Virus record (IMG/VR): IMGVR_UViG_3300042534_000747
DNA length: 64,000 nucleotides
Strand: one strand, 5' to 3'
Source: a virus
Part shown: one piece after another, positions 1-64,000 of the stretch
How positions within the stretch are numbered: the first letter of the stretch is position 1
How the letters are laid out: every line of letters begins with the position of its first letter
Program-made: the position numbers and the translations under genes
Notes under the pieces: model-generated
Databases searched by the model: none
Seen by the model: only the letters and a program-made list of their open reading frames with translations
Told to the model about the DNA's origin: nothing

Positions 1-58
1 TATCATAATTATTCTATTTTTCAGTTAAATTTAAATAATATTAGTTACATCATTTGAC

Positions 59-310
59 TTGTTAAATTCAGGTTGTGATTTAATTAATAAAACGTTATTT
101 ATTGTGACAATACCAGTGGGAACAATTGTTTATTCAACAGACCCTAAAAACGAAATATGTAAAGCTAAAAGAACAACTAGGCTAAACATTAGAGAATTTG
201 AAAAAAATGAAGGTATTTTAAAGTGGAGAGGTTCACAAAAATACTATCGTTGGACAAAAATTACTGAAAATATAATTAATTTTAATCCTGTTTTAAAAAA
301 TTATATTTGA
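59..310 (+). CDS. hypothetical protein
   Basis: 83-aa open frame, TTG start, no motif recognised. Confidence 0.45.
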   Translation: MLNSGCDLINKTLFIVTIPVGTIVYSTDPKNEICKAKRTTRLNIREFEKNEGILKWRGSQKYYRWTKITENIINFNPVLKNYI

Positions 311-747
311 ATGATTTCTTCAGGTATCATTCCATGATACTTTTTTCCTTTTAACATTTCTGCTCTTTTTTCATCAAATGTTGTAAATGGTATTTCAATA
401 TCCTTTCTCATTAGTAAATTACAAAATTCTTCATCACATGATTCAGGATACACTCTTTTATTAGGCACAGAATGATATTTATTAAATAATTCTTTAAAAC
501 TACATTGTTCAGTTTTTGGAATTACTGATATTTCATTGATTATGTAATCTTCTTTCATGTAAGTGCTATATTTATAATAGCAAGAATACATTTTTCCATT
601 ATAAATGAATGCATGGAAAGTATCTCTATCACAATTATACCCATAAATCAATGTCCTATTTGATTTATCTAATAATTCATCAATTGAAATTGAACTATTA
701 GTTTTTTCTTCATATATTTTTGAAAATGATTCTTTTGTAAGAAACAT
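301..747 (-). CDS. hypothetical protein
   Basis: ORF; ATG 747 follows AGGTGA SD and promoter cassette (track start 756 lies in the SD). Confidence 0.75.
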   Translation of the reverse strand: MFLTKESFSKIYEEKTNSSISIDELLDKSNRTLIYGYNCDRDTFHAFIYNGKMYSCYYKYSTYMKEDYIINEISVIPKTEQCSFKELFNKYHSVPNKRVYPESCDEEFCNLLMRKDIEIPFTTFDEKRAEMLKGKKYHGMIPEEIIQI

Positions 748-752
748 ATATT

Positions 753-795
753 TCACCTACAAGCTGATAGTAGGGTGTTATTATATTTAAATGTT
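753..795 (-). promoter_or_regulatory. promoter/palindrome/SD cassette
   Basis: minus strand AAACATTTAAATAT ... ACACCCTA ... TTGTAGGTGA. Confidence 0.7.
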
Positions 796-871
796 TGTTA
801 AATTATGATATGTTAAATTTTAAATATGTTTAAATACTATGATGGTTATAGTTTGTATTTGTAGGTGAAAA

Positions 872-1849
872 ATGTTTGAATATACTAATATTTTAAAAAA
901 TCACTTAAAAAGTATAACTACTAATTTAGAGCCATATATCTCTTCAATTTTATTTTCAGGAATGTTGCAGGAAATGAATAAAATTGATAATGATGTTATT
1001 AAGGTTAGTAATACTCAACCTGATAATATTAATCAACATTATATGTTAATGAAAATGAATTCTATGGGAAATGGTGACAAATCTGATAAATTGATTAATG
1101 ATGAAATTAGATTGAATAAGACTTTTTTCTTGAAAACAATAAACACTTCTGCTTTTATAGGTGAAATTATTTCATTTGATAAATTACTAGATAATGTAAT
1201 CAATGATACACTAAATAAAACAAATATTGATGATTTTAGAATGCCTTATAAATCATTATTTATAAATAAGGTTTTTAAAATTGGCAAATATAATGTATTT
1301 GGTGTTGCAGTTAATGAATTGGATGAAAAAACTGTATTTGCAAGTGCTTTTATTATGGATGAAAAATATGAAGATTTTGATACAGTAATGGGTAATTTAT
1401 TGTATGAAAAGAAAATAGATGATAATTTTTATCATAATTATAGTGAAGTTAATGAAAAAATCAATGTTGAAAAAGAAAATATTATAATGGAATTAAGGAA
1501 TTACATTTTGAATTGTATCCACTTGCTGAACAACCCTGAACCTGATATTGTAAAAGTCTCAGGAATCGCTTCTAAGAAGAAAAGACGTGTTAAGGGTGGT
1601 AAGACTAGGGATGTAAGCAAGTTGGAACGTTCTGTGACAACTGTGAAGGTCACTGGTGAGCTACGAAGGTATGTAAGCAAATACAATAGCATTAGGAATA
1701 AAAGAGATTTTCAAAAATCATTTATTGTTAGAGGTCATTGGAGACATTTATCAAATAAAAGATTCAAAGAAGAAAAGTCTATATGGATAAAACCATATAT
1801 AAAAGGAAGTGAAGGTGAATTAATTCATAAATTTATAAATGTTAAATGA
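872..1849 (+). CDS. conserved phage protein with C-terminal VRGHWR...IWIKPY motif
   Basis: 325 aa; GGTGA SD; RGHWR motif typical of uncharacterised phage proteins. Confidence 0.7.
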   Translation: MFEYTNILKNHLKSITTNLEPYISSILFSGMLQEMNKIDNDVIKVSNTQPDNINQHYMLMKMNSMGNGDKSDKLINDEIRLNKTFFLKTINTSAFIGEIISFDKLLDNVINDTLNKTNIDDFRMPYKSLFINKVFKIGKYNVFGVAVNELDEKTVFASAFIMDEKYEDFDTVMGNLLYEKKIDDNFYHNYSEVNEKINVEKENIIMELRNYILNCIHLLNNPEPDIVKVSGIASKKKRRVKGGKTRDVSKLERSVTTVKVTGELRRYVSKYNSIRNKRDFQKSFIVRGHWRHLSNKRFKEEKSIWIKPYIKGSEGELIHKFINVK

Positions 1850-1857
1850 AAAAAGGT

Positions 1858-2202
1858 TTAGAATTTTACACTCCAAACCTTTCCTTCCCATTCTCTTATT
1901 GCTTTCTTCTTTTCAAATTCTATTTTTCTATGAACTTTTTGTAGTCTATAACCACATTTATCAATGAAATCAAGTATTAAATCTTTTTCATATGGCGATA
2001 TCAATTCACCAATTTCAAATTTTACAATACCATCATTGCAAAATCCGTTCAAAACAAGTAAATTATATTCTTTAAAGCATGATGGTGCATTAGATATATA
2101 TTCATCAGGTAAATTGAATTGATTCATCATTTTGACATTTGTAATTTCATACCATTTTCCACTATTTACTATTTTATTTTTGAATACTATTTTCATTACC
2201 AT
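1858..2202 (-). CDS. hypothetical protein
   Basis: 114-aa ORF. Confidence 0.65.
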   Translation of the reverse strand: MVMKIVFKNKIVNSGKWYEITNVKMMNQFNLPDEYISNAPSCFKEYNLLVLNGFCNDGIVKFEIGELISPYEKDLILDFIDKCGYRLQKVHRKIEFEKKKAIREWEGKVWSVKF

Positions 2203-2251
2203 TTTATATCAATCCTGTAATGTAACTAATGGTTGTTCTCATATAAAAGAA

Positions 2252-2905
2252 TTATGCAAAAACAGAACTCAATCTTTTATTTATACGTTTTTGCCTATAA
2301 TCTGTATCATAACATGTTTTGCACATTTGTTTAGCTGCATGTGGCTTTTCTTCATTACATATTATGCAAGTGATTATTTTGTTATTGTAATATTTTTGAT
2401 AGCAAGATGAACACATTTGTTTAGCTGCATGTAGTTTTTCTTTATTGCATATAGAGCATGTTATAATCATTTGTTTACTTTTATTATAACATGTCTTGCA
2501 CATACCTTCTTTGTAAACAGACATAAATACATTAGAACATTTTTTACAATATTTTGATTTTTTATATATAATTACTTGTTTTTCAACTATGATGCTTAAA
2601 TCATCTTCATCTCTAATCACATATTCTTTTTCAATTAAAAATTCTTTAATTTCTGCAAGTAATTTAATACCATTTAATTTGTTAGATTCATAATCAGAAT
2701 CTTTTTTTAATTGATAAGTTATTTTGATTTCTTTTAGTGTTTTAAAACTTTTTGTTCTATTCTTTAAAATTGAAAAACCATTAGGTGTATATTCTTTAAA
2801 ATCTGTTTCTTCATTATACTGTTTTTTAGAAATTGGAAACTTCTTAATTAATAAAGCTCTAATACTTTGAACAGTTGTCGTTTTTTCTATTATCATGAAG
2901 TGCAA
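2252..2905 (-). CDS. protein with tandem CxxC-H-CxxC zinc-finger repeats
   Basis: CSICNKEKLHAAKQMCSSCY / CIICNEEKPHAAKQMCKTCY. Confidence 0.7.
   Translation of the reverse strand: MHFMIIEKTTTVQSIRALLIKKFPISKKQYNEETDFKEYTPNGFSILKNRTKSFKTLKEIKITYQLKKDSDYESNKLNGIKLLAEIKEFLIEKEYVIRDEDDLSIIVEKQVIIYKKSKYCKKCSNVFMSVYKEGMCKTCYNKSKQMIITCSICNKEKLHAAKQMCSSCYQKYYNNKIITCIICNEEKPHAAKQMCKTCYDTDYRQKRINKRLSSVFA
2323..2432. repeat. 90-bp-period coding duplication
   Basis: ACATTTGTTTAGCTGCATGT at 2323 and 2413. Confidence 0.85.
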
Positions 2906-2985
2906 TGAATGGTTCTCATTGTATTTAAAATGATAGTATGATTTGTAATTAATAAGTTTAAAAAAGAGATATTTTTAAATAATAC

Positions 2986-3591
2986 TTAGATAGAATATTT
3001 ATCTAAATTATTATCTATTTCATTAATTTTTTCTAAAATTCTTTCATGGAATTCTCTTTCTTCAGGAATCCTTTTGTCAATTTGGTCAAGTATTTTGTCA
3101 ATTTGCTCAATTGAATCTGAAATTATCCATGAAATTACTTTACCACATGCATTTTTTCTATCTGTTTTTAAATCATCATTTGAGCTATTGTTTAATTTTA
3201 TATTGAATAGAGCAATTGAATCTTTAATAATTTCATCATATTTGAAAGTTGAAATGAATGAATAAATACCATTATTTAAAACATTGGTTACTTTATTTTT
3301 TCTGTTTATGTGAAATTTGACTTCTTTTGTAATTATAATGTTGAAATCAATGTTCCTGTAATTAAATTCAATATCTGAAACTTCAATTATAGCAGTATAA
3401 TTACATGCTTTTTTAGTTAATCCTGTATTTTCAGCATTGAGTACTAAGAATGGAATAGTTGAATCTTTATTTTCAAACCTATCAATGATTTTTCTATTGA
3501 TAACTACATCAGGCATTATTTTTACTTGCAAATAATCCCCTATTTTTTGATAATTAAAAGTATGTGGATTTTCTATAATAATTTTTTCCAT
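2986..3591 (-). CDS. hypothetical protein
   Basis: 201-aa ORF. Confidence 0.7.
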   Translation of the reverse strand: MEKIIIENPHTFNYQKIGDYLQVKIMPDVVINRKIIDRFENKDSTIPFLVLNAENTGLTKKACNYTAIIEVSDIEFNYRNIDFNIIITKEVKFHINRKNKVTNVLNNGIYSFISTFKYDEIIKDSIALFNIKLNNSSNDDLKTDRKNACGKVISWIISDSIEQIDKILDQIDKRIPEEREFHERILEKINEIDNNLDKYSI

Positions 3592-3717
3592 GTTCTCACA
3601 TCTAATGTAATAGATGTACGTTATGTTATTTAAGGTTATTTTTATTTAACAAATTTGATAAAGCATATTTTTAGATATATTTATATATGATTAATACAAT
3701 GTATTATTTAGATTATT

Positions 3718-4020
3718 ATGGCTTATGAAAAGAAACCTTATCAGGACTATAAAGTTGGAGATAGAGTAAAGCTTAGGCATATTGAATATGAAGTTGCTTT
3801 GAAGGTTACTAGGTCACGTTTTAGTCCTAGTGCAAATAAAACCTTCAAGAGCAAATTGCTTTACCTGAGAGCTTTAAATGCAGGTGAAAATAGAGTTGCT
3901 CGTTTGAGTACTACTAATTCTATTAGTTTTGAATGGAAAAATGGAAGTTGGTATAACAATCAAAGAGTTTATGAAACATGGAGTGAAAAAGATATTGAAA
4001 GAATATTAAATAAGGAATGA
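3718..4020 (+). CDS. hypothetical basic protein
   Basis: 100-aa ORF behind TTTATATA box. Confidence 0.7.
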   Translation: MAYEKKPYQDYKVGDRVKLRHIEYEVALKVTRSRFSPSANKTFKSKLLYLRALNAGENRVARLSTTNSISFEWKNGSWYNNQRVYETWSEKDIERILNKE

Positions 4021-4383
4021 TTAAAACCCAAAATAAACATGATATTTATAATATCCACTTTTATCAATTCTCTTTTTTGGGATTATTTTATTTTCTATTA
4101 AATAATCCATTTCTTTTTTATTAATACCAAATACTAGATTTGAAGTTTCTAAATATGTATCATAATATTTTGTTAAGCTAAATGAAAAAACAATACCAAA
4201 TATTGTCATAAATGTATATATTAATTGTTTATCTTCAATAAGTAATAAACTTATAATACTTAACATAATAAGAAATATACTTCTTAAAAACAAACGTAAA
4301 TACATAACTTCTTTATTATAATTTTTTATTAATTTAAATTGCATTTCATTTAAATGTATTATTTTATCTTCTGTTTCATTCAT
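4021..4383 (-). CDS. small membrane protein
   Basis: two hydrophobic segments. Confidence 0.65.
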   Translation of the reverse strand: MNETEDKIIHLNEMQFKLIKNYNKEVMYLRLFLRSIFLIMLSIISLLLIEDKQLIYTFMTIFGIVFSFSLTKYYDTYLETSNLVFGINKKEMDYLIENKIIPKKRIDKSGYYKYHVYFGF

Positions 4384-4426
4384 TATTTGAAATCTCCAAA
4401 AAAAAGAAAATAATATTTATTAAATA

Positions 4427-4894
4427 TTACTTTTTTGTTTTAATTTTACTTGCTAAATCAGGTGATAAATCACCAAATCCTTCAAATGATTCATATGGCA
4501 TATAACAATAGTATCTAGTGTATTTTATTTGAACATCTGAACTAAGTCTATTGATAGATTGACCATAACTATAAACCTTGTCTGTTTTAGGGTCTACGAA
4601 AACGGTTTGTCCTTCATTTACTTTATAGTAAAGGAAATAATAACCTACCTTTGCCTGTGGATTATAGAATTTAACCATACCCATTTTCATATCTTCATTA
4701 TTTGCATCTATCATCATTCTACGTGCTAATGTTGAAGATAAAGTTCCTTCCTCATGATTCCAATTAACATCATTTGATTTTAGGAATTTATTCAACTGTT
4801 CCATCTTTGCATTATCTGTATTTACAGCACTACCTAAGCCTGTAAATAACATTATACTTACAATCAAAGCCACGATTATTATTTTAGTTTTCAT
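4427..4894 (-). CDS. secreted protein, possibly inactive transglutaminase-like fold
   Basis: signal peptide MKTKIIIVALIV; FL..D..SSTLA...GYYF...VDPKTD resembles methanogen TGase-like proteins but lacks catalytic Cys/His. Confidence 0.45.
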   Translation of the reverse strand: MKTKIIIVALIVSIMLFTGLGSAVNTDNAKMEQLNKFLKSNDVNWNHEEGTLSSTLARRMMIDANNEDMKMGMVKFYNPQAKVGYYFLYYKVNEGQTVFVDPKTDKVYSYGQSINRLSSDVQIKYTRYYCYMPYESFEGFGDLSPDLASKIKTKK

Positions 4895-6164
4895 TTACAT
4901 TACTCTTCAAATTTTCTTTTTTTGATTTTTTATTATAATTACTATCCATTGTGACTATTTTTTCATTTTTACTTCTAGTCATCCACCCACTATGATACAT
5001 GGTAAAAAATCCATATATTCTAATGGGAGTCATGATAAATGTCATGAATAGTATATATAAAGGCAAATATTTTATATCTCTTTTATTATATAAAAGATGT
5101 GGATATTGTCTTAAACCTAAACTTATATTCATACCTACTAAACCCATAGGGATACCAATTATCAATGGTATATTGAAGTATGATTGACTAAATATGTAGT
5201 CATATAGTGTATTTAAGATAACAACTGCAAAGAATAATGGTGTTATCATATCAGTTAAGAATACAAACATTGTAAAGGGTCTTTTCCAAATCCAATTCAA
5301 TGATAGTATTGTCTCTCTTTGACTGCTTCTAGCCCATCTTAATTGCTGTTTTATGAATTTATTCCACTTAGAAGGACAATCAGTATAAACAACTGAAGAT
5401 GTTTGTAGTACTGTATCATATCCCATTTTTAAAGCATATGAAGTTAGTACTCTATCATCACCAGATTCACATTTAAACCCTAAGAATGTTTGAGTTAAGA
5501 AATGGTCTGTATTTTTTGTAAATACATCTTTTCTAAATGCAATAGCTCTACCTACTAAACATCCAATAGACCCCCATGCACTTTGTGCAGGCATTGTTAA
5601 TGTAAATCTAACATCTTCCATCCATTGACAGAACTTAGATATTAAATTTCTATCAGGATAGATAATATGCTGACGTGTTAGAACACCACCAACTTTAGAA
5701 TTTTCAAAAGGCATCATCATATTTTTAATTGCATTTTCAGTAAAGATAGTGTCACTATCAACTGAAATTATAACATCACCAATTGATTTTTCAACACCAT
5801 AAATAAGATTACTACGCTTTCCTGCTTTATCACAGTTGTAAACCTTATCAGTGTATTTACTTGCAATATCAAATAAAATATTACCTTCTTGTTTAACATC
5901 TATAACTACAATAATTTCATCTGGATTATTAGATTTAATTGAATTTAACGATTGTTCAAATATATCAATATCTTCATTATAAACAGGTATTATTACACTA
6001 TTTGTAATTTTAAAATTTTCATCTTTCAAAGTATATTGAGTATATTTTTTAGAATAATAGTATTTTATAAAAAATACCATTAAAACATAAATCGAAAAAA
6101 CTTCAAACAGAAAAACATGTCCTGTTTTTAAAGTTTCAATTAATTGTATTATAAAGTATATCAT
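4884..6164 (-). CDS. processive GT2 glycosyltransferase (hyaluronan/chitin synthase-like)
   Basis: IIPVYNE, VDSD, GDDRVLT, QQLRW (QxxRW), C-terminal TM helices. Confidence 0.85.
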   Translation of the reverse strand: MIYFIIQLIETLKTGHVFLFEVFSIYVLMVFFIKYYYSKKYTQYTLKDENFKITNSVIIPVYNEDIDIFEQSLNSIKSNNPDEIIVVIDVKQEGNILFDIASKYTDKVYNCDKAGKRSNLIYGVEKSIGDVIISVDSDTIFTENAIKNMMMPFENSKVGGVLTRQHIIYPDRNLISKFCQWMEDVRFTLTMPAQSAWGSIGCLVGRAIAFRKDVFTKNTDHFLTQTFLGFKCESGDDRVLTSYALKMGYDTVLQTSSVVYTDCPSKWNKFIKQQLRWARSSQRETILSLNWIWKRPFTMFVFLTDMITPLFFAVVILNTLYDYIFSQSYFNIPLIIGIPMGLVGMNISLGLRQYPHLLYNKRDIKYLPLYILFMTFIMTPIRIYGFFTMYHSGWMTRSKNEKIVTMDSNYNKKSKKENLKSNVNEN

Positions 6165-6356
6165 AATTTGTTTCCTTTGTTTCTTTTATTTTTTCACATT
6201 ATCAATAAATATCAATATGTGCAATTTGGCACATGTCACTACATGGCATTCATGGTATATAAATGTATTTGAAAATTTAAAATTATAATGTAGAGATTTG
6301 AGATATCTTTATATAATTGGCAGTTTATAAAATAGGTTAATTGGAATGTGATTTAA

Positions 6357-6665
6357 ATGGAAGAGTTTAAAATTCAAGTTGAGCAGACAATGTTTAAGGG
6401 CAATTGTCCTGAATGTAAGAAAGAAGAAATTGATAAATATCCTTTCAATGTAGATATATTATGCAATGATTGTGCTGTAAAAGATTATGAAAAAAGAAAA
6501 AATAAAGAAAGAATTGAAAATGAAAAATTATCAAAGAATATTTATAATGGAAAAATAACAAATATTAGCTTTGTTGATTCTAAACTTAATGATTTATTTA
6601 TTAAGGGTGAAGATGGCACTTGTTATAAAGTGGATGTTTATAGATTTGGAATTAAAATTATTTAA
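6357..6665 (+). CDS. zinc-ribbon protein
   Basis: CPEC...CNDC. Confidence 0.6.
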   Translation: MEEFKIQVEQTMFKGNCPECKKEEIDKYPFNVDILCNDCAVKDYEKRKNKERIENEKLSKNIYNGKITNISFVDSKLNDLFIKGEDGTCYKVDVYRFGIKII

Positions 6666-7017
6666 ATAATTGGCAATTGCCAGTTATTTTGTCTATCTCT
6701 GCATCAATCATTGGGAAAAAGCCTATTGCAGTGGTTGTATTTGGCTCTAATTCTGTCCTTCCTGCATCTTTTACAATGAAGTAAGGTATTCCTGCATCTA
6801 TAGCTCTTTTTTCCATCTTAGTGATTGTTTTGAGTGTTCCTGAAAGGACTACCTTCTTTTGTTGTAATCCTTCATCAAACCATTTTTCAATTTCTTCTTT
6901 TCTATCAAGATTGTTATAAATCACGCTAAATGATGCATGTGCCACTTGCACGGAAAGTTTAGCAGGTGACATATTTAAATCATTTCTTGCAATTATTACT
7001 TGTTTCATTTCCCACAT
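6658..7017 (-). CDS. pth2: peptidyl-tRNA hydrolase 2
   Basis: KQVIIAR.DL.MS.AKL.VQVAHAS, QKKVVL, DAGRTEL.P...TAIG. Confidence 0.92.
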   Translation of the reverse strand: MWEMKQVIIARNDLNMSPAKLSVQVAHASFSVIYNNLDRKEEIEKWFDEGLQQKKVVLSGTLKTITKMEKRAIDAGIPYFIVKDAGRTELEPNTTTAIGFFPMIDAEIDKITGNCQLFK

Positions 7018-7019
7018 GG

Positions 7020-7628
7020 TTAATCACTTTTTGATACATTTATAAAATTCCATTTTAATCCTTCTATATTTAATGTAGTTTCATTTAAATCTATATTTGA
7101 AGGCACTACAAACATAATCCATCCTTCTTTTACTGTATTTGGATATTGTTCGCCATAATCTCTAAATTGTGGATTATATTTAGATGCAGATGCATAAAAT
7201 TGATACACTGGACTAGATGGTGAAACACTTGGCTCTATTTCTATTTTATTACCCTTGTATAAAATATATGGTGTATCACTTCCACTTTTTGTCATTAATG
7301 TATATGAATTTGTTATGATAGTATCATCAGAAGATTTATAGTCTCCAATATATTTTGCTGTAATATGTATCATTAGTAATTTAGAATTTTCTGTTGGATA
7401 AAATGTTTCATAATTGTCTTTCTTTAATTTGCCTAATAAATACCATTCATTCCATGTATTAAACTCATTAATTGTTTCATATTTATCAAATGATATTTGC
7501 ATATCATTATTTGAAATACCTGTTTCACCAACATTTAATGATGATGTTTGAACATCAATACATCCTAAAGATAATAATGTAATTAAACATATTATTAATA
7601 TTTTTTTCATTGTTTCCATTTTAATCAA
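7020..7628 (-). CDS. lipoprotein, DUF4352-like
   Basis: LSLGC lipobox-like motif; QYPNTVKEGWIMFVVP. Confidence 0.6.
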   Translation of the reverse strand: MIKMETMKKILIICLITLLSLGCIDVQTSSLNVGETGISNNDMQISFDKYETINEFNTWNEWYLLGKLKKDNYETFYPTENSKLLMIHITAKYIGDYKSSDDTIITNSYTLMTKSGSDTPYILYKGNKIEIEPSVSPSSPVYQFYASASKYNPQFRDYGEQYPNTVKEGWIMFVVPSNIDLNETTLNIEGLKWNFINVSKSD

Positions 7629-8110
7629 TTCTCCATTTTTAAATTTATAAATAAATATCTAAGGATTATCCATAATACATTACATATTAATAATATATTA
7701 AAACTGGTTAATATTTTAAGCTGAGTTATATCAAAATTAATTCCAATTAATATTTGAATATATATAATAATAGTAGATAATATAAAAATATAATCTATCA
7801 ATTTAAATTTTATGTTATTGAATCCAATAAAATATATATATATACTTTTAAATTCAATTTCATTATTTATTAATTGTAATTTTATAGAAGTTAAATTTAT
7901 AGAATAAAATATTATTATATTAAAAATAATTGTACTTATTCCTGCTGATAATAAATAACTATTTTGAAAAACAATATTATCATCTGTTATAAGTGTAATA
8001 GAATAAAATCCTACAGATGTTATGAAAAATATTTGAAATATGGATATATAAAATAATTGTATTATACGTGTTTTATTAAATTCTTTAATTAATTCTTTGT
8101 TTTTATCCAT
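7625..8110 (-). CDS. multi-pass membrane protein
   Basis: about four hydrophobic segments. Confidence 0.6.
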   Translation of the reverse strand: MDKNKELIKEFNKTRIIQLFYISIFQIFFITSVGFYSITLITDDNIVFQNSYLLSAGISTIIFNIIIFYSINLTSIKLQLINNEIEFKSIYIYFIGFNNIKFKLIDYIFILSTIIIYIQILIGINFDITQLKILTSFNILLICNVLWIILRYLFINLKMEN

Positions 8111-8120
8111 ATTTCAACCT

Positions 8121-8345
8121 TTATTGTAGTAGGTAGTTAGGGTATTCTTCCCATTTGATTTTTGCATGGTAGTCAAAATTTTTCATTGCTATGTTCAAGT
8201 AGTAACTTGTTTCTTTAATAGAGCCATCATCTAAAACCCATAGGTTGTTTATTCTGGATAGGGTGGGTTTTGCGATTATGCATGGTCTGTACTTGTTTTT
8301 GATGAATAAGCAATGAATTCTATAGTATATTGTGTAGATGTTCAT
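8121..8345 (-). CDS. hypothetical protein
   Basis: 74-aa ORF coupled to upstream stop. Confidence 0.55.
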   Translation of the reverse strand: MNIYTIYYRIHCLFIKNKYRPCIIAKPTLSRINNLWVLDDGSIKETSYYLNIAMKNFDYHAKIKWEEYPNYLLQ

Positions 8346-9049
8346 GATTGTGTTGAGAGATTTTCTATGAATAGCAAGCCATCTTTGTTTATTGAAACTA
8401 ATTCTTTCAATTTCACTTTCTTTTCAGTTTTAATTGAGAGGATGTTTTTTATGATTGGGATTTCACTACATAATTTGACAAATATGTCACTTTCAAATGG
8501 AGTAGTTATGATGTGGTATCCATTTTTTGTTTCAACATATTTTTCTATTTTGAAATTTTTGTAATTAGGTAGATTTTCCATATGAGTTAGTGTTGTCAGG
8601 ATATCATTGATTATTGTTTTATCATCTACATCTATGAGGAAATGAACACCATCATCTTTATTTCTGCAATTATTTGATTCAAGGATTGAATACCACATTC
8701 CATGTATGTTGTTGAGCCTTCTGATTGTGCATTCATCATTATCAAGTTTAAATAGCATTTCTACTAATTCTTTGATGAAATTTTTAAGGGCAACCTTAGT
8801 ATGTCTTGGATTTACTGTTAGATACATATAATAATCATGATTAGTATCTTTAAGAGCATAACTTTTGAGAGAATCGTATGAAGGTTCGATATCTGTATCA
8901 TTTAGGAGCACAAAACGTCTTACTATTTCCTGAGAATGAGTAATATTAGTGTTGTTTTTCTTTCTAGAAATGATTGATAAAATGTAGCATTTATTTTTGC
9001 CAAATTTACACCAATCTTTTATTATGTTAATAGATAATTCTTTAGACAT
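8342..9049 (-). CDS. phage protein, possible AEP/prim-pol fold
   Basis: FLIDVDD (DxD) and ETKNGYH motifs. Confidence 0.45.
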   Translation of the reverse strand: MSKELSINIIKDWCKFGKNKCYILSIISRKKNNTNITHSQEIVRRFVLLNDTDIEPSYDSLKSYALKDTNHDYYMYLTVNPRHTKVALKNFIKELVEMLFKLDNDECTIRRLNNIHGMWYSILESNNCRNKDDGVHFLIDVDDKTIINDILTTLTHMENLPNYKNFKIEKYVETKNGYHIITTPFESDIFVKLCSEIPIIKNILSIKTEKKVKLKELVSINKDGLLFIENLSTQS

Positions 9050-9091
9050 AATATGATAAATGGATGTTATGTTATAAAAAGGTATGCAAAA

Positions 9092-9376
9092 TTAGGAATT
9101 ATATTGTTCAAAATCTTTAGGGTTATATTTGTATTTCTTTTCTCTATTTATGTAAAAGTATATTAAAAATGATAGAAGGCAAATTAATGGTATTAAAACT
9201 TGAATGTTTTCTATTCCAGATACATGTTGTTGTTGTGTACTGGAATTAATAATTAATTTGTAATATATGTTAGATATTTTAGTATTAATTGTTAAAAATA
9301 TAAGTTCATTATTTATTTTTACAAATACAAATGAAACTATTAAATTATAAAACAGTGGCAGGTTAGTTATTTTCAT
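9092..9376 (-). CDS. small membrane protein
   Basis: two hydrophobic segments. Confidence 0.5.
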   Translation of the reverse strand: MKITNLPLFYNLIVSFVFVKINNELIFLTINTKISNIYYKLIINSSTQQQHVSGIENIQVLIPLICLLSFLIYFYINREKKYKYNPKDFEQYNS

Positions 9377-9600
9377 ATTTTCATTTTTAATTTGATATCA
9401 AAAGTAATATATTAATATTAGTATATAAAGTTTTTGTGGTCATGTTTTGTCCATGTGATTGGAGTTTGTTATCAGATATGTTATCAATATAATTGTATAT
9501 TGTTAGTATAAAACAATATACAGTAGGCTTTATTCATAAGTATTATATACTTGTACATTCTATTACAGGTGTCTATAAATTTAAAAATATTATAGAGTAA

Positions 9601-9660
9601 CAATGTTTATAAAATGAGAAATGTAGACGTTTTTAGAATCAATGTTCATAAAATGAGAAA
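9601..9660. repeat. 21-bp imperfect direct repeat
   Basis: CAATGTT(T/C)ATAAAATGAGAAA at 9601 and 9640 in long non-coding gap. Confidence 0.75.
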
Positions 9661-9793
9661 AATATGAACATGATTCTATAACTTTGGTTGATTTGTGTAT
9701 AATATGGGAAGTAGAATACACAAATCAATATATGTTAATATTGTTATTTAAGTTTTGTTATATTATTAGTATAATTGCACAGTTGTATATTTT

Positions 9794-10189
9794 TTACATA
9801 GGTGAATTATAATCTTTTAATATGTTATTAATATTGTTATCAATTTTGATTTGCATTTCATTATAGTAATTAAATACTAATTTTTTAATATCTTCATTAG
9901 CATAATATGCTTCTACAATATTAATTGGGATTGAAAGCTCATAAACATTTAGTTCTTTTGTTTTAATTTCTTTTTCTATAATGGTTAAAATTATATTTGC
10001 ATTTTCATAACCAATATCAATTGAAATGATGTCAATTTCATCTTCAAAAATAACAGGATATAGTTTTAGGTCTTTCTTTGATAAAATTTTGTTAATATCA
10101 TCTATTAGTTTGATGAAGGTAACTTCAAGTTCTTTTTGATTAAAGATTGTTTCTTTTATATTTTTTTCAAATGACATAATAAGCACCAA
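9794..10189 (-). CDS. hypothetical protein
   Basis: 131-aa ORF. Confidence 0.65.
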   Translation of the reverse strand: MVLIMSFEKNIKETIFNQKELEVTFIKLIDDINKILSKKDLKLYPVIFEDEIDIISIDIGYENANIILTIIEKEIKTKELNVYELSIPINIVEAYYANEDIKKLVFNYYNEMQIKIDNNINNILKDYNSPM

Positions 10190-10261
10190 TGCAATAGATG
10201 TTCCTCAAACTATAAAACATTATGCTTATTTACGAAATTTAATAAATAAAAAAGAAAGAAG

Positions 10262-10588
10262 TTAATTAACTTCTAAATCTCTTTTTATGCCTTTGCTTAT
10301 AGCATTATACATTTCATCGATTTCATCTTTTTCTTCAACTATTGTGAAAACTAACTCAATATCATGCTTTTCTGCAATTTTTTGAATCATTCCAGATTTA
10401 AGAGCATAAAAGTTTTCAACATAACCTAATTTCAAATCAGTCTGTTTAGAGTGGAATTTTACAATAGGTGCTCCTAATTTGTATATTAAGTATGCAAGTA
10501 CACTCATTAGTAGTAGACTGCCAACTGAACCAATTATTGTAGCAGTTGTTTTATCAGTTGTTATATATTCGATTGTTTCAAATACCAT
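10262..10588 (-). CDS. single-TM membrane protein
   Basis: hydrophobic stretch IIGSVGSLLLMSVLAYLIY. Confidence 0.65.
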   Translation of the reverse strand: MVFETIEYITTDKTTATIIGSVGSLLLMSVLAYLIYKLGAPIVKFHSKQTDLKLGYVENFYALKSGMIQKIAEKHDIELVFTIVEEKDEIDEMYNAISKGIKRDLEVN

Positions 10589-10649
10589 TTTTATTCACAA
10601 AAATTAATTAGTTACGGTATATATAAATGTATTTGTAATTAAAAGAATA

Positions 10650-10832
10650 TTAGAGTGATAATGCAATATCACGCTCAATTTCTTGTTTTTGACTGGTTCT
10701 TGTTTTAGCATACTTATTATGATTTTTACAATAATGACAATTTCCCATACATACTTGCATATATGGATGATAAAAGAAATATGGATTATTCATAGCCTGT
10801 TCAGAATTGTAGATTCTTTTAGTTCTGCTCAT
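10650..10832 (-). CDS. small Cys/His protein
   Basis: CMGNCHYC. Confidence 0.55.
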   Translation of the reverse strand: MSRTKRIYNSEQAMNNPYFFYHPYMQVCMGNCHYCKNHNKYAKTRTSQKQEIERDIALSL

Positions 10833-11143
10833 AGTATCTATTCCAAATGAAGTAGGAAGAGTGAAAACACGGAGGAACGCAAAACTCTTCCATAATTATA
10901 ATGATTATCAGATATATTTAAAGCTATTGCTAAAATAAAGATAGTATTAAATATTATTAATACCATTTGTAGACTTGTAAAATTGATAAAGGATAATACT
11001 ATTATGAATGATTGGGATAATTTTGGTTATGATTCAGATGAAGCATGTATAATATGTGGTATGAAGCCAACTAAATTAGAACCTAGATTTTGTTATAGTG
11101 TTTGTGAAAATCATTATAAAATAAAACCTGTGGATGTAAAAAA

Positions 11144-11626
11144 ATGAACAAAATTGTTAATTTGGATAATGAAAAATTTTTAGTTGAAAACATTCATTAT
11201 AAGAATCATGATGAAATTATTAATATGTTATCAACTGATGATATGCATTTATTGAAGTTGAGAAAAACACTTTCAAAAGACATTGTTGTATTTAAACAAA
11301 CTTTGGTTTATAGAGGTATAACAATGGATTTAAAAATAAATGAAATTATTGAATTTACATTTGATGAAATTGTAAGTTTTGATTATTTGAAAGATTGCAA
11401 TCCATTTTATAGTTTAGTCATAACAAATGATTATTTTACAAGAAGGGTGAATTCATATCAAGGTGACGGATTAACAGTATCATATTTGTGTAAAAATGAT
11501 AGTGATAGTTTTTATCCAAAACGAAATTTTATTGGAAGAGATAAATTGATAACAAATATGCAAAATGAAATAGATGAAATGATTAATAAAATGAAATGTT
11601 ATATTGGAAGTGGTTTAAATTTTTAA
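11144..11626 (+). CDS. hypothetical protein
   Basis: 160-aa ORF. Confidence 0.65.
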   Translation: MNKIVNLDNEKFLVENIHYKNHDEIINMLSTDDMHLLKLRKTLSKDIVVFKQTLVYRGITMDLKINEIIEFTFDEIVSFDYLKDCNPFYSLVITNDYFTRRVNSYQGDGLTVSYLCKNDSDSFYPKRNFIGRDKLITNMQNEIDEMINKMKCYIGSGLNF

Positions 11627-11827
11627 TTTTTCATTAATCATTGGTATATTGTTGTTCTTTAATATATGATTTCCTAAAATTTTAGGAAATTCAGGGAATC
11701 GTTCTTTACATTGAAGTGCAATGCCTTTACCCATTACACATTCACCTTTTACATTTATATAACCATTAGTAGTTATGCATATATAATCTTCAGAACTTTC
11801 CCAAATATCACCTGTTTTTTCAATCAT
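11615..11827 (-). pseudogene. truncated macro-domain (Appr-1-p processing-like) protein
   Basis: GDIW...ITTNG...MGKGIALQCKERFP, but ends at 70 aa. Confidence 0.65.
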
Positions 11828-12087
11828 GCTTCCTCAATGTTAAAATGGTCATTAAGTATTTCATTGAAACCATTTTTAATTAGCCAATTGTAAGCTTCAT
11901 CTTCAGTTAAAGGTTTTATTTTACCTTCCAATGTGTTACTGTCAATGATTTCATATTCAAAAAATCTACCATTTTTTGTTTTATATAATCCTTCACTACT
12001 GTAAAAATCATATTCTGAAAATTTTACAATTTGTTCAGCATTATATATTGAATATCTTAAACTATTTATTATTTGTTCTGTTGGCAT
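11824..12087 (-). CDS. hypothetical phage protein
   Basis: LYKTKNGRFF...PLTEDEAYNW pattern. Confidence 0.6.
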   Translation of the reverse strand: MPTEQIINSLRYSIYNAEQIVKFSEYDFYSSEGLYKTKNGRFFEYEIIDSNTLEGKIKPLTEDEAYNWLIKNGFNEILNDHFNIEEA

Positions 12088-12539
12088 TCAAATCCCTCTA
12101 ATTTGTAAACTGAAAGTCCTGCTTCAACAAGTAAATCAAGAGATTCTTTATCAGGGTAATCATTTATATAAAGTACCTCTTTAATTCCGGCATTAATTAT
12201 TAATTTTGCACAAAGAATGCAAGGTTGGCAATTTATGTATATAGTTGCACCATCACATGCATGACCATGTTTTGCACATTGAACTATTGCATTTTGTTCT
12301 GCATGAACTGCAAGGCATTTTTCATGTTGAGTTCCTGAAGGGATATTCTCTTTATCTCTAAGACAAAAGGTGTCAATACAGTGAGGGATGTTTGAAGGTG
12401 CTCCATTAAAGCCTGTAGCAATGATATTTTTATCTTTTACTATTACTGCACCTATATTACGTCTGATGCATGTAGAACGCTTAGAAACAGTATTTGCAAT
12501 TTCCATAAAGTAATCATCTAATGATATACGTTTTGACAT
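12069..12539 (-). CDS. dCMP deaminase (ComEB-like)
   Basis: STC.RR.IGAV, GFNG.P, HAEQNA, PCILC. Confidence 0.92.
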   Translation of the reverse strand: MSKRISLDDYFMEIANTVSKRSTCIRRNIGAVIVKDKNIIATGFNGAPSNIPHCIDTFCLRDKENIPSGTQHEKCLAVHAEQNAIVQCAKHGHACDGATIYINCQPCILCAKLIINAGIKEVLYINDYPDKESLDLLVEAGLSVYKLEGFECQQNK

Positions 12540-12582
12540 AAGTAAGTAGATGGTTCTGATATTATAAAAAAGTAATGGATAT

Positions 12583-13005
12583 TTAGATTTTATCCATTAT
12601 TGAATTTTTAATTGTGTAAATTGGAATGCCATTATATAGATATAATGTAAAATCGCTATCTATTGGTTGTTTTTCCAATGTAAAATTAGATATATCATCA
12701 ATTAATTCATTAATGTAATTTGCTAATGAGTGACATCTTTTTTGCATATCTTTTAATATATATTCTTGTTCATTAAGTATTGATTTATCTTCATTCAAAA
12801 TGTGATTCTTTCTAAGGAATTTTGGATTTGTGTAATATTTATCTGTTTTTAATTCATCAGTAATTTGTTTTGAAGATTCCATGTTTATTTTGTAATCAGA
12901 AATCATATTTTCCAATTGTCCTAGCGATAATTTTAGAGTTAAGTATCTGTAATGACGCTGTTCTAAAATTTCAAAAGCCATTCTAATATCTGCATCTATT
13001 TTCAT
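12583..13005 (-). CDS. hypothetical protein
   Basis: 140-aa ORF. Confidence 0.65.
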   Translation of the reverse strand: MKIDADIRMAFEILEQRHYRYLTLKLSLGQLENMISDYKINMESSKQITDELKTDKYYTNPKFLRKNHILNEDKSILNEQEYILKDMQKRCHSLANYINELIDDISNFTLEKQPIDSDFTLYLYNGIPIYTIKNSIMDKI

Positions 13006-13031
13006 AATAACACCATGAATTTTTTAATTGA

Positions 13032-13679
13032 TTATAATAATGCATTAAAATAATCTAAATTTTCTGAAATCACTTCATAAGTTTCATTAAGTTCAGGAAT
13101 TCCTTTATTTAATAAATAATCAATATCATTCATTATATTTTCAATTAATGATATAACAATTCCATCAAACCTATTTACACTAGTTTTAAATGTGTATTTA
13201 TAATGATAAAAAGTACTAGCAACATCATATGAATCTATATAATAAGATTCTACTAAACATTTTTTATCATTATATCCACTTGAATCTCCAAAAATTCTAT
13301 ATATTTTAGCTTGTAATTCTCTATCAGATAATGATATTGTAAATGTTGGATATTTATCTGAAACATATTCACAATATATTTCATCATTATTAATTTTTGT
13401 TTCAATTTTTTCAAATACTCTTAATGTAAATTCAATACCTCTATAAATCATATTTTGATGAAATACAGGAATATCAAATATTTCAAAATTTTTCTTTTCA
13501 AATATTTTCATATGTTCAGGACTTTGCTTGATAAAATCTGCAACATCATTTAGAGATACATATTTTATATTATCAAATGATATGTTGAATTTTTTTGTTA
13601 TTTCTATAATAGAATCATTTTGATTTTTGATTTTTCTAAATGATTCAATATCACCAACTACATAATCATCAAATGTCAA
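13032..13679 (-). CDS. hypothetical protein
   Basis: 215-aa ORF. Confidence 0.7.
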   Translation of the reverse strand: MTFDDYVVGDIESFRKIKNQNDSIIEITKKFNISFDNIKYVSLNDVADFIKQSPEHMKIFEKKNFEIFDIPVFHQNMIYRGIEFTLRVFEKIETKINNDEIYCEYVSDKYPTFTISLSDRELQAKIYRIFGDSSGYNDKKCLVESYYIDSYDVASTFYHYKYTFKTSVNRFDGIVISLIENIMNDIDYLLNKGIPELNETYEVISENLDYFNALL

Positions 13680-14010
13680 TTACCCACCATCCTTTTTTAA
13701 TGTAAGATTCAATTGATTCTTTTGCATTTTTAATTATTCTATTGAATTTTGCAGTTTCATATTCATTGAATAAAAATTCAGTTCCACGTATTACATCAAT
13801 TCTTTCAATTTTATTGTTTTTAAATTGATATACTGCAAAACCATTTAATTTTTTCAAATTTCTAATTTCTGAATAATATAGGATTGCAAATGATTCACCT
13901 TTTTTGTGGATTGTTTCAATTGATTCAAGAATGATGTTACTGTATATTTTCATTTCTTCATTGAATATTTCTTCACATTCACTTGTAAAATTACTCACTG
14001 GTATCACCAC
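13669..14010 (-). CDS. hypothetical protein
   Basis: 113-aa ORF in operon. Confidence 0.65.
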   Translation of the reverse strand: MVIPVSNFTSECEEIFNEEMKIYSNIILESIETIHKKGESFAILYYSEIRNLKKLNGFAVYQFKNNKIERIDVIRGTEFLFNEYETAKFNRIIKNAKESIESYIKKGWWVIDI

Positions 14011-14422
14011 TCAACAATTCTGGATTTGCGTGTATGTTGCCTATGATTCTGTAAAATTTAAAATCAAGGTTATGAATAGTATCTATTGAATATCCACCTA
14101 CAAATTTACCATATGGGATGAATATAGCTTTATATCTACCATGTTCAAACATAATTCTGTATCTAATATGGGTTATTGTGTATTCAATTATGAAATCATT
14201 GTAAATTTCATTGTTGTCACAATCATTACATCCAGTGTACTGCATTACTTTTGTATTTGGATTTTCTAAACCTAATTCATCCCAACCTACATAACAACCA
14301 TCTTCAAAATCAAAATCTTCTCTGTCTTGTAAATTCCCAAGAGTAAAAGGCAGTGTTAAACCGCCTGATATTTCATCAAAATTTTTAAATGTTTTATAAG
14401 CTATAAATTTCATATTATCCAT
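13991..14422 (-). CDS. YopX family protein
   Basis: MQYTG..D....EIY and IIGNIHANPELL. Confidence 0.8.
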   Translation of the reverse strand: MDNMKFIAYKTFKNFDEISGGLTLPFTLGNLQDREDFDFEDGCYVGWDELGLENPNTKVMQYTGCNDCDNNEIYNDFIIEYTITHIRYRIMFEHGRYKAIFIPYGKFVGGYSIDTIHNLDFKFYRIIGNIHANPELLSGDTSE

Positions 14423-15744
14423 TATATCACCATATTTGCAAGTATTTTTATTCCTTCTTCTTTTGTTGTAAATATTCTTTCAAGTTGCATTTCAAATAAT
14501 TCATCTTTGATTTTGCCTATTTCTTTACCTTTGAATCCAAATACAAGTATATCATGACCATTTAGCAAAGGTTTTTCTACTTCCATAAGATTTTTGAAAT
14601 CTTGCTTTATCCATTCTATTCTATTAAGGTCAAGTTTTCTCATAGATATATCTGCTATGTGAAGTGCAAATAGACTATTCCAATGCTCATGTTCAAAAAG
14701 TTGCCTTCTTTTTCCAGTACGCATATTTTCAAAATTATGCATCTTCATGTGGTTTTTTATCACGAATTTTGCTTTATTTATTAATTCATTAGATAGTTTG
14801 AAATTTCTAAATATTTTTTCAACTTCTTCAGCACCTATATTATCATGATTGTGAAATGAAGTGCCTACTTGTGTAAATCTTTTACCATCATCATGAAATA
14901 GTGTTATTAGACATAGGTCAAAATCTATTTCTATATCTATAAAATTTTGGATTGATTCAGTTATGAATTTAAGGCAAAGCATATCATGATTAAATAAAGT
15001 TATTTCAGGGTGATGAAGTGGATTCTGTTCAATTGATTTGTGCATTTCTATTTCAGGAAATATTTTAGGAAGTAGATTGAACTCATCAAGTAATTGAACT
15101 GTCCTGAAAGCATTTATACTAAACATTATTTCTAATTCTTTCATGATTCTTTCAATGCTGACTTCAGTGAGGTCTACATGTTTTAATGCTTCTCCTAGAT
15201 TCTCTTCTATAACCATTCCATCTATAAGGGCAAATCTGATAGCTCTCAAAGCTCTCAAAGAGTCCTCTGCTAAACGTTCAACTGGATTGCCTACTGCACG
15301 TATTACACGGTTTTCTATATCTTTTACACCATCAAATAGGTCTATTATTTCACCATCTGCATTCATCAAAATTGTATTTATTGTAAAATCACGTCTACTG
15401 ACATCTTCTTTTATATCAGTTGTAAATTCAACACCTTTAAAATCTTCAATATTGGATTTTTCACCTTTTTTAAGTTTTATTGCGCCACAATGTCTACCTT
15501 TTACAATATCTTTTCTCATTGTGGTTATTTCTACAAAACCTGCATCAGAAGTCTTTATAACAAGTGTACCAAATTTTTCACCAAGATTATGATGGATAGG
15601 CACTAATTTTTTAACTTCAGTTGGTGTAAGTGGAGTTACAACATCCCAATCTTTGATAGGCAAGTTCAGCAATTTATTTCTAATTGCACCACCTACAACA
15701 AAACTATTGGTTTTTTGGAGTAATTCATTAAGAGTTATTGACAT
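14422..15744 (-). CDS. cca: class II CCA-adding tRNA nucleotidyltransferase with HD domain
   Basis: VGGAIR, DWD, RRDFTIN, EDSLR, HD domain (LFHDDGK); ATG 15744 behind SD. Confidence 0.88.
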   Translation of the reverse strand: MSITLNELLQKTNSFVVGGAIRNKLLNLPIKDWDVVTPLTPTEVKKLVPIHHNLGEKFGTLVIKTSDAGFVEITTMRKDIVKGRHCGAIKLKKGEKSNIEDFKGVEFTTDIKEDVSRRDFTINTILMNADGEIIDLFDGVKDIENRVIRAVGNPVERLAEDSLRALRAIRFALIDGMVIEENLGEALKHVDLTEVSIERIMKELEIMFSINAFRTVQLLDEFNLLPKIFPEIEMHKSIEQNPLHHPEITLFNHDMLCLKFITESIQNFIDIEIDFDLCLITLFHDDGKRFTQVGTSFHNHDNIGAEEVEKIFRNFKLSNELINKAKFVIKNHMKMHNFENMRTGKRRQLFEHEHWNSLFALHIADISMRKLDLNRIEWIKQDFKNLMEVEKPLLNGHDILVFGFKGKEIGKIKDELFEMQLERIFTTKEEGIKILANMVI

Positions 15745-15748
15745 TTTT

Positions 15749-15810
15749 AACACCTACAATGATATAATAGGTGTTAATGATATATAAATGTTTGTAAAAA
15801 AAGGAAAAAA
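15749..15810 (-). promoter_or_regulatory. terminator/promoter/palindrome/SD cassette
   Basis: TTCCTTTTTTT-ACAAACATTTATATA-AACACCTA-N11-TAGGTGTT. Confidence 0.8.
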
Positions 15811-15836
15811 ATTACTTCTTTGTTATATTGAAATTT

Positions 15837-16367
15837 TTAAGAAGTATTTCCATTATCATTTAATATATCAATATTAAATTTTTTAAATTTATTGAACATC
15901 TCTTTAATTTCAAGACCAAATGTTTTTAATTCACTTGAATTATAAGCAGTTGTTTTAAAGGTAATATCATCGATTTGAATTTCATAAATATTGTGATAAT
16001 ATAATGTAGTATCAGTTTCAAAATCAAGTGCTTTTTCTTCTATAAGAGTGACTGAAGCATCCGATTCATGAATATAAAGGTCACATTTAAGAGTATTAGA
16101 ATATTTATCTTTTCCCTTTGAAATAATAAAATTACCATCAAATGAAAAATCAATTTTTCTTTTAAATGATGGTTCATGTATTTTAAAAGAAATTATATCT
16201 TCTTTGAATGGCATTATTTTTTCAAACCATCCAGAAGAAGTTTCATATATAATTCCTTCTGTATTGAAAATATGAATTGAATTAATTTCGTAAATTTTAT
16301 TATTTACATTTACAAAACATAGTCTGAATATATTTGAATTTGTACTAACTATAATTTTTTTAAACAT
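15837..16367 (-). CDS. hypothetical protein
   Basis: 176-aa ORF behind cassette. Confidence 0.7.
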   Translation of the reverse strand: MFKKIIVSTNSNIFRLCFVNVNNKIYEINSIHIFNTEGIIYETSSGWFEKIMPFKEDIISFKIHEPSFKRKIDFSFDGNFIISKGKDKYSNTLKCDLYIHESDASVTLIEEKALDFETDTTLYYHNIYEIQIDDITFKTTAYNSSELKTFGLEIKEMFNKFKKFNIDILNDNGNTS

Positions 16368-16372
16368 TTTTT

Positions 16373-16435
16373 AACACCTACAAGGATATAATAGGTGTTA
16401 ATGATATATAAATGTTTATTAAAAAAAGGAAAATT
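16373..16435 (-). promoter_or_regulatory. terminator/promoter/palindrome/SD cassette
   Basis: near-identical to 15749 copy. Confidence 0.8.
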
Positions 16436-16808
16436 AACAAACTTGCATTTGTGTTGGTTTATTGAAATAATTTGTTTCCATTGTTTTAATAATTGGTTCA
16501 ACTGCTTTTCTCTGAAGAACTTTAAGTTTATAATTTGCAAAATCCAAACATGATTCAAAATTGAAATTTTCAAACTTATTTACTGGAATGAACATATGTT
16601 TATCATTGTTGTATATGGTAATGTTTAATTTGTCACTGATATTGTTTTTAATTAATTCAGAAACCATATCTTTGTTGATGAATATTAAAGTACCTCTTTT
16701 AGTTTCTGAAAGTACAATATTTTCTGCATTTCCAGTTTTAAGATATGTTTCAATATTTTCCATTAGTGAGATAAAGTTTTGTTTATTTTCAATCTTTTCT
16801 GTAATCAT
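16434..16808 (-). CDS. hypothetical protein
   Basis: 124-aa ORF, GGTGA SD. Confidence 0.65.
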   Translation of the reverse strand: MITEKIENKQNFISLMENIETYLKTGNAENIVLSETKRGTLIFINKDMVSELIKNNISDKLNITIYNNDKHMFIPVNKFENFNFESCLDFANYKLKVLQRKAVEPIIKTMETNYFNKPTQMQVC

Positions 16809-17003
16809 TTAATCACCTGTTATATACTGTTGATATTGCACATATGAACATTATAAATAAATATACCATTGTCATTAATAATATCATTATATTTTTATTA
16901 ATTTAAGACACCATTCAATTGATGGGCGTTATGTTATTTAAATGTTTGCCAAAATAAGAGAATTGTTATCTAAATGTAAATGAATTTAGATAACTTTTTA
17001 AAA

Positions 17004-17327
17004 TTAATATTCTAGTTCTTTATAGAGTTCGTTTGTTATATCATCAAGTATTTCATCAAAATTCCCATTGATTTCCATCAAAGTATCCCATGTATAAATG
17101 TAATTTCTACCTTTCAATTTAAAATCAATATCGTTGTAAATTTTACCATCATACCCATGATACATTAGTACATCTGCAATTTTACTAGTAATTATGATTC
17201 CAGAATGTTCTTCTGTATTTATTATGTTAAGAAAATCTCCTAGTTCATCAGGATTAATGTTTGATTTCTTTACAAGAATTGTATAATCTATCATTGTTTT
17301 AAATATTTCAATTAAATCTTCATCCAT
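17004..17327 (-). CDS. acidic hypothetical protein
   Basis: 107-aa ORF, GGAG SD. Confidence 0.65.
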   Translation of the reverse strand: MDEDLIEIFKTMIDYTILVKKSNINPDELGDFLNIINTEEHSGIIITSKIADVLMYHGYDGKIYNDIDFKLKGRNYIYTWDTLMEINGNFDEILDDITNELYKELEY

Positions 17328-17475
17328 TGTTTAGCAATCTCCATGTTTTATAAAATATTTTTTTATAAAGATTGGTTATCTTCATTCTCATTTTGAGAAC
17401 TGCAAGACAATGAATGTACCTAATTATATAAAAGGATTATGCAAAAATGAGAACATAAAAAAGAAAAAGGAGAAA

Positions 17476-18354
17476 TTAATTAATGAATATGTTGATTTTT
17501 TTGATTATATCATCAATGTTAAATGGTTTTTGCCATAATACCATAGTTGATTTCTTTTCACAATAACTTATTTCATCATTGTTCATTGTTATTATTTGTG
17601 CTTCATTACCTGTAATTCCAGTTATAATAGCGGTTGTTCCTGTACCTGTGCTCATTTGAAAACCATATGAATCTAAAAGTTCATTTGATAAATAATCTCT
17701 TCTATCTGCATCAAATAATTGAATTGTTACATCTATTGTATTATCAAAATTGTTAGTTACTGTAGATGATACAGGTGTAACTTCAGGTGCTTCTTTATAA
17801 AGTTTAACATCTGATACGAAATCAATAGCTAAAACTTCATCAACTAAACTAGGTTGGAATCTATATACATATGCATTTGTAGATATGTATGTATATCTGT
17901 AAATAAAGCCCATGTATGCCATTTGGTCTTTCATATCATCTGTTGTTGTGCTAGTGAAATAAACAACATAATATGTATCAAGGTATGGACTATTGGATAC
18001 TGAATATATTGGCAAATATGCATATTCAGGATTGTCTATAATTGGTTCTTCCTCTTCAGGTTCTTCAATAGGTTCAGAAGTGTCTATAACAGGGTCAGGA
18101 ATAGGGTCAGGAATAGTGTCAGGGATTATGTCACTTATTGTATCATTTTCAAATTCTGTTGAGTTTAATTTGTCATTTAGAATGATATCTGAAAGAACAT
18201 CGAAAAATGAATCAGTCATAGTATCATTAGTTGAATTATTTTTAATCTGAACTTCTTTTAATAAATTAACTATGAAGAATGAACTGATTAAAATAATTAA
18301 TATTAAGGATGAAGAGATAATTTGTTTTTTGTATTTTTTAAAATATTTTGACAT
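17476..18354 (-). CDS. membrane-anchored protein with subtilase (S8)-propeptide-like domains, no catalytic domain
   Basis: N-terminal TM, Pro/acidic linker, YYVVYF...YISTNAYVY...V..IDFVSDV.LY. Confidence 0.5.
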   Translation of the reverse strand: MSKYFKKYKKQIISSSLILIILISSFFIVNLLKEVQIKNNSTNDTMTDSFFDVLSDIILNDKLNSTEFENDTISDIIPDTIPDPIPDPVIDTSEPIEEPEEEEPIIDNPEYAYLPIYSVSNSPYLDTYYVVYFTSTTTDDMKDQMAYMGFIYRYTYISTNAYVYRFQPSLVDEVLAIDFVSDVKLYKEAPEVTPVSSTVTNNFDNTIDVTIQLFDADRRDYLSNELLDSYGFQMSTGTGTTAIITGITGNEAQIITMNNDEISYCEKKSTMVLWQKPFNIDDIIKKINIFIN

Positions 18355-18636
18355 GCATAATATTATATTTTAGTAGTATATAAATATATTGTTGAAAGTT
18401 ATTATAAAAACGTTTATATATAATCGAGAATATTTATGTAGGAATGATTAATTTTGTACATGATAAGTATGTATTTTTGAAAAGTAAATATATTAGAAGG
18501 GATTATCTGTATGTATTTATTGCAAATTTTGCATGTGTATTTTTTATCATTTTTGCAATTTTATTAATTATATATATGGTTCTGCATATAATTGATTCAA
18601 TATGGTCTTTATTTTAGTAAAAATGTTTATATATAA

Positions 18637-18951
18637 TTGAATAATTATTGTAGTATGCATAAAATGGGTAGATTTTTTTGGAAAATTATTGATATATTGT
18701 CATATGTTTTGCCTTTTAAATTAATGGTTTGGATTTATATAAAAATAGGTTCTACAGGCATTTATACCATTAAAATTAAGAATGAAGATGAATTTGAAAA
18801 AATGGAATTTGTATACACATATAATGGATATTGTGTTTCAATGACAAAAAAATTAGAAGCAAGATTAGAAAGAAAAGCAAGAATGAAGAAACTTAAAAAA
18901 TTAAATGATGAACTTAGAAGTTTGGAGAATAAAGATGAAGTACACTATTGA
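18637..18951 (+). CDS. hypothetical protein
   Basis: 104-aa ORF. Confidence 0.55.
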   Translation: MNNYCSMHKMGRFFWKIIDILSYVLPFKLMVWIYIKIGSTGIYTIKIKNEDEFEKMEFVYTYNGYCVSMTKKLEARLERKARMKKLKKLNDELRSLENKDEVHY

Positions 18952-19366
18952 GGATTATATTAGTATTTCTTCTGATTCATATATGGTATTGAAAAAATAT
19001 TATGAAGAAAATCAAGATGAATATTGTGAAGTAAATAATTTTATAAAAGTTTTACAAATTAAAAAAAGGCAAGATTTTATATATGATTATGATAGATTTT
19101 TTGATGGTAAATTTGATTGGAGAAAAAAGTTGGCATTTTGGTTATTAAAGCCTTATTTAAAAAATTATTTAAGAAATTGTACTGCTGATATTAAAACTTC
19201 ACATCATAAATATGATGATTATGACTATGATGATTATATTGCAGATGGTGAGGGATGGGAATTAGGCAAAGGATGGTATTTATTATTTGATATTACTGCT
19301 GATAAAAGTAAAAATATAGAGAAAGTTAAAAAGGAAATTGAAGAGATAGAAAAGAAATTAAAATGA
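18905..19366 (+). CDS. hypothetical protein
   Basis: ORF; true start likely MKYTIED downstream of track start. Confidence 0.6.
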   Translation: MMNLEVWRIKMKYTIEDYISISSDSYMVLKKYYEENQDEYCEVNNFIKVLQIKKRQDFIYDYDRFFDGKFDWRKKLAFWLLKPYLKNYLRNCTADIKTSHHKYDDYDYDDYIADGEGWELGKGWYLLFDITADKSKNIEKVKKEIEEIEKKLK

Positions 19367-19371
19367 TGGGA

Positions 19372-21000
19372 TTATTCCCATCTGTTATTATTTGCTCTTC
19401 CATCTTTGAATATTTCAGTTGTTTCCTTTTTTGATTTTTTGAATGTATCAGTCATTTCTTTGTAGTGTGTGGATATTACATCTTGATATGTGCCTGTCAG
19501 GTATGAATGTTGTTGGTCATGATTTGAATGGCTAATGTGAGCATATTCATGAGATAGTTTGTTAAATAGGTAATGACCTAGTTCAAATGCATTGCCTGTC
19601 TTGTTAATCATTTCAGGATTGATGAGCAGATATACTTTATTATTGATATATTCCATTTGAGCTTGTGTTTCACTCTTTACATATTTTTTTGTTTCATCAT
19701 CAATGTTTCTGGTATAAAGAAGTCCTACACCTATATCATCTGTGTATCCTCTAATTTCCATGAATTGTAAGAGAATATTTCTCCAATAATGCAGTATTGT
19801 TTGTGGTTTTTTTGCAAATACGTCTTTTGGCACTTTTTTGTAATTTTCAACCTTTACAACAAATTCAAAACCAAATGGTGAGTGCATGATGAGGTCTTTT
19901 TGAACAAATGAATCTCTAAGTTCATCAATGTTTACTTCAGGATGTGTTATAATTTCAATTTCATTATTTTCAATTGCTTCCTGTTCAATTCTCTGATTTT
20001 CTTCTCTGATTTTTGTTGCAATTGCAGATGCAATACAATAATCAAAAGTTGTACCTTCATTTGTTGAATTTTCATCAACTATTTGTTCAATTTCAGATTC
20101 AGGAATTATATCTGCAAACATGTTTTTCAATGTTTGTTTGATTGTTTCACCCTTATATGTATTTACAAATGATGAAGTTTGTTTATCAAATACTGTAACA
20201 GGATTTACAATAACTTGCCTGTAAAGTTTTTGATATTCCCTATCATAACTCCATTTCAAAGATTCCCTACTGGATGTAAGGATAGTAGTGCTGTCTTTTG
20301 TGAGGTCAAGAATTGTTGTAATGGAAGAATCATCAAGACCTTCATAAAACATGGCAACTCCATGCACTCTAATAATCATCATGCCATTATTTTGCTTTTT
20401 CTTGATTTGTACATTAGCCCAATCAAGTTCACGCTTTGCACCTCTTTTGTCCATCTGTTCAAGAATTACATCATTAAGAGTGATTGTTGCTTTTGTAGTG
20501 CAAAGTGATACAAAAAATCTAATTTCAGAAATCCATGATGGTGCAGACATTCCTTCATCATATTTTATTTCTATTTTAGTGCCTTTTGGATGATTACCAT
20601 TATCGTAACCAATTGGTTGATTACCAAGCATTTCAGATGTAAGGTAGTATTGAGTTTTTCCATCCATACAAGTTGTTATACTCCATGATTCCCATGTGAA
20701 AAAGAGTACTTCCTTTGCCTTTCCAAAACCACCAACTGCATCAGGTGAATCCTTATGTGAACCACCTAGAGTCAAAAGTTTGTTGAGAAGGATATCTTCA
20801 TTCATCCCTCTACCATCATCAATAAGGGTAATGGTGCGTGATTCAGAATTAATTTCAATGTTGATGTTTTTTGCACCTGCATCAACACTATTTTGGATTG
20901 CTTCACGAATCCAGATAAAACGAATGTCATTTGAGTATTCATTTCTGGATTTTGCAAAGTATGAGTTGTCAAATTTTATTGTTGCTATTTCGCCTGCCAT
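19372..21000 (-). CDS. GHKL (HATPase_c) ATPase with C-terminal HExxH motif
   Basis: EAIQNSVDA, DDGRGM, GGFGKAK, GTKI; SHEYAH near C-terminus. Confidence 0.8.
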   Translation of the reverse strand: MAGEIATIKFDNSYFAKSRNEYSNDIRFIWIREAIQNSVDAGAKNINIEINSESRTITLIDDGRGMNEDILLNKLLTLGGSHKDSPDAVGGFGKAKEVLFFTWESWSITTCMDGKTQYYLTSEMLGNQPIGYDNGNHPKGTKIEIKYDEGMSAPSWISEIRFFVSLCTTKATITLNDVILEQMDKRGAKRELDWANVQIKKKQNNGMMIIRVHGVAMFYEGLDDSSITTILDLTKDSTTILTSSRESLKWSYDREYQKLYRQVIVNPVTVFDKQTSSFVNTYKGETIKQTLKNMFADIIPESEIEQIVDENSTNEGTTFDYCIASAIATKIREENQRIEQEAIENNEIEIITHPEVNIDELRDSFVQKDLIMHSPFGFEFVVKVENYKKVPKDVFAKKPQTILHYWRNILLQFMEIRGYTDDIGVGLLYTRNIDDETKKYVKSETQAQMEYINNKVYLLINPEMINKTGNAFELGHYLFNKLSHEYAHISHSNHDQQHSYLTGTYQDVISTHYKEMTDTFKKSKKETTEIFKDGRANNNRWE

Positions 21001-21006
21001 GTTAAT

Positions 21007-21052
21007 TCACCTACAATGCTATACAAGGTTGTAATAGTATATAAATGTTTGT
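21007..21052 (-). promoter_or_regulatory. promoter/SD cassette
   Basis: CACCTACAATGCTATACAA shared with 34924 copy; TATA follows. Confidence 0.7.
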
Positions 21053-21112
21053 GAAATTATGAGTAGAAATGTGCAAATAATTAAAGATTTGTAATAAAAA
21101 AGGAAAAAAGAA

Positions 21113-21334
21113 TTATTTATTTGATTTTCTTATATAATTCATTAGAAAATCATGTGCTTCTTTTTTACTAGTTGTCATTTTTGAAGGATAACCATTGTAA
21201 TATACTGCATATTTATAATTTGGAGTACCCACTGAATTTACTGATTTTGTAAATTTGTCTACAATGATTTCAGTTTTATTTATTTTTGATGTGTAGGAAT
21301 CTTCACCTACTTTTTTCCAATCTTTTAGTGCCAT
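21113..21334 (-). CDS. hypothetical protein
   Basis: 73-aa ORF. Confidence 0.6.
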   Translation of the reverse strand: MALKDWKKVGEDSYTSKINKTEIIVDKFTKSVNSVGTPNYKYAVYYNGYPSKMTTSKKEAHDFLMNYIRKSNK

Positions 21335-21336
21335 AT

Positions 21337-21531
21337 TTATCTTTCCGATTTATATAGGAACTTATTTTTTTGTTTGTTTGGGTATCCCCAATTATGAGCT
21401 TGCTTGTCGGTGATTTCACCTGATTTATTAAGATTATCTACATGGCATTGCCATTCATATTTATTTTCACCTATATCATCTGTTGGTGTATACCATCCAA
21501 AAAATTCAAATTCTGCATCTGCTTTATTCAT
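21337..21531 (-). CDS. small phage protein, paralog of 30932..31144
   Basis: MNK.DAE..FF...G.IT.KQA..W.YPNKQK. Confidence 0.7.
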   Translation of the reverse strand: MNKADAEFEFFGWYTPTDDIGENKYEWQCHVDNLNKSGEITDKQAHNWGYPNKQKNKFLYKSER

Positions 21532-21557
21532 TATTTCACCTTTAAAAACTGAAGTGA

Positions 21558-21794
21558 TTAAACTTCAGTAATTTTAATATCTTTCCTTACAAACCAACCA
21601 TGTTCACCTGTTTTATATCCTTCTTTTTTAGCAATAATTGCTCTAGCAGTTCCGCTTGCACCTGCCCAACTAGCACTATTCCAATCTTCAGTTCCAATTG
21701 CAACAGGTACGTTTTTTACAATTCTGTACACACGAATATTTCTATTCATTCCTCTTCTATCTGAACCACTTTCTATATAGATATATGATGGCAT
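21558..21794 (-). CDS. hypothetical protein
   Basis: 78-aa ORF, GGTGA SD. Confidence 0.65.
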   Translation of the reverse strand: MPSYIYIESGSDRRGMNRNIRVYRIVKNVPVAIGTEDWNSASWAGASGTARAIIAKKEGYKTGEHGWFVRKDIKITEV

Positions 21795-21851
21795 TTATTT
21801 CACCTGATTATATATTAAGTTATAAGTATATAAATATTTTTACATTTGTTG

Positions 21852-22313
21852 TTATATGATTTTGTAAAGTTTGAATAAATTATATGCACCAAAATTTGTA
21901 GTATAATCTGTTTTAAATTTAGTTACTTTTGTTACATCTTCAGGTGTATCATATACTTCTATGTTTGTAAAGTTATAAAAATGCTTTAATATGAATTGTG
22001 GAAGAAATGAAGTACAATCATATTGGAATCCATTGACGGAAAGCCATGCATGTCTAAATTCATCACCATTTCTTTCCACATCACTTCTTACAATATCTGC
22101 ATCAAATCCTAATGCAGTAAAAATTTCAAATTGCTCTGCTGCCATATTTGAACAGTCGTGTACGCCTTTTACATATGAAAATGAATGGATTGAATATAAA
22201 ATACATATTGCAATCAAAAAAATCATAAATATTTTATACGTTTTAAAAGATATCATAACTAAATCAGTGGTTGTAATAATATATAAAACTTTCTTGAAAT
22301 TGGTAGTAATCAA
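21852..22313 (-). CDS. transglutaminase-like cysteine protease, membrane-anchored or secreted
   Basis: DCSNMA / HAWL / YDCT Cys-His-Asp triad after hydrophobic segment. Confidence 0.7.
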   Translation of the reverse strand: MITTNFKKVLYIITTTDLVMISFKTYKIFMIFLIAICILYSIHSFSYVKGVHDCSNMAAEQFEIFTALGFDADIVRSDVERNGDEFRHAWLSVNGFQYDCTSFLPQFILKHFYNFTNIEVYDTPEDVTKVTKFKTDYTTNFGAYNLFKLYKII

Positions 22314-22397
22314 TTTTACGTTTTTTTAGTTAAATTTAAATAACATGAAGGATATTAGTTGTATTGTTCTATTGTAAATTAATAGGGATGATAAATA

Positions 22398-22955
22398 ATG
22401 AAAACTGAAGCATTTTATGTTGAAAGAATTAGAGAACTTGAAGATGAAAACGTACTTCTTGCTAAAAAATTGAAAGTAGTTCAGGCAAATATTAAGCATG
22501 TTGAAGCAGAAAGTTGGAAAGGTAAGGATTCACCTACAATTAATAGTTTCAATGGTTACTATATTTTTACAGAACATCGTAAGGATAAGTTCACTAATGA
22601 AGTAAAGGATATTAATCATAAAATTCAGAATGAAACTGTAAAAAAGATATATGATATAATTAAGAAACATGTTAATTATAGATGTGACATTGCAGGATAT
22701 AAATTTGATAATGCACATGCTCCTTTGATTTTTGATGTTGGAGCAAGGGATTTATGGATTGAACTAATTGATGAATATAAGATTCGTGTTGAATTGGATG
22801 CTTTTAATGGTGGTCAGAATAGAAATAAGTATTATTTCCCATTGTACTATTACCCTCTGAAGATTCTGGAAAGCAAGGGTGTTATTGAGTATGAAGGATA
22901 TGGTAGAATTAGACTTCTAGAAACAAATTATAAAATTTATAGTGGTAATAATTAA
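22398..22955 (+). CDS. hypothetical protein
   Basis: 185-aa ORF. Confidence 0.7.
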   Translation: MKTEAFYVERIRELEDENVLLAKKLKVVQANIKHVEAESWKGKDSPTINSFNGYYIFTEHRKDKFTNEVKDINHKIQNETVKKIYDIIKKHVNYRCDIAGYKFDNAHAPLIFDVGARDLWIELIDEYKIRVELDAFNGGQNRNKYYFPLYYYPLKILESKGVIEYEGYGRIRLLETNYKIYSGNN

Positions 22956-22967
22956 TTACCACTTTTA

Positions 22968-23210
22968 TTAAGAAATAGTCCAATCATTGTTACATTTTTT
23001 ACATTTTCTTTTGATGTATGTTCTATGACCAAACATAGATGAATAACTATGACCATAATTAATATTTTTGAAATCTGTTGTATTACCACATTTTAGGCAT
23101 TTTCTAGGATTCTGTGTCTGTTTTTCAATAAAATCAACAATATTATCCATTTCTTGTAGTATTTTAATTAATGATTTTTTTTCTTCTTCAGTTAATGGTT
23201 TTTTAGTCAT
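22968..23210 (-). CDS. zinc-ribbon protein, paralog of 23854..24099
   Basis: C-x2-C-x28-C-x2-C-x3-W. Confidence 0.7.
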   Translation of the reverse strand: MTKKPLTEEEKKSLIKILQEMDNIVDFIEKQTQNPRKCLKCGNTTDFKNINYGHSYSSMFGHRTYIKRKCKKCNNDWTIS

Positions 23211-23237
23211 ATATTAATTTCCTATATAAAAAGGGAA

Positions 23238-23456
23238 TTACTTTTTTCCCTTTCTAATATCTTCAATGGTGTATTTTTTTATGTTTTTAGAGAGTGTGAC
23301 TGAGCCATCTACAAACCCTGTCATAAAATCACCATTAATTTCAAGTTTATCCATCCACATACCAGTATTACAAACATCATTTTCATATACTGAAATCATG
23401 ATTGGCGTTGGGCTATCTTGAACATCATCATCTTCTATTACTATTTTATATGGCAT
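23238..23456 (-). CDS. hypothetical protein
   Basis: 72-aa ORF with own TATA. Confidence 0.6.
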   Translation of the reverse strand: MPYKIVIEDDDVQDSPTPIMISVYENDVCNTGMWMDKLEINGDFMTGFVDGSVTLSKNIKKYTIEDIRKGKK

Positions 23457-23542
23457 AGTAATGCATTGTAATGTATTTGTAGTATATAAATGTTTTTAGA
23501 TTAAAGAAATTAAAGAAAATGCAAAAAAGTTAATTATTGTAC

Positions 23543-23797
23543 TTAATATTCCTTTTCGTAATGGTCTTTATTGTTTTTTGTTACGGTTTTTATAATTCTA
23601 GGTGAAATTTCTTTTGATAATCTGATTATTCTTTTTTCTATAAGATGAATAATCTCAACTATTTCATCTTCTTTACTTTCATAACCTATTATAAATGTTG
23701 CAAACATTTCACTATTATTAATACATTTACCAATTTGACCGTTACCTCTTTTGTCACCTATCCATATTTCATACCATTTGTTTGTTTCAAAATCCAT
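23543..23797 (-). CDS. hypothetical protein
   Basis: 84-aa ORF behind cassette at 23801-23845. Confidence 0.65.
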   Translation of the reverse strand: MDFETNKWYEIWIGDKRGNGQIGKCINNSEMFATFIIGYESKEDEIVEIIHLIEKRIIRLSKEISPRIIKTVTKNNKDHYEKEY

Positions 23798-23853
23798 AAT
23801 TTCACCTGTAATATTATAAATGGGTGTAATATTATATAAATGTATGTCTTATT

Positions 23854-24099
23854 TCACAATCTCATAGTCCATCTATTTTCACAATTTATACATATTCTCA
23901 TAATATGCATTTTTGAACCAATTCCTGAAAAATATCTTCCACCATATTGAACATTTTTAAAATTTGAACTGTTTCCACATTTCAAACATTTTCTCGGACT
24001 TTGATTTTGAAGTTCTATTGAATTTGTAATTTCTTCTATAATTTTATTACGTTCTTCAAGTAATGCTTTTTTTTCTTCATTTGTTAAATTATTATTCAT
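23854..24099 (-). CDS. zinc-ribbon protein, paralog of 22968..23210
   Basis: C-x2-C-x28-C-x2-C-x3-W. Confidence 0.7.
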   Translation of the reverse strand: MNNNLTNEEKKALLEERNKIIEEITNSIELQNQSPRKCLKCGNSSNFKNVQYGGRYFSGIGSKMHIMRICINCENRWTMRL

Positions 24100-24206
24100 A
24101 ATTTATATTATGATATAGTTTTAGATTAATTATAGTATATAAATATTTTTACAATTAAATTAAAAAAATTATAAATACTTATTTATTGTAAGTTTATTGG
24201 TGATTT

Positions 24207-24483
24207 TTGATTAATTATAAAATTTTTGGTTTCAATTTAAGTAGAGATTATGAAGGAAATTTTTATGGTGATGGAACATATGAAACAAAATATTTAGTGA
24301 TTCTTAGACATGATTCTTCAGATAAAAATATAGTTAAAGCATTAAGGGATATTGGATTTTTTTAGAAAAGGAATACATTCTACTAATTATAAAATAAGCG
24401 GTGATACTGAAAAATCGTTGATAATTAAATCTGCTAAGAGTGGAATGTTTATATGTGAATTAAGAAAAATAAATGATTATTAG
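24207..24483 (+). pseudogene. frameshifted paralog of 32449..32715 (not in ORF track)
   Basis: GGTGA SD, TTG start, GGA TTT TTT TAG at T7 run 24357-24363; +1 frame continues RKGIHS...FICELRKINDY*. Confidence 0.6.
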
Positions 24484-26717
24484 TCATTTATTTCTATACC
24501 TTTTTCTTCAAAGTACATATTTCTTGCATCAATGATGCTTGTTTTTGAAGGCAACTCATTATTTAGCATTTTTTGTCTACACCATCCATAAAAATAATTA
24601 TCGAATGCAGTATATAATTTGCTTTCATGTGGCTTGCCATTCTTCAGTACTATATCGAATGCACCACGAAGGTTTTTCCATGTATTATAGAAATGTCCTT
24701 TTGTTTTGGTCATGAAGCCTGTTGCATCTTCAATCACAAAACCTTCAACATATTCATTATTGTATTTGTAATTTTCAGAATTGACTTCATTATATAGTTC
24801 AAGGAAATCTTCTATATTGTCTACTGTATAGCAAAGTTCCTTTACTTCAATACCTAATTCATTGCCTAATTTTTGAACTTCATCATATGGAAGTTTTTCA
24901 TATTCAAATGTCCTTCTAACTAGGTCAAGTAAGATGATTTTTGGTTTTGAGTATTCAATTATATGAGGGTCTTTTTCAGGATGAATAACTTCAAAAATTG
25001 CACTAGTATTATTTATTTTATTATAATTTTTGAGAAATTCACGCTTTTCTTCTGTAACGGAATCATTGAATATTTCTTCAAATGTAAGTGCATAATTACC
25101 TGCATTATTTGAATATTCTTTTGCATCATATGATTTTGATGAAATGAATAGTTTGTCAAATTCACTGTTGTAACCTATAATTCCTAAAAATCCATTATAT
25201 TTTAGGTAGAATTTTACAGGGAACTGTAGATTCTTAATTAATTGTGAAAGTTGCACTTCAGGTATATTTCTCTGGTCTACATTGAAGAATTTTTCATATG
25301 AACGTGATACTATTTCAAGTGTACTAAGATTTATGAAAAGTCCTCTTGCTTTGATTGTCTGACTATTCCATTTATTGTTTCTAAATACTGAACTGGTAAA
25401 ATTATATGATATAACATTATCAGATAGAGCACGTTTATTAATATTGTTATTTGAATTTAACAAATTAATTATTTCATTATAAGATTTATTTAATGGTAAT
25501 TCAGTTCTTTTTTCATAAACCTTAAATACTGTATTTTTGATTTCAATAGGTGTGAAACCTGTGGAATCTAGTGTAAGGCATCTGAGATTACCACCTGATT
25601 CAATTTCATGGTTCAGATTGAAACATCTGTCATTGATTTGAATAGGGTCAAGTAATTTGTTTCTATGTCCGTGTACCTGATATGTATCATTAGGAGAATG
25701 CTTCATGAAGGCATTATTTACAATATTCATATCATCATACATACCAACTCCACGAATCATCTCATGGCAAGCTATGAAAGCTATGTTTTCAGGCATCTTA
25801 GAGATTCCTGCATGGGTTACAATTACATTTTTGTCATGGAATTTGTAATATAGGCATGGATAGAGCTTGCGATAGAACATTCTTGCATCTTTCTTTGTGA
25901 ATCCTGCATTAACAAGTTGATGAACTGTTTTATGCATAAATTCTTTAGATGCATATCTTGTTTCTGTTTCATTTGAATATCCCCAATTTTTCAAATGAAT
26001 TTCATGATTACCTTCAAGCATAACTACATTAGGCATGTTGATAATGCTTTTTAGGAAATTCATTACTTCACCATTTTCAATACCTCTATCAATATAGTCA
26101 CCTACAAAAATATAAAATTCATTAGGGTCAATTCCATTTTTGAGGTATTCCTGAAGAACTGTATTGCATCCATGAATATCTCCAATGTGATGAATTTTTT
26201 TGTAATTTGAAAGGTCTGTGATTTTGGTTTTAAATGTTTCATTAAAATCTTCAGGTTTAATTACAGTTACAAATGATTGTGGTTCAAGAACTTCAAACCT
26301 TGCATTCATCTTTTCAAGTACATCTTCAGGTACAAATTTATATTCTTCTCTATTTTTGTTTCTACGCTTTACTTCTTCAAGAGGTATGTCTGTAAAATCA
26401 AGTGCATAAACTCTATATTTGTATTTATCAGTGAGATTTTTGTATTTTTTGTAATCTTGGGTTCTGGAATGTGTAGCATCAATAATAATGAATTCTCCAC
26501 GTTCCATACGCTTTTCTACAAGCTCCATTATGAGTTTCCATACATAATTATCATTAAATTGAGAAATTCCATCTGTGCCATCAGGCATCTGTATAGGTGA
26601 CTGAACTAAAAGTCTAATAGAGTCTGCACTAATGGTATATTTTTCAAGATTATTATTTTTTAGGAAAGTGGATTTTCCACATCCTGCTATTCCTCTCATG
26701 AGTACTAAATTTTTCAT
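24480..26717 (-). CDS. trifunctional RNA repair enzyme: polynucleotide kinase + metallophosphoesterase + Rnl1-like RNA ligase
   Basis: P-loop GIAGCGKST, IDAT; GDIHG/GDYIDRG/GNHE; ARGLF...SRSYEKFFN, KYNG, EGFV, KTK; ATG 26717 behind GGTGA. Confidence 0.88.
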   Translation of the reverse strand: MKNLVLMRGIAGCGKSTFLKNNNLEKYTISADSIRLLVQSPIQMPDGTDGISQFNDNYVWKLIMELVEKRMERGEFIIIDATHSRTQDYKKYKNLTDKYKYRVYALDFTDIPLEEVKRRNKNREEYKFVPEDVLEKMNARFEVLEPQSFVTVIKPEDFNETFKTKITDLSNYKKIHHIGDIHGCNTVLQEYLKNGIDPNEFYIFVGDYIDRGIENGEVMNFLKSIINMPNVVMLEGNHEIHLKNWGYSNETETRYASKEFMHKTVHQLVNAGFTKKDARMFYRKLYPCLYYKFHDKNVIVTHAGISKMPENIAFIACHEMIRGVGMYDDMNIVNNAFMKHSPNDTYQVHGHRNKLLDPIQINDRCFNLNHEIESGGNLRCLTLDSTGFTPIEIKNTVFKVYEKRTELPLNKSYNEIINLLNSNNNINKRALSDNVISYNFTSSVFRNNKWNSQTIKARGLFINLSTLEIVSRSYEKFFNVDQRNIPEVQLSQLIKNLQFPVKFYLKYNGFLGIIGYNSEFDKLFISSKSYDAKEYSNNAGNYALTFEEIFNDSVTEEKREFLKNYNKINNTSAIFEVIHPEKDPHIIEYSKPKIILLDLVRRTFEYEKLPYDEVQKLGNELGIEVKELCYTVDNIEDFLELYNEVNSENYKYNNEYVEGFVIEDATGFMTKTKGHFYNTWKNLRGAFDIVLKNGKPHESKLYTAFDNYFYGWCRQKMLNNELPSKTSIIDARNMYFEEKGIEIND

Positions 26718-26764
26718 TTTTTCACCATTGATTAAACAATGGTTGTAATGATATTTAAAAGTAT

Positions 26765-26801
26765 GCAAAAAAAAGAAATTAATGAAGCCATTTTGCTTCA
26801 A
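26765..26801 (-). terminator. hairpin plus oligo-T terminator closing the array transcript
   Basis: TGAAGC/GCTTCA stem (26783-26800) then TTTCTTTTTTTT on minus strand. Confidence 0.6.
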
Positions 26802-26809
26802 TGTAGCCA

Positions 26810-27126
26810 GTCACAATTCAACATTGTTGGAATAATGTATTGTAACACCAGACAACAAAATAAGAAATATCAAAAGAAGCATAAGTCACAATTCAACATA
26901 TTTGAAATGTTGTATGACAACTAATCCATTCAAAAGAAGAAGAAGTTATATGTTAACATCACAATTCAACATTGTTGGAATGTTGTATTGTAACATTTAG
27001 TATGAGTCCTGATTGTCACAATTCAACATTGTTGGAGTGTTGTATGACAACTCTATTCTTGGTAATGTTGCATGAGCAGTATTATGTGTGTCACAATTCA
27101 ACATTGTTGGAGTGTTGTATGGCAAC
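26810..27126 (-). CRISPR. mini CRISPR array, 5 x 37-nt repeats, 4 spacers (38, 36, 20, 38 nt)
   Basis: repeats at 26810, 26885, 26958, 27015, 27090; plus-strand consensus GTCACAATTCAACATTGTTGGAGTGTTGTATGACAAC with CAACAT/RTGTTG stem; orientation inferred from flanking promoter and terminator. Confidence 0.92.
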
Positions 27127-27285
27127 ACTGTAATGTATATTGTTTTTATTTATACAACATTTAGTTGATGTTGATTCTTGAATCATTGATTTCCTAATGG
27201 AACATCTCAAACAAGCTCACCCCATATGTGCTACGGTGTATATGATTATTAATTATTTGAATTGTACTTGGTTATCGTACAAGTC
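27127..27285 (-). ncRNA. putative structured leader / tracr-like scaffold
   Basis: anti-repeat-like ATACAACAT-N7-ATGTTGATT (27152-27176); hairpins TGATTC/GAATCA and TTGTAC/GTACAA. Confidence 0.45.
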
Positions 27286-27303
27286 ATATAATGTACGTTA
27301 TCA

Positions 27304-27316
27304 TATATAAATGTTC
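27304..27316 (-). promoter_or_regulatory. BRE/TATA promoter of the leader-array transcript
   Basis: GAACATTTATATA, matching the element's promoter consensus. Confidence 0.7.
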
Positions 27317-27342
27317 TGTAAGAAAAGAAATCTTGTATTTAT

Positions 27343-27360
27343 AAAGAAAAAAATAAAAAT
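27343..27360 (-). terminator. oligo-T terminator directly after tnpB
   Basis: ATTTTTATTTTTTTCTTT on minus strand. Confidence 0.6.
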
Positions 27361-28566
27361 TCAACAAGAAATAGGTGCTGAATTTTTGATATTGATTGCT
27401 GCATTAATATCTCTATCATGAGTTGTATTACATGATGTGCATGTCCATTCTCTGATATTTAATCCCATTTTAGCAGTTTTTGTCCCACATACATTACAGA
27501 TGTGAGATGTTGCTTTCCATTGGTCTACTTCAATGACTGTTTTGCCTTCATATTCTGCTTTATATCGGAGTTGTCTGAAAAATTCACTCCATGATACATC
27601 TGCAATTGCTTTTGAAAGTTTTGGATTTTGCATCATTCCTTTTATGTTGAGGGTTTCAATTGCAATACAGTCATAGTTAGTTACTAATTCTTTTGAAATG
27701 TTGTGTTGGAAATCAGAACGTTGATTTGCAATTTTCTCATGGCAAGATGCAATAATTTTATTTTGTTTATGCCAATTATTTGAAAATTTTTGTTTTCTTG
27801 ATGCTCTACGTTGTAGTTTTGCAAGTTTCTTTTGTGAGGAAACAAAATATCTATTATTATCTATTTTTTTGCCATCTGAAAGAATTGCAAAATGAGTTAA
27901 TCCCATATCAATACCTATTGTGGTAGAATCGTTGTAGGGTATTTTTGGCATTTCAGGTAATCCATCTTCTACAAGAATTGAAATATAATATTTTCCTGAA
28001 GATGTTTTTGAAATTGTAGATGTTTTAATTAAATATTGGTCTGAAATTTTGAAGGTTTCACCATTATCATATGAAATCCAACATTTATTTTTAGATTGTT
28101 TAATTACATCAAAATTAGAATTTTCAAATTTTCTATGTAATCTACATTCAATTAGAGTTTTTAATTTTGGAATATTTATATATCCAGTTTTGAAGTTAAT
28201 TGAATAATTTTGATAAAATTGAAATGAATTACCTGATTTTTTATTTTTAAATTGAGGATATCCTACATCTATACCCTTTTTTTGCCCTCTAAAGAAATTT
28301 TTATATGCTGTATCAAGGTTACGCAATGTATATATTAAGCTTCCTGAACTAGCTTCTGAAATAAAAGGGTATTGTTCTTTCCATACACTGCTAATTAAAT
28401 CTTGACAATCTGATGGAAACATTGATTGATGTGCATTTTGATACATGAATGAACATGTATGCAATGATTTATTCCAAATGAATCTACAACAATCAAAATT
28501 TATTTTGAAAAATTCCTTCTGTTCTTCAGTTGGATAAATTCTATATTTATATGCTTTTAGTACCAT
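27361..28566 (-). CDS. tnpB: IS200/IS605-family TnpB RNA-guided nuclease (CRISPR-adjacent, Cas12f-like size)
   Basis: KAYKYRIYP HTH; RuvC GIDMG / IAIETL / DRDINAAINI intact; Zn finger CNVC...CTSC; 401 aa. Confidence 0.92.
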   Translation of the reverse strand: MVLKAYKYRIYPTEEQKEFFKINFDCCRFIWNKSLHTCSFMYQNAHQSMFPSDCQDLISSVWKEQYPFISEASSGSLIYTLRNLDTAYKNFFRGQKKGIDVGYPQFKNKKSGNSFQFYQNYSINFKTGYINIPKLKTLIECRLHRKFENSNFDVIKQSKNKCWISYDNGETFKISDQYLIKTSTISKTSSGKYYISILVEDGLPEMPKIPYNDSTTIGIDMGLTHFAILSDGKKIDNNRYFVSSQKKLAKLQRRASRKQKFSNNWHKQNKIIASCHEKIANQRSDFQHNISKELVTNYDCIAIETLNIKGMMQNPKLSKAIADVSWSEFFRQLRYKAEYEGKTVIEVDQWKATSHICNVCGTKTAKMGLNIREWTCTSCNTTHDRDINAAINIKNSAPISC

Positions 28567-28597
28567 ATTTTAACCTGTGAATGTTATAGGTCAATTA

Positions 28598-28639
28598 ATG
28601 GTTGTTCTAATATTTAAATGTTTGTTAAAAAAGAAAAAA
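28598..28639 (-). promoter_or_regulatory. native promoter of tnpB
   Basis: 41 of 42 nt identical to 53093-53134. Confidence 0.8.
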
Positions 28640-28686
28640 AGAAAATTGAGTAACAAATGGATTATTATGGTATTGCAACCAATAAC

Positions 28687-28965
28687 TTACTGTAAATTTT
28701 CCCAATTATTTAATAATTCCTTTGCTTTTTTATCATTTGTAGTTCTTACAAAATCTAAAACTTCACTTAAATAAGGTTGTGTTCCATTATATATAATGAA
28801 ATAATGTACTCTTCTATCAATACGATTTATTTTTTCCATTTTGGTATAATATCTCAAAACATGAATTTTTCCTTTAAATGTTTTAAAATATTCTTTCATC
28901 ATAGAACCATTTGACATTACAGCACTTAATTGAGTTTGTTTTGATTTAACCATATTTTCATACAT
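28687..28965 (-). CDS. hypothetical protein
   Basis: 92-aa ORF. Confidence 0.6.
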   Translation of the reverse strand: MYENMVKSKQTQLSAVMSNGSMMKEYFKTFKGKIHVLRYYTKMEKINRIDRRVHYFIIYNGTQPYLSEVLDFVRTTNDKKAKELLNNWENLQ

Positions 28966-29012
28966 GTATATATAAATAATATTACTATATATAAAGATTT
29001 TTAGAATCTGTA

Positions 29013-29267
29013 TTAATTAATTTTTTCTACGGATTCAGGTTCGTAATCAATGTTTGTGAGTTTGGCAAAATTATTGGATAAATTGGCAAAACCATCTAAA
29101 TTTGATAGATTGCAACCTCTGAGCATATTGTAAGAGATATGTTCAGCTATTTCTTCAGGTGTTTCTAAATTGTAGAAGGTATTTTTCCAATCTTCATCTA
29201 TTTGTTCAAATACTTCAGGGGAAATTTCAAGGTCTGCTGTTATCATAAATTCAATTTTAAATTTCAT
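29013..29267 (-). CDS. acidic hypothetical protein
   Basis: 84-aa ORF in operon. Confidence 0.65.
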   Translation of the reverse strand: MKFKIEFMITADLEISPEVFEQIDEDWKNTFYNLETPEEIAEHISYNMLRGCNLSNLDGFANLSNNFAKLTNIDYEPESVEKIN

Positions 29268-29480
29268 TTAATATTCTACTCCTTTTAGTAAAAATGTTTT
29301 TTTGCAATTAGGGCATTCAATTTCAGAATTTTCTATTTCGTTCCATTTGTTGTTAAAAATGCAATATGAAAAGAATCCTTCAGTATCAAAATCTTCATCT
29401 TTTGCTAAATCAATATCATGTTTACAATTTGGACATTCTACATCTAATGACCAATATAAAGTTGCAGTTGCTTTTTTCAT
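29268..29480 (-). CDS. zinc-ribbon protein
   Basis: two CPNC motifs. Confidence 0.7.
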   Translation of the reverse strand: MKKATATLYWSLDVECPNCKHDIDLAKDEDFDTEGFFSYCIFNNKWNEIENSEIECPNCKKTFLLKGVEY

Positions 29481-29482
29481 AA

Positions 29483-29668
29483 TTATCTGTAATTCAAATT
29501 ATGGATTTCTTTTAGAAGTTTGTCATTTATGGCAGTTGTAATGTCAAAAATATTAAATATTTCTTTTCCATCTACCATTACTACGCCATCATAGCATACT
29601 ACTACATCAATATCGCCTGATACAGTAGTTGAATAAAAAGAAGTTTCACCATCTATCATATTAATCAC
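29483..29668 (-). CDS. hypothetical protein
   Basis: 61-aa ORF. Confidence 0.55.
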   Translation of the reverse strand: MINMIDGETSFYSTTVSGDIDVVVCYDGVVMVDGKEIFNIFDITTAINDKLLKEIHNLNYR

Positions 29669-29957
29669 ATTTTTTCATTTTTTCAAATTCTGCCATTTTT
29701 TCAATATTTTTACAAAGATAATGATTGCAATTAAAGCATTCTGGTAATGAATCTATTGGTTGTGAGCAATGTCCACAAATAGGAATATTCCATTTATCTG
29801 AACATGCCATTTTTGACATTAGATTATAATCTATTGTTTGTACGTCTGATAACATTGTGGTTACAGCAGGGCATTTTTCATATCCTAAATCAAGTTTCTT
29901 TTTTGAGCATTGACCATTTTTTTTGAGGTTAGAGCATATTTTCAACATAATAATCAT
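29661..29957 (-). CDS. Cys-rich protein
   Basis: multiple Cys including CGHC, CFNC. Confidence 0.6.
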   Translation of the reverse strand: MIIMLKICSNLKKNGQCSKKKLDLGYEKCPAVTTMLSDVQTIDYNLMSKMACSDKWNIPICGHCSQPIDSLPECFNCNHYLCKNIEKMAEFEKMKKCD

Positions 29958-30059
29958 TCAATGAATGGTTATTATTATATTTAAATGTAATTGATAATAT
30001 AGGCAATTAGTAATTAAAAAAGCAAATGTTTTTATAATATCAATACATTATTATGAATA

Positions 30060-30560
30060 ATGGATAATGAATTATTAATGTTTGATGAAATTTTAACAGA
30101 AAAAATAAAGGAATATCATGTTTCTGTTGTATGGAATGAAGTAGAAATAACATTAGATGATGTTAGAAAAGCTATTGAAAATAATATTTCAGTAATAGAT
30201 AATGAATCTTATAGTAATTGTGGATATATTTTTAAACCTGATGAATGGCATATTGGGAGAATTATTTATTTTGTGAATAATCCAAATGAAATTGACCCAA
30301 TTTGTTTAGATAATAAGTGTGCTAATAACGATATATTACCAATTCCAATTATAACAGATGGAAATCATAGATATATGGCATCTTTATATTTAAATAAAAA
30401 ATATATAGAATGTTTTTATGCCGGAAGATTAGATGTTTTAAATTATTTAAAAGGGAATATAGAAAATCCACCAATGAATGGAAAAAAAGAAAAAGAAGGG
30501 ATTATTCAGTTAATTTTTTTGCATTTTTTGTCTTTGCTAAACTTTTTTCATTCTAAATAA
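30060..30560 (+). CDS. ParB/sulfiredoxin-like domain protein
   Basis: PIITDGNHRYMA motif. Confidence 0.65.
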   Translation: MDNELLMFDEILTEKIKEYHVSVVWNEVEITLDDVRKAIENNISVIDNESYSNCGYIFKPDEWHIGRIIYFVNNPNEIDPICLDNKCANNDILPIPIITDGNHRYMASLYLNKKYIECFYAGRLDVLNYLKGNIENPPMNGKKEKEGIIQLIFLHFLSLLNFFHSK

Positions 30561-30929
30561 TAAGGAGAAGATTTTCCAGTCAAATTATTTAAATCATTAA
30601 TTTTTATAAATTTAATTGCATCATCCCATTTATTAAATGTAACTGGTTGTGCTTCTTTATAAATTTTATATGTTCCTATACATGCAACTATATTACCTCG
30701 AACATCTCTTTTTAACCATACATTTTTATTTGCAAATCCTAGATATTTTGATACTTTCCAAATTGTATCAAGTCTAATACCTTCTCCACCAACTATTCTT
30801 GCAACTTCTTGTTCATTTGTTTTTTTATTTATAATTGCACCATTATAATATCCATCTTTAAGATGTATATATTTATCATTTTCAGAATATACATATATAC
30901 CTTTATAATAGCCATTTGTATCTTGCCAT
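30548..30929 (-). pseudogene. ~125-aa open frame with frameshift just after its ATG (not in ORF track)
   Basis: GAGGA SD + ATG GCA A|GAT ACA...; frame DTNGYYKG...SPYYLE* open to 30548. Confidence 0.5.
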
Positions 30930-30931
30930 AA

Positions 30932-31144
30932 TTATTTCCTCAATATTTTATATGTATGTATCATTGAAAATTTAGATTTTTGTTTATTTGGATATTTCCA
31001 TGAATCTGCTTGTTTTTCTGTAATAAGTCCTTTTTCTTCTAATTCATAAACGAATGTTAACCATCGTGTTTGATTAACTTCAATGTAAAGACTTGTTTTT
31101 GGATTTAATTTAAAAAATTGTTCTTCAGCATCTTTTTTATTCAT
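30932..31144 (-). CDS. small phage protein, paralog of 21337..21531
   Basis: shared KQA..W.YPNKQK. Confidence 0.7.
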   Translation of the reverse strand: MNKKDAEEQFFKLNPKTSLYIEVNQTRWLTFVYELEEKGLITEKQADSWKYPNKQKSKFSMIHTYKILRK

Positions 31145-31148
31145 AATA

Positions 31149-31565
31149 TCACATTTTATTATTCTTTAAGAATTTTACTCTTGCTTTTGCTTTGCCTAAT
31201 TTTTCATAATCTGTAATAGAAATTGATTTATAATAATCTTTATGTGTTCTATTTATTAGTGTCCACATACTAAGAACTTTACCTGATGATTGTTTTCTTT
31301 CACCATATTTCCATCGTTCATTAAAATTGTTTTCAAGTGGTATATCAATTGTTTCAAATGGATGAAACTCATAATCACCACGTTCTAATTTACGATAAAA
31401 TTCTTCTCTACGTGATAATTCATATACTTTATCATTTCTTATTTTAAATATGAATTCTTTTGCATCTTTTAATTTATCAAAGCTTGCACCATCAAATCTA
31501 TGACTATAATTTACACCATAACTAACAAAATATGTTATTACTTTTTTATCTGTCATTATTTTCAA
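31149..31565 (-). CDS. hypothetical protein
   Basis: 138-aa ORF. Confidence 0.6.
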   Translation of the reverse strand: MKIMTDKKVITYFVSYGVNYSHRFDGASFDKLKDAKEFIFKIRNDKVYELSRREEFYRKLERGDYEFHPFETIDIPLENNFNERWKYGERKQSSGKVLSMWTLINRTHKDYYKSISITDYEKLGKAKARVKFLKNNKM

Positions 31566-31834
31566 CTTCTATAAAACCCATAAATCAACTGTTGTTTCAG
31601 ATAAAGAACCATCATTTCTAACTGAAGGAAACGTTCTAACTGAATAATATTTATTTTTTAGTTCATCTTTCAATTCTTTAGCTAGTTTTCCTCTTTTAGC
31701 TGTACCCATTAATGTATAATTATTTCCATTTATTTTCTTATATACCATTATTTTTATCCTATATTTTAAGATAAAAATAAATTGTTTTAAGAGTATATAA
31801 AGTTTTTTAGAATTAGTGGGAGTTAAAAAAGAAT

Positions 31835-31999
31835 TTATTTTCTAATGATTATTTCAATTATGGTGTTTTTATCAATTTTTGAAAGAATTTCTTTGCCTAC
31901 TTGCAAACGCCCATATTTACGCTGATTGTCTGTTATATCATTTGGATAAATTGTTTTTCTGATTATTATTTCAGATTCATCAAAAACTAATTGTGGCAT
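31835..31999 (-). CDS. small AbrB/DUF2080-like protein (54 aa, below track cutoff)
   Basis: MPQLVF...KYGRLQVGKE...IEIIIRK. Confidence 0.4.
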   Translation of the reverse strand: MPQLVFDESEIIIRKTIYPNDITDNQRKYGRLQVGKEILSKIDKNTIIEIIIRK

Positions 32000-32013
32000 G
32001 ATAAACCTTTATA

Positions 32014-32292
32014 TTATTCAGAAATTTGCACATGATTGAAAATGCTATTTGCTGTTTTCTGATAATCTTCTTCAGATTCATCAAGTGATTCACTATAATC
32101 ACAAACATATTCCCATACCATGTTTTGTATGTCATTTGCATTTTCAACATTTATATTTGTGTATTTTTCATCTATCAAATCTTCTATTTTTTCAAGAATT
32201 GTATCAATGATTCCTACAGCTTCTTCTTCTTTACCGTTAAAGTCTCCAATTGTATCAATTTGTGTTTCTTTGAAGTATTTCATATTATTCAC
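32014..32292 (-). CDS. acidic hypothetical protein
   Basis: ORF; ATG probably 32283. Confidence 0.6.
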   Translation of the reverse strand: MNNMKYFKETQIDTIGDFNGKEEEAVGIIDTILEKIEDLIDEKYTNINVENANDIQNMVWEYVCDYSESLDESEEDYQKTANSIFNHVQISE

Positions 32293-32448
32293 CTACAATA
32301 TATCTTACGTGCCAATATTATATATAGTTTTGGCAAAATAGACGGATGTTTTGGCAATATTGTTTTTATTTAATGTTTGTTTTAAAAATGTTTATATAGT
32401 ATGCAGTATTATTATAATTAATAGTAAATAAAATAAAAATGTGATAAA

Positions 32449-32715
32449 ATGTTGTATAGAATTGTAGACTATGATATATATAAATATGATGGAACTTGGA
32501 CTGTGAACAATGCAATGTATACTAATTTCACTATTGATATTAAAGAAAAAGATAGTGATGTAGAAATTTTTAAGAAGATGAAAGAAGTTGGATTTTTATC
32601 AAGTGGTGCTAAATTTAAAAATTTGAATATTGATGGTGAATTTGGTTATAGTTTTTATGTTGACCATGAAACTTCAAGAGATTCAAAACCATTTTGTGAA
32701 TTAAGACCTGAATAA
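32449..32715 (+). CDS. hypothetical phage protein
   Basis: 88-aa ORF; paralog at 24207. Confidence 0.65.
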   Translation: MLYRIVDYDIYKYDGTWTVNNAMYTNFTIDIKEKDSDVEIFKKMKEVGFLSSGAKFKNLNIDGEFGYSFYVDHETSRDSKPFCELRPE

Positions 32716-32918
32716 ATCAGGTCATTTTTATTTTTTATTATTATTTCTAGCTCATACTAATATGAAAGAAGAATTTCTATATTTATCACTTATAATACTA
32801 TTATGTAATTTCAAAGTATATAAATATATGTTAAATTTAGCACATAACAAGTCAATGCATGTCATTAATCTTATATAAACATATATATAGATGTGATACA
32901 AGGTGATATTGATAAAAA

Positions 32919-33716
32919 ATGTTTAATAAAAACGAGTTAATAAATATAATAGAAGATGAAATTAAATTATTTGAAGATTATGAATATTTTTATCCTACAA
33001 TTAGAGAATATAATAAAAAAATTATATTATATCTCGATGAAGGGTATAATTTTAGTGAAGCTCATAAAATCATTCTTAATGATATAGAAAATATCATGAG
33101 AGCATCACAACCATCAATTGAAAGAATAATTCAGGATACTGGTAAAAATATGGAACAAGCAAGAAAAACAATTGCAGGTTTGAATTTTCAAAGAATTGTT
33201 GCTTATTCATTAATGAATAATGTATTGTATGATAATATACCAGAAGTAGTTATTATGGTTGGGAAAAAGAGAGTGGAATTTAAAGATTTCATTAAAAGAC
33301 ATTTAACAATATTTGTAGGGGATGGAATACAAAAACCTGATAGTGATATCTTAATTTTCAATCCAAATAAAGAAGATACACCAATTATGATAATTTCTTG
33401 TAAAACATCATTGAGAGAAAGAGCAGGACAAACATATAGATGGAAATTGCTTTATGATTTGGCAAAAACTGATTGTGAACATTATAAATGTGAAAAATCA
33501 TGTCCAAAAAATAAATATGGTGTAACTATTGATAATGATAGAGATATTATAGTTGGATTTATAACTACAGATTTTTATAATGAAATAGATAGACCACAAA
33601 ATAAAGGGATGATGGATTTTTTTGATTTTACATTTGTTGGAAAAAAAATAATAGATAAGAACAATATTAAAAGTTTAGATGGAATTGTTGACTATATCAA
33701 TAATGTTTTTAACTAA
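32919..33716 (+). CDS. BsaWI-like type II restriction endonuclease (orphan)
   Basis: PDSDILI...ISCKTSLRERAGQTYRWKL (PD-(D/E)xK with RER motif). Confidence 0.75.
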   Translation: MFNKNELINIIEDEIKLFEDYEYFYPTIREYNKKIILYLDEGYNFSEAHKIILNDIENIMRASQPSIERIIQDTGKNMEQARKTIAGLNFQRIVAYSLMNNVLYDNIPEVVIMVGKKRVEFKDFIKRHLTIFVGDGIQKPDSDILIFNPNKEDTPIMIISCKTSLRERAGQTYRWKLLYDLAKTDCEHYKCEKSCPKNKYGVTIDNDRDIIVGFITTDFYNEIDRPQNKGMMDFFDFTFVGKKIIDKNNIKSLDGIVDYINNVFN

Positions 33717-33890
33717 ATATTTTTTTACCTTTTATTTTGTTATTGTTTTACCTAAAGTTATATAATTATTGCAACATGGAGATAAATATTTATCATTGTA
33801 GCATTGTAGTGATATACTTAATTCAGATGTGGATTCTATTACTTTTTTTCTACATTTTAAACATATACCTGTATAATAAGTTTTTCAGTT

Positions 33891-34493
33891 TCATTCATAG
33901 AGTTTAGTTCCTCCATATTCAATTCTTGCATGGCAACATCTTGTATGATAGGGTTTATTTACTCTTGTCATTACAGTGGATTTTCTAGCATAAGCAACTA
34001 CTATTTTTTTACAATTCATGCATAATCCTGTATGTAATATTCTTTTATCAGGTATGATTCCATGAATAGATGTAGGAATAGATGCTTTATTATAGGCATA
34101 TGGCACATTGTTTAAACTTCCACAATGTTTAAATTCTCTACCATGTGCATTTACATGATTACCGTAACGTTCATAGGTGTACCAATGGTTGAGTTCGTGT
34201 AAGAGGATACCGTTTATTACATCTTCACCTGCATCATATATTTCTTTTCTTATTTGTACTCTGACTGCTGAATATTTTGACAAAAATGTTTTATTTGTTC
34301 TTAAATCATGAATTGGTATTCCACCTTTTTCACAATTTATTTTGATTCTGCCTAGCCATGAAGCTTTTTGATGAACAATTTCAATAGGAATATCATAATC
34401 CATTTCCCATTTGAAATTATGAATGAGTAAATAATTTATTTTATTTCTTGTTAAAATTACAAGTTCATGTTCAGGGTCTTTTATTATAACCAT
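33891..34493 (-). CDS. SprT-like zinc metalloprotease
   Basis: LLHELNH...HGREFK, C-terminal Cys module. Confidence 0.8.
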   Translation of the reverse strand: MVIIKDPEHELVILTRNKINYLLIHNFKWEMDYDIPIEIVHQKASWLGRIKINCEKGGIPIHDLRTNKTFLSKYSAVRVQIRKEIYDAGEDVINGILLHELNHWYTYERYGNHVNAHGREFKHCGSLNNVPYAYNKASIPTSIHGIIPDKRILHTGLCMNCKKIVVAYARKSTVMTRVNKPYHTRCCHARIEYGGTKLYE

Positions 34494-34559
34494 GAAATAA
34501 ATATAATTTAAGAGTATATAAAGGTAGTTAGAATAGATGATAGTGAAAAAAGAAAAAGA

Positions 34560-34916
34560 TTATATATTGATTACTGATTCATTAATTTGCAAATGATATG
34601 AATCAAAGTATTTGCATTCATATGAATTTAGCCAATTGTCAATAACTACTATATTTTCATCTGAATATGTTATTGTATCAGGAATTTCATTTTTACTATA
34701 AAAAGATAAATCGAATGTTACTATTTCTTTATTTATTTCATAAATTACGATTTCTGTTTCTGGATTATAGCTTAATACATTACCTGTTTTTGAACTTTGT
34801 AAATTCCATGTTTCTGTATAATCAATAAAAATTACAAAACATATTGCTATCAATAAAAATATTGCTATTAATGAAAATATTATATGTAAAATTTTATGCT
34901 TATTTTTTTTAAACAT
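34560..34916 (-). CDS. single-TM membrane protein
   Basis: N-terminal hydrophobic helix. Confidence 0.65.
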   Translation of the reverse strand: MFKKNKHKILHIIFSLIAIFLLIAICFVIFIDYTETWNLQSSKTGNVLSYNPETEIVIYEINKEIVTFDLSFYSKNEIPDTITYSDENIVVIDNWLNSYECKYFDSYHLQINESVINI

Positions 34917-34921
34917 TTTTT

Positions 34922-34983
34922 AACACCTACAATGCTATACAATGGTGTCAAAGTATATAAATGTTTTGAAAAAAAGGAAAAAG
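34922..34983 (-). promoter_or_regulatory. terminator/promoter/palindrome/SD cassette
   Basis: same layout as 15749 copy. Confidence 0.75.
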
Positions 34984-34995
34984 AATTATTTAAGA

Positions 34996-35535
34996 TTATT
35001 CTTTTTTATTTTGGAAATACTTAATTTGTTCTGCATAATAAGTAAATACTTCTCCTTCACGACAATATTGTTCTATTAAAGGATAATAATTATTTTTATT
35101 TTTTAATCTGTCTTTTAGATTTGATGGCATTAATATAACAAATTCATAATCATCTTCTTTAAAATCAATTATAATACCTTTTATTTCACAACGTAAAATC
35201 TCTTTATCATATTCACCAGTATTAAAATTATAACCTATTCCTAAATGAATATCTTTATATTTTGTTAATTTTACACCTGTTGTTTTTTCAAATTGTTTTA
35301 TTACATCTATTGGTGTAATTTCTAAATTTCTAATTCGTCTTAATGTATCATCATATACTTTTACAAAAAATTCAGTATTTTCAATACTTATATAAAATAT
35401 TCTATCATAAACATTTCCATGTGTTAAATTTATATATTCTTGTTCTTGCATTTTCATTTTCATCATTTCCTTATAAACATTTTTTGCCGTAATTAAAATC
35501 TTTTTCTGAATTTTTAAGTGCATCAATAAATTCAA
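34996..35535 (-). CDS. hypothetical protein
   Basis: ORF; true start probably near MKMKMQEQ. Confidence 0.6.
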   Translation of the reverse strand: MNLLMHLKIQKKILITAKNVYKEMMKMKMQEQEYINLTHGNVYDRIFYISIENTEFFVKVYDDTLRRIRNLEITPIDVIKQFEKTTGVKLTKYKDIHLGIGYNFNTGEYDKEILRCEIKGIIIDFKEDDYEFVILMPSNLKDRLKNKNNYYPLIEQYCREGEVFTYYAEQIKYFQNKKE

Positions 35536-35653
35536 GATTATGCATTTTCATAACATGATTGATGCAATTTTTATAACGTTTGAATTCTTTGCCACAAATT
35601 TTACATTTTCCTTTAAATATTGCATATCCTCTAGGCATTTCATTCATCCTCAT
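35471..35653 (-). CDS. C2H2 zinc-finger protein
   Basis: CKICGKEF...NHVMKMH. Confidence 0.65.
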   Translation of the reverse strand: MRMNEMPRGYAIFKGKCKICGKEFKRYKNCINHVMKMHNLEFIDALKNSEKDFNYGKKCL

Positions 35654-36707
35654 GTGGTACGATTCTTATAACACCATTACCATCACAACCATAGCATCTA
35701 TCCATATCCATACGATTCCATGAATATCTACCTGTGCCACCACAACGCTCACATACTTCATATTTGCCTGTTGCAACTAGTCTTTCAATTCTTTTTTCAC
35801 GTTCACTTAATTTAAATTCTTTTTTACGTCTGGATTCTTCCATTAGTTTTTTACGTTCTTCAACTTCTTCTTGTCTTACTTTTTCCCAATGTTCATCAGA
35901 TTTTTGTTTCATATCTATGAAGAATAACATTTTAGCTTTATCTGTCATGCCGTAACTTTCGTAATCTAATTCCAAACCTTTGGAAAGGCATTCATTTTTA
36001 TATTCTTCTGTACATTTACCACATAGATTAAGGTTTTCTGGTTTAGTGAAAAAATAAGAAACTTCATTATTGCATTTGTCACATTTTATGTCAGGTTTGT
36101 TGATTATTATTTGGTATGCTAATACTTTCCAGAATTTTGCAAGATTCTTTTTAATATGTTTAATTTGATTTTCTGAATAATTATATTCTGGTTTATTATC
36201 ATTTACATATTGACCAAAATAATCATGATAATTTCTATACATAATATGAGCATCATCATATGAATCACTATCTTGATAGAAATATTTGAAATCATCTACT
36301 CTTTTAACTATTTCTTTGAATTTTGGAAGGTAGATTAGTTTTAATTCTATTTCAGAAGCTTTTACAATGTTGTTTATTAGTTGGTCTTGATAGTCATAAA
36401 TTGACATAGGACTATCTTTTTTTGGCTTTATAATGATATTGGAAGGTGAAGGTGAATTGGTAGGTGTAATAGGAGTTTTAGGGATTCTGCTTTTTGGAAG
36501 TGCAAAACGGTAAATTTCCACTTCATCTAAAGTTGTGTGATTTGAAGTATATTCTGAAAGAGCATAAACTTGTTTGTCTTTTAGATATTTAATTTGAGCA
36601 ATTTCTTGCCATGTTTTTTTGTTTAAATCATCAGTGAAACGAATTCCTAATGTATTTAGTTTTTCAATTGTGGCTTTACCAATGCCTTTTATATTTGAAA
36701 TGTTCAT
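35640..36707 (-). CDS. HhH-domain protein with C-terminal DnaJ-type Zn finger
   Basis: IKGIGKATIEKL; CDKC...CGKC; CERCGGTG...CYGCDGNG. Confidence 0.7.
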   Translation of the reverse strand: MNISNIKGIGKATIEKLNTLGIRFTDDLNKKTWQEIAQIKYLKDKQVYALSEYTSNHTTLDEVEIYRFALPKSRIPKTPITPTNSPSPSNIIIKPKKDSPMSIYDYQDQLINNIVKASEIELKLIYLPKFKEIVKRVDDFKYFYQDSDSYDDAHIMYRNYHDYFGQYVNDNKPEYNYSENQIKHIKKNLAKFWKVLAYQIIINKPDIKCDKCNNEVSYFFTKPENLNLCGKCTEEYKNECLSKGLELDYESYGMTDKAKMLFFIDMKQKSDEHWEKVRQEEVEERKKLMEESRRKKEFKLSEREKRIERLVATGKYEVCERCGGTGRYSWNRMDMDRCYGCDGNGVIRIVPHEDE

Positions 36708-36823
36708 ATAAATATATTCCTTTGTAAGTATATAAAGTTTTTTAGAATTAATAGGGATTAATTATGTAATACAATAGATAAGTGTCATTTTATTTAAATG
36801 TTTTGAAAAAAAAAGAAAATAAG

Positions 36824-37651
36824 TTAATTAGTAATTGATTCGCCTGAAATTATGTAAGAATTGCAACAGGGAGATAGATATTCATCATTATAATATTGCA
36901 ATGTTATATTTAATTTAGATGTTGATTTAACAACAGGTTTTCTACAATTTAAACAATATCCTACATAATAAGTTTGTTTTTTAGATATTGGAATTGGTTT
37001 AGATATTGGAATTGGTTTTGACTTAGATTCAGGTAATGATACTTGATTTGAATCTACTATACCAAGTCCATCATATCTTATTTTAGCATGACAGCATTGT
37101 GTAATAGATGTTCTACTCATTTCAGTGACTTCTTTTTTAGTTTTTCTCAAACATATTAATGTATTGCATTTTTTACATCTTCCGACATGATATTTAATTT
37201 GATTAGGTTTTAAATTTATAAAATTTGCTTTATTATAATTATCCTCTAAACCATTTAATTTACCACATTTTTTAAATTCTATTCCATGTGGTTGAACATC
37301 TATGCTATAAAGTTCGTAAGTGTACCAATGATTTAACTCATGAATTAATATTTGTTCTAAATCATGTTCAGGATTATCAAAAATATTTTCTCTTATGTCT
37401 ATAGATATTGGTAAATAGTTTGCATGAAATTGTCTTTTATTTCTATTATCAATTATTACAATATCATTACCTTCAGGCATATATGTATACATTCTTAAAG
37501 TTGCCATTGTTTTTTTATTTTTAATAATATTAATCGGAATTTGATAATTAATTTCCCATTTTAAATTATTTTTAAGTAAATAATTAATTTTATTTTGTAT
37601 TTCATTTTGTATATTCATAACATCACTTTTTTGATTTACGATAAAATTCAT
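36824..37651 (-). CDS. SprT-like zinc metalloprotease, paralog of 33891
   Basis: LIHELNHWYTY...HGIEFKKCG, two Cys modules; ATG probably 37618. Confidence 0.8.
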   Translation of the reverse strand: MNFIVNQKSDVMNIQNEIQNKINYLLKNNLKWEINYQIPINIIKNKKTMATLRMYTYMPEGNDIVIIDNRNKRQFHANYLPISIDIRENIFDNPEHDLEQILIHELNHWYTYELYSIDVQPHGIEFKKCGKLNGLEDNYNKANFINLKPNQIKYHVGRCKKCNTLICLRKTKKEVTEMSRTSITQCCHAKIRYDGLGIVDSNQVSLPESKSKPIPISKPIPISKKQTYYVGYCLNCRKPVVKSTSKLNITLQYYNDEYLSPCCNSYIISGESITN

Positions 37652-37841
37652 AATCTTTTGAAAGTGCTTTTGATACTGGAACTTTGCGTTGTTTGGCTAA
37701 ATGAACAATTGCTAAATAAGATTGTTCTCTAGTCCATGTTTGAGTGCCTTTGAATAAGCTTTCAGTTAATACATTATCAATGTCTTTAGCTGTAAATTTC
37801 TTTCTTTTTGGATAAGTTCTTGCTATATCTTCATACATCAT
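37623..37841 (-). CDS. hypothetical basic protein
   Basis: 72-aa ORF, GGTGA SD. Confidence 0.6.
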   Translation of the reverse strand: MMYEDIARTYPKRKKFTAKDIDNVLTESLFKGTQTWTREQSYLAIVHLAKQRKVPVSKALSKDYEFYRKSKK

Positions 37842-37979
37842 TTTTATTCACCTTTTTAGAATTTTGCTTTTAGTTTCTTATATTAAATATTTCTTTTCAT
37901 CATTATTTATATAACTAATTATAAATAAATTTAATAGTATATAAATATTTTTAAAAAAGATAAGGGTTAAAAAAAGAAT

Positions 37980-40073
37980 TTACTTCTTTGAGTTGAAGTA
38001 AATTAAAGATACAATTAGTAATATTCCTAATGAAATTAATATATTTGAATATTCTTTTAATTTATCAAATGCATTTGTTGAATCTACAATATTTGAAATT
38101 GTTGAATTGTTAGTAGTTTCAATTATAGGTGTTGGTGTTTCTAATGTTGAACTTCCTGAACTTTCACTAGGTGAATCATCTTCAACTGCATTAGGGTCAT
38201 TACATGTGATATCCCATGTATTGATTTGTTCAAGCCAATCATTTGAATTGTAGGAATATAGGGCTATTGTATGCAGTCCTGTTGTTTCTAATGTAATATC
38301 GCATGATGGTGAAGTTGTGATTGTATCAGTTTCATATAATTCATCATCTAAATACCATTCATGAGTAGATAATGAATCAAATGTTTTTGTGAAAATTCCA
38401 GTGGTGTTTAAGAGTAATGTTCTTGTATTTTCATCTACATTGAAATATGTAGCTCCTGCTGTAATATCATATAAATTTAAATTATCTTCATAGATGAGCA
38501 ATGAATCTGTTGTTGAAGTAATTCCTAATTCTGCACCATCTAATTTTATTTCACTATTTGTAATGTCTGTTGATGGCATATTGTTTGTGATACTTGCTTT
38601 TATATCACTTTCAATTGAAGTGTATTCAATTGAAGGGTTAATTTCATAGGATGAATATACTTTTACCCAATCTATGTATATTTTGTCAGTTTGGACAATA
38701 TAAGCATTTCTCCAATAAATGAATAAATCTCCACCGCTTGCAGTTGTATATATACGGATATAATCTAATTGACTAAAATCAATTGTTCCACCTGATGTTG
38801 CCATAGTTGAAAGTGGAATTGTAAAAGTTTGCCAATCTGATGTTACTCCTAATCTTTGTATAGGTGTTCCATAATTTATTTCTTCAACATCACATGTTCC
38901 ACTACTTGATAATTCTAATGCACCACTACCTACTGCTGCATAAGAAGGGTTGTTACATTTTATATCAATAATTAAATAACCATCTTCTTTTGTAACACTT
39001 GATGCATCTACAGGTGTGAAAGCCATTTGTGCAACTGCTGCTGAACCAGATGGAGCATTACCACTTACTTCAGTTGAAGTGTATAATGTAATTTTTGGAA
39101 TAGAACCTTGTATAAATGATAATTCTTGTGCTATTGGATTTATATTGAAATTATGTGTTGCTAATAAGGAGTTGCCTTGATATGCATTTACTTCAGTTGC
39201 TTTTCTTTCAATTTTGTAAGTGTTATAATTAGTAGGGGTTGTTAATGTAAGTGAAGTATCTTCAGTATCTAATAAAGTGGAATGGGTAGTAAACATTGCT
39301 TGATTTGGTGAAGGTGTAGAATATATAGAACCACCATAACCATTATCTAAAAATGTTTGATAACGTTGGTTGTTGTCATACCATTTTGCTTTTGCTTCTA
39401 TTGTGCATGGAGCACTAAAAGAATTATCTGATATTAAAGAACCAGATATATCAGTTGGAGTTCCTCTTAGAATGAAATTATCACTATCAAAACTTAAATA
39501 ATCACCATTTTCCATATGCCATTTTGATGCATCCATTGAACCAGTATTAAATTCATCTATGAATGGTAAAATGGTATTGGTAGGGGTGTATCCTGAAGTA
39601 TCAGATATAATTAAATTATTTATGCTGCTTGCAATGATAGTTTCATCTATCCATACATCTAGTTCTTCATCTATAAAATATGGAATTGGAGATGCACTAC
39701 TTAGGTCTGATTCAGAAGCAGTTATGTCAATTCCCCATTTTTCATAGATGATTGTGGATGTTGATGTGGTGTCTAATTGTAGTTTTAGAGTTGTAGGGTC
39801 AGCATCAAATGAATATTCTTGTAACAGTTCATTACCTGAAACGTCATAATATTTTACATTTGAAAAATCAGATTCCATTCCATCAGTTAATGTTCTGGTT
39901 ATTTGGATTATTGAATCTGTAGATGTAACTGTATCAGTGATTGTTATTTCTCTAAAATAGGACTCTTCTTCACCATTTAGCAAAGTTGCTAAATTTAAAT
40001 GTGTGATAGAAAATAATCCTATCATTGATAGAAGAAGGATAATGAAAAATGTTTTTTTAGTTATTTTTATGAT
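37980..40073 (-). CDS. large cell-surface protein (DUF2341-like N-terminus, Ser/Thr-rich, C-terminal TM anchor)
   Basis: YFREITIT...DFSNVKYYD..GNEL; C-terminal TM + KK; signal peptide extends in-frame upstream of track ATG 40025 to ATC 40073 / ATA 40070. Confidence 0.7.
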   Translation of the reverse strand: MIKITKKTFFIILLLSMIGLFSITHLNLATLLNGEEESYFREITITDTVTSTDSIIQITRTLTDGMESDFSNVKYYDVSGNELLQEYSFDADPTTLKLQLDTTSTSTIIYEKWGIDITASESDLSSASPIPYFIDEELDVWIDETIIASSINNLIISDTSGYTPTNTILPFIDEFNTGSMDASKWHMENGDYLSFDSDNFILRGTPTDISGSLISDNSFSAPCTIEAKAKWYDNNQRYQTFLDNGYGGSIYSTPSPNQAMFTTHSTLLDTEDTSLTLTTPTNYNTYKIERKATEVNAYQGNSLLATHNFNINPIAQELSFIQGSIPKITLYTSTEVSGNAPSGSAAVAQMAFTPVDASSVTKEDGYLIIDIKCNNPSYAAVGSGALELSSSGTCDVEEINYGTPIQRLGVTSDWQTFTIPLSTMATSGGTIDFSQLDYIRIYTTASGGDLFIYWRNAYIVQTDKIYIDWVKVYSSYEINPSIEYTSIESDIKASITNNMPSTDITNSEIKLDGAELGITSTTDSLLIYEDNLNLYDITAGATYFNVDENTRTLLLNTTGIFTKTFDSLSTHEWYLDDELYETDTITTSPSCDITLETTGLHTIALYSYNSNDWLEQINTWDITCNDPNAVEDDSPSESSGSSTLETPTPIIETTNNSTISNIVDSTNAFDKLKEYSNILISLGILLIVSLIYFNSKK

Positions 40074-40155
40074 AAAAACTCCATAAACTTATATAAAGTA
40101 ATATAAAATTTATTAGTATATAAGCGTATGGATATTAGTTGTTGAGTAATTATTT

Positions 40156-40434
40156 TTATAAATCATTGATTGTTTTTGATTTTTTGTCATTGAATGATAA
40201 ATTGATTGAGTTATTAAGGTCTTGTTGAATGGTTTGTTTATATGAAAATATAGAGCATTTGTTATTGAAATAAGTAAATGTTGGTTTTTCTAAATAACAT
40301 AGGAAAGTTTTTATTGTGGTTATTCCTTCAAGTATTTGTTTATTTTTTTCATTTCTACTGTAGAGGACATTTTCAATTTCTTTTTCTTTGCAATAAATGC
40401 AATTTTTGCATATTCTCTTTTGTTTTTCAGACAT
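40156..40434 (-). CDS. Cys-containing protein
   Basis: CKNCIYC...C...C. Confidence 0.55.
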   Translation of the reverse strand: MSEKQKRICKNCIYCKEKEIENVLYSRNEKNKQILEGITTIKTFLCYLEKPTFTYFNNKCSIFSYKQTIQQDLNNSINLSFNDKKSKTINDL

Positions 40435-40724
40435 TATTTTTCACCATAGGTTGATATTAAGAATGAATTTGCCATTACTGAGCCAATTAGAGCAGATGTA
40501 ATGTTATTTTTGGCAATATGATAATGAGGGATGTTGTCTACAATTGTTTTAATGGTGATGATGCCATTGAATTGAAGTTCTTCAAGTTTTTTAGAAAGAT
40601 AATTTGGATGAATCATTGTATAATTGCTTATTTCTTCTATAGTGTAGGCAAATGCTGCATTTTCAGCTAAGAAATCAATTATTTGAATTTCTGGTGTTAT
40701 CCCTAAAAAATGTTGTAGTGACAT
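40434..40724 (-). CDS. archaeal-type winged-helix regulator
   Basis: QIIDFL...YTIEEIS...LSKKLEEL...GII. Confidence 0.65.
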   Translation of the reverse strand: MSLQHFLGITPEIQIIDFLAENAAFAYTIEEISNYTMIHPNYLSKKLEELQFNGIITIKTIVDNIPHYHIAKNNITSALIGSVMANSFLISTYGEK

Positions 40725-40732
40725 AATATTAC

Positions 40733-41113
40733 CTAATTGTTTATTGAAATAATTGGAAGTTTAATTATTTTGAATTGGAATTGTTTTTTGAGTTTTCTCA
40801 TTGTTATAGTATCATAAGGGTGTTTTTCAGCTAATCTATCTTTAATTCTGTTGATGTCGTTGACATCAATTGCATTTGTTATTAGATGTGTAATTGCATA
40901 TTCATGATTTTGAGGGAAATCAACTAGGAGAAATTGAGTTTCCTTTTTAAAATTATTTTTAGCAATTGTGTATTTATTACATGATTTATTAGTTATTGAT
41001 AAAACTCTTGCAAATTCATTGAAATGTTTGGTTTTGAACTTGTTAACATCATTAATGTTTACAATGTCACCTTCTTTTAAAGATGATATTACATAAAATT
41101 TATTTTCCATCAT
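40733..41113 (-). CDS. hypothetical protein
   Basis: 126-aa ORF. Confidence 0.6.
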   Translation of the reverse strand: MMENKFYVISSLKEGDIVNINDVNKFKTKHFNEFARVLSITNKSCNKYTIAKNNFKKETQFLLVDFPQNHEYAITHLITNAIDVNDINRIKDRLAEKHPYDTITMRKLKKQFQFKIIKLPIISINN

Positions 41114-41160
41114 AGTAAGTCAGTTAATGTATTTCATGTTATTTAAAATTAACTAAAATT

Positions 41161-41808
41161 TTAGTTATGTAATTTATCATCAAATTCTTCATTAATCCAT
41201 TTTCCCATAAGAGTTTTTGATTCATCAGTAATTAATGATGGATTATTTGATATTTCATCAATTGAATAATTTGATTGAATAGAGCCATAATTTTTGATTA
41301 CTATTCCTTCAATTTTATCTGCACCTAATATAGATTTACGATTAGCAAGAATTGTCATTATTTGATGAATTTCAGATATTGATGGTGCTATAGGGAAGTG
41401 TAATTTACCAATTTGCAATTTAGGGTTATGGTGAGGATATATGACAGGCTCATAGCCTTCTACTTCAATTATTCTATCGAATATTATATGTGAACCTTCA
41501 GTGAAATCAGTGTATTTTATAATGTGGTCATGTACACTATTTTTACATGAAATATCTTCAAACATTTTCGTTATTCTGTAAGAATTATATTTTGAATCTT
41601 CAATATTTAGATAAATTTTAGAACCCATTTTCCCATCGATTTTTTCATGAAATTCAACTGTACCTGTAAACAATTTTTGTATTTGTTCATTATTTAGGTA
41701 ACGTTTTGTTGGATTGAATAAACCATGAGGTATTCTAAGAATATGAGAATGATACCAAGATTCAAGTTGTCCTTTTGTTTTCATATTTTTCACCAATAAG
41801 GAATACAA
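41161..41808 (-). CDS. minimal ATP-dependent (RNA) ligase / nucleotidyltransferase domain
   Basis: motif I EKIDG, III FD, IV EGIVIK, V GKWINEEF. Confidence 0.7.
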   Translation of the reverse strand: MYSLLVKNMKTKGQLESWYHSHILRIPHGLFNPTKRYLNNEQIQKLFTGTVEFHEKIDGKMGSKIYLNIEDSKYNSYRITKMFEDISCKNSVHDHIIKYTDFTEGSHIIFDRIIEVEGYEPVIYPHHNPKLQIGKLHFPIAPSISEIHQIMTILANRKSILGADKIEGIVIKNYGSIQSNYSIDEISNNPSLITDESKTLMGKWINEEFDDKLHN

Positions 41809-41931
41809 TGGTATTAATGTTATTTAATGGTTTGTGAAATAAATCAGGAAATGTTTATGTTTGCAACTAAAAGTATATATAAGATGGTTGCATAGTAGTA
41901 TTGTCGAAAGACGAAATGTAGGTGAATAATA

Positions 41932-42228
41932 ATGGATAAGAATACAATTAGCGAAATGGAAAAAGAATCTAGTGATATGTGGAATATGGCAAAAACTATT
42001 GAACCTGATATGACAGGTGGAAAGCCAACAGACAGTGGAAAATTTGTGAAGCACTATCAATATGATGCTTACAATCAGGTTTACGTTGAATTGTATGAAA
42101 ATGGTGCTCTTTTTGTTTATGTGCCAACTGGAAGGAATGAATGGTATTATAACAAACAGTTGGCTTTTAATAAGGCAAAGATGCTAGGTGGTAGAGCTAA
42201 GAATTTGAATAAGATGTTTGGGTTTTGA
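41932..42228 (+). CDS. hypothetical protein
   Basis: AGGTGA SD; first gene of a plus-strand operon. Confidence 0.7.
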   Translation: MDKNTISEMEKESSDMWNMAKTIEPDMTGGKPTDSGKFVKHYQYDAYNQVYVELYENGALFVYVPTGRNEWYYNKQLAFNKAKMLGGRAKNLNKMFGF

Positions 42229-42255
42229 ACCCATTTTTTATAAAGGTGATGATTA

Positions 42256-42825
42256 ATGGCAAACAATGATAAAGGGTATTATGAAGAGAATTATGCAGGG
42301 TATGAAACTTCTAATGAAGTAATTGATGCAATTGAAGAAATTTCAGGTGAAATAGGTGTAGATTTTGATGATATATGGAATGATGGATATACTCAGGATT
42401 TTTCATCAGATGAAATTTTGGAAAAGGTTGTTAATATAATTTTGAAAAATGAAGGAGAAGATGTAAGGGGTGAATTTTTTTATTGGGGAAATAGTTTATT
42501 TGAAATTCCACATATGATTGATGTTTTGAATGTGTATGATGGTGGTGAAACTGTTGCAATTGGAACTGATGAACAGGCAATTGAATGGTTGAAAAATGTA
42601 ATTGATGAATGGGATGATGAAATACTTGTTAGTGAATTGGAAAATTATAGAAAGGTAAGTTTGATTGATGTAATCAATGGAAATGGTGATTCATATAAGT
42701 ATATTGATGGTGATATTTCTGAAAGAATTGAATGGATTGAAGGTGTACTTGATTATGAACAGAGGACTACAATTTTTGTAATTAATGAATATTTGGAAAA
42801 GCATTGTCCTGAATATGAAAATTGA
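42256..42825 (+). CDS. highly acidic protein
   Basis: D/E-rich 189 aa. Confidence 0.7.
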   Translation: MANNDKGYYEENYAGYETSNEVIDAIEEISGEIGVDFDDIWNDGYTQDFSSDEILEKVVNIILKNEGEDVRGEFFYWGNSLFEIPHMIDVLNVYDGGETVAIGTDEQAIEWLKNVIDEWDDEILVSELENYRKVSLIDVINGNGDSYKYIDGDISERIEWIEGVLDYEQRTTIFVINEYLEKHCPEYEN

Positions 42826-42839
42826 ATAGGTGATGATAA

Positions 42840-43079
42840 ATGGGAAATATGGGATATTGTAGATTTGAAAATACAGAAGATGATTTGTTGGATTGTTTTA
42901 ATGCAATTCGTGAAAAGAATATTGAATCAGAAGAAGAGAGGGAAACTGCAAAGGAAATGTTGAAGGATATGGTGAGTTTTCTTATTGATGAAGGGATAAT
43001 TAGTGATGAAGCAGGTAGAGGAACTGATGATAAGATTGATGAATTGATTGATTCATGTGGTGATGAAGAGGATGATTAG
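42840..43079 (+). CDS. conserved small phage protein
   Basis: MGNMGYCRFENT..DL.DC motif. Confidence 0.7.
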   Translation: MGNMGYCRFENTEDDLLDCFNAIREKNIESEEERETAKEMLKDMVSFLIDEGIISDEAGRGTDDKIDELIDSCGDEEDD

Positions 43080-43278
43080 GTATGAACCTCATGAAAGTTC
43101 GGTAGTTAATTCTGCCGGACAATTTTTTGTTAACAAACGGAATTTTGGAAAAAAAGCTGAAATTTGGATTGATGAATTGAAAGTAAGTGAAGTTGAAATT
43201 GATAAAAGCAAAATTTATGTTGGGAGAGATTTTGTAGGGAAAGAAGTTGAGATTTATTTTGTGAAACATTTGATGTAA
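43048..43278 (+). CDS. tandem AbrB/DUF2080-like protein
   Basis: two units ...GKKAEIWI / KIYVGRDFVGKEVEIYF. Confidence 0.45.
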   Translation: MIHVVMKRMIRYEPHESSVVNSAGQFFVNKRNFGKKAEIWIDELKVSEVEIDKSKIYVGRDFVGKEVEIYFVKHLM

Positions 43279-43313
43279 AAATCTTTATATAGTGTTGAAA
43301 GTATTTTACTTTA

Positions 43314-43712
43314 ATGAAAAATGATTTTAAGGAGAAAAGATTTAAAAATTATGTTCATGAATATGTTAATTATAAAAATATTTTTTTAAGAAGGCAATTT
43401 GTGAATAGGCAAAGAATGGTTAGTATTTTTGAAATGATGAAGTTGTGGGGATTTGAAGAGCAATATGTAAAGATGTTGAAGAGTATTGATTCAAAAATGA
43501 AGAAAGGTGAATACTGTATTGTTGAAAATTCAAATGATAGAGTGTTTGCACCACAAATGTATGAAACGCATATGTATAACTTGCATAGTAAAAAAATATT
43601 AACTTATACAATTTTCAAGAATGTTAAAATTGGAAATAGAAATGTTGATATTGAGCAAAGTAGAGGATTAATTAATTTCAATGGGAAGAAAATTAAATTT
43701 GTGAATAAATAA
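43314..43712 (+). CDS. hypothetical protein
   Basis: 132-aa ORF. Confidence 0.65.
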   Translation: MKNDFKEKRFKNYVHEYVNYKNIFLRRQFVNRQRMVSIFEMMKLWGFEEQYVKMLKSIDSKMKKGEYCIVENSNDRVFAPQMYETHMYNLHSKKILTYTIFKNVKIGNRNVDIEQSRGLINFNGKKIKFVNK

Positions 43713-43726
43713 TGAAGGTGTAAAAT

Positions 43727-43960
43727 ATGAAAAATGAATCAGAATATGTGAAAGGTAAAGAGGTAGTTGCTTTTAATCAAAGTAATTATCCAGTGATGGT
43801 TGAAGTATTTGAAGTTAATGATGATTATGTTAAGTTTGCTTCAAATTTGAGCAAGAAGGTTATTACAAGCAGTGTAAAATATGGAACTGAAGATAGACCT
43901 TATTTTATGCATCATGGAGAAAAGTATTATTTAGATGAATGTATGAGAGTTGGATTTTGA
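43727..43960 (+). CDS. hypothetical protein
   Basis: 77-aa ORF. Confidence 0.65.
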   Translation: MKNESEYVKGKEVVAFNQSNYPVMVEVFEVNDDYVKFASNLSKKVITSSVKYGTEDRPYFMHHGEKYYLDECMRVGF

Positions 43961-43963
43961 ATA

Positions 43964-43989
43964 TATGAAGAGAATTATTCCTCTTCATA
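43964..43989. terminator. hairpin between convergent genes
   Basis: TATGAAGAG-N8-CTCTTCATA. Confidence 0.6.
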
Positions 43990-44233
43990 CACATTGAATA
44001 TTTTGTGGTGGAGTAATTGTATCAATTGAAAAATCTTCTTTCATGTATTTATTCATTACTTCTTGGGTAATTGTGCTCATTATATGTTCTTTTATTTTTT
44101 CATTATTTGACATATGTGATTTTGCTAAAATTAAAATTGCATCATTTAAGTGACAATTGTTATCATTCATTATTTTGTGAAGTACCCATAGTGAGTATTC
44201 ATCAAGTGTTGTATGTATTCGCTTTTTGGTCAT
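43985..44233 (-). CDS. ribbon-helix-helix-like regulator
   Basis: MTKKRIHTTLDE; ATG 44233 behind GAGGGG. Confidence 0.55.
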   Translation of the reverse strand: MTKKRIHTTLDEYSLWVLHKIMNDNNCHLNDAILILAKSHMSNNEKIKEHIMSTITQEVMNKYMKEDFSIDTITPPQNIQCV

Positions 44234-44324
44234 ATAAATCCCCTCTAATGTTCTGTGATTGCAATACATAGAAGGGTAGTCATTATATAAAAAGGTAATT
44301 AAAAATATAGTTAAAAATATATTT

Positions 44325-44708
44325 CTAATGATTAAGGAATGTAAGGTTTTCGATGTCTGCATTTGAAAGGTCATTACCATACATGTAGTTGCCATTTTCA
44401 TTGTAGTAATCTAATGACATGGTGTTTGCATCAATCTCTCTCAGTTCGCCATAATAGAGGACTTTATCAAGATGGAAAAGGGTATTTCCTAATTTATCTT
44501 CATAGCCTGTGCTAAAACGTGAATCTATTAGATTGAAATCATTCATAATCATTTCATCAATGTATTCTCTTATTGATTTATTGTTGTTTAAACCAAAGAT
44601 AATTTCATTGACTGTATGAATTGTGTAATGCATTATTTCAGACTTTGCATTTTTAAAAACAAAAAGAATTTCATTGTTTGCCATAATAAGTAAATGAATG
44701 GCAAACAA
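44325..44708 (-). CDS. hypothetical protein
   Basis: ORF; ATG probably 44684. Confidence 0.55.
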   Translation of the reverse strand: MFAIHLLIMANNEILFVFKNAKSEIMHYTIHTVNEIIFGLNNNKSIREYIDEMIMNDFNLIDSRFSTGYEDKLGNTLFHLDKVLYYGELREIDANTMSLDYYNENGNYMYGNDLSNADIENLTFLNH

Positions 44709-44736
44709 ATTATATAAAGGTTTGGTTAAAAAAGTA

Positions 44737-44952
44737 TTAAATTATTGAATATTGGACATTTTGTTCAAGTCCTGCATTCATTAATCTCATAAATCTTTCA
44801 GTTTCCCATTCATCACCTGTTTCTATGTTCATTTCATAATCATCTTCAATATTATGAATGTATTGCCTTTCAACAGGGATGCCATTAGTGATTATTTTTT
44901 CAAGTTTCATATGATTTACAGTTTTAGACATTATTAATTTAACATTATCCAT
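44737..44952 (-). CDS. hypothetical protein
   Basis: 71 aa behind cassette. Confidence 0.65.
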   Translation of the reverse strand: MDNVKLIMSKTVNHMKLEKIITNGIPVERQYIHNIEDDYEMNIETGDEWETERFMRLMNAGLEQNVQYSII

Positions 44953-44958
44953 TATAAT

Positions 44959-45016
44959 TCACCTACAAGTTAATAATAGGTGTTAATGGTATATAAATGT
45001 TTGCAAAAAAAGGAAA
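44959..45016 (-). promoter_or_regulatory. terminator/promoter/palindrome/SD cassette
   Basis: CACCTA-N11-TAGGTG plus TATA. Confidence 0.75.
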
Positions 45017-45280
45017 TTATTTGAAATTATAATAGGTTGAAATTGTGAATAGCATTATTGATAAAGTGAAAATTTCTAAATCAGATTTTAGGATTTCAGC
45101 AGGAATTGATTTTTGTTTTATTAGATGCAAGATGTAGATGTTGACTAAAACATATATGAAAAATAAGGCAGAAATTGCATTTTGAATTATTGCATGTTCT
45201 GAAGAAAAAGATGTAATTGCTAATATTAAGTAAAGAATAATGTTTGTTTTGTATAGATTTGATTTTGTGTATAATTTCAT
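45017..45280 (-). CDS. small 3-TM protein
   Basis: hydrophobic pattern. Confidence 0.6.
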   Translation of the reverse strand: MKLYTKSNLYKTNIILYLILAITSFSSEHAIIQNAISALFFIYVLVNIYILHLIKQKSIPAEILKSDLEIFTLSIMLFTISTYYNFK

Positions 45281-45327
45281 AATTGTTTAATTCATTTTAA
45301 ATATAAAAAGGTTGACAAATATAATTT

Positions 45328-45675
45328 TTATCTGCCAAATTCAAGGATTTGATTCATTATAGAAAAGAATGAATCCAATGATGATACATTAATTTCATCT
45401 TGCATTGAAAGAGAGCTGTAAATGATTCTTGAACCTGTTGAAAGCACTTCACATACTTCAATGATGTTACCATTGTATGTACGGACTGTGAATGTTGCAT
45501 TCTGGGATGAAATTTTCATTAAAGGCATACCTGAATCTATTTCAGCAGTTACATCATATGGGAGATTTTCATAAAGATAACCTTCTGTAAGGAGTGTTGC
45601 TGCAATAATTGTATCTGTTGATATTTTCTTCATTTCTGCTTTTACGATATTGTTCATTATTTCTTTCATTGACAT
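45328..45675 (-). CDS. hypothetical protein
   Basis: 115 aa, TAGGTG SD. Confidence 0.65.
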   Translation of the reverse strand: MSMKEIMNNIVKAEMKKISTDTIIAATLLTEGYLYENLPYDVTAEIDSGMPLMKISSQNATFTVRTYNGNIIEVCEVLSTGSRIIYSSLSMQDEINVSSLDSFFSIMNQILEFGR

Positions 45676-45685
45676 TTTAATGCAC

Positions 45686-45877
45686 CTACACTACATTTAC
45701 ATAGTTTCTGATTATCTGAAGTTTCTGAGTTGAAGTTGAATCTTCAGACCTTATTGCGTTCATCATTTCTTTTGCTTCATTGTGGAATCCTGCACATTTA
45801 AGAGAATGGTATGCATTTCCTATCAATGTGAAAATATTTCCTTCACTTTCTACAAGTTTACATTCTGGTTTTGTCAT
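45686..45877 (-). CDS. small conserved phage protein
   Basis: P.CKL...EGNIF.LIG...L..AG...A.EM. Confidence 0.6.
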   Translation of the reverse strand: MTKPECKLVESEGNIFTLIGNAYHSLKCAGFHNEAKEMMNAIRSEDSTSTQKLQIIRNYVNVV

Positions 45878-45968
45878 AATTATTTCTCCTTATTCTTTAT
45901 TATTATAATCATTACTTTTATAAATAACATTCTATTTTTATACGATGTTTACTTAATGCCTATGAAAA

Positions 45969-46214
45969 TTAAAAATAAGTAACTTTTACAGGTGTTACTT
46001 TTGCATCAATTACTTTACATTTGATATTAGGGAAATTCTCTTTCATATAATCAATTGCCATATTGGGAGAGGTTTTGAATGTTAATGCCATGTTGCCTAA
46101 TGTTTTGTCAGAGTAAGGGCATGGCAAGTTAGTATCAAATGTTATAGAATCCAATTGACCATTTTGTAAGAGAATTGTAACTTTTTTAATATCTATTTCC
46201 ATATTTATCACCAT
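45969..46214 (-). CDS. hypothetical protein
   Basis: 81 aa. Confidence 0.6.
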   Translation of the reverse strand: MVINMEIDIKKVTILLQNGQLDSITFDTNLPCPYSDKTLGNMALTFKTSPNMAIDYMKENFPNIKCKVIDAKVTPVKVTYF

Positions 46215-46429
46215 ACATTTATTATAAGGGTTCTTGTTTTGAAACAGTTATCAGCTTCAACAATTCTGTAATCTGTTACATTACGAAGGATTTGACCTTC
46301 TTTTGCAAAACCATCATTAACATCAGTATCTATGAATGAGTTGCCAATTTTGAATGCAATACGCTTGACATTTTCTTCATGTCTACTACCATCTTTACAA
46401 ATTATTATAACTTTCTTGTCATTTGCCAT
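46208..46429 (-). CDS. hypothetical protein
   Basis: 73 aa behind cassette at 46437-46482. Confidence 0.65.
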   Translation of the reverse strand: MANDKKVIIICKDGSRHEENVKRIAFKIGNSFIDTDVNDGFAKEGQILRNVTDYRIVEADNCFKTRTLIINVW

Positions 46430-46528
46430 AATTAATTCACCTACAATGGTATAGAAGGGTGTTAAAGTATATAAATGTTTGTTAAATTATGGTAAATTGG
46501 CTTCTTGTATAAAATTCATGATGTCACT

Positions 46529-46750
46529 TTAAATTATAAATTGATATATATTACTATTTAATTTAACTTTTACATGAAATATTTCATTACATTGTGAACA
46601 TTTGTAATATATATAATGCATTCTGTCTTCACGGTTATATTCAAAATTTATAAATTTAAAATTAATCATGTTTCTTTGAGGTTTTTTATTATGAAATCCA
46701 CAATTGGAACATTTTAACATTTTTTTAATTTCTATTTGCATTATCATCAA
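46529..46750 (-). CDS. zinc-ribbon protein
   Basis: CSNC...CSQC. Confidence 0.55.
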   Translation of the reverse strand: MMIMQIEIKKMLKCSNCGFHNKKPQRNMINFKFINFEYNREDRMHYIYYKCSQCNEIFHVKVKLNSNIYQFII

Positions 46751-46788
46751 CTTGGTTTATTTTTAAGTCTTTCTATTAATGCAATGGT

Positions 46789-47253
46789 ATGTATTTATTG
46801 TATAAAAGGTTATTGAAAAAAAGGAAATTATTATATATAATGAATGTATTTACTATAATGCAGGTGAATAAAATGCAAGAATTAATGAGTAAAAGAATTA
46901 ATGATTATATAAATGATGAAATTAAAAATATGAAATGTACTATTAAAGGAATTTTTAATTTTGTGAATGATAATGGTGCTATAATAATTAACGATAAAGT
47001 TGCTGTTAAAAGTGATATGAATGATAAATGTGAAAATATTCTTATTGTGAATTATGGAATTACTAATTTTATTATTAAAATAGAAGTTCTTGAAAAAATG
47101 ACTATTGTATACAATGGTAATTTTGGATTAAGAAATATTTATATTGAAGATGAATTTGTGGATAATAATATTGTTATTCTTGATGGATTTGTTGATGCGA
47201 TTAATTTTGCTGAAAAAGAATGTAAAAAATCTGTATATTATTCAAAGGTTTGA
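46789..47253 (+). CDS. hypothetical protein
   Basis: ORF; true start likely MQELMS behind AGGTGA. Confidence 0.6.
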   Translation: MYLLYKRLLKKRKLLYIMNVFTIMQVNKMQELMSKRINDYINDEIKNMKCTIKGIFNFVNDNGAIIINDKVAVKSDMNDKCENILIVNYGITNFIIKIEVLEKMTIVYNGNFGLRNIYIEDEFVDNNIVILDGFVDAINFAEKECKKSVYYSKV

Positions 47254-47713
47254 TTATATGAATGAAAATGATAGATTTAATCATAATTTCGATATTGCAA
47301 AAGTAATTTTTGAAAACATGGGTTATGATATTAAAGGTTATAATCCTAATTGGACAATTGAAAATAATTTTAGTAATGTTGTCATTCAGATAGATGATAT
47401 GTTCATGGAACGATTAGCATTAGGTTTTGGCGCAAATTGGAAACCAAAATTTAATTTGATTGAACATTATATGAAAATATATAATGATGCAAATGATTCA
47501 ATTGCTCTTAATGAACATATGTGTAATTTTTTAGAAAATGAAGATATACCAGAATTTGAAAATAAAGATGATTTGAAAAATGAATTAATTATTGGAATGA
47601 AAGAAACGATTGATAAAAAAGCAAAAATAATCAACAGGTCACGTAAAGCAATTGATTTTTTTAAAGATTACAAAGGAAGTTTCATAATAATTATGTCATA
47701 TTTTAAATATTAA
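47144..47713 (+). CDS. hypothetical protein
   Basis: ORF; true start likely MNENDRF. Confidence 0.6.
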   Translation: MKMNLWIIILLFLMDLLMRLILLKKNVKNLYIIQRFDYMNENDRFNHNFDIAKVIFENMGYDIKGYNPNWTIENNFSNVVIQIDDMFMERLALGFGANWKPKFNLIEHYMKIYNDANDSIALNEHMCNFLENEDIPEFENKDDLKNELIIGMKETIDKKAKIINRSRKAIDFFKDYKGSFIIIMSYFKY

Positions 47714-47718
47714 AAAAG

Positions 47719-48057
47719 TTAAATTTTAAAATTGTTGGAAGTTGATTCTTTTTCATCATCATCAAAGTTTAAAATGATATCTTGATATGAAGGTATTTTT
47801 TCATTCTTGAATGATGAATTTATTTCTTTATTATCTTCATGTAGTTCTAACCATATTACATTTTTTATATGTTCATTTTTATTTTCATCAGAAATAATTA
47901 CTACACTTGAAACATAATAAGGATTATTTGGAACTGTTTTTATAAAACCTACAATAACTCCTTTTGAAATAGGTTCAAGTGTAGTTAGACATTTATCATG
48001 TTTTTCAGTTGTTTTTACAATGTTGCCTTTTTCAAATTTTCTTATTTTTTTTATCAT
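47719..48057 (-). CDS. hypothetical protein
   Basis: 112 aa. Confidence 0.6.
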   Translation of the reverse strand: MIKKIRKFEKGNIVKTTEKHDKCLTTLEPISKGVIVGFIKTVPNNPYYVSSVVIISDENKNEHIKNVIWLELHEDNKEINSSFKNEKIPSYQDIILNFDDDEKESTSNNFKI

Positions 48058-48058
48058 T

Positions 48059-48460
48059 TTAACACCTATAATTTCTAAGCCAATTTTCTAATCCTTCAGA
48101 TTGAATTTCATTGAATAATTCTTCATCTTCTAATACATCAATACCTAAACTATAAGCCATTTTAGACCATTCTTTATATGGTTTTTTATTTGCAATTTTT
48201 TCTTGTTTTATTTTTGAAATTGTGGGAAGTAGATTTGTAAGGAATTTGTATAATCCTGTGTAACATTTTGATTCTATGTTCCATTCCCAAACTACGCCTT
48301 CAGATGTACTATTGCAAGTTCCTGCACAACCTGTAATTACTCTAGTCCAACCTACCATATTGACAATTCTATCATCTTCAAGAATAGCAATCACTCCTAT
48401 TTCAGATTCTTCAAGTTCTTCAGGATAAATAGGTAAACCATATAGTGTTATTGGATTCAT
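48059..48460 (-). CDS. hypothetical protein
   Basis: 133 aa. Confidence 0.65.
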   Translation of the reverse strand: MNPITLYGLPIYPEELEESEIGVIAILEDDRIVNMVGWTRVITGCAGTCNSTSEGVVWEWNIESKCYTGLYKFLTNLLPTISKIKQEKIANKKPYKEWSKMAYSLGIDVLEDEELFNEIQSEGLENWLRNYRC

Positions 48461-48837
48461 GTTGCAATCTCTTCAAGTTCTTTTTCATGTTTTATTTTGA
48501 TGAAAAAACCATATTCATTTGATAAAAAATCAGAATAAAGTTTTTCAAATTGGAGAACGTTTTTTGTATGATTTTCTATGAATATTGGATGAACTATTGT
48601 TTTGTTTTTATTCATATAATTTAATAGTTGATTGGTATATTCATCTCTATATTTATTCAAAGATTTGATATTGTTGAAGATATTAAATAATTTGATAAAT
48701 ATGTACCTTTTACTATCACTTGAAATGCAATTTTCATATTCAGCTTTTAAAGATATGTATGATTGTCTTTCTTCACTCATTTGTCTCAAAATTGTATTAT
48801 AATTTACAATATAATGATTTAGTTCTTCATTTAACAT
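48457..48837 (-). CDS. helical hypothetical protein
   Basis: 126 aa. Confidence 0.6.
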   Translation of the reverse strand: MLNEELNHYIVNYNTILRQMSEERQSYISLKAEYENCISSDSKRYIFIKLFNIFNNIKSLNKYRDEYTNQLLNYMNKNKTIVHPIFIENHTKNVLQFEKLYSDFLSNEYGFFIKIKHEKELEEIAT

Positions 48838-48861
48838 GTTTTTACCTCATATGTGAGTGTA

Positions 48862-49221
48862 TTAAATAATTCCATAAGTATATAAATATAAATGGTTTTC
48901 AGTTATGAATGAATTATAATCTGCAATTGCTTTATTGATTGTAGTTCTGTATTCTGTTGCAATTGATTCAGGGATTAGATTTTCATTTTCATTTATGTAA
49001 TTTAGAAGTTCATTTCCATATTTCAATAGAAATTCGCCTTGATATTTGATAATAGAGTAATCTTTTATGAGAGAATGTATAAGATATCTTGGTGGATTAG
49101 TAAGATTATAATTTGTTTTATCATGGATTTTTTTGCTTGTTAAAAAATTATTTATAGTGACTGTTATATCATCATTTATTGTATTGAAAATTTTTATATA
49201 ATAATATTCAAATTTGTTCAT
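48862..49221 (-). CDS. helical hypothetical protein
   Basis: 119 aa. Confidence 0.6.
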   Translation of the reverse strand: MNKFEYYYIKIFNTINDDITVTINNFLTSKKIHDKTNYNLTNPPRYLIHSLIKDYSIIKYQGEFLLKYGNELLNYINENENLIPESIATEYRTTINKAIADYNSFITENHLYLYTYGII

Positions 49222-49225
49222 TGTT

Positions 49226-49636
49226 TCACCTTTGTGTGTTTATGATTTTTGCAGTTTTGTGAAAAATTGTGTTATTGATTATTTTATTCCATTCTTTGAT
49301 TGATAGTGGAAGTTCATGGTTTTTACTGTATAAGAATTTTTCTATTTGTGGATTGTCATAGAGTCCTTTGCATAGAATGTCATAGCTCTTCAAGATGGAT
49401 TCTTGCCAATACTCATTAGGGTAATTAGTAAGTCCATAGGCAAATATCAAGGCTACATGCTTGCATCCAGACTTGCCCTTATAGAAATGTATTGTGTTCA
49501 GATGATTGCTTACAATGGCGGATTTTAAGCCAAATGCATACATTACAGCAGGGTTATCAGATTGGTCTACATCTACTTCAGGTGAAATATAGATGTTACA
49601 GGTTGAACATTCATAATTTTCTAACATTATGAGCAC
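49226..49636 (-). CDS. Cys/His-containing protein
   Basis: CSTC ... GCKH. Confidence 0.6.
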   Translation of the reverse strand: MLIMLENYECSTCNIYISPEVDVDQSDNPAVMYAFGLKSAIVSNHLNTIHFYKGKSGCKHVALIFAYGLTNYPNEYWQESILKSYDILCKGLYDNPQIEKFLYSKNHELPLSIKEWNKIINNTIFHKTAKIINTQR

Positions 49637-50130
49637 CTGTAAGTAGATGTTTCAATTTCTTCAGAAATTTGATTTATTTCTTTGATTTTTTCACTTGCAA
49701 ATATGTTATATTTTGCAATGTAGTTTTTTATTATTTCATCAATGTAATAAGTGATGTTATCATAAGCTATATTTTTAAATGATTCTGTAAATGCATAATA
49801 AAATTCATAAATATTTTCATAATACATGGTTTCATGCATTTTTGCAAGAAGTGAATATTTATCGAATTTAAGATAAATGTAATACAGTTCTGTGCCATCA
49901 TAGATGAAATTATTTATTTTTTCATCATAAATTATTTTCAAATTTGCTTTTACAATAATTGTGAATTTTATGTTGTTATGGATGGTTGGAATTTCTTCAA
50001 TTATTTGAGTTGTAGTAAAAGATGGTTTACCACATTTTAATAATTCAATTGATTCATCATTTTTTACATAATTCATGAATGCAAGATATGCAGACTGTTC
50101 AGGGTTGAATCTTGGGAATTTTGTTAGCAT
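49627..50130 (-). CDS. hypothetical protein
   Basis: 167 aa. Confidence 0.6.
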   Translation of the reverse strand: MLTKFPRFNPEQSAYLAFMNYVKNDESIELLKCGKPSFTTTQIIEEIPTIHNNIKFTIIVKANLKIIYDEKINNFIYDGTELYYIYLKFDKYSLLAKMHETMYYENIYEFYYAFTESFKNIAYDNITYYIDEIIKNYIAKYNIFASEKIKEINQISEEIETSTYRCS

Positions 50131-50592
50131 TTATAATCCCTTCTTCCAACATACAGTAAGCATTTGTTTGTTTTTGTGATATTCAGTTTCAAAAGAATCA
50201 AGTGTTTTTTCATTGATATTTTTTTCACTTAATAATTTGTGAGTGTAAATATAATCAAGGTTTTCTGATTCAATTATATGAAGTATTGAAAGTATATTAT
50301 CCCTTATCATTGAAACTATGTTTGGGGGTAGAAGTGAAAGAGTTCCATCTATGAAATCATCTCCATCTCTGAAACTGTATTTTTTTACTTCTGTATAATG
50401 AACTTTGTTTTCTATTCTAATTGTAAAAGTACCTTTATCATTTTTGAAAACAATAAGTGCATCAGCACCATATCTGAATACGTTTATTTCATTGGATTTG
50501 AATTTATAGCCAATTACTTGAAATTTTTCATCAAATACTTTGCAATCTTCAAAAATGGAAATCATTTTATTTCTGAATTGATGGGTAAACAT
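50131..50592 (-). CDS. divergent member of P[YF]W paralog family
   Basis: DGTLSLLPPNIVSMIRDNILSILHIIE; ends VCWKKGL. Confidence 0.65.
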   Translation of the reverse strand: MFTHQFRNKMISIFEDCKVFDEKFQVIGYKFKSNEINVFRYGADALIVFKNDKGTFTIRIENKVHYTEVKKYSFRDGDDFIDGTLSLLPPNIVSMIRDNILSILHIIESENLDYIYTHKLLSEKNINEKTLDSFETEYHKNKQMLTVCWKKGL

Positions 50593-50597
50593 TTTTT

Positions 50598-50640
50598 AAC
50601 ACCTACAAGGTAATAGTAGGTGTTCATAGTATAAATAAGT
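50598..50640 (-). promoter_or_regulatory. promoter/palindrome/SD cassette
   Basis: AACACCTAC-N9-GTAGGTGTT. Confidence 0.75.
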
Positions 50641-50650
50641 ATTGAAAAAA

Positions 50651-51223
50651 TTAACAGAAAAAACCCTTTTTTATAGGGATGATTTCTGTAAAGTTGTAGT
50701 TTGAAATTGCTTTCATCGTTGTTGTTATATTGCAATTATCGTTATTATGCCAAATTATAGTATTTGGTGATATAAAAGATGGAGTTATTTCTTTTGGTTT
50801 ATTGATTATACTTCTATTTTTAGTTGTTGAATTTGAAGTATAATATTTGGTATCTTTATTGAGAGTTACAGGGGTGTTATTGTATTGTCCTCTATATTTA
50901 ATTCCATTTATATTTATATACCATGTGCATATTTTGATGTATTTTTCCCTTTTTGACATTTGTTTATGTCTTGGGATAGCTAGTGTACTATCTAGCATGG
51001 CAGTTAGTAAATACCAGTCATTTAATTCATTATCTTTCTTTTTTAGAATTAATGAAATATTATATCTTTCCAATATTACTTTGATGGTGTTTACAAAATG
51101 ATTTTCTTTAATTAATAATTCAGGCTTTAAATCATTTAGTTTGTATAATATTTCATCTATATCTCTTGCATTTAGACGTTGTTTGAATCTATGAATAGCA
51201 TGTTCTGTTATTTCAATGTCCAT
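50651..51223 (-). CDS. protein with N-terminal TEHAIHRFKQR motif (DUF4258/RelE-like)
   Basis: motif only. Confidence 0.5.
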   Translation of the reverse strand: MDIEITEHAIHRFKQRLNARDIDEILYKLNDLKPELLIKENHFVNTIKVILERYNISLILKKKDNELNDWYLLTAMLDSTLAIPRHKQMSKREKYIKICTWYININGIKYRGQYNNTPVTLNKDTKYYTSNSTTKNRSIINKPKEITPSFISPNTIIWHNNDNCNITTTMKAISNYNFTEIIPIKKGFFC

Positions 51224-51724
51224 TTATACATCACCATTGATGAGTATTTTTACATCTTCTAGATTAATGAATTCTTTAAGTCTGTCAAATGTGAATCCAT
51301 TTTCATATTTATAATTCTGTGAAAACTTATTTTTGAAAATACATGCATTGTCCAAATCATAAAGGAAATAATTATATGCTTTTTTTGCAGAAGTGGCATT
51401 ATATTCATTTATTGATGTTATTAGAGTTTTATAGACAAAATCATCTCTATATGCTATTCGAGTTCCAAAAGGCATTAATTTGTTTTTGTTTACCATTGTT
51501 AAATTAAGATGGAATGTTTCATTGAGGTCTTTTAAGAAAATTTTATCAGGCAATGTCATTAAAGGTGTGAGTAGATTTGTTGTTAGATTAAGAAGGCAAT
51601 ATTTATCAGCAGCAGGAGTTGGATTTGATTCTTGCAAAAATTTATATTCATAATGGTTGTTTGAAAGAATGTCTCCTACTTGAATGGGTGTTTTTTCAGG
51701 TGAAAAATATTCATTAAGATTCAT
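51224..51724 (-). CDS. hypothetical protein
   Basis: 166 aa. Confidence 0.65.
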   Translation of the reverse strand: MNLNEYFSPEKTPIQVGDILSNNHYEYKFLQESNPTPAADKYCLLNLTTNLLTPLMTLPDKIFLKDLNETFHLNLTMVNKNKLMPFGTRIAYRDDFVYKTLITSINEYNATSAKKAYNYFLYDLDNACIFKNKFSQNYKYENGFTFDRLKEFINLEDVKILINGDV

Positions 51725-51730
51725 TGTTCA

Positions 51731-52159
51731 TCACATCCAGTAGGGTTTTACTTTTTTATCAAGTGTTACATTATTCATAAATTTAATTAAGTCAGGATTT
51801 GGTTCTTTTTTGGATTTTGGGATGAAATAATAAAATGTTTTTTCATAACTAAGATGTGAAGTTTCAATTTCATTAATTACATTGAGAATTGTAGATTTAA
51901 TTTCTTTTTTCATACTCTTTTTAATGTTTTTTGGTGTTCCTTCTACAGCTAATAAGCCTTCACGATACCAATATACAATCATATCAAGAGTTTTACCATT
52001 GAAAGCTATTCCACAACTCATTTTTTCTGTTATTACAGCAATTTGATATTCATCAAAACACATTGCAATTTCAATTGTGCATTTTCCTTCAGTGGTTGAG
52101 TATTCAATTTCTGTATAATCATTTGTTACTAATTTTGCCATTTGGTTTTTAAATTTCAT
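51731..52159 (-). CDS. P[YF]W paralog family
   Basis: ends KPYWM. Confidence 0.75.
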   Translation of the reverse strand: MKFKNQMAKLVTNDYTEIEYSTTEGKCTIEIAMCFDEYQIAVITEKMSCGIAFNGKTLDMIVYWYREGLLAVEGTPKNIKKSMKKEIKSTILNVINEIETSHLSYEKTFYYFIPKSKKEPNPDLIKFMNNVTLDKKVKPYWM

Positions 52160-52160
52160 G

Positions 52161-52190
52161 TTAATTACTCCAATAAGGGATTATTTCAAT
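52161..52190 (-). pseudogene. orphan 3' remnant of a P[YF]W paralog
   Basis: reads IEIIPYWSN*; near-identical to the 3' end of 55008..55625. Confidence 0.6.
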
Positions 52191-52199
52191 TTTTATTCA

Positions 52200-52616
52200 T
52201 CATATCCAGTAGGGTTTTTCAGTATTGATTTCTTTATAGTTGTTTATATGAGTGGAATTTAAGCCATATAGAGCATCATGAAGGTCTGTTGATGATACAG
52301 TGTATGTATTGTAGTCATTTTCAACTGAACTTATAATGGAAAGTATGTTTAGTTCAATTTTTGTGATTAGTTCATTTTTCAATTGGGTTGAATTTCCAGC
52401 AGCATTATTTTTTGAATCTTCATACCAATATTGCATTATTTCAATATCTTTAGTTGAAAATTGAATACCATATGTTGTGTTATTTGATTTTGCAATAATA
52501 GATATTGAATATGGAAATTTATTAATTTTTAAACTTGTGTTTTCAGATTTGTATAAGCAAGCTTCACTTTTGTCATATTCAATTAATTTTCTAAGTTGTT
52601 CTTTAAATTCATTCAT
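52200..52616 (-). CDS. P[YF]W paralog family
   Basis: ends KPYWI. Confidence 0.75.
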   Translation of the reverse strand: MNEFKEQLRKLIEYDKSEACLYKSENTSLKINKFPYSISIIAKSNNTTYGIQFSTKDIEIMQYWYEDSKNNAAGNSTQLKNELITKIELNILSIISSVENDYNTYTVSSTDLHDALYGLNSTHINNYKEINTEKPYWI

Positions 52617-52621
52617 TGTTT

Positions 52622-53062
52622 TTACATCCAGTAGGGTTTAAGGTTATCTTCTTCTTCTTTAAAATCTTCTACAAATTTTTGTAAATGTATCTCGTCTGCT
52701 TCATCATAATTAAATCTATAAAAATAATTGAATGTTGCATCATAGTATAGGTGCTTATTTTCAATTGCATTGAGGGTTTTTAAAATTGATTTTTTAATAT
52801 GGTTTATTACGGACTTTTTAAGATGTTCTTTACTGCCTTTGACTTCAATAGAAGTATGGTTAAACCAATATTTTGTTATTGTTTTAGTTTCGATATCAAT
52901 TTCAACACCATAATATATTGAATTGATTTTGGCATTAACTACAAAATTGATTGGATATTTAAGAATTTCAAAGCTGTAATCATCATAAGTAGTTTCATAA
53001 TAAATGTGCTCATATCTATCATTTTCAATGAGTTTTAGCATTTGTTTTTTAAAATTTTTCAT
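52622..53062 (-). CDS. P[YF]W paralog family
   Basis: ends KPYWM. Confidence 0.75.
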   Translation of the reverse strand: MKNFKKQMLKLIENDRYEHIYYETTYDDYSFEILKYPINFVVNAKINSIYYGVEIDIETKTITKYWFNHTSIEVKGSKEHLKKSVINHIKKSILKTLNAIENKHLYYDATFNYFYRFNYDEADEIHLQKFVEDFKEEEDNLKPYWM

Positions 53063-53134
53063 TTTTTACCTCATGTGTGAGTAATACAATATATGGTTAT
53101 TCTAATATTTAAATGTTTGTTAAAAAAGAAAAAA

Positions 53135-53593
53135 TTAATGGGATTCTATGGAGGTAATTGATTCATTTATTACATTTATAGAATTTTCAATATCATGTTT
53201 TTGTATTAAAAGTTTTTTTACTATGTCTTTTTTTACATTTTTTATGATATATTCAGTTGTTAAAAGATTGGCATGTGCATGATTTTCTACAAATATATTT
53301 TTTGAATTATTGATTCTATAACTGAGTGAATATTCTCTAATTCCATTTGAATAGAATTCTTTTGTTTCAAAATTATATTTGTATGCAATTACCGATTCTA
53401 TTAAAATATCGACAGACATATTACCGAATTGTTCAGTAAAAGTTATCATATTTTCATACATATACAATTGTTTTTTAAAGCCATTTATGAGAAAACTTAA
53501 AGTAAATGAACTTATATGTTTATTTGCAATTTTTTCTTTTACAATTTTATCATAATCGCTATTTTCAAGTATTTCTTTAATTTCTGAATTCAT
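53135..53593 (-). CDS. hypothetical protein
   Basis: 152 aa; starts MNSEI like 53672 gene; cassette at 53599-53665. Confidence 0.65.
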   Translation of the reverse strand: MNSEIKEILENSDYDKIVKEKIANKHISSFTLSFLINGFKKQLYMYENMITFTEQFGNMSVDILIESVIAYKYNFETKEFYSNGIREYSLSYRINNSKNIFVENHAHANLLTTEYIIKNVKKDIVKKLLIQKHDIENSINVINESITSIESH

Positions 53594-53671
53594 TGTAATT
53601 CACCTACAATGAAGTAGTAGGGTGTTATTGTATTTAAGTGTTTGTTAAAAAAAGGAAATTAAAAAGGTTGT

Positions 53672-54115
53672 TTAAATTACCCAATAAGGAATTATTGTGC
53701 TATGTTTTATTATGGAATTAGAATATGCTTGCATTGTGTTTTTAGTATCTTGATTGATGTCATTTGAACTAGAATATTCTAAAATAGTATCAACTATTTT
53801 GTTAACGTTAAGTCCATGAGTATCTATAAGATTTTTTGTATCAAGGATTATTTTTTCAATGAGAGAAATAATTTCAGGATTAATTAATGAAGGGTTTCCT
53901 TCAGCGTGAATAGGGTATTTTTGGCATTCTACTCTGATGTATTCAAGATTGTTTGACCAAATACTTACATAACATTTGTTTTCTTCAATTATTTCAATTG
54001 ATTTGAATGATGGAGAAAAATGTAATGTTTTAAATTGAAGAGAGGGATTTTCATTTATGAAGTATGTATGACTTTCTGACATTTTGTTAAATAAATTTAT
54101 AATTTCTGAATTCAT
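53672..54115 (-). CDS. P[YF]W paralog family
   Basis: ends IPYWVI; cassette at 54121-54175. Confidence 0.75.
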   Translation of the reverse strand: MNSEIINLFNKMSESHTYFINENPSLQFKTLHFSPSFKSIEIIEENKCYVSIWSNNLEYIRVECQKYPIHAEGNPSLINPEIISLIEKIILDTKNLIDTHGLNVNKIVDTILEYSSSNDINQDTKNTMQAYSNSIIKHSTIIPYWVI

Positions 54116-54186
54116 TTTGATTACCTGTAAGGTAGTAGTAGGTGTTTATGATATATAAATGATTGTAAAAAAAAGAATGAATGAAA

Positions 54187-54486
54187 TTAATATCCATAAT
54201 AAATAAGTATCATTAAAAATATTAATGCAGATATTATGAAATTAATTAAATCAAAATTTGAAGATGGTATGTTATTTTCTGGTTTATTTTCTTTAGATTT
54301 AATTAACATAGCATTGTATGAAAAATCCATTCCTACTAATATGATATTTATTAGCATATAAATTGAAACAAGGATAATTGTAATTATTGGTAATATTTTA
54401 AAAGTAAAATTATTTATTAATATTACAAATGAAAAGATTATCAATATCAATGTTATTACTTGATTAAATGTTTTATAATAATTCAT
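54187..54486 (-). CDS. small 3-TM protein
   Basis: hydrophobic pattern. Confidence 0.6.
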   Translation of the reverse strand: MNYYKTFNQVITLILIIFSFVILINNFTFKILPIITIILVSIYMLINIILVGMDFSYNAMLIKSKENKPENNIPSSNFDLINFIISALIFLMILIYYGY

Positions 54487-54589
54487 TTTTTATACCTATT
54501 TTTATATTGCCAATATAATGATATTATGTTAAAGTATTTAAGTATATTGATAAAAAGGAAATTATAATGTTTCATAATGGTATAAAAAA

Positions 54590-55006
54590 TTAAATCCAGA
54601 AAGGTGTTAGCTTTCCAGATTCTTTGAAGGATGATTCAAGGGTTTGGAGGTCTGTTTTGTTATTGAATCCATTTGCAAATTCAAGGGAGTGTTCATAATT
54701 GAGTGGTTCTTTTTCAATATGGTTGATTATTGAAAGGATTGACTTTTTAATCACTTTTAGGGATTTAGGATTATAGCATTCTGGTGAGCCAGTACCATTA
54801 TATTCTAATGTAGATATATCAAATGTTATTGTAATACCTGCTTCAGTGAACATTTCAAATGTTGTTTTTTCATTTGAAAATTTCCACATTGGATTATCAT
54901 GTATATCATAAACTCTCATATTATATTTTTTATCTTCAGATTGATAAGATATATCATCATATGGAGATTTTGATATGATGTCTGATATAATTTCATCAAA
55001 TTTCAT
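54590..55006 (-). CDS. P[YF]W paralog family
   Basis: ends TPFWI. Confidence 0.75.
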   Translation of the reverse strand: MKFDEIISDIISKSPYDDISYQSEDKKYNMRVYDIHDNPMWKFSNEKTTFEMFTEAGITITFDISTLEYNGTGSPECYNPKSLKVIKKSILSIINHIEKEPLNYEHSLEFANGFNNKTDLQTLESSFKESGKLTPFWI

Positions 55007-55007
55007 T

Positions 55008-55625
55008 TTACTTACTCCAATAAGGGATTATTTCATTAATTTTTTTGTCATTGAGCATTGTTTCAATTTCTGAAATTTTGTCATTGATTATGGCATTGTC
55101 TTGTGAATTATGAATAATGATAGCACGTTTTAAAGTTTTTACATGATGCATTATTGTTTCATCTTCAGGTACAATATCATTAAGCATTGATTCTATTACA
55201 GATTCATATTTTCTTATTAGTTCAGTATCAATTGATTTTTGAATATATACACATCTAGCTAAAAGACTAATTTTTGACATTATGGTTCTAATTGATACTA
55301 TTCCATTTATATCTATGAGATTTTTAAATTCTGTAATTTTATCAAGTACATAATAATAAATTTCATCTGTGGTGAAGCATGTACTTCCTTCATAATATTT
55401 TCCATCTTTTATATAACGAATTTTTTGCACTTCATTGTTATGTATTAGTATTTCACATCCATAATCAGATTCATTATCAGCCATTTCAAAGCTAACCCAA
55501 TCATTTTCTTGACCTGATACATAAGTGCTAAACCAACATTCATTGAAGCCTTTAATGTAATAGTGATAGCTTTCTTTTGTTATATTTGCAAGAGCTATAA
55601 TTTCATCTAGTTTTTTATCATTCAT
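55008..55625 (-). CDS. P[YF]W paralog family (long variant)
   Basis: ends IPYWSK. Confidence 0.75.
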   Translation of the reverse strand: MNDKKLDEIIALANITKESYHYYIKGFNECWFSTYVSGQENDWVSFEMADNESDYGCEILIHNNEVQKIRYIKDGKYYEGSTCFTTDEIYYYVLDKITEFKNLIDINGIVSIRTIMSKISLLARCVYIQKSIDTELIRKYESVIESMLNDIVPEDETIMHHVKTLKRAIIIHNSQDNAIINDKISEIETMLNDKKINEIIPYWSK

Positions 55626-55629
55626 TTAA

Positions 55630-56067
55630 TCAAATCCAGAAGGGTATTAAACAATTATGTTTTTTGTATGTTTCTTCAAGTTCAAGAATTTTATCTGGTT
55701 GTTGATAAGCTTTTAGATATTCATATGTATGTGCAAAGTCAAGATTATTATTTGGATTTTCAAATATTTCAATTACTTCTAAGATTGAATTGATAATTTT
55801 TTCAATGTATTCAGGTTTAAAAGCATTCATAGTTCCTTCACTGCAATATGTTGACCAATCACAGTATTCAAAATTTTGCAATTCTCTATTTTTAATTGAT
55901 ACTGCATATTTTATTTTATCAATTTGCACTTCAATACGTGAATTATAACTAAATCGTATGTAGTAATCTTGATTCAATATTTTATAAGAAATGTAGTCAT
56001 ATTTTGATTTTTCAAGTATGTTCAATATTCTTGTTTTGAATTGTTCAATGTTCATTATTTCACCCAA
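55630..56067 (-). CDS. P[YF]W paralog family
   Basis: ends IPFWI. Confidence 0.75.
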   Translation of the reverse strand: MGEIMNIEQFKTRILNILEKSKYDYISYKILNQDYYIRFSYNSRIEVQIDKIKYAVSIKNRELQNFEYCDWSTYCSEGTMNAFKPEYIEKIINSILEVIEIFENPNNNLDFAHTYEYLKAYQQPDKILELEETYKKHNCLIPFWI

Positions 56068-56573
56068 TAAGGAATTATTTTTTTGTTAAGGTTTATATCA
56101 TCAATTAGTGATTCTAATGTTTTTGAAAGTTTGTTATAATTTACAATTTGGCATTCTGTAAATTCATTAGTAATATTATTAATTTTGTTCCATGCAATAG
56201 TATAATTTATATCTGACATATCATGATTGATTCTTTTAAGAGTTTTACTAATGTTAATTTCTTCAGATTCAATGTTTAAAGTGGTTTTGATGATTGTTTC
56301 CATTATTTCTTTAATTACTATGGGATTACAAATATTATAATCACCTTCAAAATAAATATCATTTTGAATTATTCTTGCAATTGTAAAATTATTGTCTTTC
56401 ATGTTTAAGGAACAATTTAATTCATTTGTTTTATCAACAATTTCAATGTATTTGGTATTGTCTTTAGAATAAGTTCCATAATAGATACCTGAATTTGAGT
56501 AATAATTGTATTCTGCATCTGTTTTGTCAAAAAGGTCACGTATTTTAGATTTTATTTCATTCATTAATTTCAC
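56055..56573 (-). CDS. P[YF]W paralog family
   Basis: ends IPYWVK. Confidence 0.75.
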   Translation of the reverse strand: MKLMNEIKSKIRDLFDKTDAEYNYYSNSGIYYGTYSKDNTKYIEIVDKTNELNCSLNMKDNNFTIARIIQNDIYFEGDYNICNPIVIKEIMETIIKTTLNIESEEINISKTLKRINHDMSDINYTIAWNKINNITNEFTECQIVNYNKLSKTLESLIDDINLNKKIIPYWVK

Positions 56574-56616
56574 CTAAATGAGTATTTTACATTACAATAA
56601 ATGGTAAGTATAGTAT

Positions 56617-56808
56617 TTAAATGTTTGCTAAATTTATACGTTCAAAATTATATTTGATTATATGGGATGTTCCTATGATAAATAAGTAAATGTATAAACA
56701 TATAATTCCTAAATCTGTATTATTTGCCATTATTTGTGCAAGACCAATCAATCCTATTATAAATCCTATTAATTCATAAAAAAATAAAATAATTGTATAT
56801 GTTTTCAT
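56617..56808 (-). CDS. small 2-TM protein
   Basis: hydrophobic pattern. Confidence 0.55.
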   Translation of the reverse strand: MKTYTIILFFYELIGFIIGLIGLAQIMANNTDLGIICLYIYLFIIGTSHIIKYNFERINLANI

Positions 56809-56813
56809 TATTT

Positions 56814-57131
56814 TTACCTGTAATTTATAAAAACAAGTGTTATTGAATTTATTATGAATATAGTAAATGCAATTGTAAACTTTATTGAATCTTCAACTGT
56901 ATAATTTAAATTTATATTTTTTATACTTTTTTGAGTATATTTTTTCATTAGACTATAATACAAAATTTCATCTGCTTTATACAAATACCATAATCCATAA
57001 ATTAGAAAAATAATACTTGCAATTAAATGTATGTTAAAAGATATTTCGGTAACAAAATATCCTGCTATAAATGAAGATAAAAAATAAAATATTGCAGTTA
57101 AATGTTCTATAATTATTTTTTTAATATCCAT
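56814..57131 (-). CDS. small 3-TM protein
   Basis: hydrophobic pattern. Confidence 0.6.
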   Translation of the reverse strand: MDIKKIIIEHLTAIFYFLSSFIAGYFVTEISFNIHLIASIIFLIYGLWYLYKADEILYYSLMKKYTQKSIKNINLNYTVEDSIKFTIAFTIFIINSITLVFINYR

Positions 57132-57440
57132 TTAAATCACCATTAAAATGGTTAATATTGTAATTGATATGAAGCTAATTATTGCTAAAATTAATGTAAT
57201 ATAATCATATAGTTGGCATTCTATGTTTATATCTTCAGTTTTTGATTTTTTATTAATTTCAATTGATTCTCTGAAGAAATAAAGAGATGCAAATATACAT
57301 GCAAGCAAGGGTAGTAGAATGAATATTGAAGAATTATGTATGTAAATGTTAATGTATTCTATGACAGTTAGCATAAATAATGCAGAAATTAGTTTAGTTA
57401 TTATTATTTTATTCATTTTGTTCACCTGATAATGTTTCAA
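57132..57440 (-). CDS. small 3-TM protein
   Basis: hydrophobic pattern. Confidence 0.6.
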   Translation of the reverse strand: MKHYQVNKMNKIIITKLISALFMLTVIEYINIYIHNSSIFILLPLLACIFASLYFFRESIEINKKSKTEDINIECQLYDYITLILAIISFISITILTILMVI

Positions 57441-57654
57441 TTATATGTTTAGCAATTTGATTAGCTAATTTATCATAGATTTTTTGAGCTTGCTTTGAAG
57501 AGATTAAATTTGAAAGTATCAATGTGTGGACTGCTTTTCTTTTATGTTCAATATCATCAATAAATTCATTTTTGTAATTCAAGTTAAGTTCATCCAATTG
57601 TTTTGATAGTTTTGGAGAAAAATAGCCCATGTTTATACTGATTGTTTGTTCCAA
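57409..57654 (-). CDS. hypothetical protein
   Basis: 81 aa. Confidence 0.6.
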   Translation of the reverse strand: MEQTISINMGYFSPKLSKQLDELNLNYKNEFIDDIEHKRKAVHTLILSNLISSKQAQKIYDKLANQIAKHIIETLSGEQNE

Positions 57655-57659
57655 TTAAA

Positions 57660-57977
57660 TCATCCCATTATTAGAATTTTTATAAATACTAATCCAAATA
57701 CAAATATTATAGAAAATATGTATAAAATTGTTGTAGATTTATCTACTTTAATATCTTTAATTTCATAAGTTTCATCTAATTCAGCGTTCTTTTGTTCATA
57801 TTTTATATTAATATAACATATAATTGCTATAATTGCATATATTAATGAACTAAGGAAAAACAAAAATGGAATTAACAAATAAATATGTTCATTTTCAAAT
57901 AAATCATTTGATAAATAAGTACATATAAATAAATTTAATGAAAGCATTAAAGAAATTTTAAATAGACTGTTTTTCAT
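57660..57977 (-). CDS. small 3-TM protein
   Basis: hydrophobic pattern. Confidence 0.6.
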   Translation of the reverse strand: MKNSLFKISLMLSLNLFICTYLSNDLFENEHIYLLIPFLFFLSSLIYAIIAIICYINIKYEQKNAELDETYEIKDIKVDKSTTILYIFSIIFVFGLVFIKILIMG

Positions 57978-58049
57978 TTATCATTACCTCATAAATTATA
58001 TGTAATGGATGGTGTTGATAATATTTAAGTGTTTGGTAAAAAAGAAAAG

Positions 58050-58460
58050 TTAATTAAATGCTTCTTTATCAAGGAAAGATTTAATTTTCAAAGTTGAAAT
58101 TAAATATAATGGGAATAATATGTATACAATAATTATGTATGTAAGTGAAAATAATATTAACATTGTTAATATGAATATTCCACCAATAAGACATGATGTA
58201 ATTGCCACTTTTAAAAAATGTAATAGAATTTCAGATTTTATATATGGAGAAGTGGAATTTACAAAAATTGGTAATATTTCACCTTTTGTAATAAATAATC
58301 CTGTTATAAATACAATAAGAGTAGTTATTATTTGATATTGTATTAGTCTTACTAATTTTTCAGGTAAAATAAAGATTTTTGAAATTAGCAATTTTATTAT
58401 ATCTCTATTTGTTGGATTTGTTTTATTTAATTGTTTGCAACACCATGATTTGAAGGACAT
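58050..58460 (-). CDS. 2-TM membrane protein
   Basis: hydrophobic pattern. Confidence 0.6.
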   Translation of the reverse strand: MSFKSWCCKQLNKTNPTNRDIIKLLISKIFILPEKLVRLIQYQIITTLIVFITGLFITKGEILPIFVNSTSPYIKSEILLHFLKVAITSCLIGGIFILTMLILFSLTYIIIVYILFPLYLISTLKIKSFLDKEAFN

Positions 58461-58473
58461 TTTATCACCGTTT

Positions 58474-58740
58474 TCAAAGTATTATAAAAACTATGTATAA
58501 TGCTATAATTGTTACAATAAAATCATTAAATAGTATAACAAGAGTGATTGTTCTGTTTACACGTTTAACATCTGTTAATTTTATTAAATTCATTAAATTG
58601 AGTATGAAACATGAGCCATATAAGAAAATAAATACATACATCATTATTTGAAAAGATTGCAACATTATTGCTGATTTTATAGTTATTGCTAAATACGCAA
58701 TTGTTGAAAATACACTTAAATATATAGAATCGAATTTCAT
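58474..58740 (-). CDS. small 3-TM protein
   Basis: hydrophobic pattern. Confidence 0.55.
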   Translation of the reverse strand: MKFDSIYLSVFSTIAYLAITIKSAIMLQSFQIMMYVFIFLYGSCFILNLMNLIKLTDVKRVNRTITLVILFNDFIVTIIALYIVFIIL

Positions 58741-58792
58741 AATATAATTGATGTTCTTTATAATATTTAAATGTTTGTGAAAAAAGGAAAAA

Positions 58793-59140
58793 TTAAATTA
58801 ATTTAATTAAAAATAGTGATAATGTTAATAGTCCAACTGACGTTAATAAAATTGTTATATCTCCTTTTATTATATTTATAGGTATTTCATTACACAATAT
58901 AAGGGTTATTGCAAAAATATTGAATAGAACTCCTAATAAATATAATGAAGATAGGAATATGATAACTAAATTATTTGTATAAAAAATATATGCCATTTTT
59001 ATTAATGACATGTAAATAAAAATATTGAAAATGTATAGATATTCTTTTTTGATTATATTATTGTAATTCATGAATTGCTCATAAAGATATATAATTATAT
59101 ATAAATATATGCTTTTAGAAAATATCTTTGTTATCAACAA
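58793..59140 (-). CDS. small membrane protein
   Basis: hydrophobic pattern; true start likely downstream of track start. Confidence 0.5.
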   Translation of the reverse strand: MLITKIFSKSIYLYIIIYLYEQFMNYNNIIKKEYLYIFNIFIYMSLIKMAYIFYTNNLVIIFLSSLYLLGVLFNIFAITLILCNEIPINIIKGDITILLTSVGLLTLSLFLIKLI

Positions 59141-59765
59141 TATCCATTATTTTTGTTGGGTAATTATTCCAATTTATAATAGTTGCATTTGGTTTATATT
59201 TGTTTATCCAGTCAAATAATTTATTTATTTGAGCAGTGGTTAATCTTCTATTAAATCCCCATGTAAGATAAAACCATTCACCATGTGATAATTTCATCCA
59301 TCCTAGACTTTCAATTGTCATTTCAGAATCATCTAATTTTATAATACCTTCAATATTTATTAATTCATCTAATATTTCATTTGCTAATGCTCTATGTTGC
59401 ATTTTATCACAAATGTAAACAACACCTGAAGGAGATACCCATGCATTATTAGAATTTGATGAAAAATTATTGTCAATAATGAATTCTACATTTTTATTCA
59501 TTATATCATTATAGTTATATGCAAGTTTTTTACCTAGATATGTTTCTACATTTTTCTTTAAAATATTAAATTCGATATTTGCATTTATCATATCTTTTAT
59601 TGAAATTAATTCTTTAATGAATTCAATTTGATTTATGAAATCACTAGATAAAAGTGAACCATCTCTTAAATTTGGTTTTTCAACTAAAATATTTGCATAA
59701 CTCATAACTGATACATTTTCATCTAGTAAATCATCGATAAACATTATAATTTCTTCTTTTGTCAT
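59115..59765 (-). CDS. conserved phage protein
   Basis: AWVSPSG...H..LA...GWMKL...T..Q...L.DW. Confidence 0.6.
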   Translation of the reverse strand: MTKEEIIMFIDDLLDENVSVMSYANILVEKPNLRDGSLLSSDFINQIEFIKELISIKDMINANIEFNILKKNVETYLGKKLAYNYNDIMNKNVEFIIDNNFSSNSNNAWVSPSGVVYICDKMQHRALANEILDELINIEGIIKLDDSEMTIESLGWMKLSHGEWFYLTWGFNRRLTTAQINKLFDWINKYKPNATIINWNNYPTKIMDIVDNKDIF

Positions 59766-59869
59766 TAATTTATACCTACATTACAGTAATTAGTTGTTAT
59801 TATATTTAAATGTTTGCTAAAATTGGCATTATGACTTATAAAATAAAAATATAAGTAAAAAAGATAATA

Positions 59870-59942
59870 CGCCTACAACAGGGCTTGAACCTGTGACATC
59901 CTGATTAACAGTCAGGCACTCTACCAACTGAGTTATGTAAGC
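59870..59942 (-). tRNA. tRNA-Asn(GTT), no encoded CCA
   Basis: full cloverleaf; anticodon arm CCTGA-CTGTTAA-TCAGG; GGTTCAA. Confidence 0.95.
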
Positions 59943-59950
59943 ATCTTGAA

Positions 59951-60023
59951 AGCTCTTGAAGGGATTTGAACCCTCGATTTGTGGTTTACAAAACCACCGC
60001 TATAGCCACTAAGCTACAAGAGC
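59951..60023 (-). tRNA. tRNA-Thr(TGT), no encoded CCA
   Basis: GTGGT-TTTGTAA-ACCAC; GGTTCAAATCC. Confidence 0.93.
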
Positions 60024-60033
60024 ATATTTGAAA

Positions 60034-60105
60034 TTCCCTTCATACTTGCAAATTCAATATTGGGAGATTGGATAATATACATACGATACTGCAAATATGA
60101 AGGAA
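60034..60105 (-). ncRNA. 72-nt long-stem element inside tRNA operon
   Basis: 16-bp stem (2 G-U on minus strand) enclosing 39 nt. Confidence 0.45.
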
Positions 60106-60176
60106 TGCATAATAAGGGATTTGAACCCCTGCTAAATGGTTGGAAACCACTTATGCTACCATTACATCAATTATGC
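60106..60176 (-). tRNA. tRNA-Gly(TCC), A73 discriminator, no encoded CCA
   Basis: AGTGG-TTTCCAA-CCATT; GGTTCAAATCC. Confidence 0.92.
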
Positions 60177-60183
60177 AAATTTA

Positions 60184-60257
60184 CGCACCTGAAGGGATTT
60201 GAACCCCTGACCACTGGATTAAAAGTCCAACGCTCTGCCTGACTGAGCCACAGGTGC
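60184..60257 (-). tRNA. tRNA-Lys(TTT), no encoded CCA
   Basis: TTGGA-CTTTTAA-TCCAG; GGTTCAAATCC. Confidence 0.95.
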
Positions 60258-60636
60258 TTGTTGTTTGAGCAATACCATACATATACTTCATAGTATTTAT
60301 AGTTAATGGATGAGTGGTAGTTTTTAGTGTATTCCTATAGACTATGGGTACTATAAGCTAGCTATATATAGGCTTTTTTCTAATAAAGTGTAAGTAAAAA
60401 TATGGGATAAAATGATAGCAGTAGTCATTTTTTGATTGATTATTGGAAAATCTATTATTTAGACTGTTCACAATGTGAATAGGATGTGGGTGGAATCATT
60501 TTATATTTTTTTAATAGGTTAGACGTTTTTCATATAGGGATATACTGATGGTGAAAAAACAGATTTAGTTGTCAGTAGAAGGAATTATTATTTTTAAATA
60601 GATTTAAATAATAGAACATACATTGGTTGTATTATT

Positions 60637-61017
60637 ATGATAGAACAAATTACAAAAATTGAAAAAGAAATATGTAATTCATTTTTGGCAATGGATTGTG
60701 AATTTGAAAAAGTAAATGAAATGTTGAAAAGTAAAAAAATAGATAATAATAATGTCTATGCTCATAGTTTGAGTGATACTTCATTTATGATAACACATAA
60801 AATGATGGAAGATTCAAGTGAAGATATTATTTTTATTGTACATGTGAATCCTACAAGAATTTTATTGATTGATACAAACAGGTATTATAGTGGGAAAAAT
60901 ACATATATAAAAAATGCAATTTTCAGTAGTTGGTGGAATTTTACACCTACATTTGATACTTACTATGTAAGACATTTTTTAATAGCATTCAATATTGTGA
61001 AAAGTTTAGTTGAATAA
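60637..61017 (+). CDS. hypothetical protein
   Basis: 126 aa. Confidence 0.65.
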   Translation: MIEQITKIEKEICNSFLAMDCEFEKVNEMLKSKKIDNNNVYAHSLSDTSFMITHKMMEDSSEDIIFIVHVNPTRILLIDTNRYYSGKNTYIKNAIFSSWWNFTPTFDTYYVRHFLIAFNIVKSLVE

Positions 61018-61074
61018 TTTTATAATGAAACGTTTATATATACCGAAACACTATCTATCATTTGTAATATAATT

Positions 61075-61132
61075 AGTTTTCAGAAAATACTAACGATATA
61101 ACTGCAACTTATACTCCGTTTTTCTGAAAACT
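61075..61132 (+). ncRNA. candidate stem-loop RNA or operator
   Basis: 13-bp perfect inverted repeat downstream of GAAACGTTTATATA. Confidence 0.35.
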
Positions 61133-61231
61133 TATTTTATATTTTAATGATTGTTTTTTTCTTTAAATGCTTTTTTATATCATAACAGTTGTTATTAGTA
61201 TGCTTTTATTGAAATTAAAGAGGAACGTATA

Positions 61232-61657
61232 ATGGTATCAAATATTGAAAGACTTGAAAAGTTATTGAGTGTTCTTGAAGTGATGGATATTTCATCTGAA
61301 AGTTTATATTATGCAAATCTAGATGATGTTACACATATTGCTTTTAACAAAGAAGTTGGTTTCTTATTGAAAGATTTAGGGTATGAAGCACATGAAACAA
61401 ATCCTAGATTTTTCTTACATGATGATATTAAAGTTTTAGTGAAAGCTAGAAAATTACTCAAAAATGTATTAGACAATGCTAAAATTAGAAGTAATATAGG
61501 AATTCGTAATGTAAAATTAGAAGTTATTAAATCTACATATCAATATCCTAGACAAGAAGATTTAATTTATCAATTTGATAATTTAGTAATTCAAGATTTA
61601 AAAATATTGTTGAATTTCATACATGAATGGGATGAATTAGAAAATAATCTACAATAA
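61232..61657 (+). CDS. hypothetical protein
   Basis: 141 aa, GAGGA SD. Confidence 0.7.
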   Translation: MVSNIERLEKLLSVLEVMDISSESLYYANLDDVTHIAFNKEVGFLLKDLGYEAHETNPRFFLHDDIKVLVKARKLLKNVLDNAKIRSNIGIRNVKLEVIKSTYQYPRQEDLIYQFDNLVIQDLKILLNFIHEWDELENNLQ

Positions 61658-62018
61658 TATTTTTATAATAGTAAATAGTATAGTAATTTGTGAAATTGAG
61701 GGGATTTTACGAAAGTAACATGTCTATATTAGGCATGTTACAATTCTTTTTACAAATGTATTTATATTATCGTGTATTAATAAATAGTGAAGATAGTTCA
61801 AAGATTTGATAAAAATCAACAATTCAGTAAATTGAGAACTTATTAGAATTGAACTATCTTCAACATGAATACTTTTATATATATCTTTTACTATTATGGA
61901 AGTAGAGATAATTCGTAAATAAGAACATCTTGAATGTTCACTTGGAAACACACAAAATCGAATTATCTCTGACTCCTTTTAGATATGTTTATATATGATT
62001 AGTTACATTAGTTAACTT

Positions 62019-62100
62019 GAAGATAATCCAGTTGGTTTATTATTAATTTATTTAAAAAATATAGTGTTATTAACTGGTTAGTTTTGGATTATCTTCACCA
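62019..62100 (+). ncRNA. candidate tRNA-like RNA (12-bp terminal helix + ACCA)
   Basis: GAAGATAATCCA ... TGGATTATCTTC-ACCA, 24 nt after TTTATATA (61988-61995). Confidence 0.5.
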
Positions 62101-62205
62101 TACTCCTTATTTTAGCAAATGCTTATATATTATTAGTGTATAGTATTTGATTGTTAATAATTATGATATAGTCATACTGATTATATTTTATTAGGAAGTT
62201 ATAAA

Positions 62206-62610
62206 ATGAAAGAAGATATTTTGAAAATATTTATAGAAAAAATGAATGAGTACAATGAGTTGGTAGATAAGTATAATGAAGATGCTGATGAATACAATGA
62301 GTTGGTAGATGAGTATAATGCATTTACTCATGAATTTAATGTAATGACAAGGGCTATGCAGGAATCATCAAGGGTGCAGAATAAATTGCAAATATATTTT
62401 GATGAAACTGATAGATTAGGCAAGCCACTTTTGAAGATGGGAAAGGATATTGAATGTTATATTGATGATATGACATCTTTTATGAAAATGAATAAAAATG
62501 TAATTACTGAAAGCAATCTTGAAGAATATAGAAATGTTAAAACATCGTTTATAGACTTTAAGAATTATTGTAATGTTAATAATGTAATTGTATATGGAAT
62601 GTTGGCATAG
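62206..62610 (+). CDS. acidic coiled-coil protein with 14-aa duplication
   Basis: EYNELVD twice; 42-bp DNA period (62251, 62293). Confidence 0.7.
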   Translation: MKEDILKIFIEKMNEYNELVDKYNEDADEYNELVDEYNAFTHEFNVMTRAMQESSRVQNKLQIYFDETDRLGKPLLKMGKDIECYIDDMTSFMKMNKNVITESNLEEYRNVKTSFIDFKNYCNVNNVIVYGMLA

Positions 62611-62961
62611 GTGATTGAAATGGATGAAAACACAATTGAAAGGCAATTGATAGTATTTATTAGATTGGAAGAAATATTTTATGATGAAATTGATGCATTT
62701 TCAGATAATTTGCAATATAATAATGTTGATGAAATAAATAAGGATATACAGGTTAAAATTGTGAATTTCCTTGTTGTATTGAATAATTTTAAAAAGTCAA
62801 TTAATGATATATTTGAAACAATGGATAATGGTGCAATTTTTGTAAATCTTGAAACTCATATTGATTTGAAAACAAAACTTAAAATGCACATGAATTCAAT
62901 AGAAGAAGTTGAAAAGATGATAAATGATTTTTCTATAGAGCTAAATAATAAATTTCTTTAA
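62611..62961 (+). CDS. acidic helical protein
   Basis: 116 aa. Confidence 0.65.
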   Translation: MIEMDENTIERQLIVFIRLEEIFYDEIDAFSDNLQYNNVDEINKDIQVKIVNFLVVLNNFKKSINDIFETMDNGAIFVNLETHIDLKTKLKMHMNSIEEVEKMINDFSIELNNKFL

Positions 62962-62964
62962 TGG

Positions 62965-63378
62965 ATGGTATTTATGTCTGATTTAGTTATAAAATTTGCA
63001 GAAATGATTAAAATACATAATGATTTGCTTAAAATGGATAATGCAGTTACAGATGAATATAATATTAGGTTGAATGAATTAATGAATTATATATCTAATA
63101 TCAATTTTGAAAATGTAGATGATGAATTCATGGTTGAATTTGTAGAAGAAAAAGATAAATTGATTGATAATGTTAAAGAGATTGCAGTTCATTTGTTGAA
63201 TTCAAGTACATCTTTGTATGAGCATGTTTTTAAAATGGTTGATTTTATGGTTGAGCATAAGGGTGAATTGTTCAATGGAGATGAATCGGCAATCAATGAT
63301 TTTAGGAATGTATTGGAATCTTATTCTAAAAGTATTGAAGTTGCTAAAAATGCAATTAATATGAATAGCAATGCTTAA
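62965..63378 (+). CDS. acidic helical protein
   Basis: 137 aa. Confidence 0.65.
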   Translation: MVFMSDLVIKFAEMIKIHNDLLKMDNAVTDEYNIRLNELMNYISNINFENVDDEFMVEFVEEKDKLIDNVKEIAVHLLNSSTSLYEHVFKMVDFMVEHKGELFNGDESAINDFRNVLESYSKSIEVAKNAINMNSNA

Positions 63379-63434
63379 ATATCATTAGAGCCATTCATTA
63401 TAATGTAATATAATGAATAATTAATAAAGAACAT

Positions 63435-63461
63435 GCAATTGTTTAGGCAATTGCTTTTTTT
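63435..63461 (+). terminator. hairpin + T7 terminator
   Basis: GCAATTG-N6-CAATTGC-TTTTTTT. Confidence 0.65.
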
Positions 63462-63540
63462 ATATTATTTTGGATTGAACTTAAATATTAGAAGATACAC
63501 TCATTGTATTGCAAAAAACAAAACGAATAACGGTGAAGTA

Positions 63541-64000
63541 ATGAAAGTTAACAATTCAATAAGCATTGAAAATAGTGAAATTAATGAAGAACAAGTTGTA
63601 ATGAAACTTGAAAAATTTGATATCAATGATATTAAAGATACTAGTATTCAAGAAATGAGTGAAATTTGCACAAATAATGCAGACCTTAATAAAGTAATTG
63701 TTGAAGGGAAAAATTCATTTATTAATTATGAAAATTGGAAACAGATTTATGATTATAAGGGCTTTGAATTTGAAATAGGTATGTTGTCTAGTTACAGAAT
63801 TGTATTTAGAGAAAAGGAACAAGTTAATGTATTTAGATTGCCACATACAAGTTTCTTCTTTGTGAAGCCATCCTTTAATTTGAATAGATTAGCTCATTTT
63901 GTAGAATATTTATATTCTGGTGGATTTATTAGTGAAGATATGTATATGAAATTTAATGATTATACAGAAGAAGAATTAATTAATACTATTTTTGATAAAA
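63541..64000 (+). CDS. partial hypothetical protein running off the window end
   Basis: GGTGA SD, ATG 63541, frame open to 64000 (MKVNNSISIE...). Confidence 0.65.
   Translation, partial: MKVNNSISIENSEINEEQVVMKLEKFDINDIKDTSIQEMSEICTNNADLNKVIVEGKNSFINYENWKQIYDYKGFEFEIGMLSSYRIVFREKEQVNVFRLPHTSFFFVKPSFNLNRLAHFVEYLYSGGFISEDMYMKFNDYTEEELINTIFDK

Follow-up and report, generated by a model that had tools for sequence, protein, structure and literature searches.

Organization of the tnpB locus

The stretch of viral DNA analyzed here (the window, 64 kb of a 202-kb contig) carries on its minus strand a tnpB gene followed by a predicted guide-RNA gene that ends in an array of five 37-nt repeats (Table 1). 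The common orientation of tnpB, leader, and array had been recognized in a first-pass annotation of this DNA, as had the five repeats, whose coordinates shift by 1 nt in our alignment. Both genes are preceded by an exact copy of a 12-mer that is enriched in the window (43 matches at ≤1 mismatch compared to 14 ± 4 in shuffles) and probably functions as a promoter. The copy belonging to tnpB lies 43 nt upstream of the ATG, and that of the guide-RNA gene encloses the second promoter previously placed at 27304-27311 and lies inside a ~125-nt segment absent from relatives; a copy with one mismatch also precedes the next gene (26751-26762). The oligo-T run at the tnpB stop codon and the hairpin/T terminator after the array, both reported earlier, were likewise found, and the latter probably ends the guide-RNA transcript, whose start is predicted at ~27282 from the spacing to the promoter motif.

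Among the 78 ORFs of ≥100 aa taken from the window, we detected neither tnpA (Y1) nor a serine transposase, and Pfam searches of the same ORFs detected no cas1, cas2, cas4, or any other cas gene, in agreement with the reported absence of tnpA and an adaptation module. A neighboring RNA-repair gene has no relative in IMG/VR, and the element also encodes a PTH2.

Table 1. Coordinates of features at the tnpB-array locus
Feature	Position	Strand	Basis or description
Putative promoter motif ACATTTAAATAT before tnpB	28610-28621	minus	Exact copy of window-enriched motif
tnpB (P0001)	27361-28566	minus	401 aa; predicted intact RNA-guided nuclease of TnpB type
T-rich run T5-A-T7-C-T3	27343-27359	minus	Abuts tnpB stop codon; probable terminator
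Putative promoter motif ACATTTATATAT of guide-RNA gene	27303-27314	minus	Exact 12-mer copy of enriched motif
5' leader with hairpin TTGTAC-N9-GTACAA	27240-27285	minus	Locus-specific, missing in relatives
Fossil of ancestral TnpB C-terminus and stop codon, IYTVAHMG*	27217-27243	minus	Translation; inside scaffold
omegaRNA scaffold core: hairpin 1, GGUGAGCUUGU, hairpin 2, AUGAUUCAAGAA	27173-27239	minus	Covariance model
R0, degenerate terminal hairpin CAACAT-CAACTAA-ATGTTG	27142-27172	minus	Native omegaRNA terminal-module position
Array of repeats R1-R5, consensus GTTGTCATACAACACTCCAACAATGTTGAATTGTGAC	26810-27126	minus	Repeat search, alignment
R1	27126-27090	minus	37-nt repeat
Spacer S1	27089-27052	minus	38 nt
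R2	27051-27015	minus	37-nt repeat
Spacer S2	27014-26995	minus	20 nt
R3	26994-26958	minus	37-nt repeat
Spacer S3	26957-26922	minus	36 nt
R4	26921-26885	minus	37-nt repeat
Spacer S4	26884-26847	minus	38 nt
R5	26846-26810	minus	37-nt repeat
Hairpin TGAAGC-AAAATG-GCTTCA + T8	26767-26800	minus	Probable terminator of guide-RNA transcript

Domain architecture and predicted fold of TnpB

The tnpB product contains HTH_OrfB_IS605, OrfB_IS605, and Cas12f1-like_TNB domains (Pfam) and scores 318 bits against guided_TnpB and 361 bits against IS200_TnpB (NCBIfam). Alignment equated D220/E304/D386 with D191/E278/D361 of ISDra2 TnpB, so that the catalytic triad is complete, and conservation extends to the four cysteines of the zinc finger (C357, C360, C376, and C379), confirming the 401-aa TnpB with three RuvC acidic residues and a Zn finger that had been described. 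The protein thus combines the HTH, RuvC (OrfB_IS605), zinc-ribbon TNB, and D-E-D triad expected of a TnpB. Alignment with relatives also revealed a private insertion of 29 aa at approximately residues 150-179 and a shorter C-terminus. An AlphaFold model (pLDDT 88) found its best folds in ISFba1 and ISDra2 TnpB, with TM scores of 0.77/0.80 against the solved structures, and ISDra2 is the top natural match in the PDB. A quick tree placed the protein among typical IS605-type TnpBs; no relative closer than ~50% identity was found among known proteins, and none above 42% in cultured phages.

A displaced omegaRNA scaffold precedes the array

A covariance model was built from 12 relatives, leaving the window out, and compensatory changes among these relatives occur in 14 of its 18 pairs. 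Its sole significant match in the 64 kb is 27239-27173 (44 bits, E 1.3e-10), between the second promoter and the array. By this match, the structured "leader" noted in the first-pass annotation is a genuine omegaRNA scaffold, and the accompanying claim that the omegaRNA had been swapped for a captured array does not hold, as the omegaRNA core has been kept. No known RNA family was found by Rfam in 24-31 kb of the window. The leader hairpin upstream of the core is present in the minimum-free-energy fold.

The scaffold lies downstream of the tnpB 3' end, as a TnpB omegaRNA requires, but is displaced ~125 nt from the stop codon. The fossil reading frame within it matches the C-termini (...GYTVAHTG*) of two relatives, P0005 and P0003, in which translation stops at the TGA of GGTGAGC. 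Because the scaffold keeps this fossil C-terminus and stop, the ~125 nt with terminator and promoter appear to have split the guide-RNA gene from tnpB. R0 occupies the site of the terminal hairpin in canonical relatives, is separated from R1 by a 15-nt stretch (27141-27127), and resembles the repeat in local alignment (score 20 compared to 13.5 ± 2.7 in shuffles, p = 0.04).

The repeats resemble the terminal module of the omegaRNA

The 19-nt core of the repeat occurs five times, compared to 0.16 occurrences expected by chance, and the 14 nt adjoining every spacer, ATGTTGAATTGTGA, are unchanged in all five repeats. Elsewhere the repeats differ by up to 6 changes and the spacers are uneven in length (38, 20, 36, and 38 nt), whereas arrays in the L054 clade are clean. 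Variable columns are more frequent in the 5' half of the repeat (8/21 compared to 2/16), an excess that is not significant (p = 0.14), and in predicted folds the changes at positions 4-6 preserve pairing with the invariant tail. A second candidate array from a k-mer screen (2298-2467 of the window) proved to be a repeat inside a coding ORF.

Alignment showed the repeat to be a homolog of the module that terminates the P0005/L052 omegaRNA (scores of 39 and 35 compared to 8.9 ± 5.1; 0/2000 shuffles), with weaker homology to that of the L054 clade (p ~0.01). Moreover, in canonical copies the scaffold/guide boundary reads ..GTTCAA/C, which the 3' ends of the repeats (..GTGAC) resemble, and three identical IS copies (L060, L062, and L066) diverge exactly at this boundary. 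By sequence comparison, the repeats duplicate the hairpin and tail with which the omegaRNA itself ends and were not captured from a CRISPR system.

Arrays recur and turn over in relatives

Arrays were also found beside related TnpBs of the same omegaRNA family in three other clades, with five repeats in L054 and two in L052, and L070, L073, and L060 each combine a scaffold with an array of differing spacers. The synteny of tnpB and array with different spacers, proposed earlier as a check, therefore recurs, in relatives at ≤ ~50% identity. Two proteins, from a clade with Methanothrix hosts, occur in identical form at several loci: P0013 is accompanied by 1, 1, 3, 4, 4, and 5 repeats, and P0010 by 1, 2, and at least 6, with spacers of 35-38 nt and spacer sets that differ between loci. 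The contig encoding P0003 stops where the repeat begins.

Guide-RNA architecture, targets, and transcripts

Pairing between R0 and the repeat (10 + 7 bp) is no better than in shuffles (p ~0.2), and the same is true of the post-core segment and repeat in L054 (p ~0.6); the anti-repeat duplex was significant in the L070 lineage only (p 0.004-0.013). Because the duplex at the window locus does not exceed that of shuffled sequences, a tracrRNA:crRNA split is without statistical support here. By eye, canonical relatives could form a pseudoknot in which the tail pairs with the segment after GAGCYTGT, a pairing that does not fit the window.

No protospacers were found in the window (the closest sequences had 2-4 mismatches over 16 nt), in INPHARED phages (E ≥ 0.3), or among the relatives' loci examined. 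An L054 spacer matches L083 over 17 nt in its guide-distal half, with 22/37 positions identical overall, which was taken as chance. Because targets were not found, the role as a "weapon" assigned in the first-pass annotation is one that we infer.

A metatranscriptome from another study (X3) contains a 156-nt contig (depth 11.4) that matches 27230-27076 exactly and covers the scaffold, R0, R1, and 14 nt of S1 in one piece, with nothing on tnpB. Another, odd X3 contig at the S4/R5 junction hints at a strain variant with different spacers. Such RNA contigs give neither strand nor ends and may stem from DNA carry-over, and gaps in their coverage of the locus in this and a second metatranscriptome (X2) are no sign of silence.

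Interpretation of the locus

Based on these data, we consider it probable (about 0.7) that the locus encodes a TnpB nuclease that is resident and does not transpose, together with a multi-guide RNA gene that arose from the omegaRNA of this TnpB. In its proposed history, ~125 nt with a terminator and a promoter of the element's standard type would have come to lie between tnpB and the omegaRNA, and the last omegaRNA module (a hairpin and 8-nt tail abutting the guide) would have multiplied to give the five repeats, with guide-length inserts between them. A single transcript would run from ~27282 to the T8 at 26767. TnpB would bind the conserved scaffold core together with one repeat module, take as its guide the ~16-20 nt that immediately follow the repeat tail ATTGTGAC on the 3' side, and cut matching DNA adjoining a target-adjacent motif (TAM). 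The first unit (core-R0-R1-S1) could serve in cis as a single long guide RNA, and later units would require processing or alternative folding. The system probably attacks mobile elements that compete with it, or loci of the host. An archaeal host is plausible, because relatives of both TnpB and omegaRNA occur in methanogens and the element encodes PTH2.

The locus might instead be a decaying relic, in which neutral tandem duplication of the 3' end of the omegaRNA produced the repeats and at most the first unit guides TnpB, the remainder being debris. The divergent repeats, the 20-nt spacer, and the degenerate R0 are consistent with decay, as are the lack of targets in the window and INPHARED, an RNA contig that spans the first unit only, the absence of adaptation genes among the 78 ORFs of ≥100 aa, and the non-significant anti-repeat. 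Nevertheless, a consensus promoter and the hairpin/T8 terminator bracket the entire array, the 14 nt beside each spacer are invariant, the changes at positions 4-6 still pair with the invariant tail, the nuclease is intact, and arrays of the same design are living in relatives; we regard decay as unlikely.

Very improbable, in our estimation, is an ordinary active IS200/IS605 element that uses TnpB and omegaRNA for transposon homing and whose repeats are duplicated right ends. The typical IS605-type protein, with its IS200_TnpB score and ISDra2 as best natural PDB match, would suit such an element, but the hallmarks of a mobile IS (tnpA, defined ends, and several copies) are missing, with no transposase among the 78 ORFs and one omegaRNA scaffold in the 64-kb window. 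In addition, the terminator and promoter uncouple the omegaRNA from the ORF, and the gene carries the element's own promoter motif and GC content (0.25-0.31 across the tnpB-array locus, as in its surroundings).

Least credible is an independent mini-CRISPR array of the kind described in Sulfolobales viruses that rely on host Cas (PMC6858448), placed beside tnpB by chance and served by a host type I/III system (Cas6 and host effector): 37-nt repeats, 36-38-nt spacers, and a 64-kb window without cas genes are ordinary for such arrays, but this one runs straight on from the TnpB omegaRNA scaffold, its repeat shares homology with the terminal module of a TnpB omegaRNA, and the match to a host CRISPR repeat named in advance as the case against a TnpB-linked array was not found, the exact 19-mer occurring in no array in IMG/VR and GTDB genomes (596 Gb) and paired repeat 12-mers in JGI metagenomes and IMG/VR giving chance matches or unrelated tandem or coding repeats.

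Comparison with known systems

A transitional stage between transposon and CRISPR has already been published as TranC, transposon-CRISPR intermediates (Jin et al., Cell 2025, doi 10.1016/j.cell.2025.09.004; described in bioRxiv 10.64898/2026.03.27.714800 and PMC13565253). Some TranC members reside on phages, such as CauTranC9 with five repeats of 38 nt. Type V-U6 to V-U45 and "omegaRNA arrays" have short arrays that arose when segments of the omegaRNA were serially duplicated (Altae-Tran et al., PNAS 2023, PMC10691335). The window locus belongs to this known kind and shares with both groups a co-oriented adjacent array without other cas genes and repeats derived from the omegaRNA 3' region. 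Of the earlier proposal of a TnpB-to-Cas12 transitional system, the physical and evolutionary link between TnpB and a co-oriented array of its own stands, but the concept is already in these publications and the array was not captured.

TranC systems share with the window locus a TnpB-sized, TnpB-derived nuclease, a short CRISPR-like array without cas1/2, and an omegaRNA-derived guide, and differ in that the window scaffold has its own promoter and a tracrRNA/crRNA split by anti-repeat is without statistical support here. The window protein is not of the LaTranC lineage, which it matches over the C-terminal third only (E 5e-30), with TM scores of 0.69/0.59 compared to 0.77/0.80 for TnpB. Type V-U systems likewise have a short array 3' of the nuclease gene and lack other cas genes, whereas the window protein groups with typical IS605-type TnpBs. 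ISDra2 and ISFba1 TnpB (PDB 8h1j, 8exa, and 8iaz) share its domains, triad, fold, and a scaffold 5' of the guide; in contrast, the window locus has no tnpA, an omegaRNA off the ORF, five guide positions instead of one, and the 29-aa insertion. Cas12r-CRISPR of Thermus Lalka phages, which was shown experimentally and has known spacer targets (bioRxiv 10.64898/2026.04.20.719267), is similar in that a virus encodes both a compact type V nuclease and the array that goes with it, with a proposed part in conflicts between mobile elements, whereas the window system is predicted from sequence, with no targets found in the window or INPHARED. Cas12f (type V-F) is also a miniature RuvC nuclease with a tracrRNA-like scaffold between gene and array, but its similarity to the window protein is distant (E ~1e-6, TM ~0.6), its REC/WED domains are enlarged, and its repeat forms a clear duplex with an anti-repeat.

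It is conceivable, albeit quite doubtful, that the window locus and its methanogen-associated relatives represent a stage earlier than published TranC, with one long cis guide RNA (core-R0-R1-guide) in place of a tracrRNA:crRNA split and with extra repeat-guide units gained and lost independently of Cas1-Cas2, perhaps through recombination or along some TnpB-linked route. Such gain and loss would explain the identical P0013 and P0010 proteins with 1 to at least 6 units.

For this family, within a concept that is itself already published, the locus offers a clear natural snapshot of a transposon guide RNA turning into a CRISPR-like array, with a scaffold that retains the fossil stop codon of the gene it once overlapped and repeats traceable to the last hairpin of the omegaRNA. 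Beside identical copies of related TnpBs, arrays acquire and shed spacers, and these loci could help with the question of how cas-less arrays acquire spacers. Since the lineage is distant from characterized TranC or Cas12 and belongs to an omegaRNA family centered on mobile elements of methanogens, it could contribute a compact nuclease whose natural multi-guide RNA is defined.

TnpB nuclease and its probable promoters

The product of the tnpB gene, P0001, clears the NCBIfam guided_TnpB cut-off (318 bits vs 100). Alignment to PDB 8bf8/8h1j (E 2.6e-61) places its D220, E304 and D386 at D191, E278 and D361 of ISDra2 TnpB, and the zinc-finger residues C357, C360, C376 and C379 are kept in all aligned relatives, in agreement with the first-pass annotation of an intact TnpB with three RuvC acidic residues and a zinc finger. 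An AlphaFold model of P0001 (pLDDT 88) best matched ISFba1 and ISDra2 TnpB (TM 0.72-0.80), with weaker matches to LaTranC and Cas12f (TM about 0.6-0.7), and P0001 lies outside the LaTranC lineage. The protein stops early at its C-terminus, at ..NIKNSAPISC, and carries a private 29-aa insertion (residues ~150-179), which the model folds into three short beta-strands (pLDDT 65-78) and which all relatives lack; array-bearing clades among the relatives also have private insertions in the N-terminal lobe. A different insertion, of 19-35 aa near residue 48, was seen in the array-bearing clade of the relative locus L054. The clade of the related proteins P0005 and P0003 has a conserved small ORF of ~40-44 aa immediately 5' of tnpB (L052, which encodes P0005, 2340-2500; L097, 95-215), and this ORF is not present in the window.

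Copies of the 12-mer ACATTTAWATAT with at most one mismatch number 43 across the window vs 14 +/- 4 in shuffles, a three-fold excess, and most of them lie ahead of genes on the minus strand, the gene-rich one. Judging from this enrichment and positioning, it is probably the standard promoter of the element. Copies precede both tnpB and the leader, so that each has an apparent standard promoter. The five co-oriented repeats, leader and hairpin/T terminator previously described downstream of tnpB were all present on the minus strand.

Coordinates of features at the locus, elsewhere in the window and at one related locus
Feature	Position	Strand	Remark
ACATTTAWATAT, exact copy	28610-28621	minus	43 nt ahead of tnpB ATG
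tnpB (P0001), 401 aa	27361-28566	minus	Pfam HTH_OrfB_IS605, OrfB_IS605, Cas12f1-like_TNB
T-run	27343-27359	minus	after tnpB stop codon
ACATTTAWATAT, exact copy	27303-27314	minus	ahead of leader
R0, degenerate repeat copy	27172-27142	minus	directly 3' of core; p = 0.04
R1	27126-27090	minus	37 nt
R2	27051-27015	minus	37 nt
R3	26994-26958	minus	37 nt
R4	26921-26885	minus	37 nt
R5	26846-26810	minus	37 nt
Hairpin + T8	26800-26767	minus	3' of array
ACATTTAWATAT, one mismatch	26751-26762	minus	ahead of next gene
Kinase-phosphatase-Rnl1 RNA-repair fusion, 744 aa	24480-26714	minus	directly downstream of array
Class II CCA-adding enzyme	14422-15753
Four tRNA genes	59869-60257	minus	Asn-GTT, Thr-TGT, Gly-TCC, Lys-TTT
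Other ACATTTAWATAT sites, examples	783-794, 10619-10630, 15780-15791, 53105-53116
L070 array locus (relative)	5200-6816	minus

An omegaRNA scaffold in the leader

Aligning the sequences at the 3' side of tnpB from the closest TnpB relatives brought out a common block, ACACCGTAG...GGTGAGCYTGT...ATGAARCARGAA, in which the TGA of GGTGAGC is the tnpB stop codon in P0004 and P0005. The block starts inside the final tnpB codons in the compared relatives (a few dozen bases past the stop in L054) and lies ~125 nt further downstream in the window, where reading it in frame yields IYTVAHMG*; the C-termini of P0005 and P0003 read ...GYTVAHTG*. Twelve such sequences from relatives, with the window left out, share a consensus fold, a long-range helix enclosing two hairpins with compensatory changes in 14 of 18 pairs, and the covariance model made from these sequences matched the window once, at 27239-27173 (44 bits, E 1.3e-10; runner-up E 0.7). 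The leader is an omegaRNA scaffold, contrary to the earlier proposal that the omegaRNA had been swapped out. The simplest reading is that an inserted segment with a terminator and a promoter parted tnpB from its omegaRNA.

In X3, a metatranscriptome run from another study, a 156-nt contig (depth 11.4) equals 27230-27076 with zero differences; it starts within scaffold hairpin 1, crosses R0 and R1 and ends 14 nt into spacer S1. X2, also from another study, contained low-depth pieces on tnpB and the R4-R5 region. Contigs from these runs give no strand, ends or levels and could include DNA carry-over; the X3 contig hints that a single abundant RNA carries the scaffold together with R1 and the first bases of S1. 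No tnpB sequence was found in X3. A separate 230-nt contig in X3 covers the S4/R5 junction (26831-26882) as two matching segments, one of which has 4 differences. It has ~105 extra letters between the segments and a loose end unlike the window, and may come from a strain whose array has a further unit.

Origin of the repeats

The 19-nt core of the repeat occurs 5 times vs 0.16 by chance, and the repeat consists of a hairpin and then an 8-nt tail, ATTGTGAC. In canonical omegaRNA copies (L060, L062, L066, L051 and L078), a single terminal hairpin follows the core and ends in a tail of 8 nt, T[A/G]GTTCA[A/C]; this tail marks the scaffold/guide boundary because identical IS copies part exactly past it. 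L052 has two copies of a 37-nt terminal module; the window repeat agrees, ungapped, with the second of them at 24/37 positions, and its global scores against the two L052 modules are 39 and 35, vs 8.9 +/- 5.1 for shuffles (0/2000 as high). Its alignment with repeats of the L054/P0010 clade is weaker (p about 0.01). The arrangement of R0, 15 nt and R1 matches that of module, 15 nt and module in L052, and the repeat core was found in no array of GTDB genomes, JGI metagenomes or IMG/VR. Because the repeats are homologous to an omegaRNA end and their core is absent from arrays in those collections, we infer that the array derives from the omegaRNA's own 3' end and not, as the first-pass annotation had it, from a captured CRISPR array; this route is the one that PMC10691335 calls 'serial duplication of omegaRNA segments'. 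The irregular spacer lengths (38, 20, 36 and 38 nt for S1-S4) and the diverged repeats would also suit partial decay of the array, which we regard as unlikely.

A k-mer screen also picked out 2298-2467 (80-nt direct repeat, 90-nt spacing) as a second array, and this proved to be a coding repeat within a 217-aa ORF.

Array turnover among relatives

Among 5.8 billion proteins, the closest relatives of P0001 are at about 46-50% identity, with none nearer, and the nearest TnpBs come from Methanococcoides, Methanosarcina, Methanothrix and metagenome contigs. Synteny of the same kind, with differing spacers, recurs among relatives, and three further clades, well supported in a quick tree, have arrays on the omegaRNA family of P0001. 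The L052/L053 clade has two modules, and L054 (Methanothrix MAG) has five 37-nt repeats, of which four are identical and the fifth is degenerate; its spacers measure 36-40 nt. In L070, L073, L060 and L075 (IMG/VR), a free-standing promoter, omegaRNA-like scaffold and 38-nt-repeat array lie upstream of a 372-aa tnpB, with spacers varying from contig to contig; in L060, the array-linked tnpB also demonstrably retains a canonical downstream omegaRNA.

Letter-identical copies of P0013 (L083-L088) occur with 1, 1, 3, 4, 4 and 5 repeats, and those of P0010 (L089-L096) with 1, 2 and at least 6. These loci, on Methanothrix-type mobile elements, share a 37-nt repeat (CTTGCAATTG[A/G]CAA...ATGCGTTGCCAC) and the same flanks, with differing sets of 35-38-nt spacers, and no cas gene was called in their 2.5-kb flanks. 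Arrays of this clade win and lose units over a short time scale.

The element and the predicted working of the locus

The window is part of a 202.5-kb contig whose genes are mostly ORFans, with GC near the locus of about 19-33%. The element is virus-like. The RNA-repair fusion combines polynucleotide kinase (AAA_33), metallophosphatase and T4-type RNA ligase 1, an architecture common in tailed viruses, and further recognisable genes include those for PTH2 peptidyl-tRNA hydrolase, dCMP deaminase, YopX, a BsaWI-like endonuclease and a pair of SprT-like proteins. PTH2 and the relatives of the TnpB and omegaRNA suggest an archaeal host. None of the 78 window ORFs of at least 100 aa is cas1, cas2, cas4, cas6 or tnpA, as the first-pass annotation had also noted for tnpA and an adaptation module, and no target of the window spacers was found in the window, in INPHARED phages or in the related loci.

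A single transcript would run from ~27282 to 26767. TnpB would bind the core plus one repeat module, and the nucleotides that follow ATTGTGAC would serve as its guide. Action in cis is open to the first unit, and later units might be reached via processing, R0 pairing as an anti-repeat, or alternative folding. R0:repeat pairing in the window (10+7 bp) is no better than in shuffles (p about 0.2), and pairing of the scaffold 3' end with the repeat beats shuffles only in the L070 lineage (p 0.004-0.013).

The locus stands closest to three known systems: TranC (Jin et al., Cell 2025), among whose members is the TnpB-sized, phage-borne CauTranC9; the V-U/omegaRNA-array branches (PMC10691335); and phage Cas12r. 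It fits their defining anatomy, with a tracrRNA/crRNA split as no more than a putative feature. To this extent the idea of a TnpB-to-CRISPR transitional system holds, with an array grown from the element's own omegaRNA in place of a captured one and of a kind already published. The locus is real and well preserved, its kind is already known, and by analogy it would work like these systems.

What the first reader, a model, noticed from the sequence alone, without database searches (positions are those of the whole stretch)
27127..27290. Putative cis anti-repeat (tracr-like) in the leader of the array transcript
27152-27176 (ATACAACAT-TTAGTTG-ATGTTGATT) keeps the repeat's CAACAT/ATGTTG stem and 7-nt loop, but its flanks match the inverted repeat. 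In a minus-strand transcript, AUGUUGUAU and AAUCAACAU could pair with the repeat segments AUACAACA(U) and AUGUUGA. Further hairpins lie at 27172-27185 and 27262-27282 near the predicted start. The 14 nt invariant in all five repeats form the 3' part of the repeat in this orientation, which is the handle type V effectors keep. Inference: leader plus first repeat may fold into a natural single-guide scaffold.
Basis: partly seen in the sequence, partly recalled or inferred. Interest (0 to 1): 0.75.

Follow-up and report, generated by a model that had tools for sequence, protein, structure and literature searches.

The report
TnpB guide scaffold feeding a mini-array
The flagged stretch is the guide-RNA scaffold of the neighbouring small TnpB nuclease, and it lacks its last few bases, which each repeat of the adjacent five-repeat array supplies; this is a clear archaeal example of the transposon-to-CRISPR step described in 2025, not a new principle.

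Summary
The exact hairpin CAACAT-N7-ATGTTG occurs three times in 64 kb: in two repeats and at 27155-27173.

A covariance model built only from guide RNAs (omegaRNAs) of 25 homologous TnpB loci has its best window-wide hit at 27153-27236 on the minus strand (E 0.004), directly downstream of an intact 401-aa ISDra2-like tnpB. The flagged hairpin is the scaffold's stem 4.

The leader has stems 1-4 but lacks the pseudoknot strand that precedes the guide in ISDra2. Its stem-1 loop, GCACA, is complementary in register to UGUG-AC, which ends every repeat. Relatives show matched loop/terminus pairs (GGAAC:GUUC, GGACA:UGUC, GGAGC:GCUC).

So the invariant repeat 3' part (AUGUUGA-AU-UGUG-A, then C or U) is the stem-4 3' strand plus the pseudoknot strand. 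Leader AAUCAACAU (27168-27176) and CACA (27227-27230) are the two anti-repeats.

The unit has its own archaeal promoter and terminator. No cas1, cas2, cas4, cas6 or tnpA was found in the window. A 156-nt contig from an RNA library joins scaffold and repeat 1.

Function, targets and repeat origin are untested. The locus is TranC-like, and this scan has noted the same kind in at least 10 other genomes.

The parts
27361..28566 (-). tnpB, 401 aa, ISDra2-like RNA-guided nuclease. The RuvC D220/E304/D386 residues and the CxxC...CxxC zinc finger are present.
   Evidence: Pfam OrfB_IS605, Cas12f1-like_TNB and HTH_OrfB_IS605. Alignment A1 shows the invariant residues. Best PDB matches by sequence are an AI-designed RNA-guided nuclease (9YYG, E 2.3e-77), then ISDra2 TnpB 8BF8/8H1J (E 2.6e-61). 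The nearest natural relative is 46% identical.
28605..28625 (-). Archaeal-type BRE/TATA promoter of tnpB (AACAAACATTTAAATA), of the element's own promoter class
   Evidence: Upstream regions of 91 minus-strand ORFs share this motif plus a GGTG ribosome site. The tnpB copy is nearly identical to the one upstream of ORF 52622-53062.
27343..27360 (-). Oligo-T tract right after the tnpB stop codon, probably a terminator that separates tnpB from the guide unit
   Evidence: Sequence reading. Inference from archaeal oligo-T termination.
27304..27318 (-). Separate BRE/TATA promoter of the leader-array unit (CAGAACATTTATATA; TATA box 27304-27311). Predicted start is near 27281.
   Evidence: Matches the element's promoter consensus. 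The start site is inferred from the usual archaeal TATA-to-start distance, not mapped.
27262..27282 (-). 5' hairpin UUGUAC-N9-GUACAA at the predicted transcript start
   Evidence: RNAfold. No counterpart in the homolog model.
27153..27236 (-). omegaRNA-derived scaffold (tracr-like)
   Evidence: Best hit of covariance model R1, which was built from 25 homolog omegaRNAs without the window: 17.7 bits, E 0.0039, model positions 6-93 of 99, whole window, both strands, filters off. The core is 70% identical to a Methanosarcinales omegaRNA.
27222..27236 (-). Stem 1 (CCGUA / UAUGG) with loop GCACA (27227-27231). CACA at 27227-27230 is anti-repeat 1, the pseudoknot partner of the repeat end UGUG.
   Evidence: MFE fold. 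CM alignment places it on the homologs' GGAAC loop. ISDra2 pseudoknot geometry. Covariation in homologs.
27177..27215 (-). Stem 2 (CUUG 27212-27215 with CAAG 27177-27180) enclosing stem 3 (27188-27206)
   Evidence: This helix is 99% paired in homologs, with 3 covarying pairs. The window carries the U-A variant seen in 6 of 25 homologs.
27152..27176 (-). Stem 4 hairpin, the flagged element. The 5' strand AAUCAACAU (27168-27176) is anti-repeat 2. The loop is 27161-27167 and the 3' strand AUGUUGUAU is 27152-27160.
   Evidence: Aligned to the terminal hairpin of the model. With only stems 1 and 2 fixed, the MFE pairs 27168-27174 with AUGUUGA of repeat 1.
27127..27151 (-). A-rich linker. It sits where relatives have the terminal GUUCAC motif and the guide, but it contains no UGUG, so the leader alone cannot form the pseudoknot.
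   Evidence: The CM hit stops at model position 93 of 99. Alignment A3.
26810..27126 (-). Array of five 37-nt repeats (R1 27090-27126, R2 27015-27051, R3 26958-26994, R4 26885-26921, R5 26810-26846) and four spacers (27052-27089, 26995-27014, 26922-26957, 26847-26884). Each repeat ends AUGUUGA-AU-UGUG-A followed by C (U in R3).
   Evidence: Spacers are mutually unrelated. R5 is the most degenerate repeat and lies farthest from the leader.
26767..26809 (-). Trailing sequence after R5, a possible fifth guide, with hairpin GAAGC-N5-GCUUC and a T8 run: probably the terminator of the unit
   Evidence: Sequence reading. The next promoter, for the RNA ligase gene, follows.
27076..27230 (.). Stretch covered without mismatch by one stand-alone 156-nt contig from a metatranscriptome library of another study. 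It covers the scaffold from the stem-1 loop, the linker, all of R1 and 14 nt of spacer 1.
   Evidence: Run X3, record 15, depth 11.4, 0 other letters, no loose end. A contig shows neither strand nor true ends.

Best explanation
The interval is the guide-RNA scaffold of the adjacent TnpB. It is an ISDra2-type omegaRNA that no longer overlaps the gene. It has its own archaeal promoter and runs into a five-repeat array.

The scaffold keeps stem 1, stem 2, stem 3 and a complete stem 4, which is the flagged hairpin. It has lost the roughly six nucleotides that in ISDra2 lie between stem 4 and the guide and form the pseudoknot with the stem-1 loop.

Those nucleotides (UGUG-AC), preceded by a copy of the stem-4 3' strand (AUGUUGA), end every repeat, directly 5' of each spacer.

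Proposed mechanism: a repeat-spacer unit docks on the scaffold through two contacts. The first is repeat UGUG with the stem-1 loop CACA (27227-27230), which corresponds to the ISDra2 pseudoknot and to Cas12f repeat:anti-repeat 1. The second is repeat AUGUUGAAU with leader AAUCAACAU (27168-27176), which corresponds to stem 4 and to Cas12f repeat:anti-repeat 2. This rebuilds a full omegaRNA with the spacer in the guide position.

For repeat 1 and spacer 1 this can happen in cis on the primary transcript, giving a natural single guide. For the later units it would need the scaffold in trans, in a tracrRNA-like way.

Shown: homology of the leader to omegaRNAs; its position and strand; the missing terminal motif; both complementarities, in the ISDra2 register; and the conserved 3' part of the repeats.

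Inferred: transcription start, processing, which of two stem-4 conformations forms, trans use of spacers 2-5, nuclease activity, and the biological role. The role is probably conflict with competing mobile elements or viruses.
For: 1. Tails of 64 homologous tnpB loci share the pattern stem 1 - GCCUGUGGA - variable hairpin - GAAGCAGGAAGC - GC hairpin - GGUAGUUCAC|guide. The window's leader reads the same way.

2. CM R1, built without the window, has its top hit in 128 kb searched at 27153-27236 on the minus strand: 17.7 bits, E 0.0039, at the expected place and strand. It stops at model position 93 of 99.

3. The core is 70% identical to the omegaRNA of locus L011. Bona fide omegaRNAs are 58-80% identical to each other.

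4. The window's TnpB is ISDra2-like (E 2.6e-61 to 8BF8/8H1J).

5. In ISDra2, nucleotides -6 to -2 pair with the stem-1 loop. Stem 4 is the natural junction between the tracr-like and crRNA-like parts. The pseudoknot and stem 4 correspond to Cas12f R:AR1 and R:AR2 (PMC10097598).

6. Across homologs, loop and terminus covary: GGAAC:GUUC in most, GGACA:UGUC in L011, GGAGC:GCUC in L046. The helix is 85% paired and 2 of 4 pairs change on both sides.

7. The window's loop is GCACA, and all five repeats end UGUG-A then C (U in R3). That gives four Watson-Crick pairs in the same register, with the conserved loop G and -2 A kept. The composition-based chance is about 0.002. The leader's own tail has no UGUG.

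8. The exact stem-4 hairpin is shared only by the leader and the repeats.

9. With only stems 1 and 2 fixed, the MFE (-32.2 kcal/mol) pairs leader UCAACAU with AUGUUGA of R1. Local hairpins give -29.3 and the full strand swap -31.3.

10. Repeat variation lies in the 5' 22 nt, 9 positions against 1 in the last 15.

11. The unit has its own BRE/TATA promoter, an oligo-T tract before it and a hairpin plus T8 after it.

12. A 156-nt contig from an RNA library covers 27076-27230 and bridges the scaffold/R1 junction.
Against: - There is no functional data.
- The locus is a singleton. The best TnpB relative is 46% identical, and no related array was found. Covariation therefore comes from comparing the window with distant relatives, not from within its own lineage.
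- The leader still has both strands of stem 4, and each repeat has its own full hairpin, so the strand-swapped pairing is not required. The three modelled conformations differ by at most 3 kcal/mol.
- Each repeat can fold alone (-5 to -12 kcal/mol) with its 5' end pairing to UGUGAC, which would compete with the pseudoknot.
- The leader-repeat duplex energy is only in the best 1-5% of window segments.
- In R1 and R2 the C variant breaks the closing pair of the hairpin on the minus strand but gives a G-U pair on the plus strand. This is a small point in favour of the other strand.
- The RNA-library contig cannot show strand or ends and could come from DNA in the library.
- No spacer has a target in the collections searched.
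Confidence: 0.6

Rival explanations
1. The guide is tracr-independent. Each repeat, a self-contained 37-nt hairpin, is the whole guide handle, as in Cas12a-type crRNAs. The leader scaffold is a decaying relic of the omegaRNA that is merely co-transcribed.
For: Repeats fold alone, with an outer stem (GUUACAAU:AUUGUGAC), an inner stem and a 7-nt loop, at -5 to -12 kcal/mol. Nakagawa et al. propose palindromic repeats as condensed, duplicated omegaRNA modules. The leader tail is degenerate and A-rich.
Against: ISDra2-type TnpB contacts stems 1-3 extensively through its RuvC domain, and this protein is of that type and size. The leader keeps stems 1-3 at the conservation level of working omegaRNAs. 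It has its own promoter. Its stem-1 loop matches the repeat end in register, which a relic would not be expected to keep.
Confidence: 0.13
2. The hairpin is a decayed sixth repeat in direct orientation, or a chance look-alike. It has no pairing role, and the leader is an ordinary CRISPR leader.
For: It has the same stem and loop length as the repeats. Its distance to R1 (56 nt, hairpin start to hairpin start) resembles the R2-R3 spacing of 57. The loop shares CAAC with the repeat loop when shifted by two bases.
Against: In the direct register the flanks match the repeat at chance level, 5-6 of 18. The 5' flank is the conserved omegaRNA motif CAAGAA, and the hairpin lies exactly where the model and all relatives have stem 4. 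Chance is excluded. An ancestral stem 4 from which the repeats derive remains compatible with the main explanation.
Confidence: 0.1
3. The array is a virus-borne mini-array that uses the host's class 1 (Cas6-processed) CRISPR system. It lies next to tnpB by coincidence or by capture, and any match to the scaffold is secondary.
For: It is a 37-nt palindromic repeat starting GUU and ending AUUGUGAC. From my own recall, not tested here, this resembles the AUUGAAAC/G handles of archaeal type I and III repeats. No cas genes occur among 94 ORFs of the window. Other agents of this scan (e1-5878570, e1-5840392) reported TnpB loci with arrays captured from host systems.
Against: Stem-4 identity and the in-register pseudoknot match tie the repeat to this scaffold. 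They share one promoter-terminator unit. No array with this repeat was found in JGI metagenome contigs, where all six hits were simple tandem repeats. None was found in IMG/VR or in about 404 sampled genomes of one archaeal phylum. Capture followed by adaptation of the scaffold would still make the leader an anti-repeat.
Confidence: 0.08
4. This is an ordinary mobile IS605/IS1341 element. The leader is its normal omegaRNA guiding to the flank, and the downstream repeats are unrelated tandem DNA.
For: The protein is a typical TnpB in domain content and size. omegaRNA homology is present.
Against: The scaffold lacks the terminal pseudoknot strand. It is detached from the gene by an oligo-T tract and a promoter of the element's own class. 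tnpB also has a native-type promoter. No tnpA and no second copy of tnpB were found in the window.
Confidence: 0.04

Closest known systems
TranC, transposon-CRISPR intermediates (Jin et al., Cell 2025;188:6283). I know this paper only through PMC13565253, PMC13639567 and bioRxiv 10.64898/2026.03.27.714800. The group includes the phage-borne CauTranC9: 414 aa, 38-bp repeats, 5 repeats.
   Same: A TnpB-sized effector without expanded domains. A short array downstream with 37-38-nt repeats. A tracr-like RNA derived from the transposon guide RNA and encoded between the gene and the array. No adaptation genes. Carried by a virus-like element.
   Different: The nearest natural protein is 46% identical, and LaTranC aligns only over the C-terminal 120 residues. 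Clade membership was not tested. The carrier is an archaeal-type element. The scaffold still has a complete stem 4 and is contiguous with the array in one promoter-terminator unit, so the split is incomplete. No activity, PAM/TAM or targets are known.
ISDra2 TnpB omegaRNA (cryo-EM, Nakagawa et al. 2023, PMC10097598; PDB 8H1J)
   Same: The protein is closely related by sequence. Stems 1-4 are present. The pseudoknot forms between the stem-1 loop and the nucleotides just 5' of the guide, with the loop G and the -2 A kept. The stem-4 loop is the junction between the tracr-like and crRNA-like parts.
   Different: In ISDra2 the RNA is one piece that overlaps the tnpB 3' end and ends at the transposon right end with one guide. 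Here the pseudoknot strand is absent from the scaffold and present five times in repeats. The RNA also has its own promoter.
Cas12f (type V-F) tracrRNA:crRNA
   Same: Two repeat:anti-repeat contacts, R:AR1 as the pseudoknot and R:AR2 as a stem. The tracr lies between the effector gene and the array.
   Different: Cas12f is larger, has expanded REC and WED domains and works as a dimer. Its repeats are not palindromic copies of a scaffold hairpin. PADLOC Cas12f and Cas12u4 models hit this protein, but those models also cover ordinary TnpBs.
Type V-U* candidate systems, and arrays formed by serial duplication of omegaRNA segments (Altae-Tran et al. 2023, PMC10691335)
   Same: The array lies downstream of the gene where the omegaRNA lies. 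Arrays are short. There are no cas1, cas2 or cas4 genes. The proposed origin is from omegaRNA segments.
   Different: That paper gives no pairing model for such a locus. Whether this protein falls in one of the V-U6 to V-U45 branches was not tested.

Membership tests
IS200/IS605-family TnpB (protein) | OrfB_IS605 RuvC core, C-terminal zinc-ribbon (TNB) domain and N-terminal HTH | tested here: met
   Pfam E-values are 2.4e-27, 1.5e-23 and 3.9e-17.
IS200/IS605-family TnpB (protein) | RuvC catalytic D/E/D triad and CxxC...CxxC zinc finger intact | tested here: met
   D220, E304, D386, C357, C360, C376 and C379 fall in invariant columns of A1.
IS200/IS605-family TnpB (protein) | Part of a mobile IS, with tnpA or defined left and right ends and multiple copies | tested here: not met
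   No Y1 or serine transposase among 94 ORFs. There is a single tnpB in the window. The gene and the RNA each have a native-type promoter. The rest of the roughly 200-kb record could not be searched.
ISDra2-type omegaRNA | Encoded at or after the tnpB 3' end on the same strand, with stems 1 and 2 in the family's covarying register | tested here: met
   The CM R1 top hit is 27153-27236 on the minus strand, E 0.0039.
ISDra2-type omegaRNA | Contiguous pseudoknot strand (-6 to -2) after stem 4, followed directly by the guide | tested here: not met
   The hit ends at model position 93 of 99. The leader tail UAUAAAUAAAAAC has no complement of loop CACA. The strand is found only at the repeat ends.
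tracrRNA of type V (Cas12f/TranC-like) | Encoded between the effector gene and the array, with anti-repeat(s) complementary to the repeat | tested here: met
   CACA:UGUG gives 4 Watson-Crick pairs in the ISDra2 register. AAUCAACAU:AUGUUGAAU gives 8 of 9 pairs.
tracrRNA of type V (Cas12f/TranC-like) | A separate RNA species that acts in trans and is needed for activity | not testable with these tools
   Only a contig from an RNA library links the scaffold to R1 in cis. No end mapping or assay was possible.
CRISPR array | Three or more direct repeats with unique spacers of similar length | tested here: met
   Five repeats. Spacers are 38, 20, 36 and 38 nt and are mutually unrelated; the best pair has p 0.02 before correction for 15 comparisons. 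One spacer is short.
CRISPR array | Spacers match foreign DNA, and an adaptation module is present | tested here: not met
   No spacer match in phage or plasmid collections, IMG/VR or the window itself. No cas1, cas2 or cas4 in the window.
TranC | [quoted passage not shown] | tested here: inconclusive
   The sequence anatomy fits. The functional split is not shown, and the scaffold is still joined to the array.
TranC | Placement in a published TranC clade by phylogeny | not tested
   The clade sequences were not at hand. LaTranC (9JFO) matches only residues 272-394, E 4.9e-30.

The most novel reading that the evidence does not exclude
This is an independent and very recent origin of a type V-like system from an ISDra2-type TnpB on a large archaeal virus-like element, caught before the RNA split is complete. 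On this reading the repeats arose by serial duplication of the omegaRNA's stem-4-plus-pseudoknot module. The first guide is used in cis as a natural single guide RNA. The later guides use the same scaffold in trans. At 401 aa it would be among the smallest array-using nucleases.
Probability: 0.3. Interest if true: 0.65.

Novelty: new member of a known kind. Interest (0 to 1): 0.45.

Why it matters
This locus shows in one readable stretch how a transposon guide RNA can become a tracrRNA plus CRISPR repeats. The scaffold keeps everything except the pseudoknot strand, and the repeats carry exactly that strand plus the stem-4 strand. The matched changes relative to transposon relatives give a precise, testable pairing model with two short anti-repeats at known coordinates.

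The system is very compact, with a 401-aa protein, and comes from an archaeal-type element in sediment, a poorly sampled setting for such systems. If active, it would add an ISDra2-like, array-programmable nuclease.

It does not change the picture drawn by the TranC work of 2025, and this scan has met similar loci on phages.

Tried and rejected
- Rfam scan of 24000-30000 at E <= 1: no family matched.
- No whole genome is held for the window, so the rest of the record could not be searched. A look-up of the called protein's contig found nothing.
- My first pseudoknot guess paired GUGGAC, just after stem 2, with GUUCAC. It showed no covariation. I dropped it once the ISDra2 paper gave the true partner, the stem-1 loop.
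- I tested whether the array grew by tandem duplication that left similar spacers. Only S3 and S4 share a 10-mer (p 0.02 among 15 comparisons), which is not significant.
- Spacer targets: blastn of the whole unit against phages and plasmids gave E >= 0.2 only. The window itself gave nothing for S1-S5. Exact 20-mers of S1-S4 were absent from IMG/VR.
- Repeat elsewhere: the 29-nt and two-copy patterns were absent from IMG/VR. Six JGI metagenome hits were all simple tandem repeats. Two sampled searches fell in the same archaeal phylum, about 404 genomes in all, and gave two single chance hits. The repeat was not found in the genomes searched. Methanobacteriales, Methanococcales, Thermoplasmatota, DPANN and Asgard genomes were not searched.
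- Sequencing runs: in RNA run X3 no other full-identity contig lay on 26300-28900. This cannot be used as evidence that only the guide is expressed. X3 record 14 (a 19-nt exact piece plus a 30-nt piece with 4 differences, in a different order) was set aside as probably unrelated. RNA run X2 has low-depth contigs on tnpB, on the ligase gene and on 26739-26889, which may be DNA carry-over.
- The hairpin at 27172-27185 was rejected as a separate element because it overlaps the conserved CAAG strand of stem 2.

Full report
**What is there.** The window is 24-30% G+C. On its minus strand lies a 401-aa ORF, 27361-28566. It has the three TnpB Pfam domains and all catalytic and zinc-finger residues. 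Its best PDB match by sequence is an AI-designed RNA-guided nuclease (9YYG, E 2.3e-77), followed by ISDra2 TnpB (8BF8/8H1J, E 2.6e-61). Its best natural relative among 5.8 billion proteins is only 46% identical. About 235 nt downstream, on the same strand, five 37-nt repeats begin. Their spacers are 38, 20, 36 and 38 nt. The flagged interval, 27127-27290, is the space between gene and array.

**The observation.** The sequence at 27152-27176 is as described. The exact hairpin CAACAT-N7-ATGTTG occurs three times in 64 kb: in repeats 3 and 4 and at 27155-27173. It is therefore related to the repeats, not a chance look-alike. The 14 invariant repeat bases are ATGTTGAATTGTGA at the 3' side on the minus strand. 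Variation lies in the 5' 22 nt, 9 positions against 1 (p 0.028). The claim that the flanks match the inverted repeat is weak: 9-10 of 18 against 5-6 of 18 (p about 0.02). Overall duplex energy with the repeats is only in the best 1-5% of window segments.

**What the leader is.** I fetched 80 loci that encode relatives of the TnpB and read the DNA after the conserved HDRDINAA motif. Most loci show one architecture: a short hairpin, GCCUGUGGA, a variable hairpin, GAAGCAGGAAGC, a G+C-rich hairpin, then GGUAGUUCAC followed by unrelated flank. This is the omegaRNA ending at the transposon right end. The window's leader reads the same way and is closest to a Methanosarcinales locus, L011. The core is 70% identical, within the 58-80% range seen among true omegaRNAs.

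A covariance model built from 25 of these RNAs, without the window, was run over the whole window on both strands with filters off. Its best hit is 27153-27236 on the minus strand: 17.7 bits, E 0.0039, model positions 6-93 of 99. The flagged hairpin aligns to the model's terminal hairpin. The last six model positions (GUUCAC) have no match. In the homolog alignment, stem 1 and the long-range stem are supported by covariation, and the window fits both.

**The missing piece is in the repeats.** The cryo-EM paper on ISDra2 TnpB (PMC10097598) makes four relevant points:
- The scaffold has four stems and a pseudoknot.
- The pseudoknot is formed by nucleotides -6 to -2, just 5' of the guide, with the loop of stem 1.
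- The loop of stem 4 is the natural junction of a tracr-like and a crRNA-like part.
- The pseudoknot and stem 4 correspond to repeat:anti-repeat 1 and 2 of Cas12f.

In the homologs, the stem-1 loop GGAAC pairs with the terminal GUUC. L011 has GGACA with UGUC, and L046 has GGAGC with GCUC. These are matched changes.

The window's stem 1 is CCGUA/UAUGG with loop GCACA (27227-27231). Its complement in the ISDra2 register is UGUG followed by A. All five repeats end UGUG-A, then C (U in repeat 3), and that end directly abuts the spacer. By base composition the chance of this is about 0.002. The leader's own tail has no such sequence.

The invariant repeat 3' part therefore reads AUGUUGA (stem-4 3' strand), AU, UGUG (pseudoknot strand), A, then C/U. 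This is the crRNA-like module of an omegaRNA. The leader provides the two partners: CACA at 27227-27230, and AAUCAACAU at 27168-27176. The latter is the 5' strand of the flagged hairpin and gives 8 of 9 pairs with AUGUUGAAU.

**Folding.** I folded the RNA 27240 to 27072 with only the two conserved stems fixed. The minimum-energy structure (-32.2 kcal/mol) pairs leader UCAACAU with AUGUUGA of repeat 1, which puts UGUGAC and spacer 1 right after a stem-4-like helix. The differences are small, so thermodynamics allows the model but does not prove it.

**Transcription unit.** The element uses archaeal promoters (AACAAACATTTATATA, then a GGTG ribosome site), as seen upstream of dozens of ORFs. tnpB has one of these promoters. 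After its stop codon comes an oligo-T tract and then a second promoter of the same class, with the TATA box at 27304-27311. This predicts a start near 27281. After repeat 5 come a hairpin, a T8 run and the next gene's promoter. The guide unit is thus separate from the gene, unlike a transposon omegaRNA. No tnpA, cas1, cas2, cas4 or cas6 was found among 94 ORFs of the window.

**RNA data.** The DNA comes from a sediment metagenome. A metatranscriptome library from another study (mine drainage) holds one stand-alone 156-nt contig, of which 155 nt lie without mismatch on 27076-27230. That span covers the scaffold from the stem-1 loop, the linker, all of repeat 1 and 14 nt of spacer 1. It passes through the 33 nt that repeats 1 and 2 share without a break. 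A contig shows neither strand nor true ends, and RNA libraries can hold DNA. I therefore count this as a weak-to-moderate hint that scaffold and first repeat sit on one RNA.

**Open points.**
- Origin of the repeats. They may derive from duplication of the stem-4-plus-pseudoknot module, or from a captured host array to which the scaffold adapted. No array with this repeat was found in the collections I could search, but several archaeal phyla were not searched.
- Spacers. They are mutually unrelated and have no targets in the collections searched.
- Spacers 2-5. How they would reach a scaffold is unknown.

**Comparison and novelty.** A TnpB-sized effector with a short downstream array and a tracr-like RNA derived from the transposon guide RNA is what was published as TranC (Jin et al. 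2025). I know that work through PMC13565253, PMC13639567 and a 2026 preprint. The preprint describes a 414-aa phage-borne member with 38-bp repeats and five repeats. Altae-Tran et al. 2023 had proposed arrays arising from omegaRNA segments.

Other agents of this scan reported similar loci in at least 10 other genomes, including a pseudoknot/repeat-end covariation on a phage. I did not check those.

This locus is therefore a new member of a known kind. Its particular points are:
- the archaeal-type carrier;
- an ISDra2-like protein with no close relative;
- a scaffold that is complete except for the pseudoknot strand and still contiguous with the array.

Noticed in passing
window 22423-22484 (+): Second-best hit of the omegaRNA model: 14.8 bits, E 0.025. 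It has a stem-1-like hairpin, a terminal hairpin and GUAGUUCAG, but 41 central model positions are missing. It lies inside ORF 22398-22955, which matches no family. It could be a decayed right end of another IS, or chance.
   Followed up: no
window 24480-26717 (-), 14425-15744 (-), 59869-60257 (-): RNA-repair and tRNA set. It comprises a fused P-loop kinase, phosphoesterase and T4-type RNA ligase; a CCA-adding or poly(A) polymerase-type enzyme; a PTH2 peptidyl-tRNA hydrolase (ORF not located); and four tRNA genes (Asn, Thr, Gly, Lys). This looks like a counter-measure to tRNA-cleaving defence.
   Followed up: partly
window, upstream of most minus-strand ORFs; examples 28605-28625 and 53093-53134: A very uniform archaeal promoter: T-run, AACAAACATTTA(A/T)ATA, about 25 nt, then (A)GGTGA before ATG. 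The tnpB promoter is almost identical to that of ORF 52622-53062.
   Followed up: partly
window 32357-32372 (-): A 16-nt exact copy of the leader linker TAAATAAAAACAATAT. It is A/T-rich, and my rough estimate of the chance is about 0.07. It lies just upstream of the promoter of ORF 32014-32283.
   Followed up: no
window 32919-33716 (+): An ORF with a BsaWI-type restriction endonuclease domain, also hit by a PADLOC type II REase model.
   Followed up: no
window 28030-28125 (-), TnpB residues about 150-180: An insertion of about 30 aa relative to most relatives. A similar one is present in the metagenomic TnpBs P0008 and P0011, which have ordinary gene-overlapping omegaRNA tails.
   Followed up: no
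window 26922-26957 and 26847-26884: Spacers 3 and 4 share the 10-mer CTTCTTTTGA. This is not significant after correction for 15 comparisons.
   Followed up: yes
window 19372-21000 (-): A 542-aa protein with a GHKL ATPase domain (HATPase_c_3). It has no PADLOC match.
   Followed up: no
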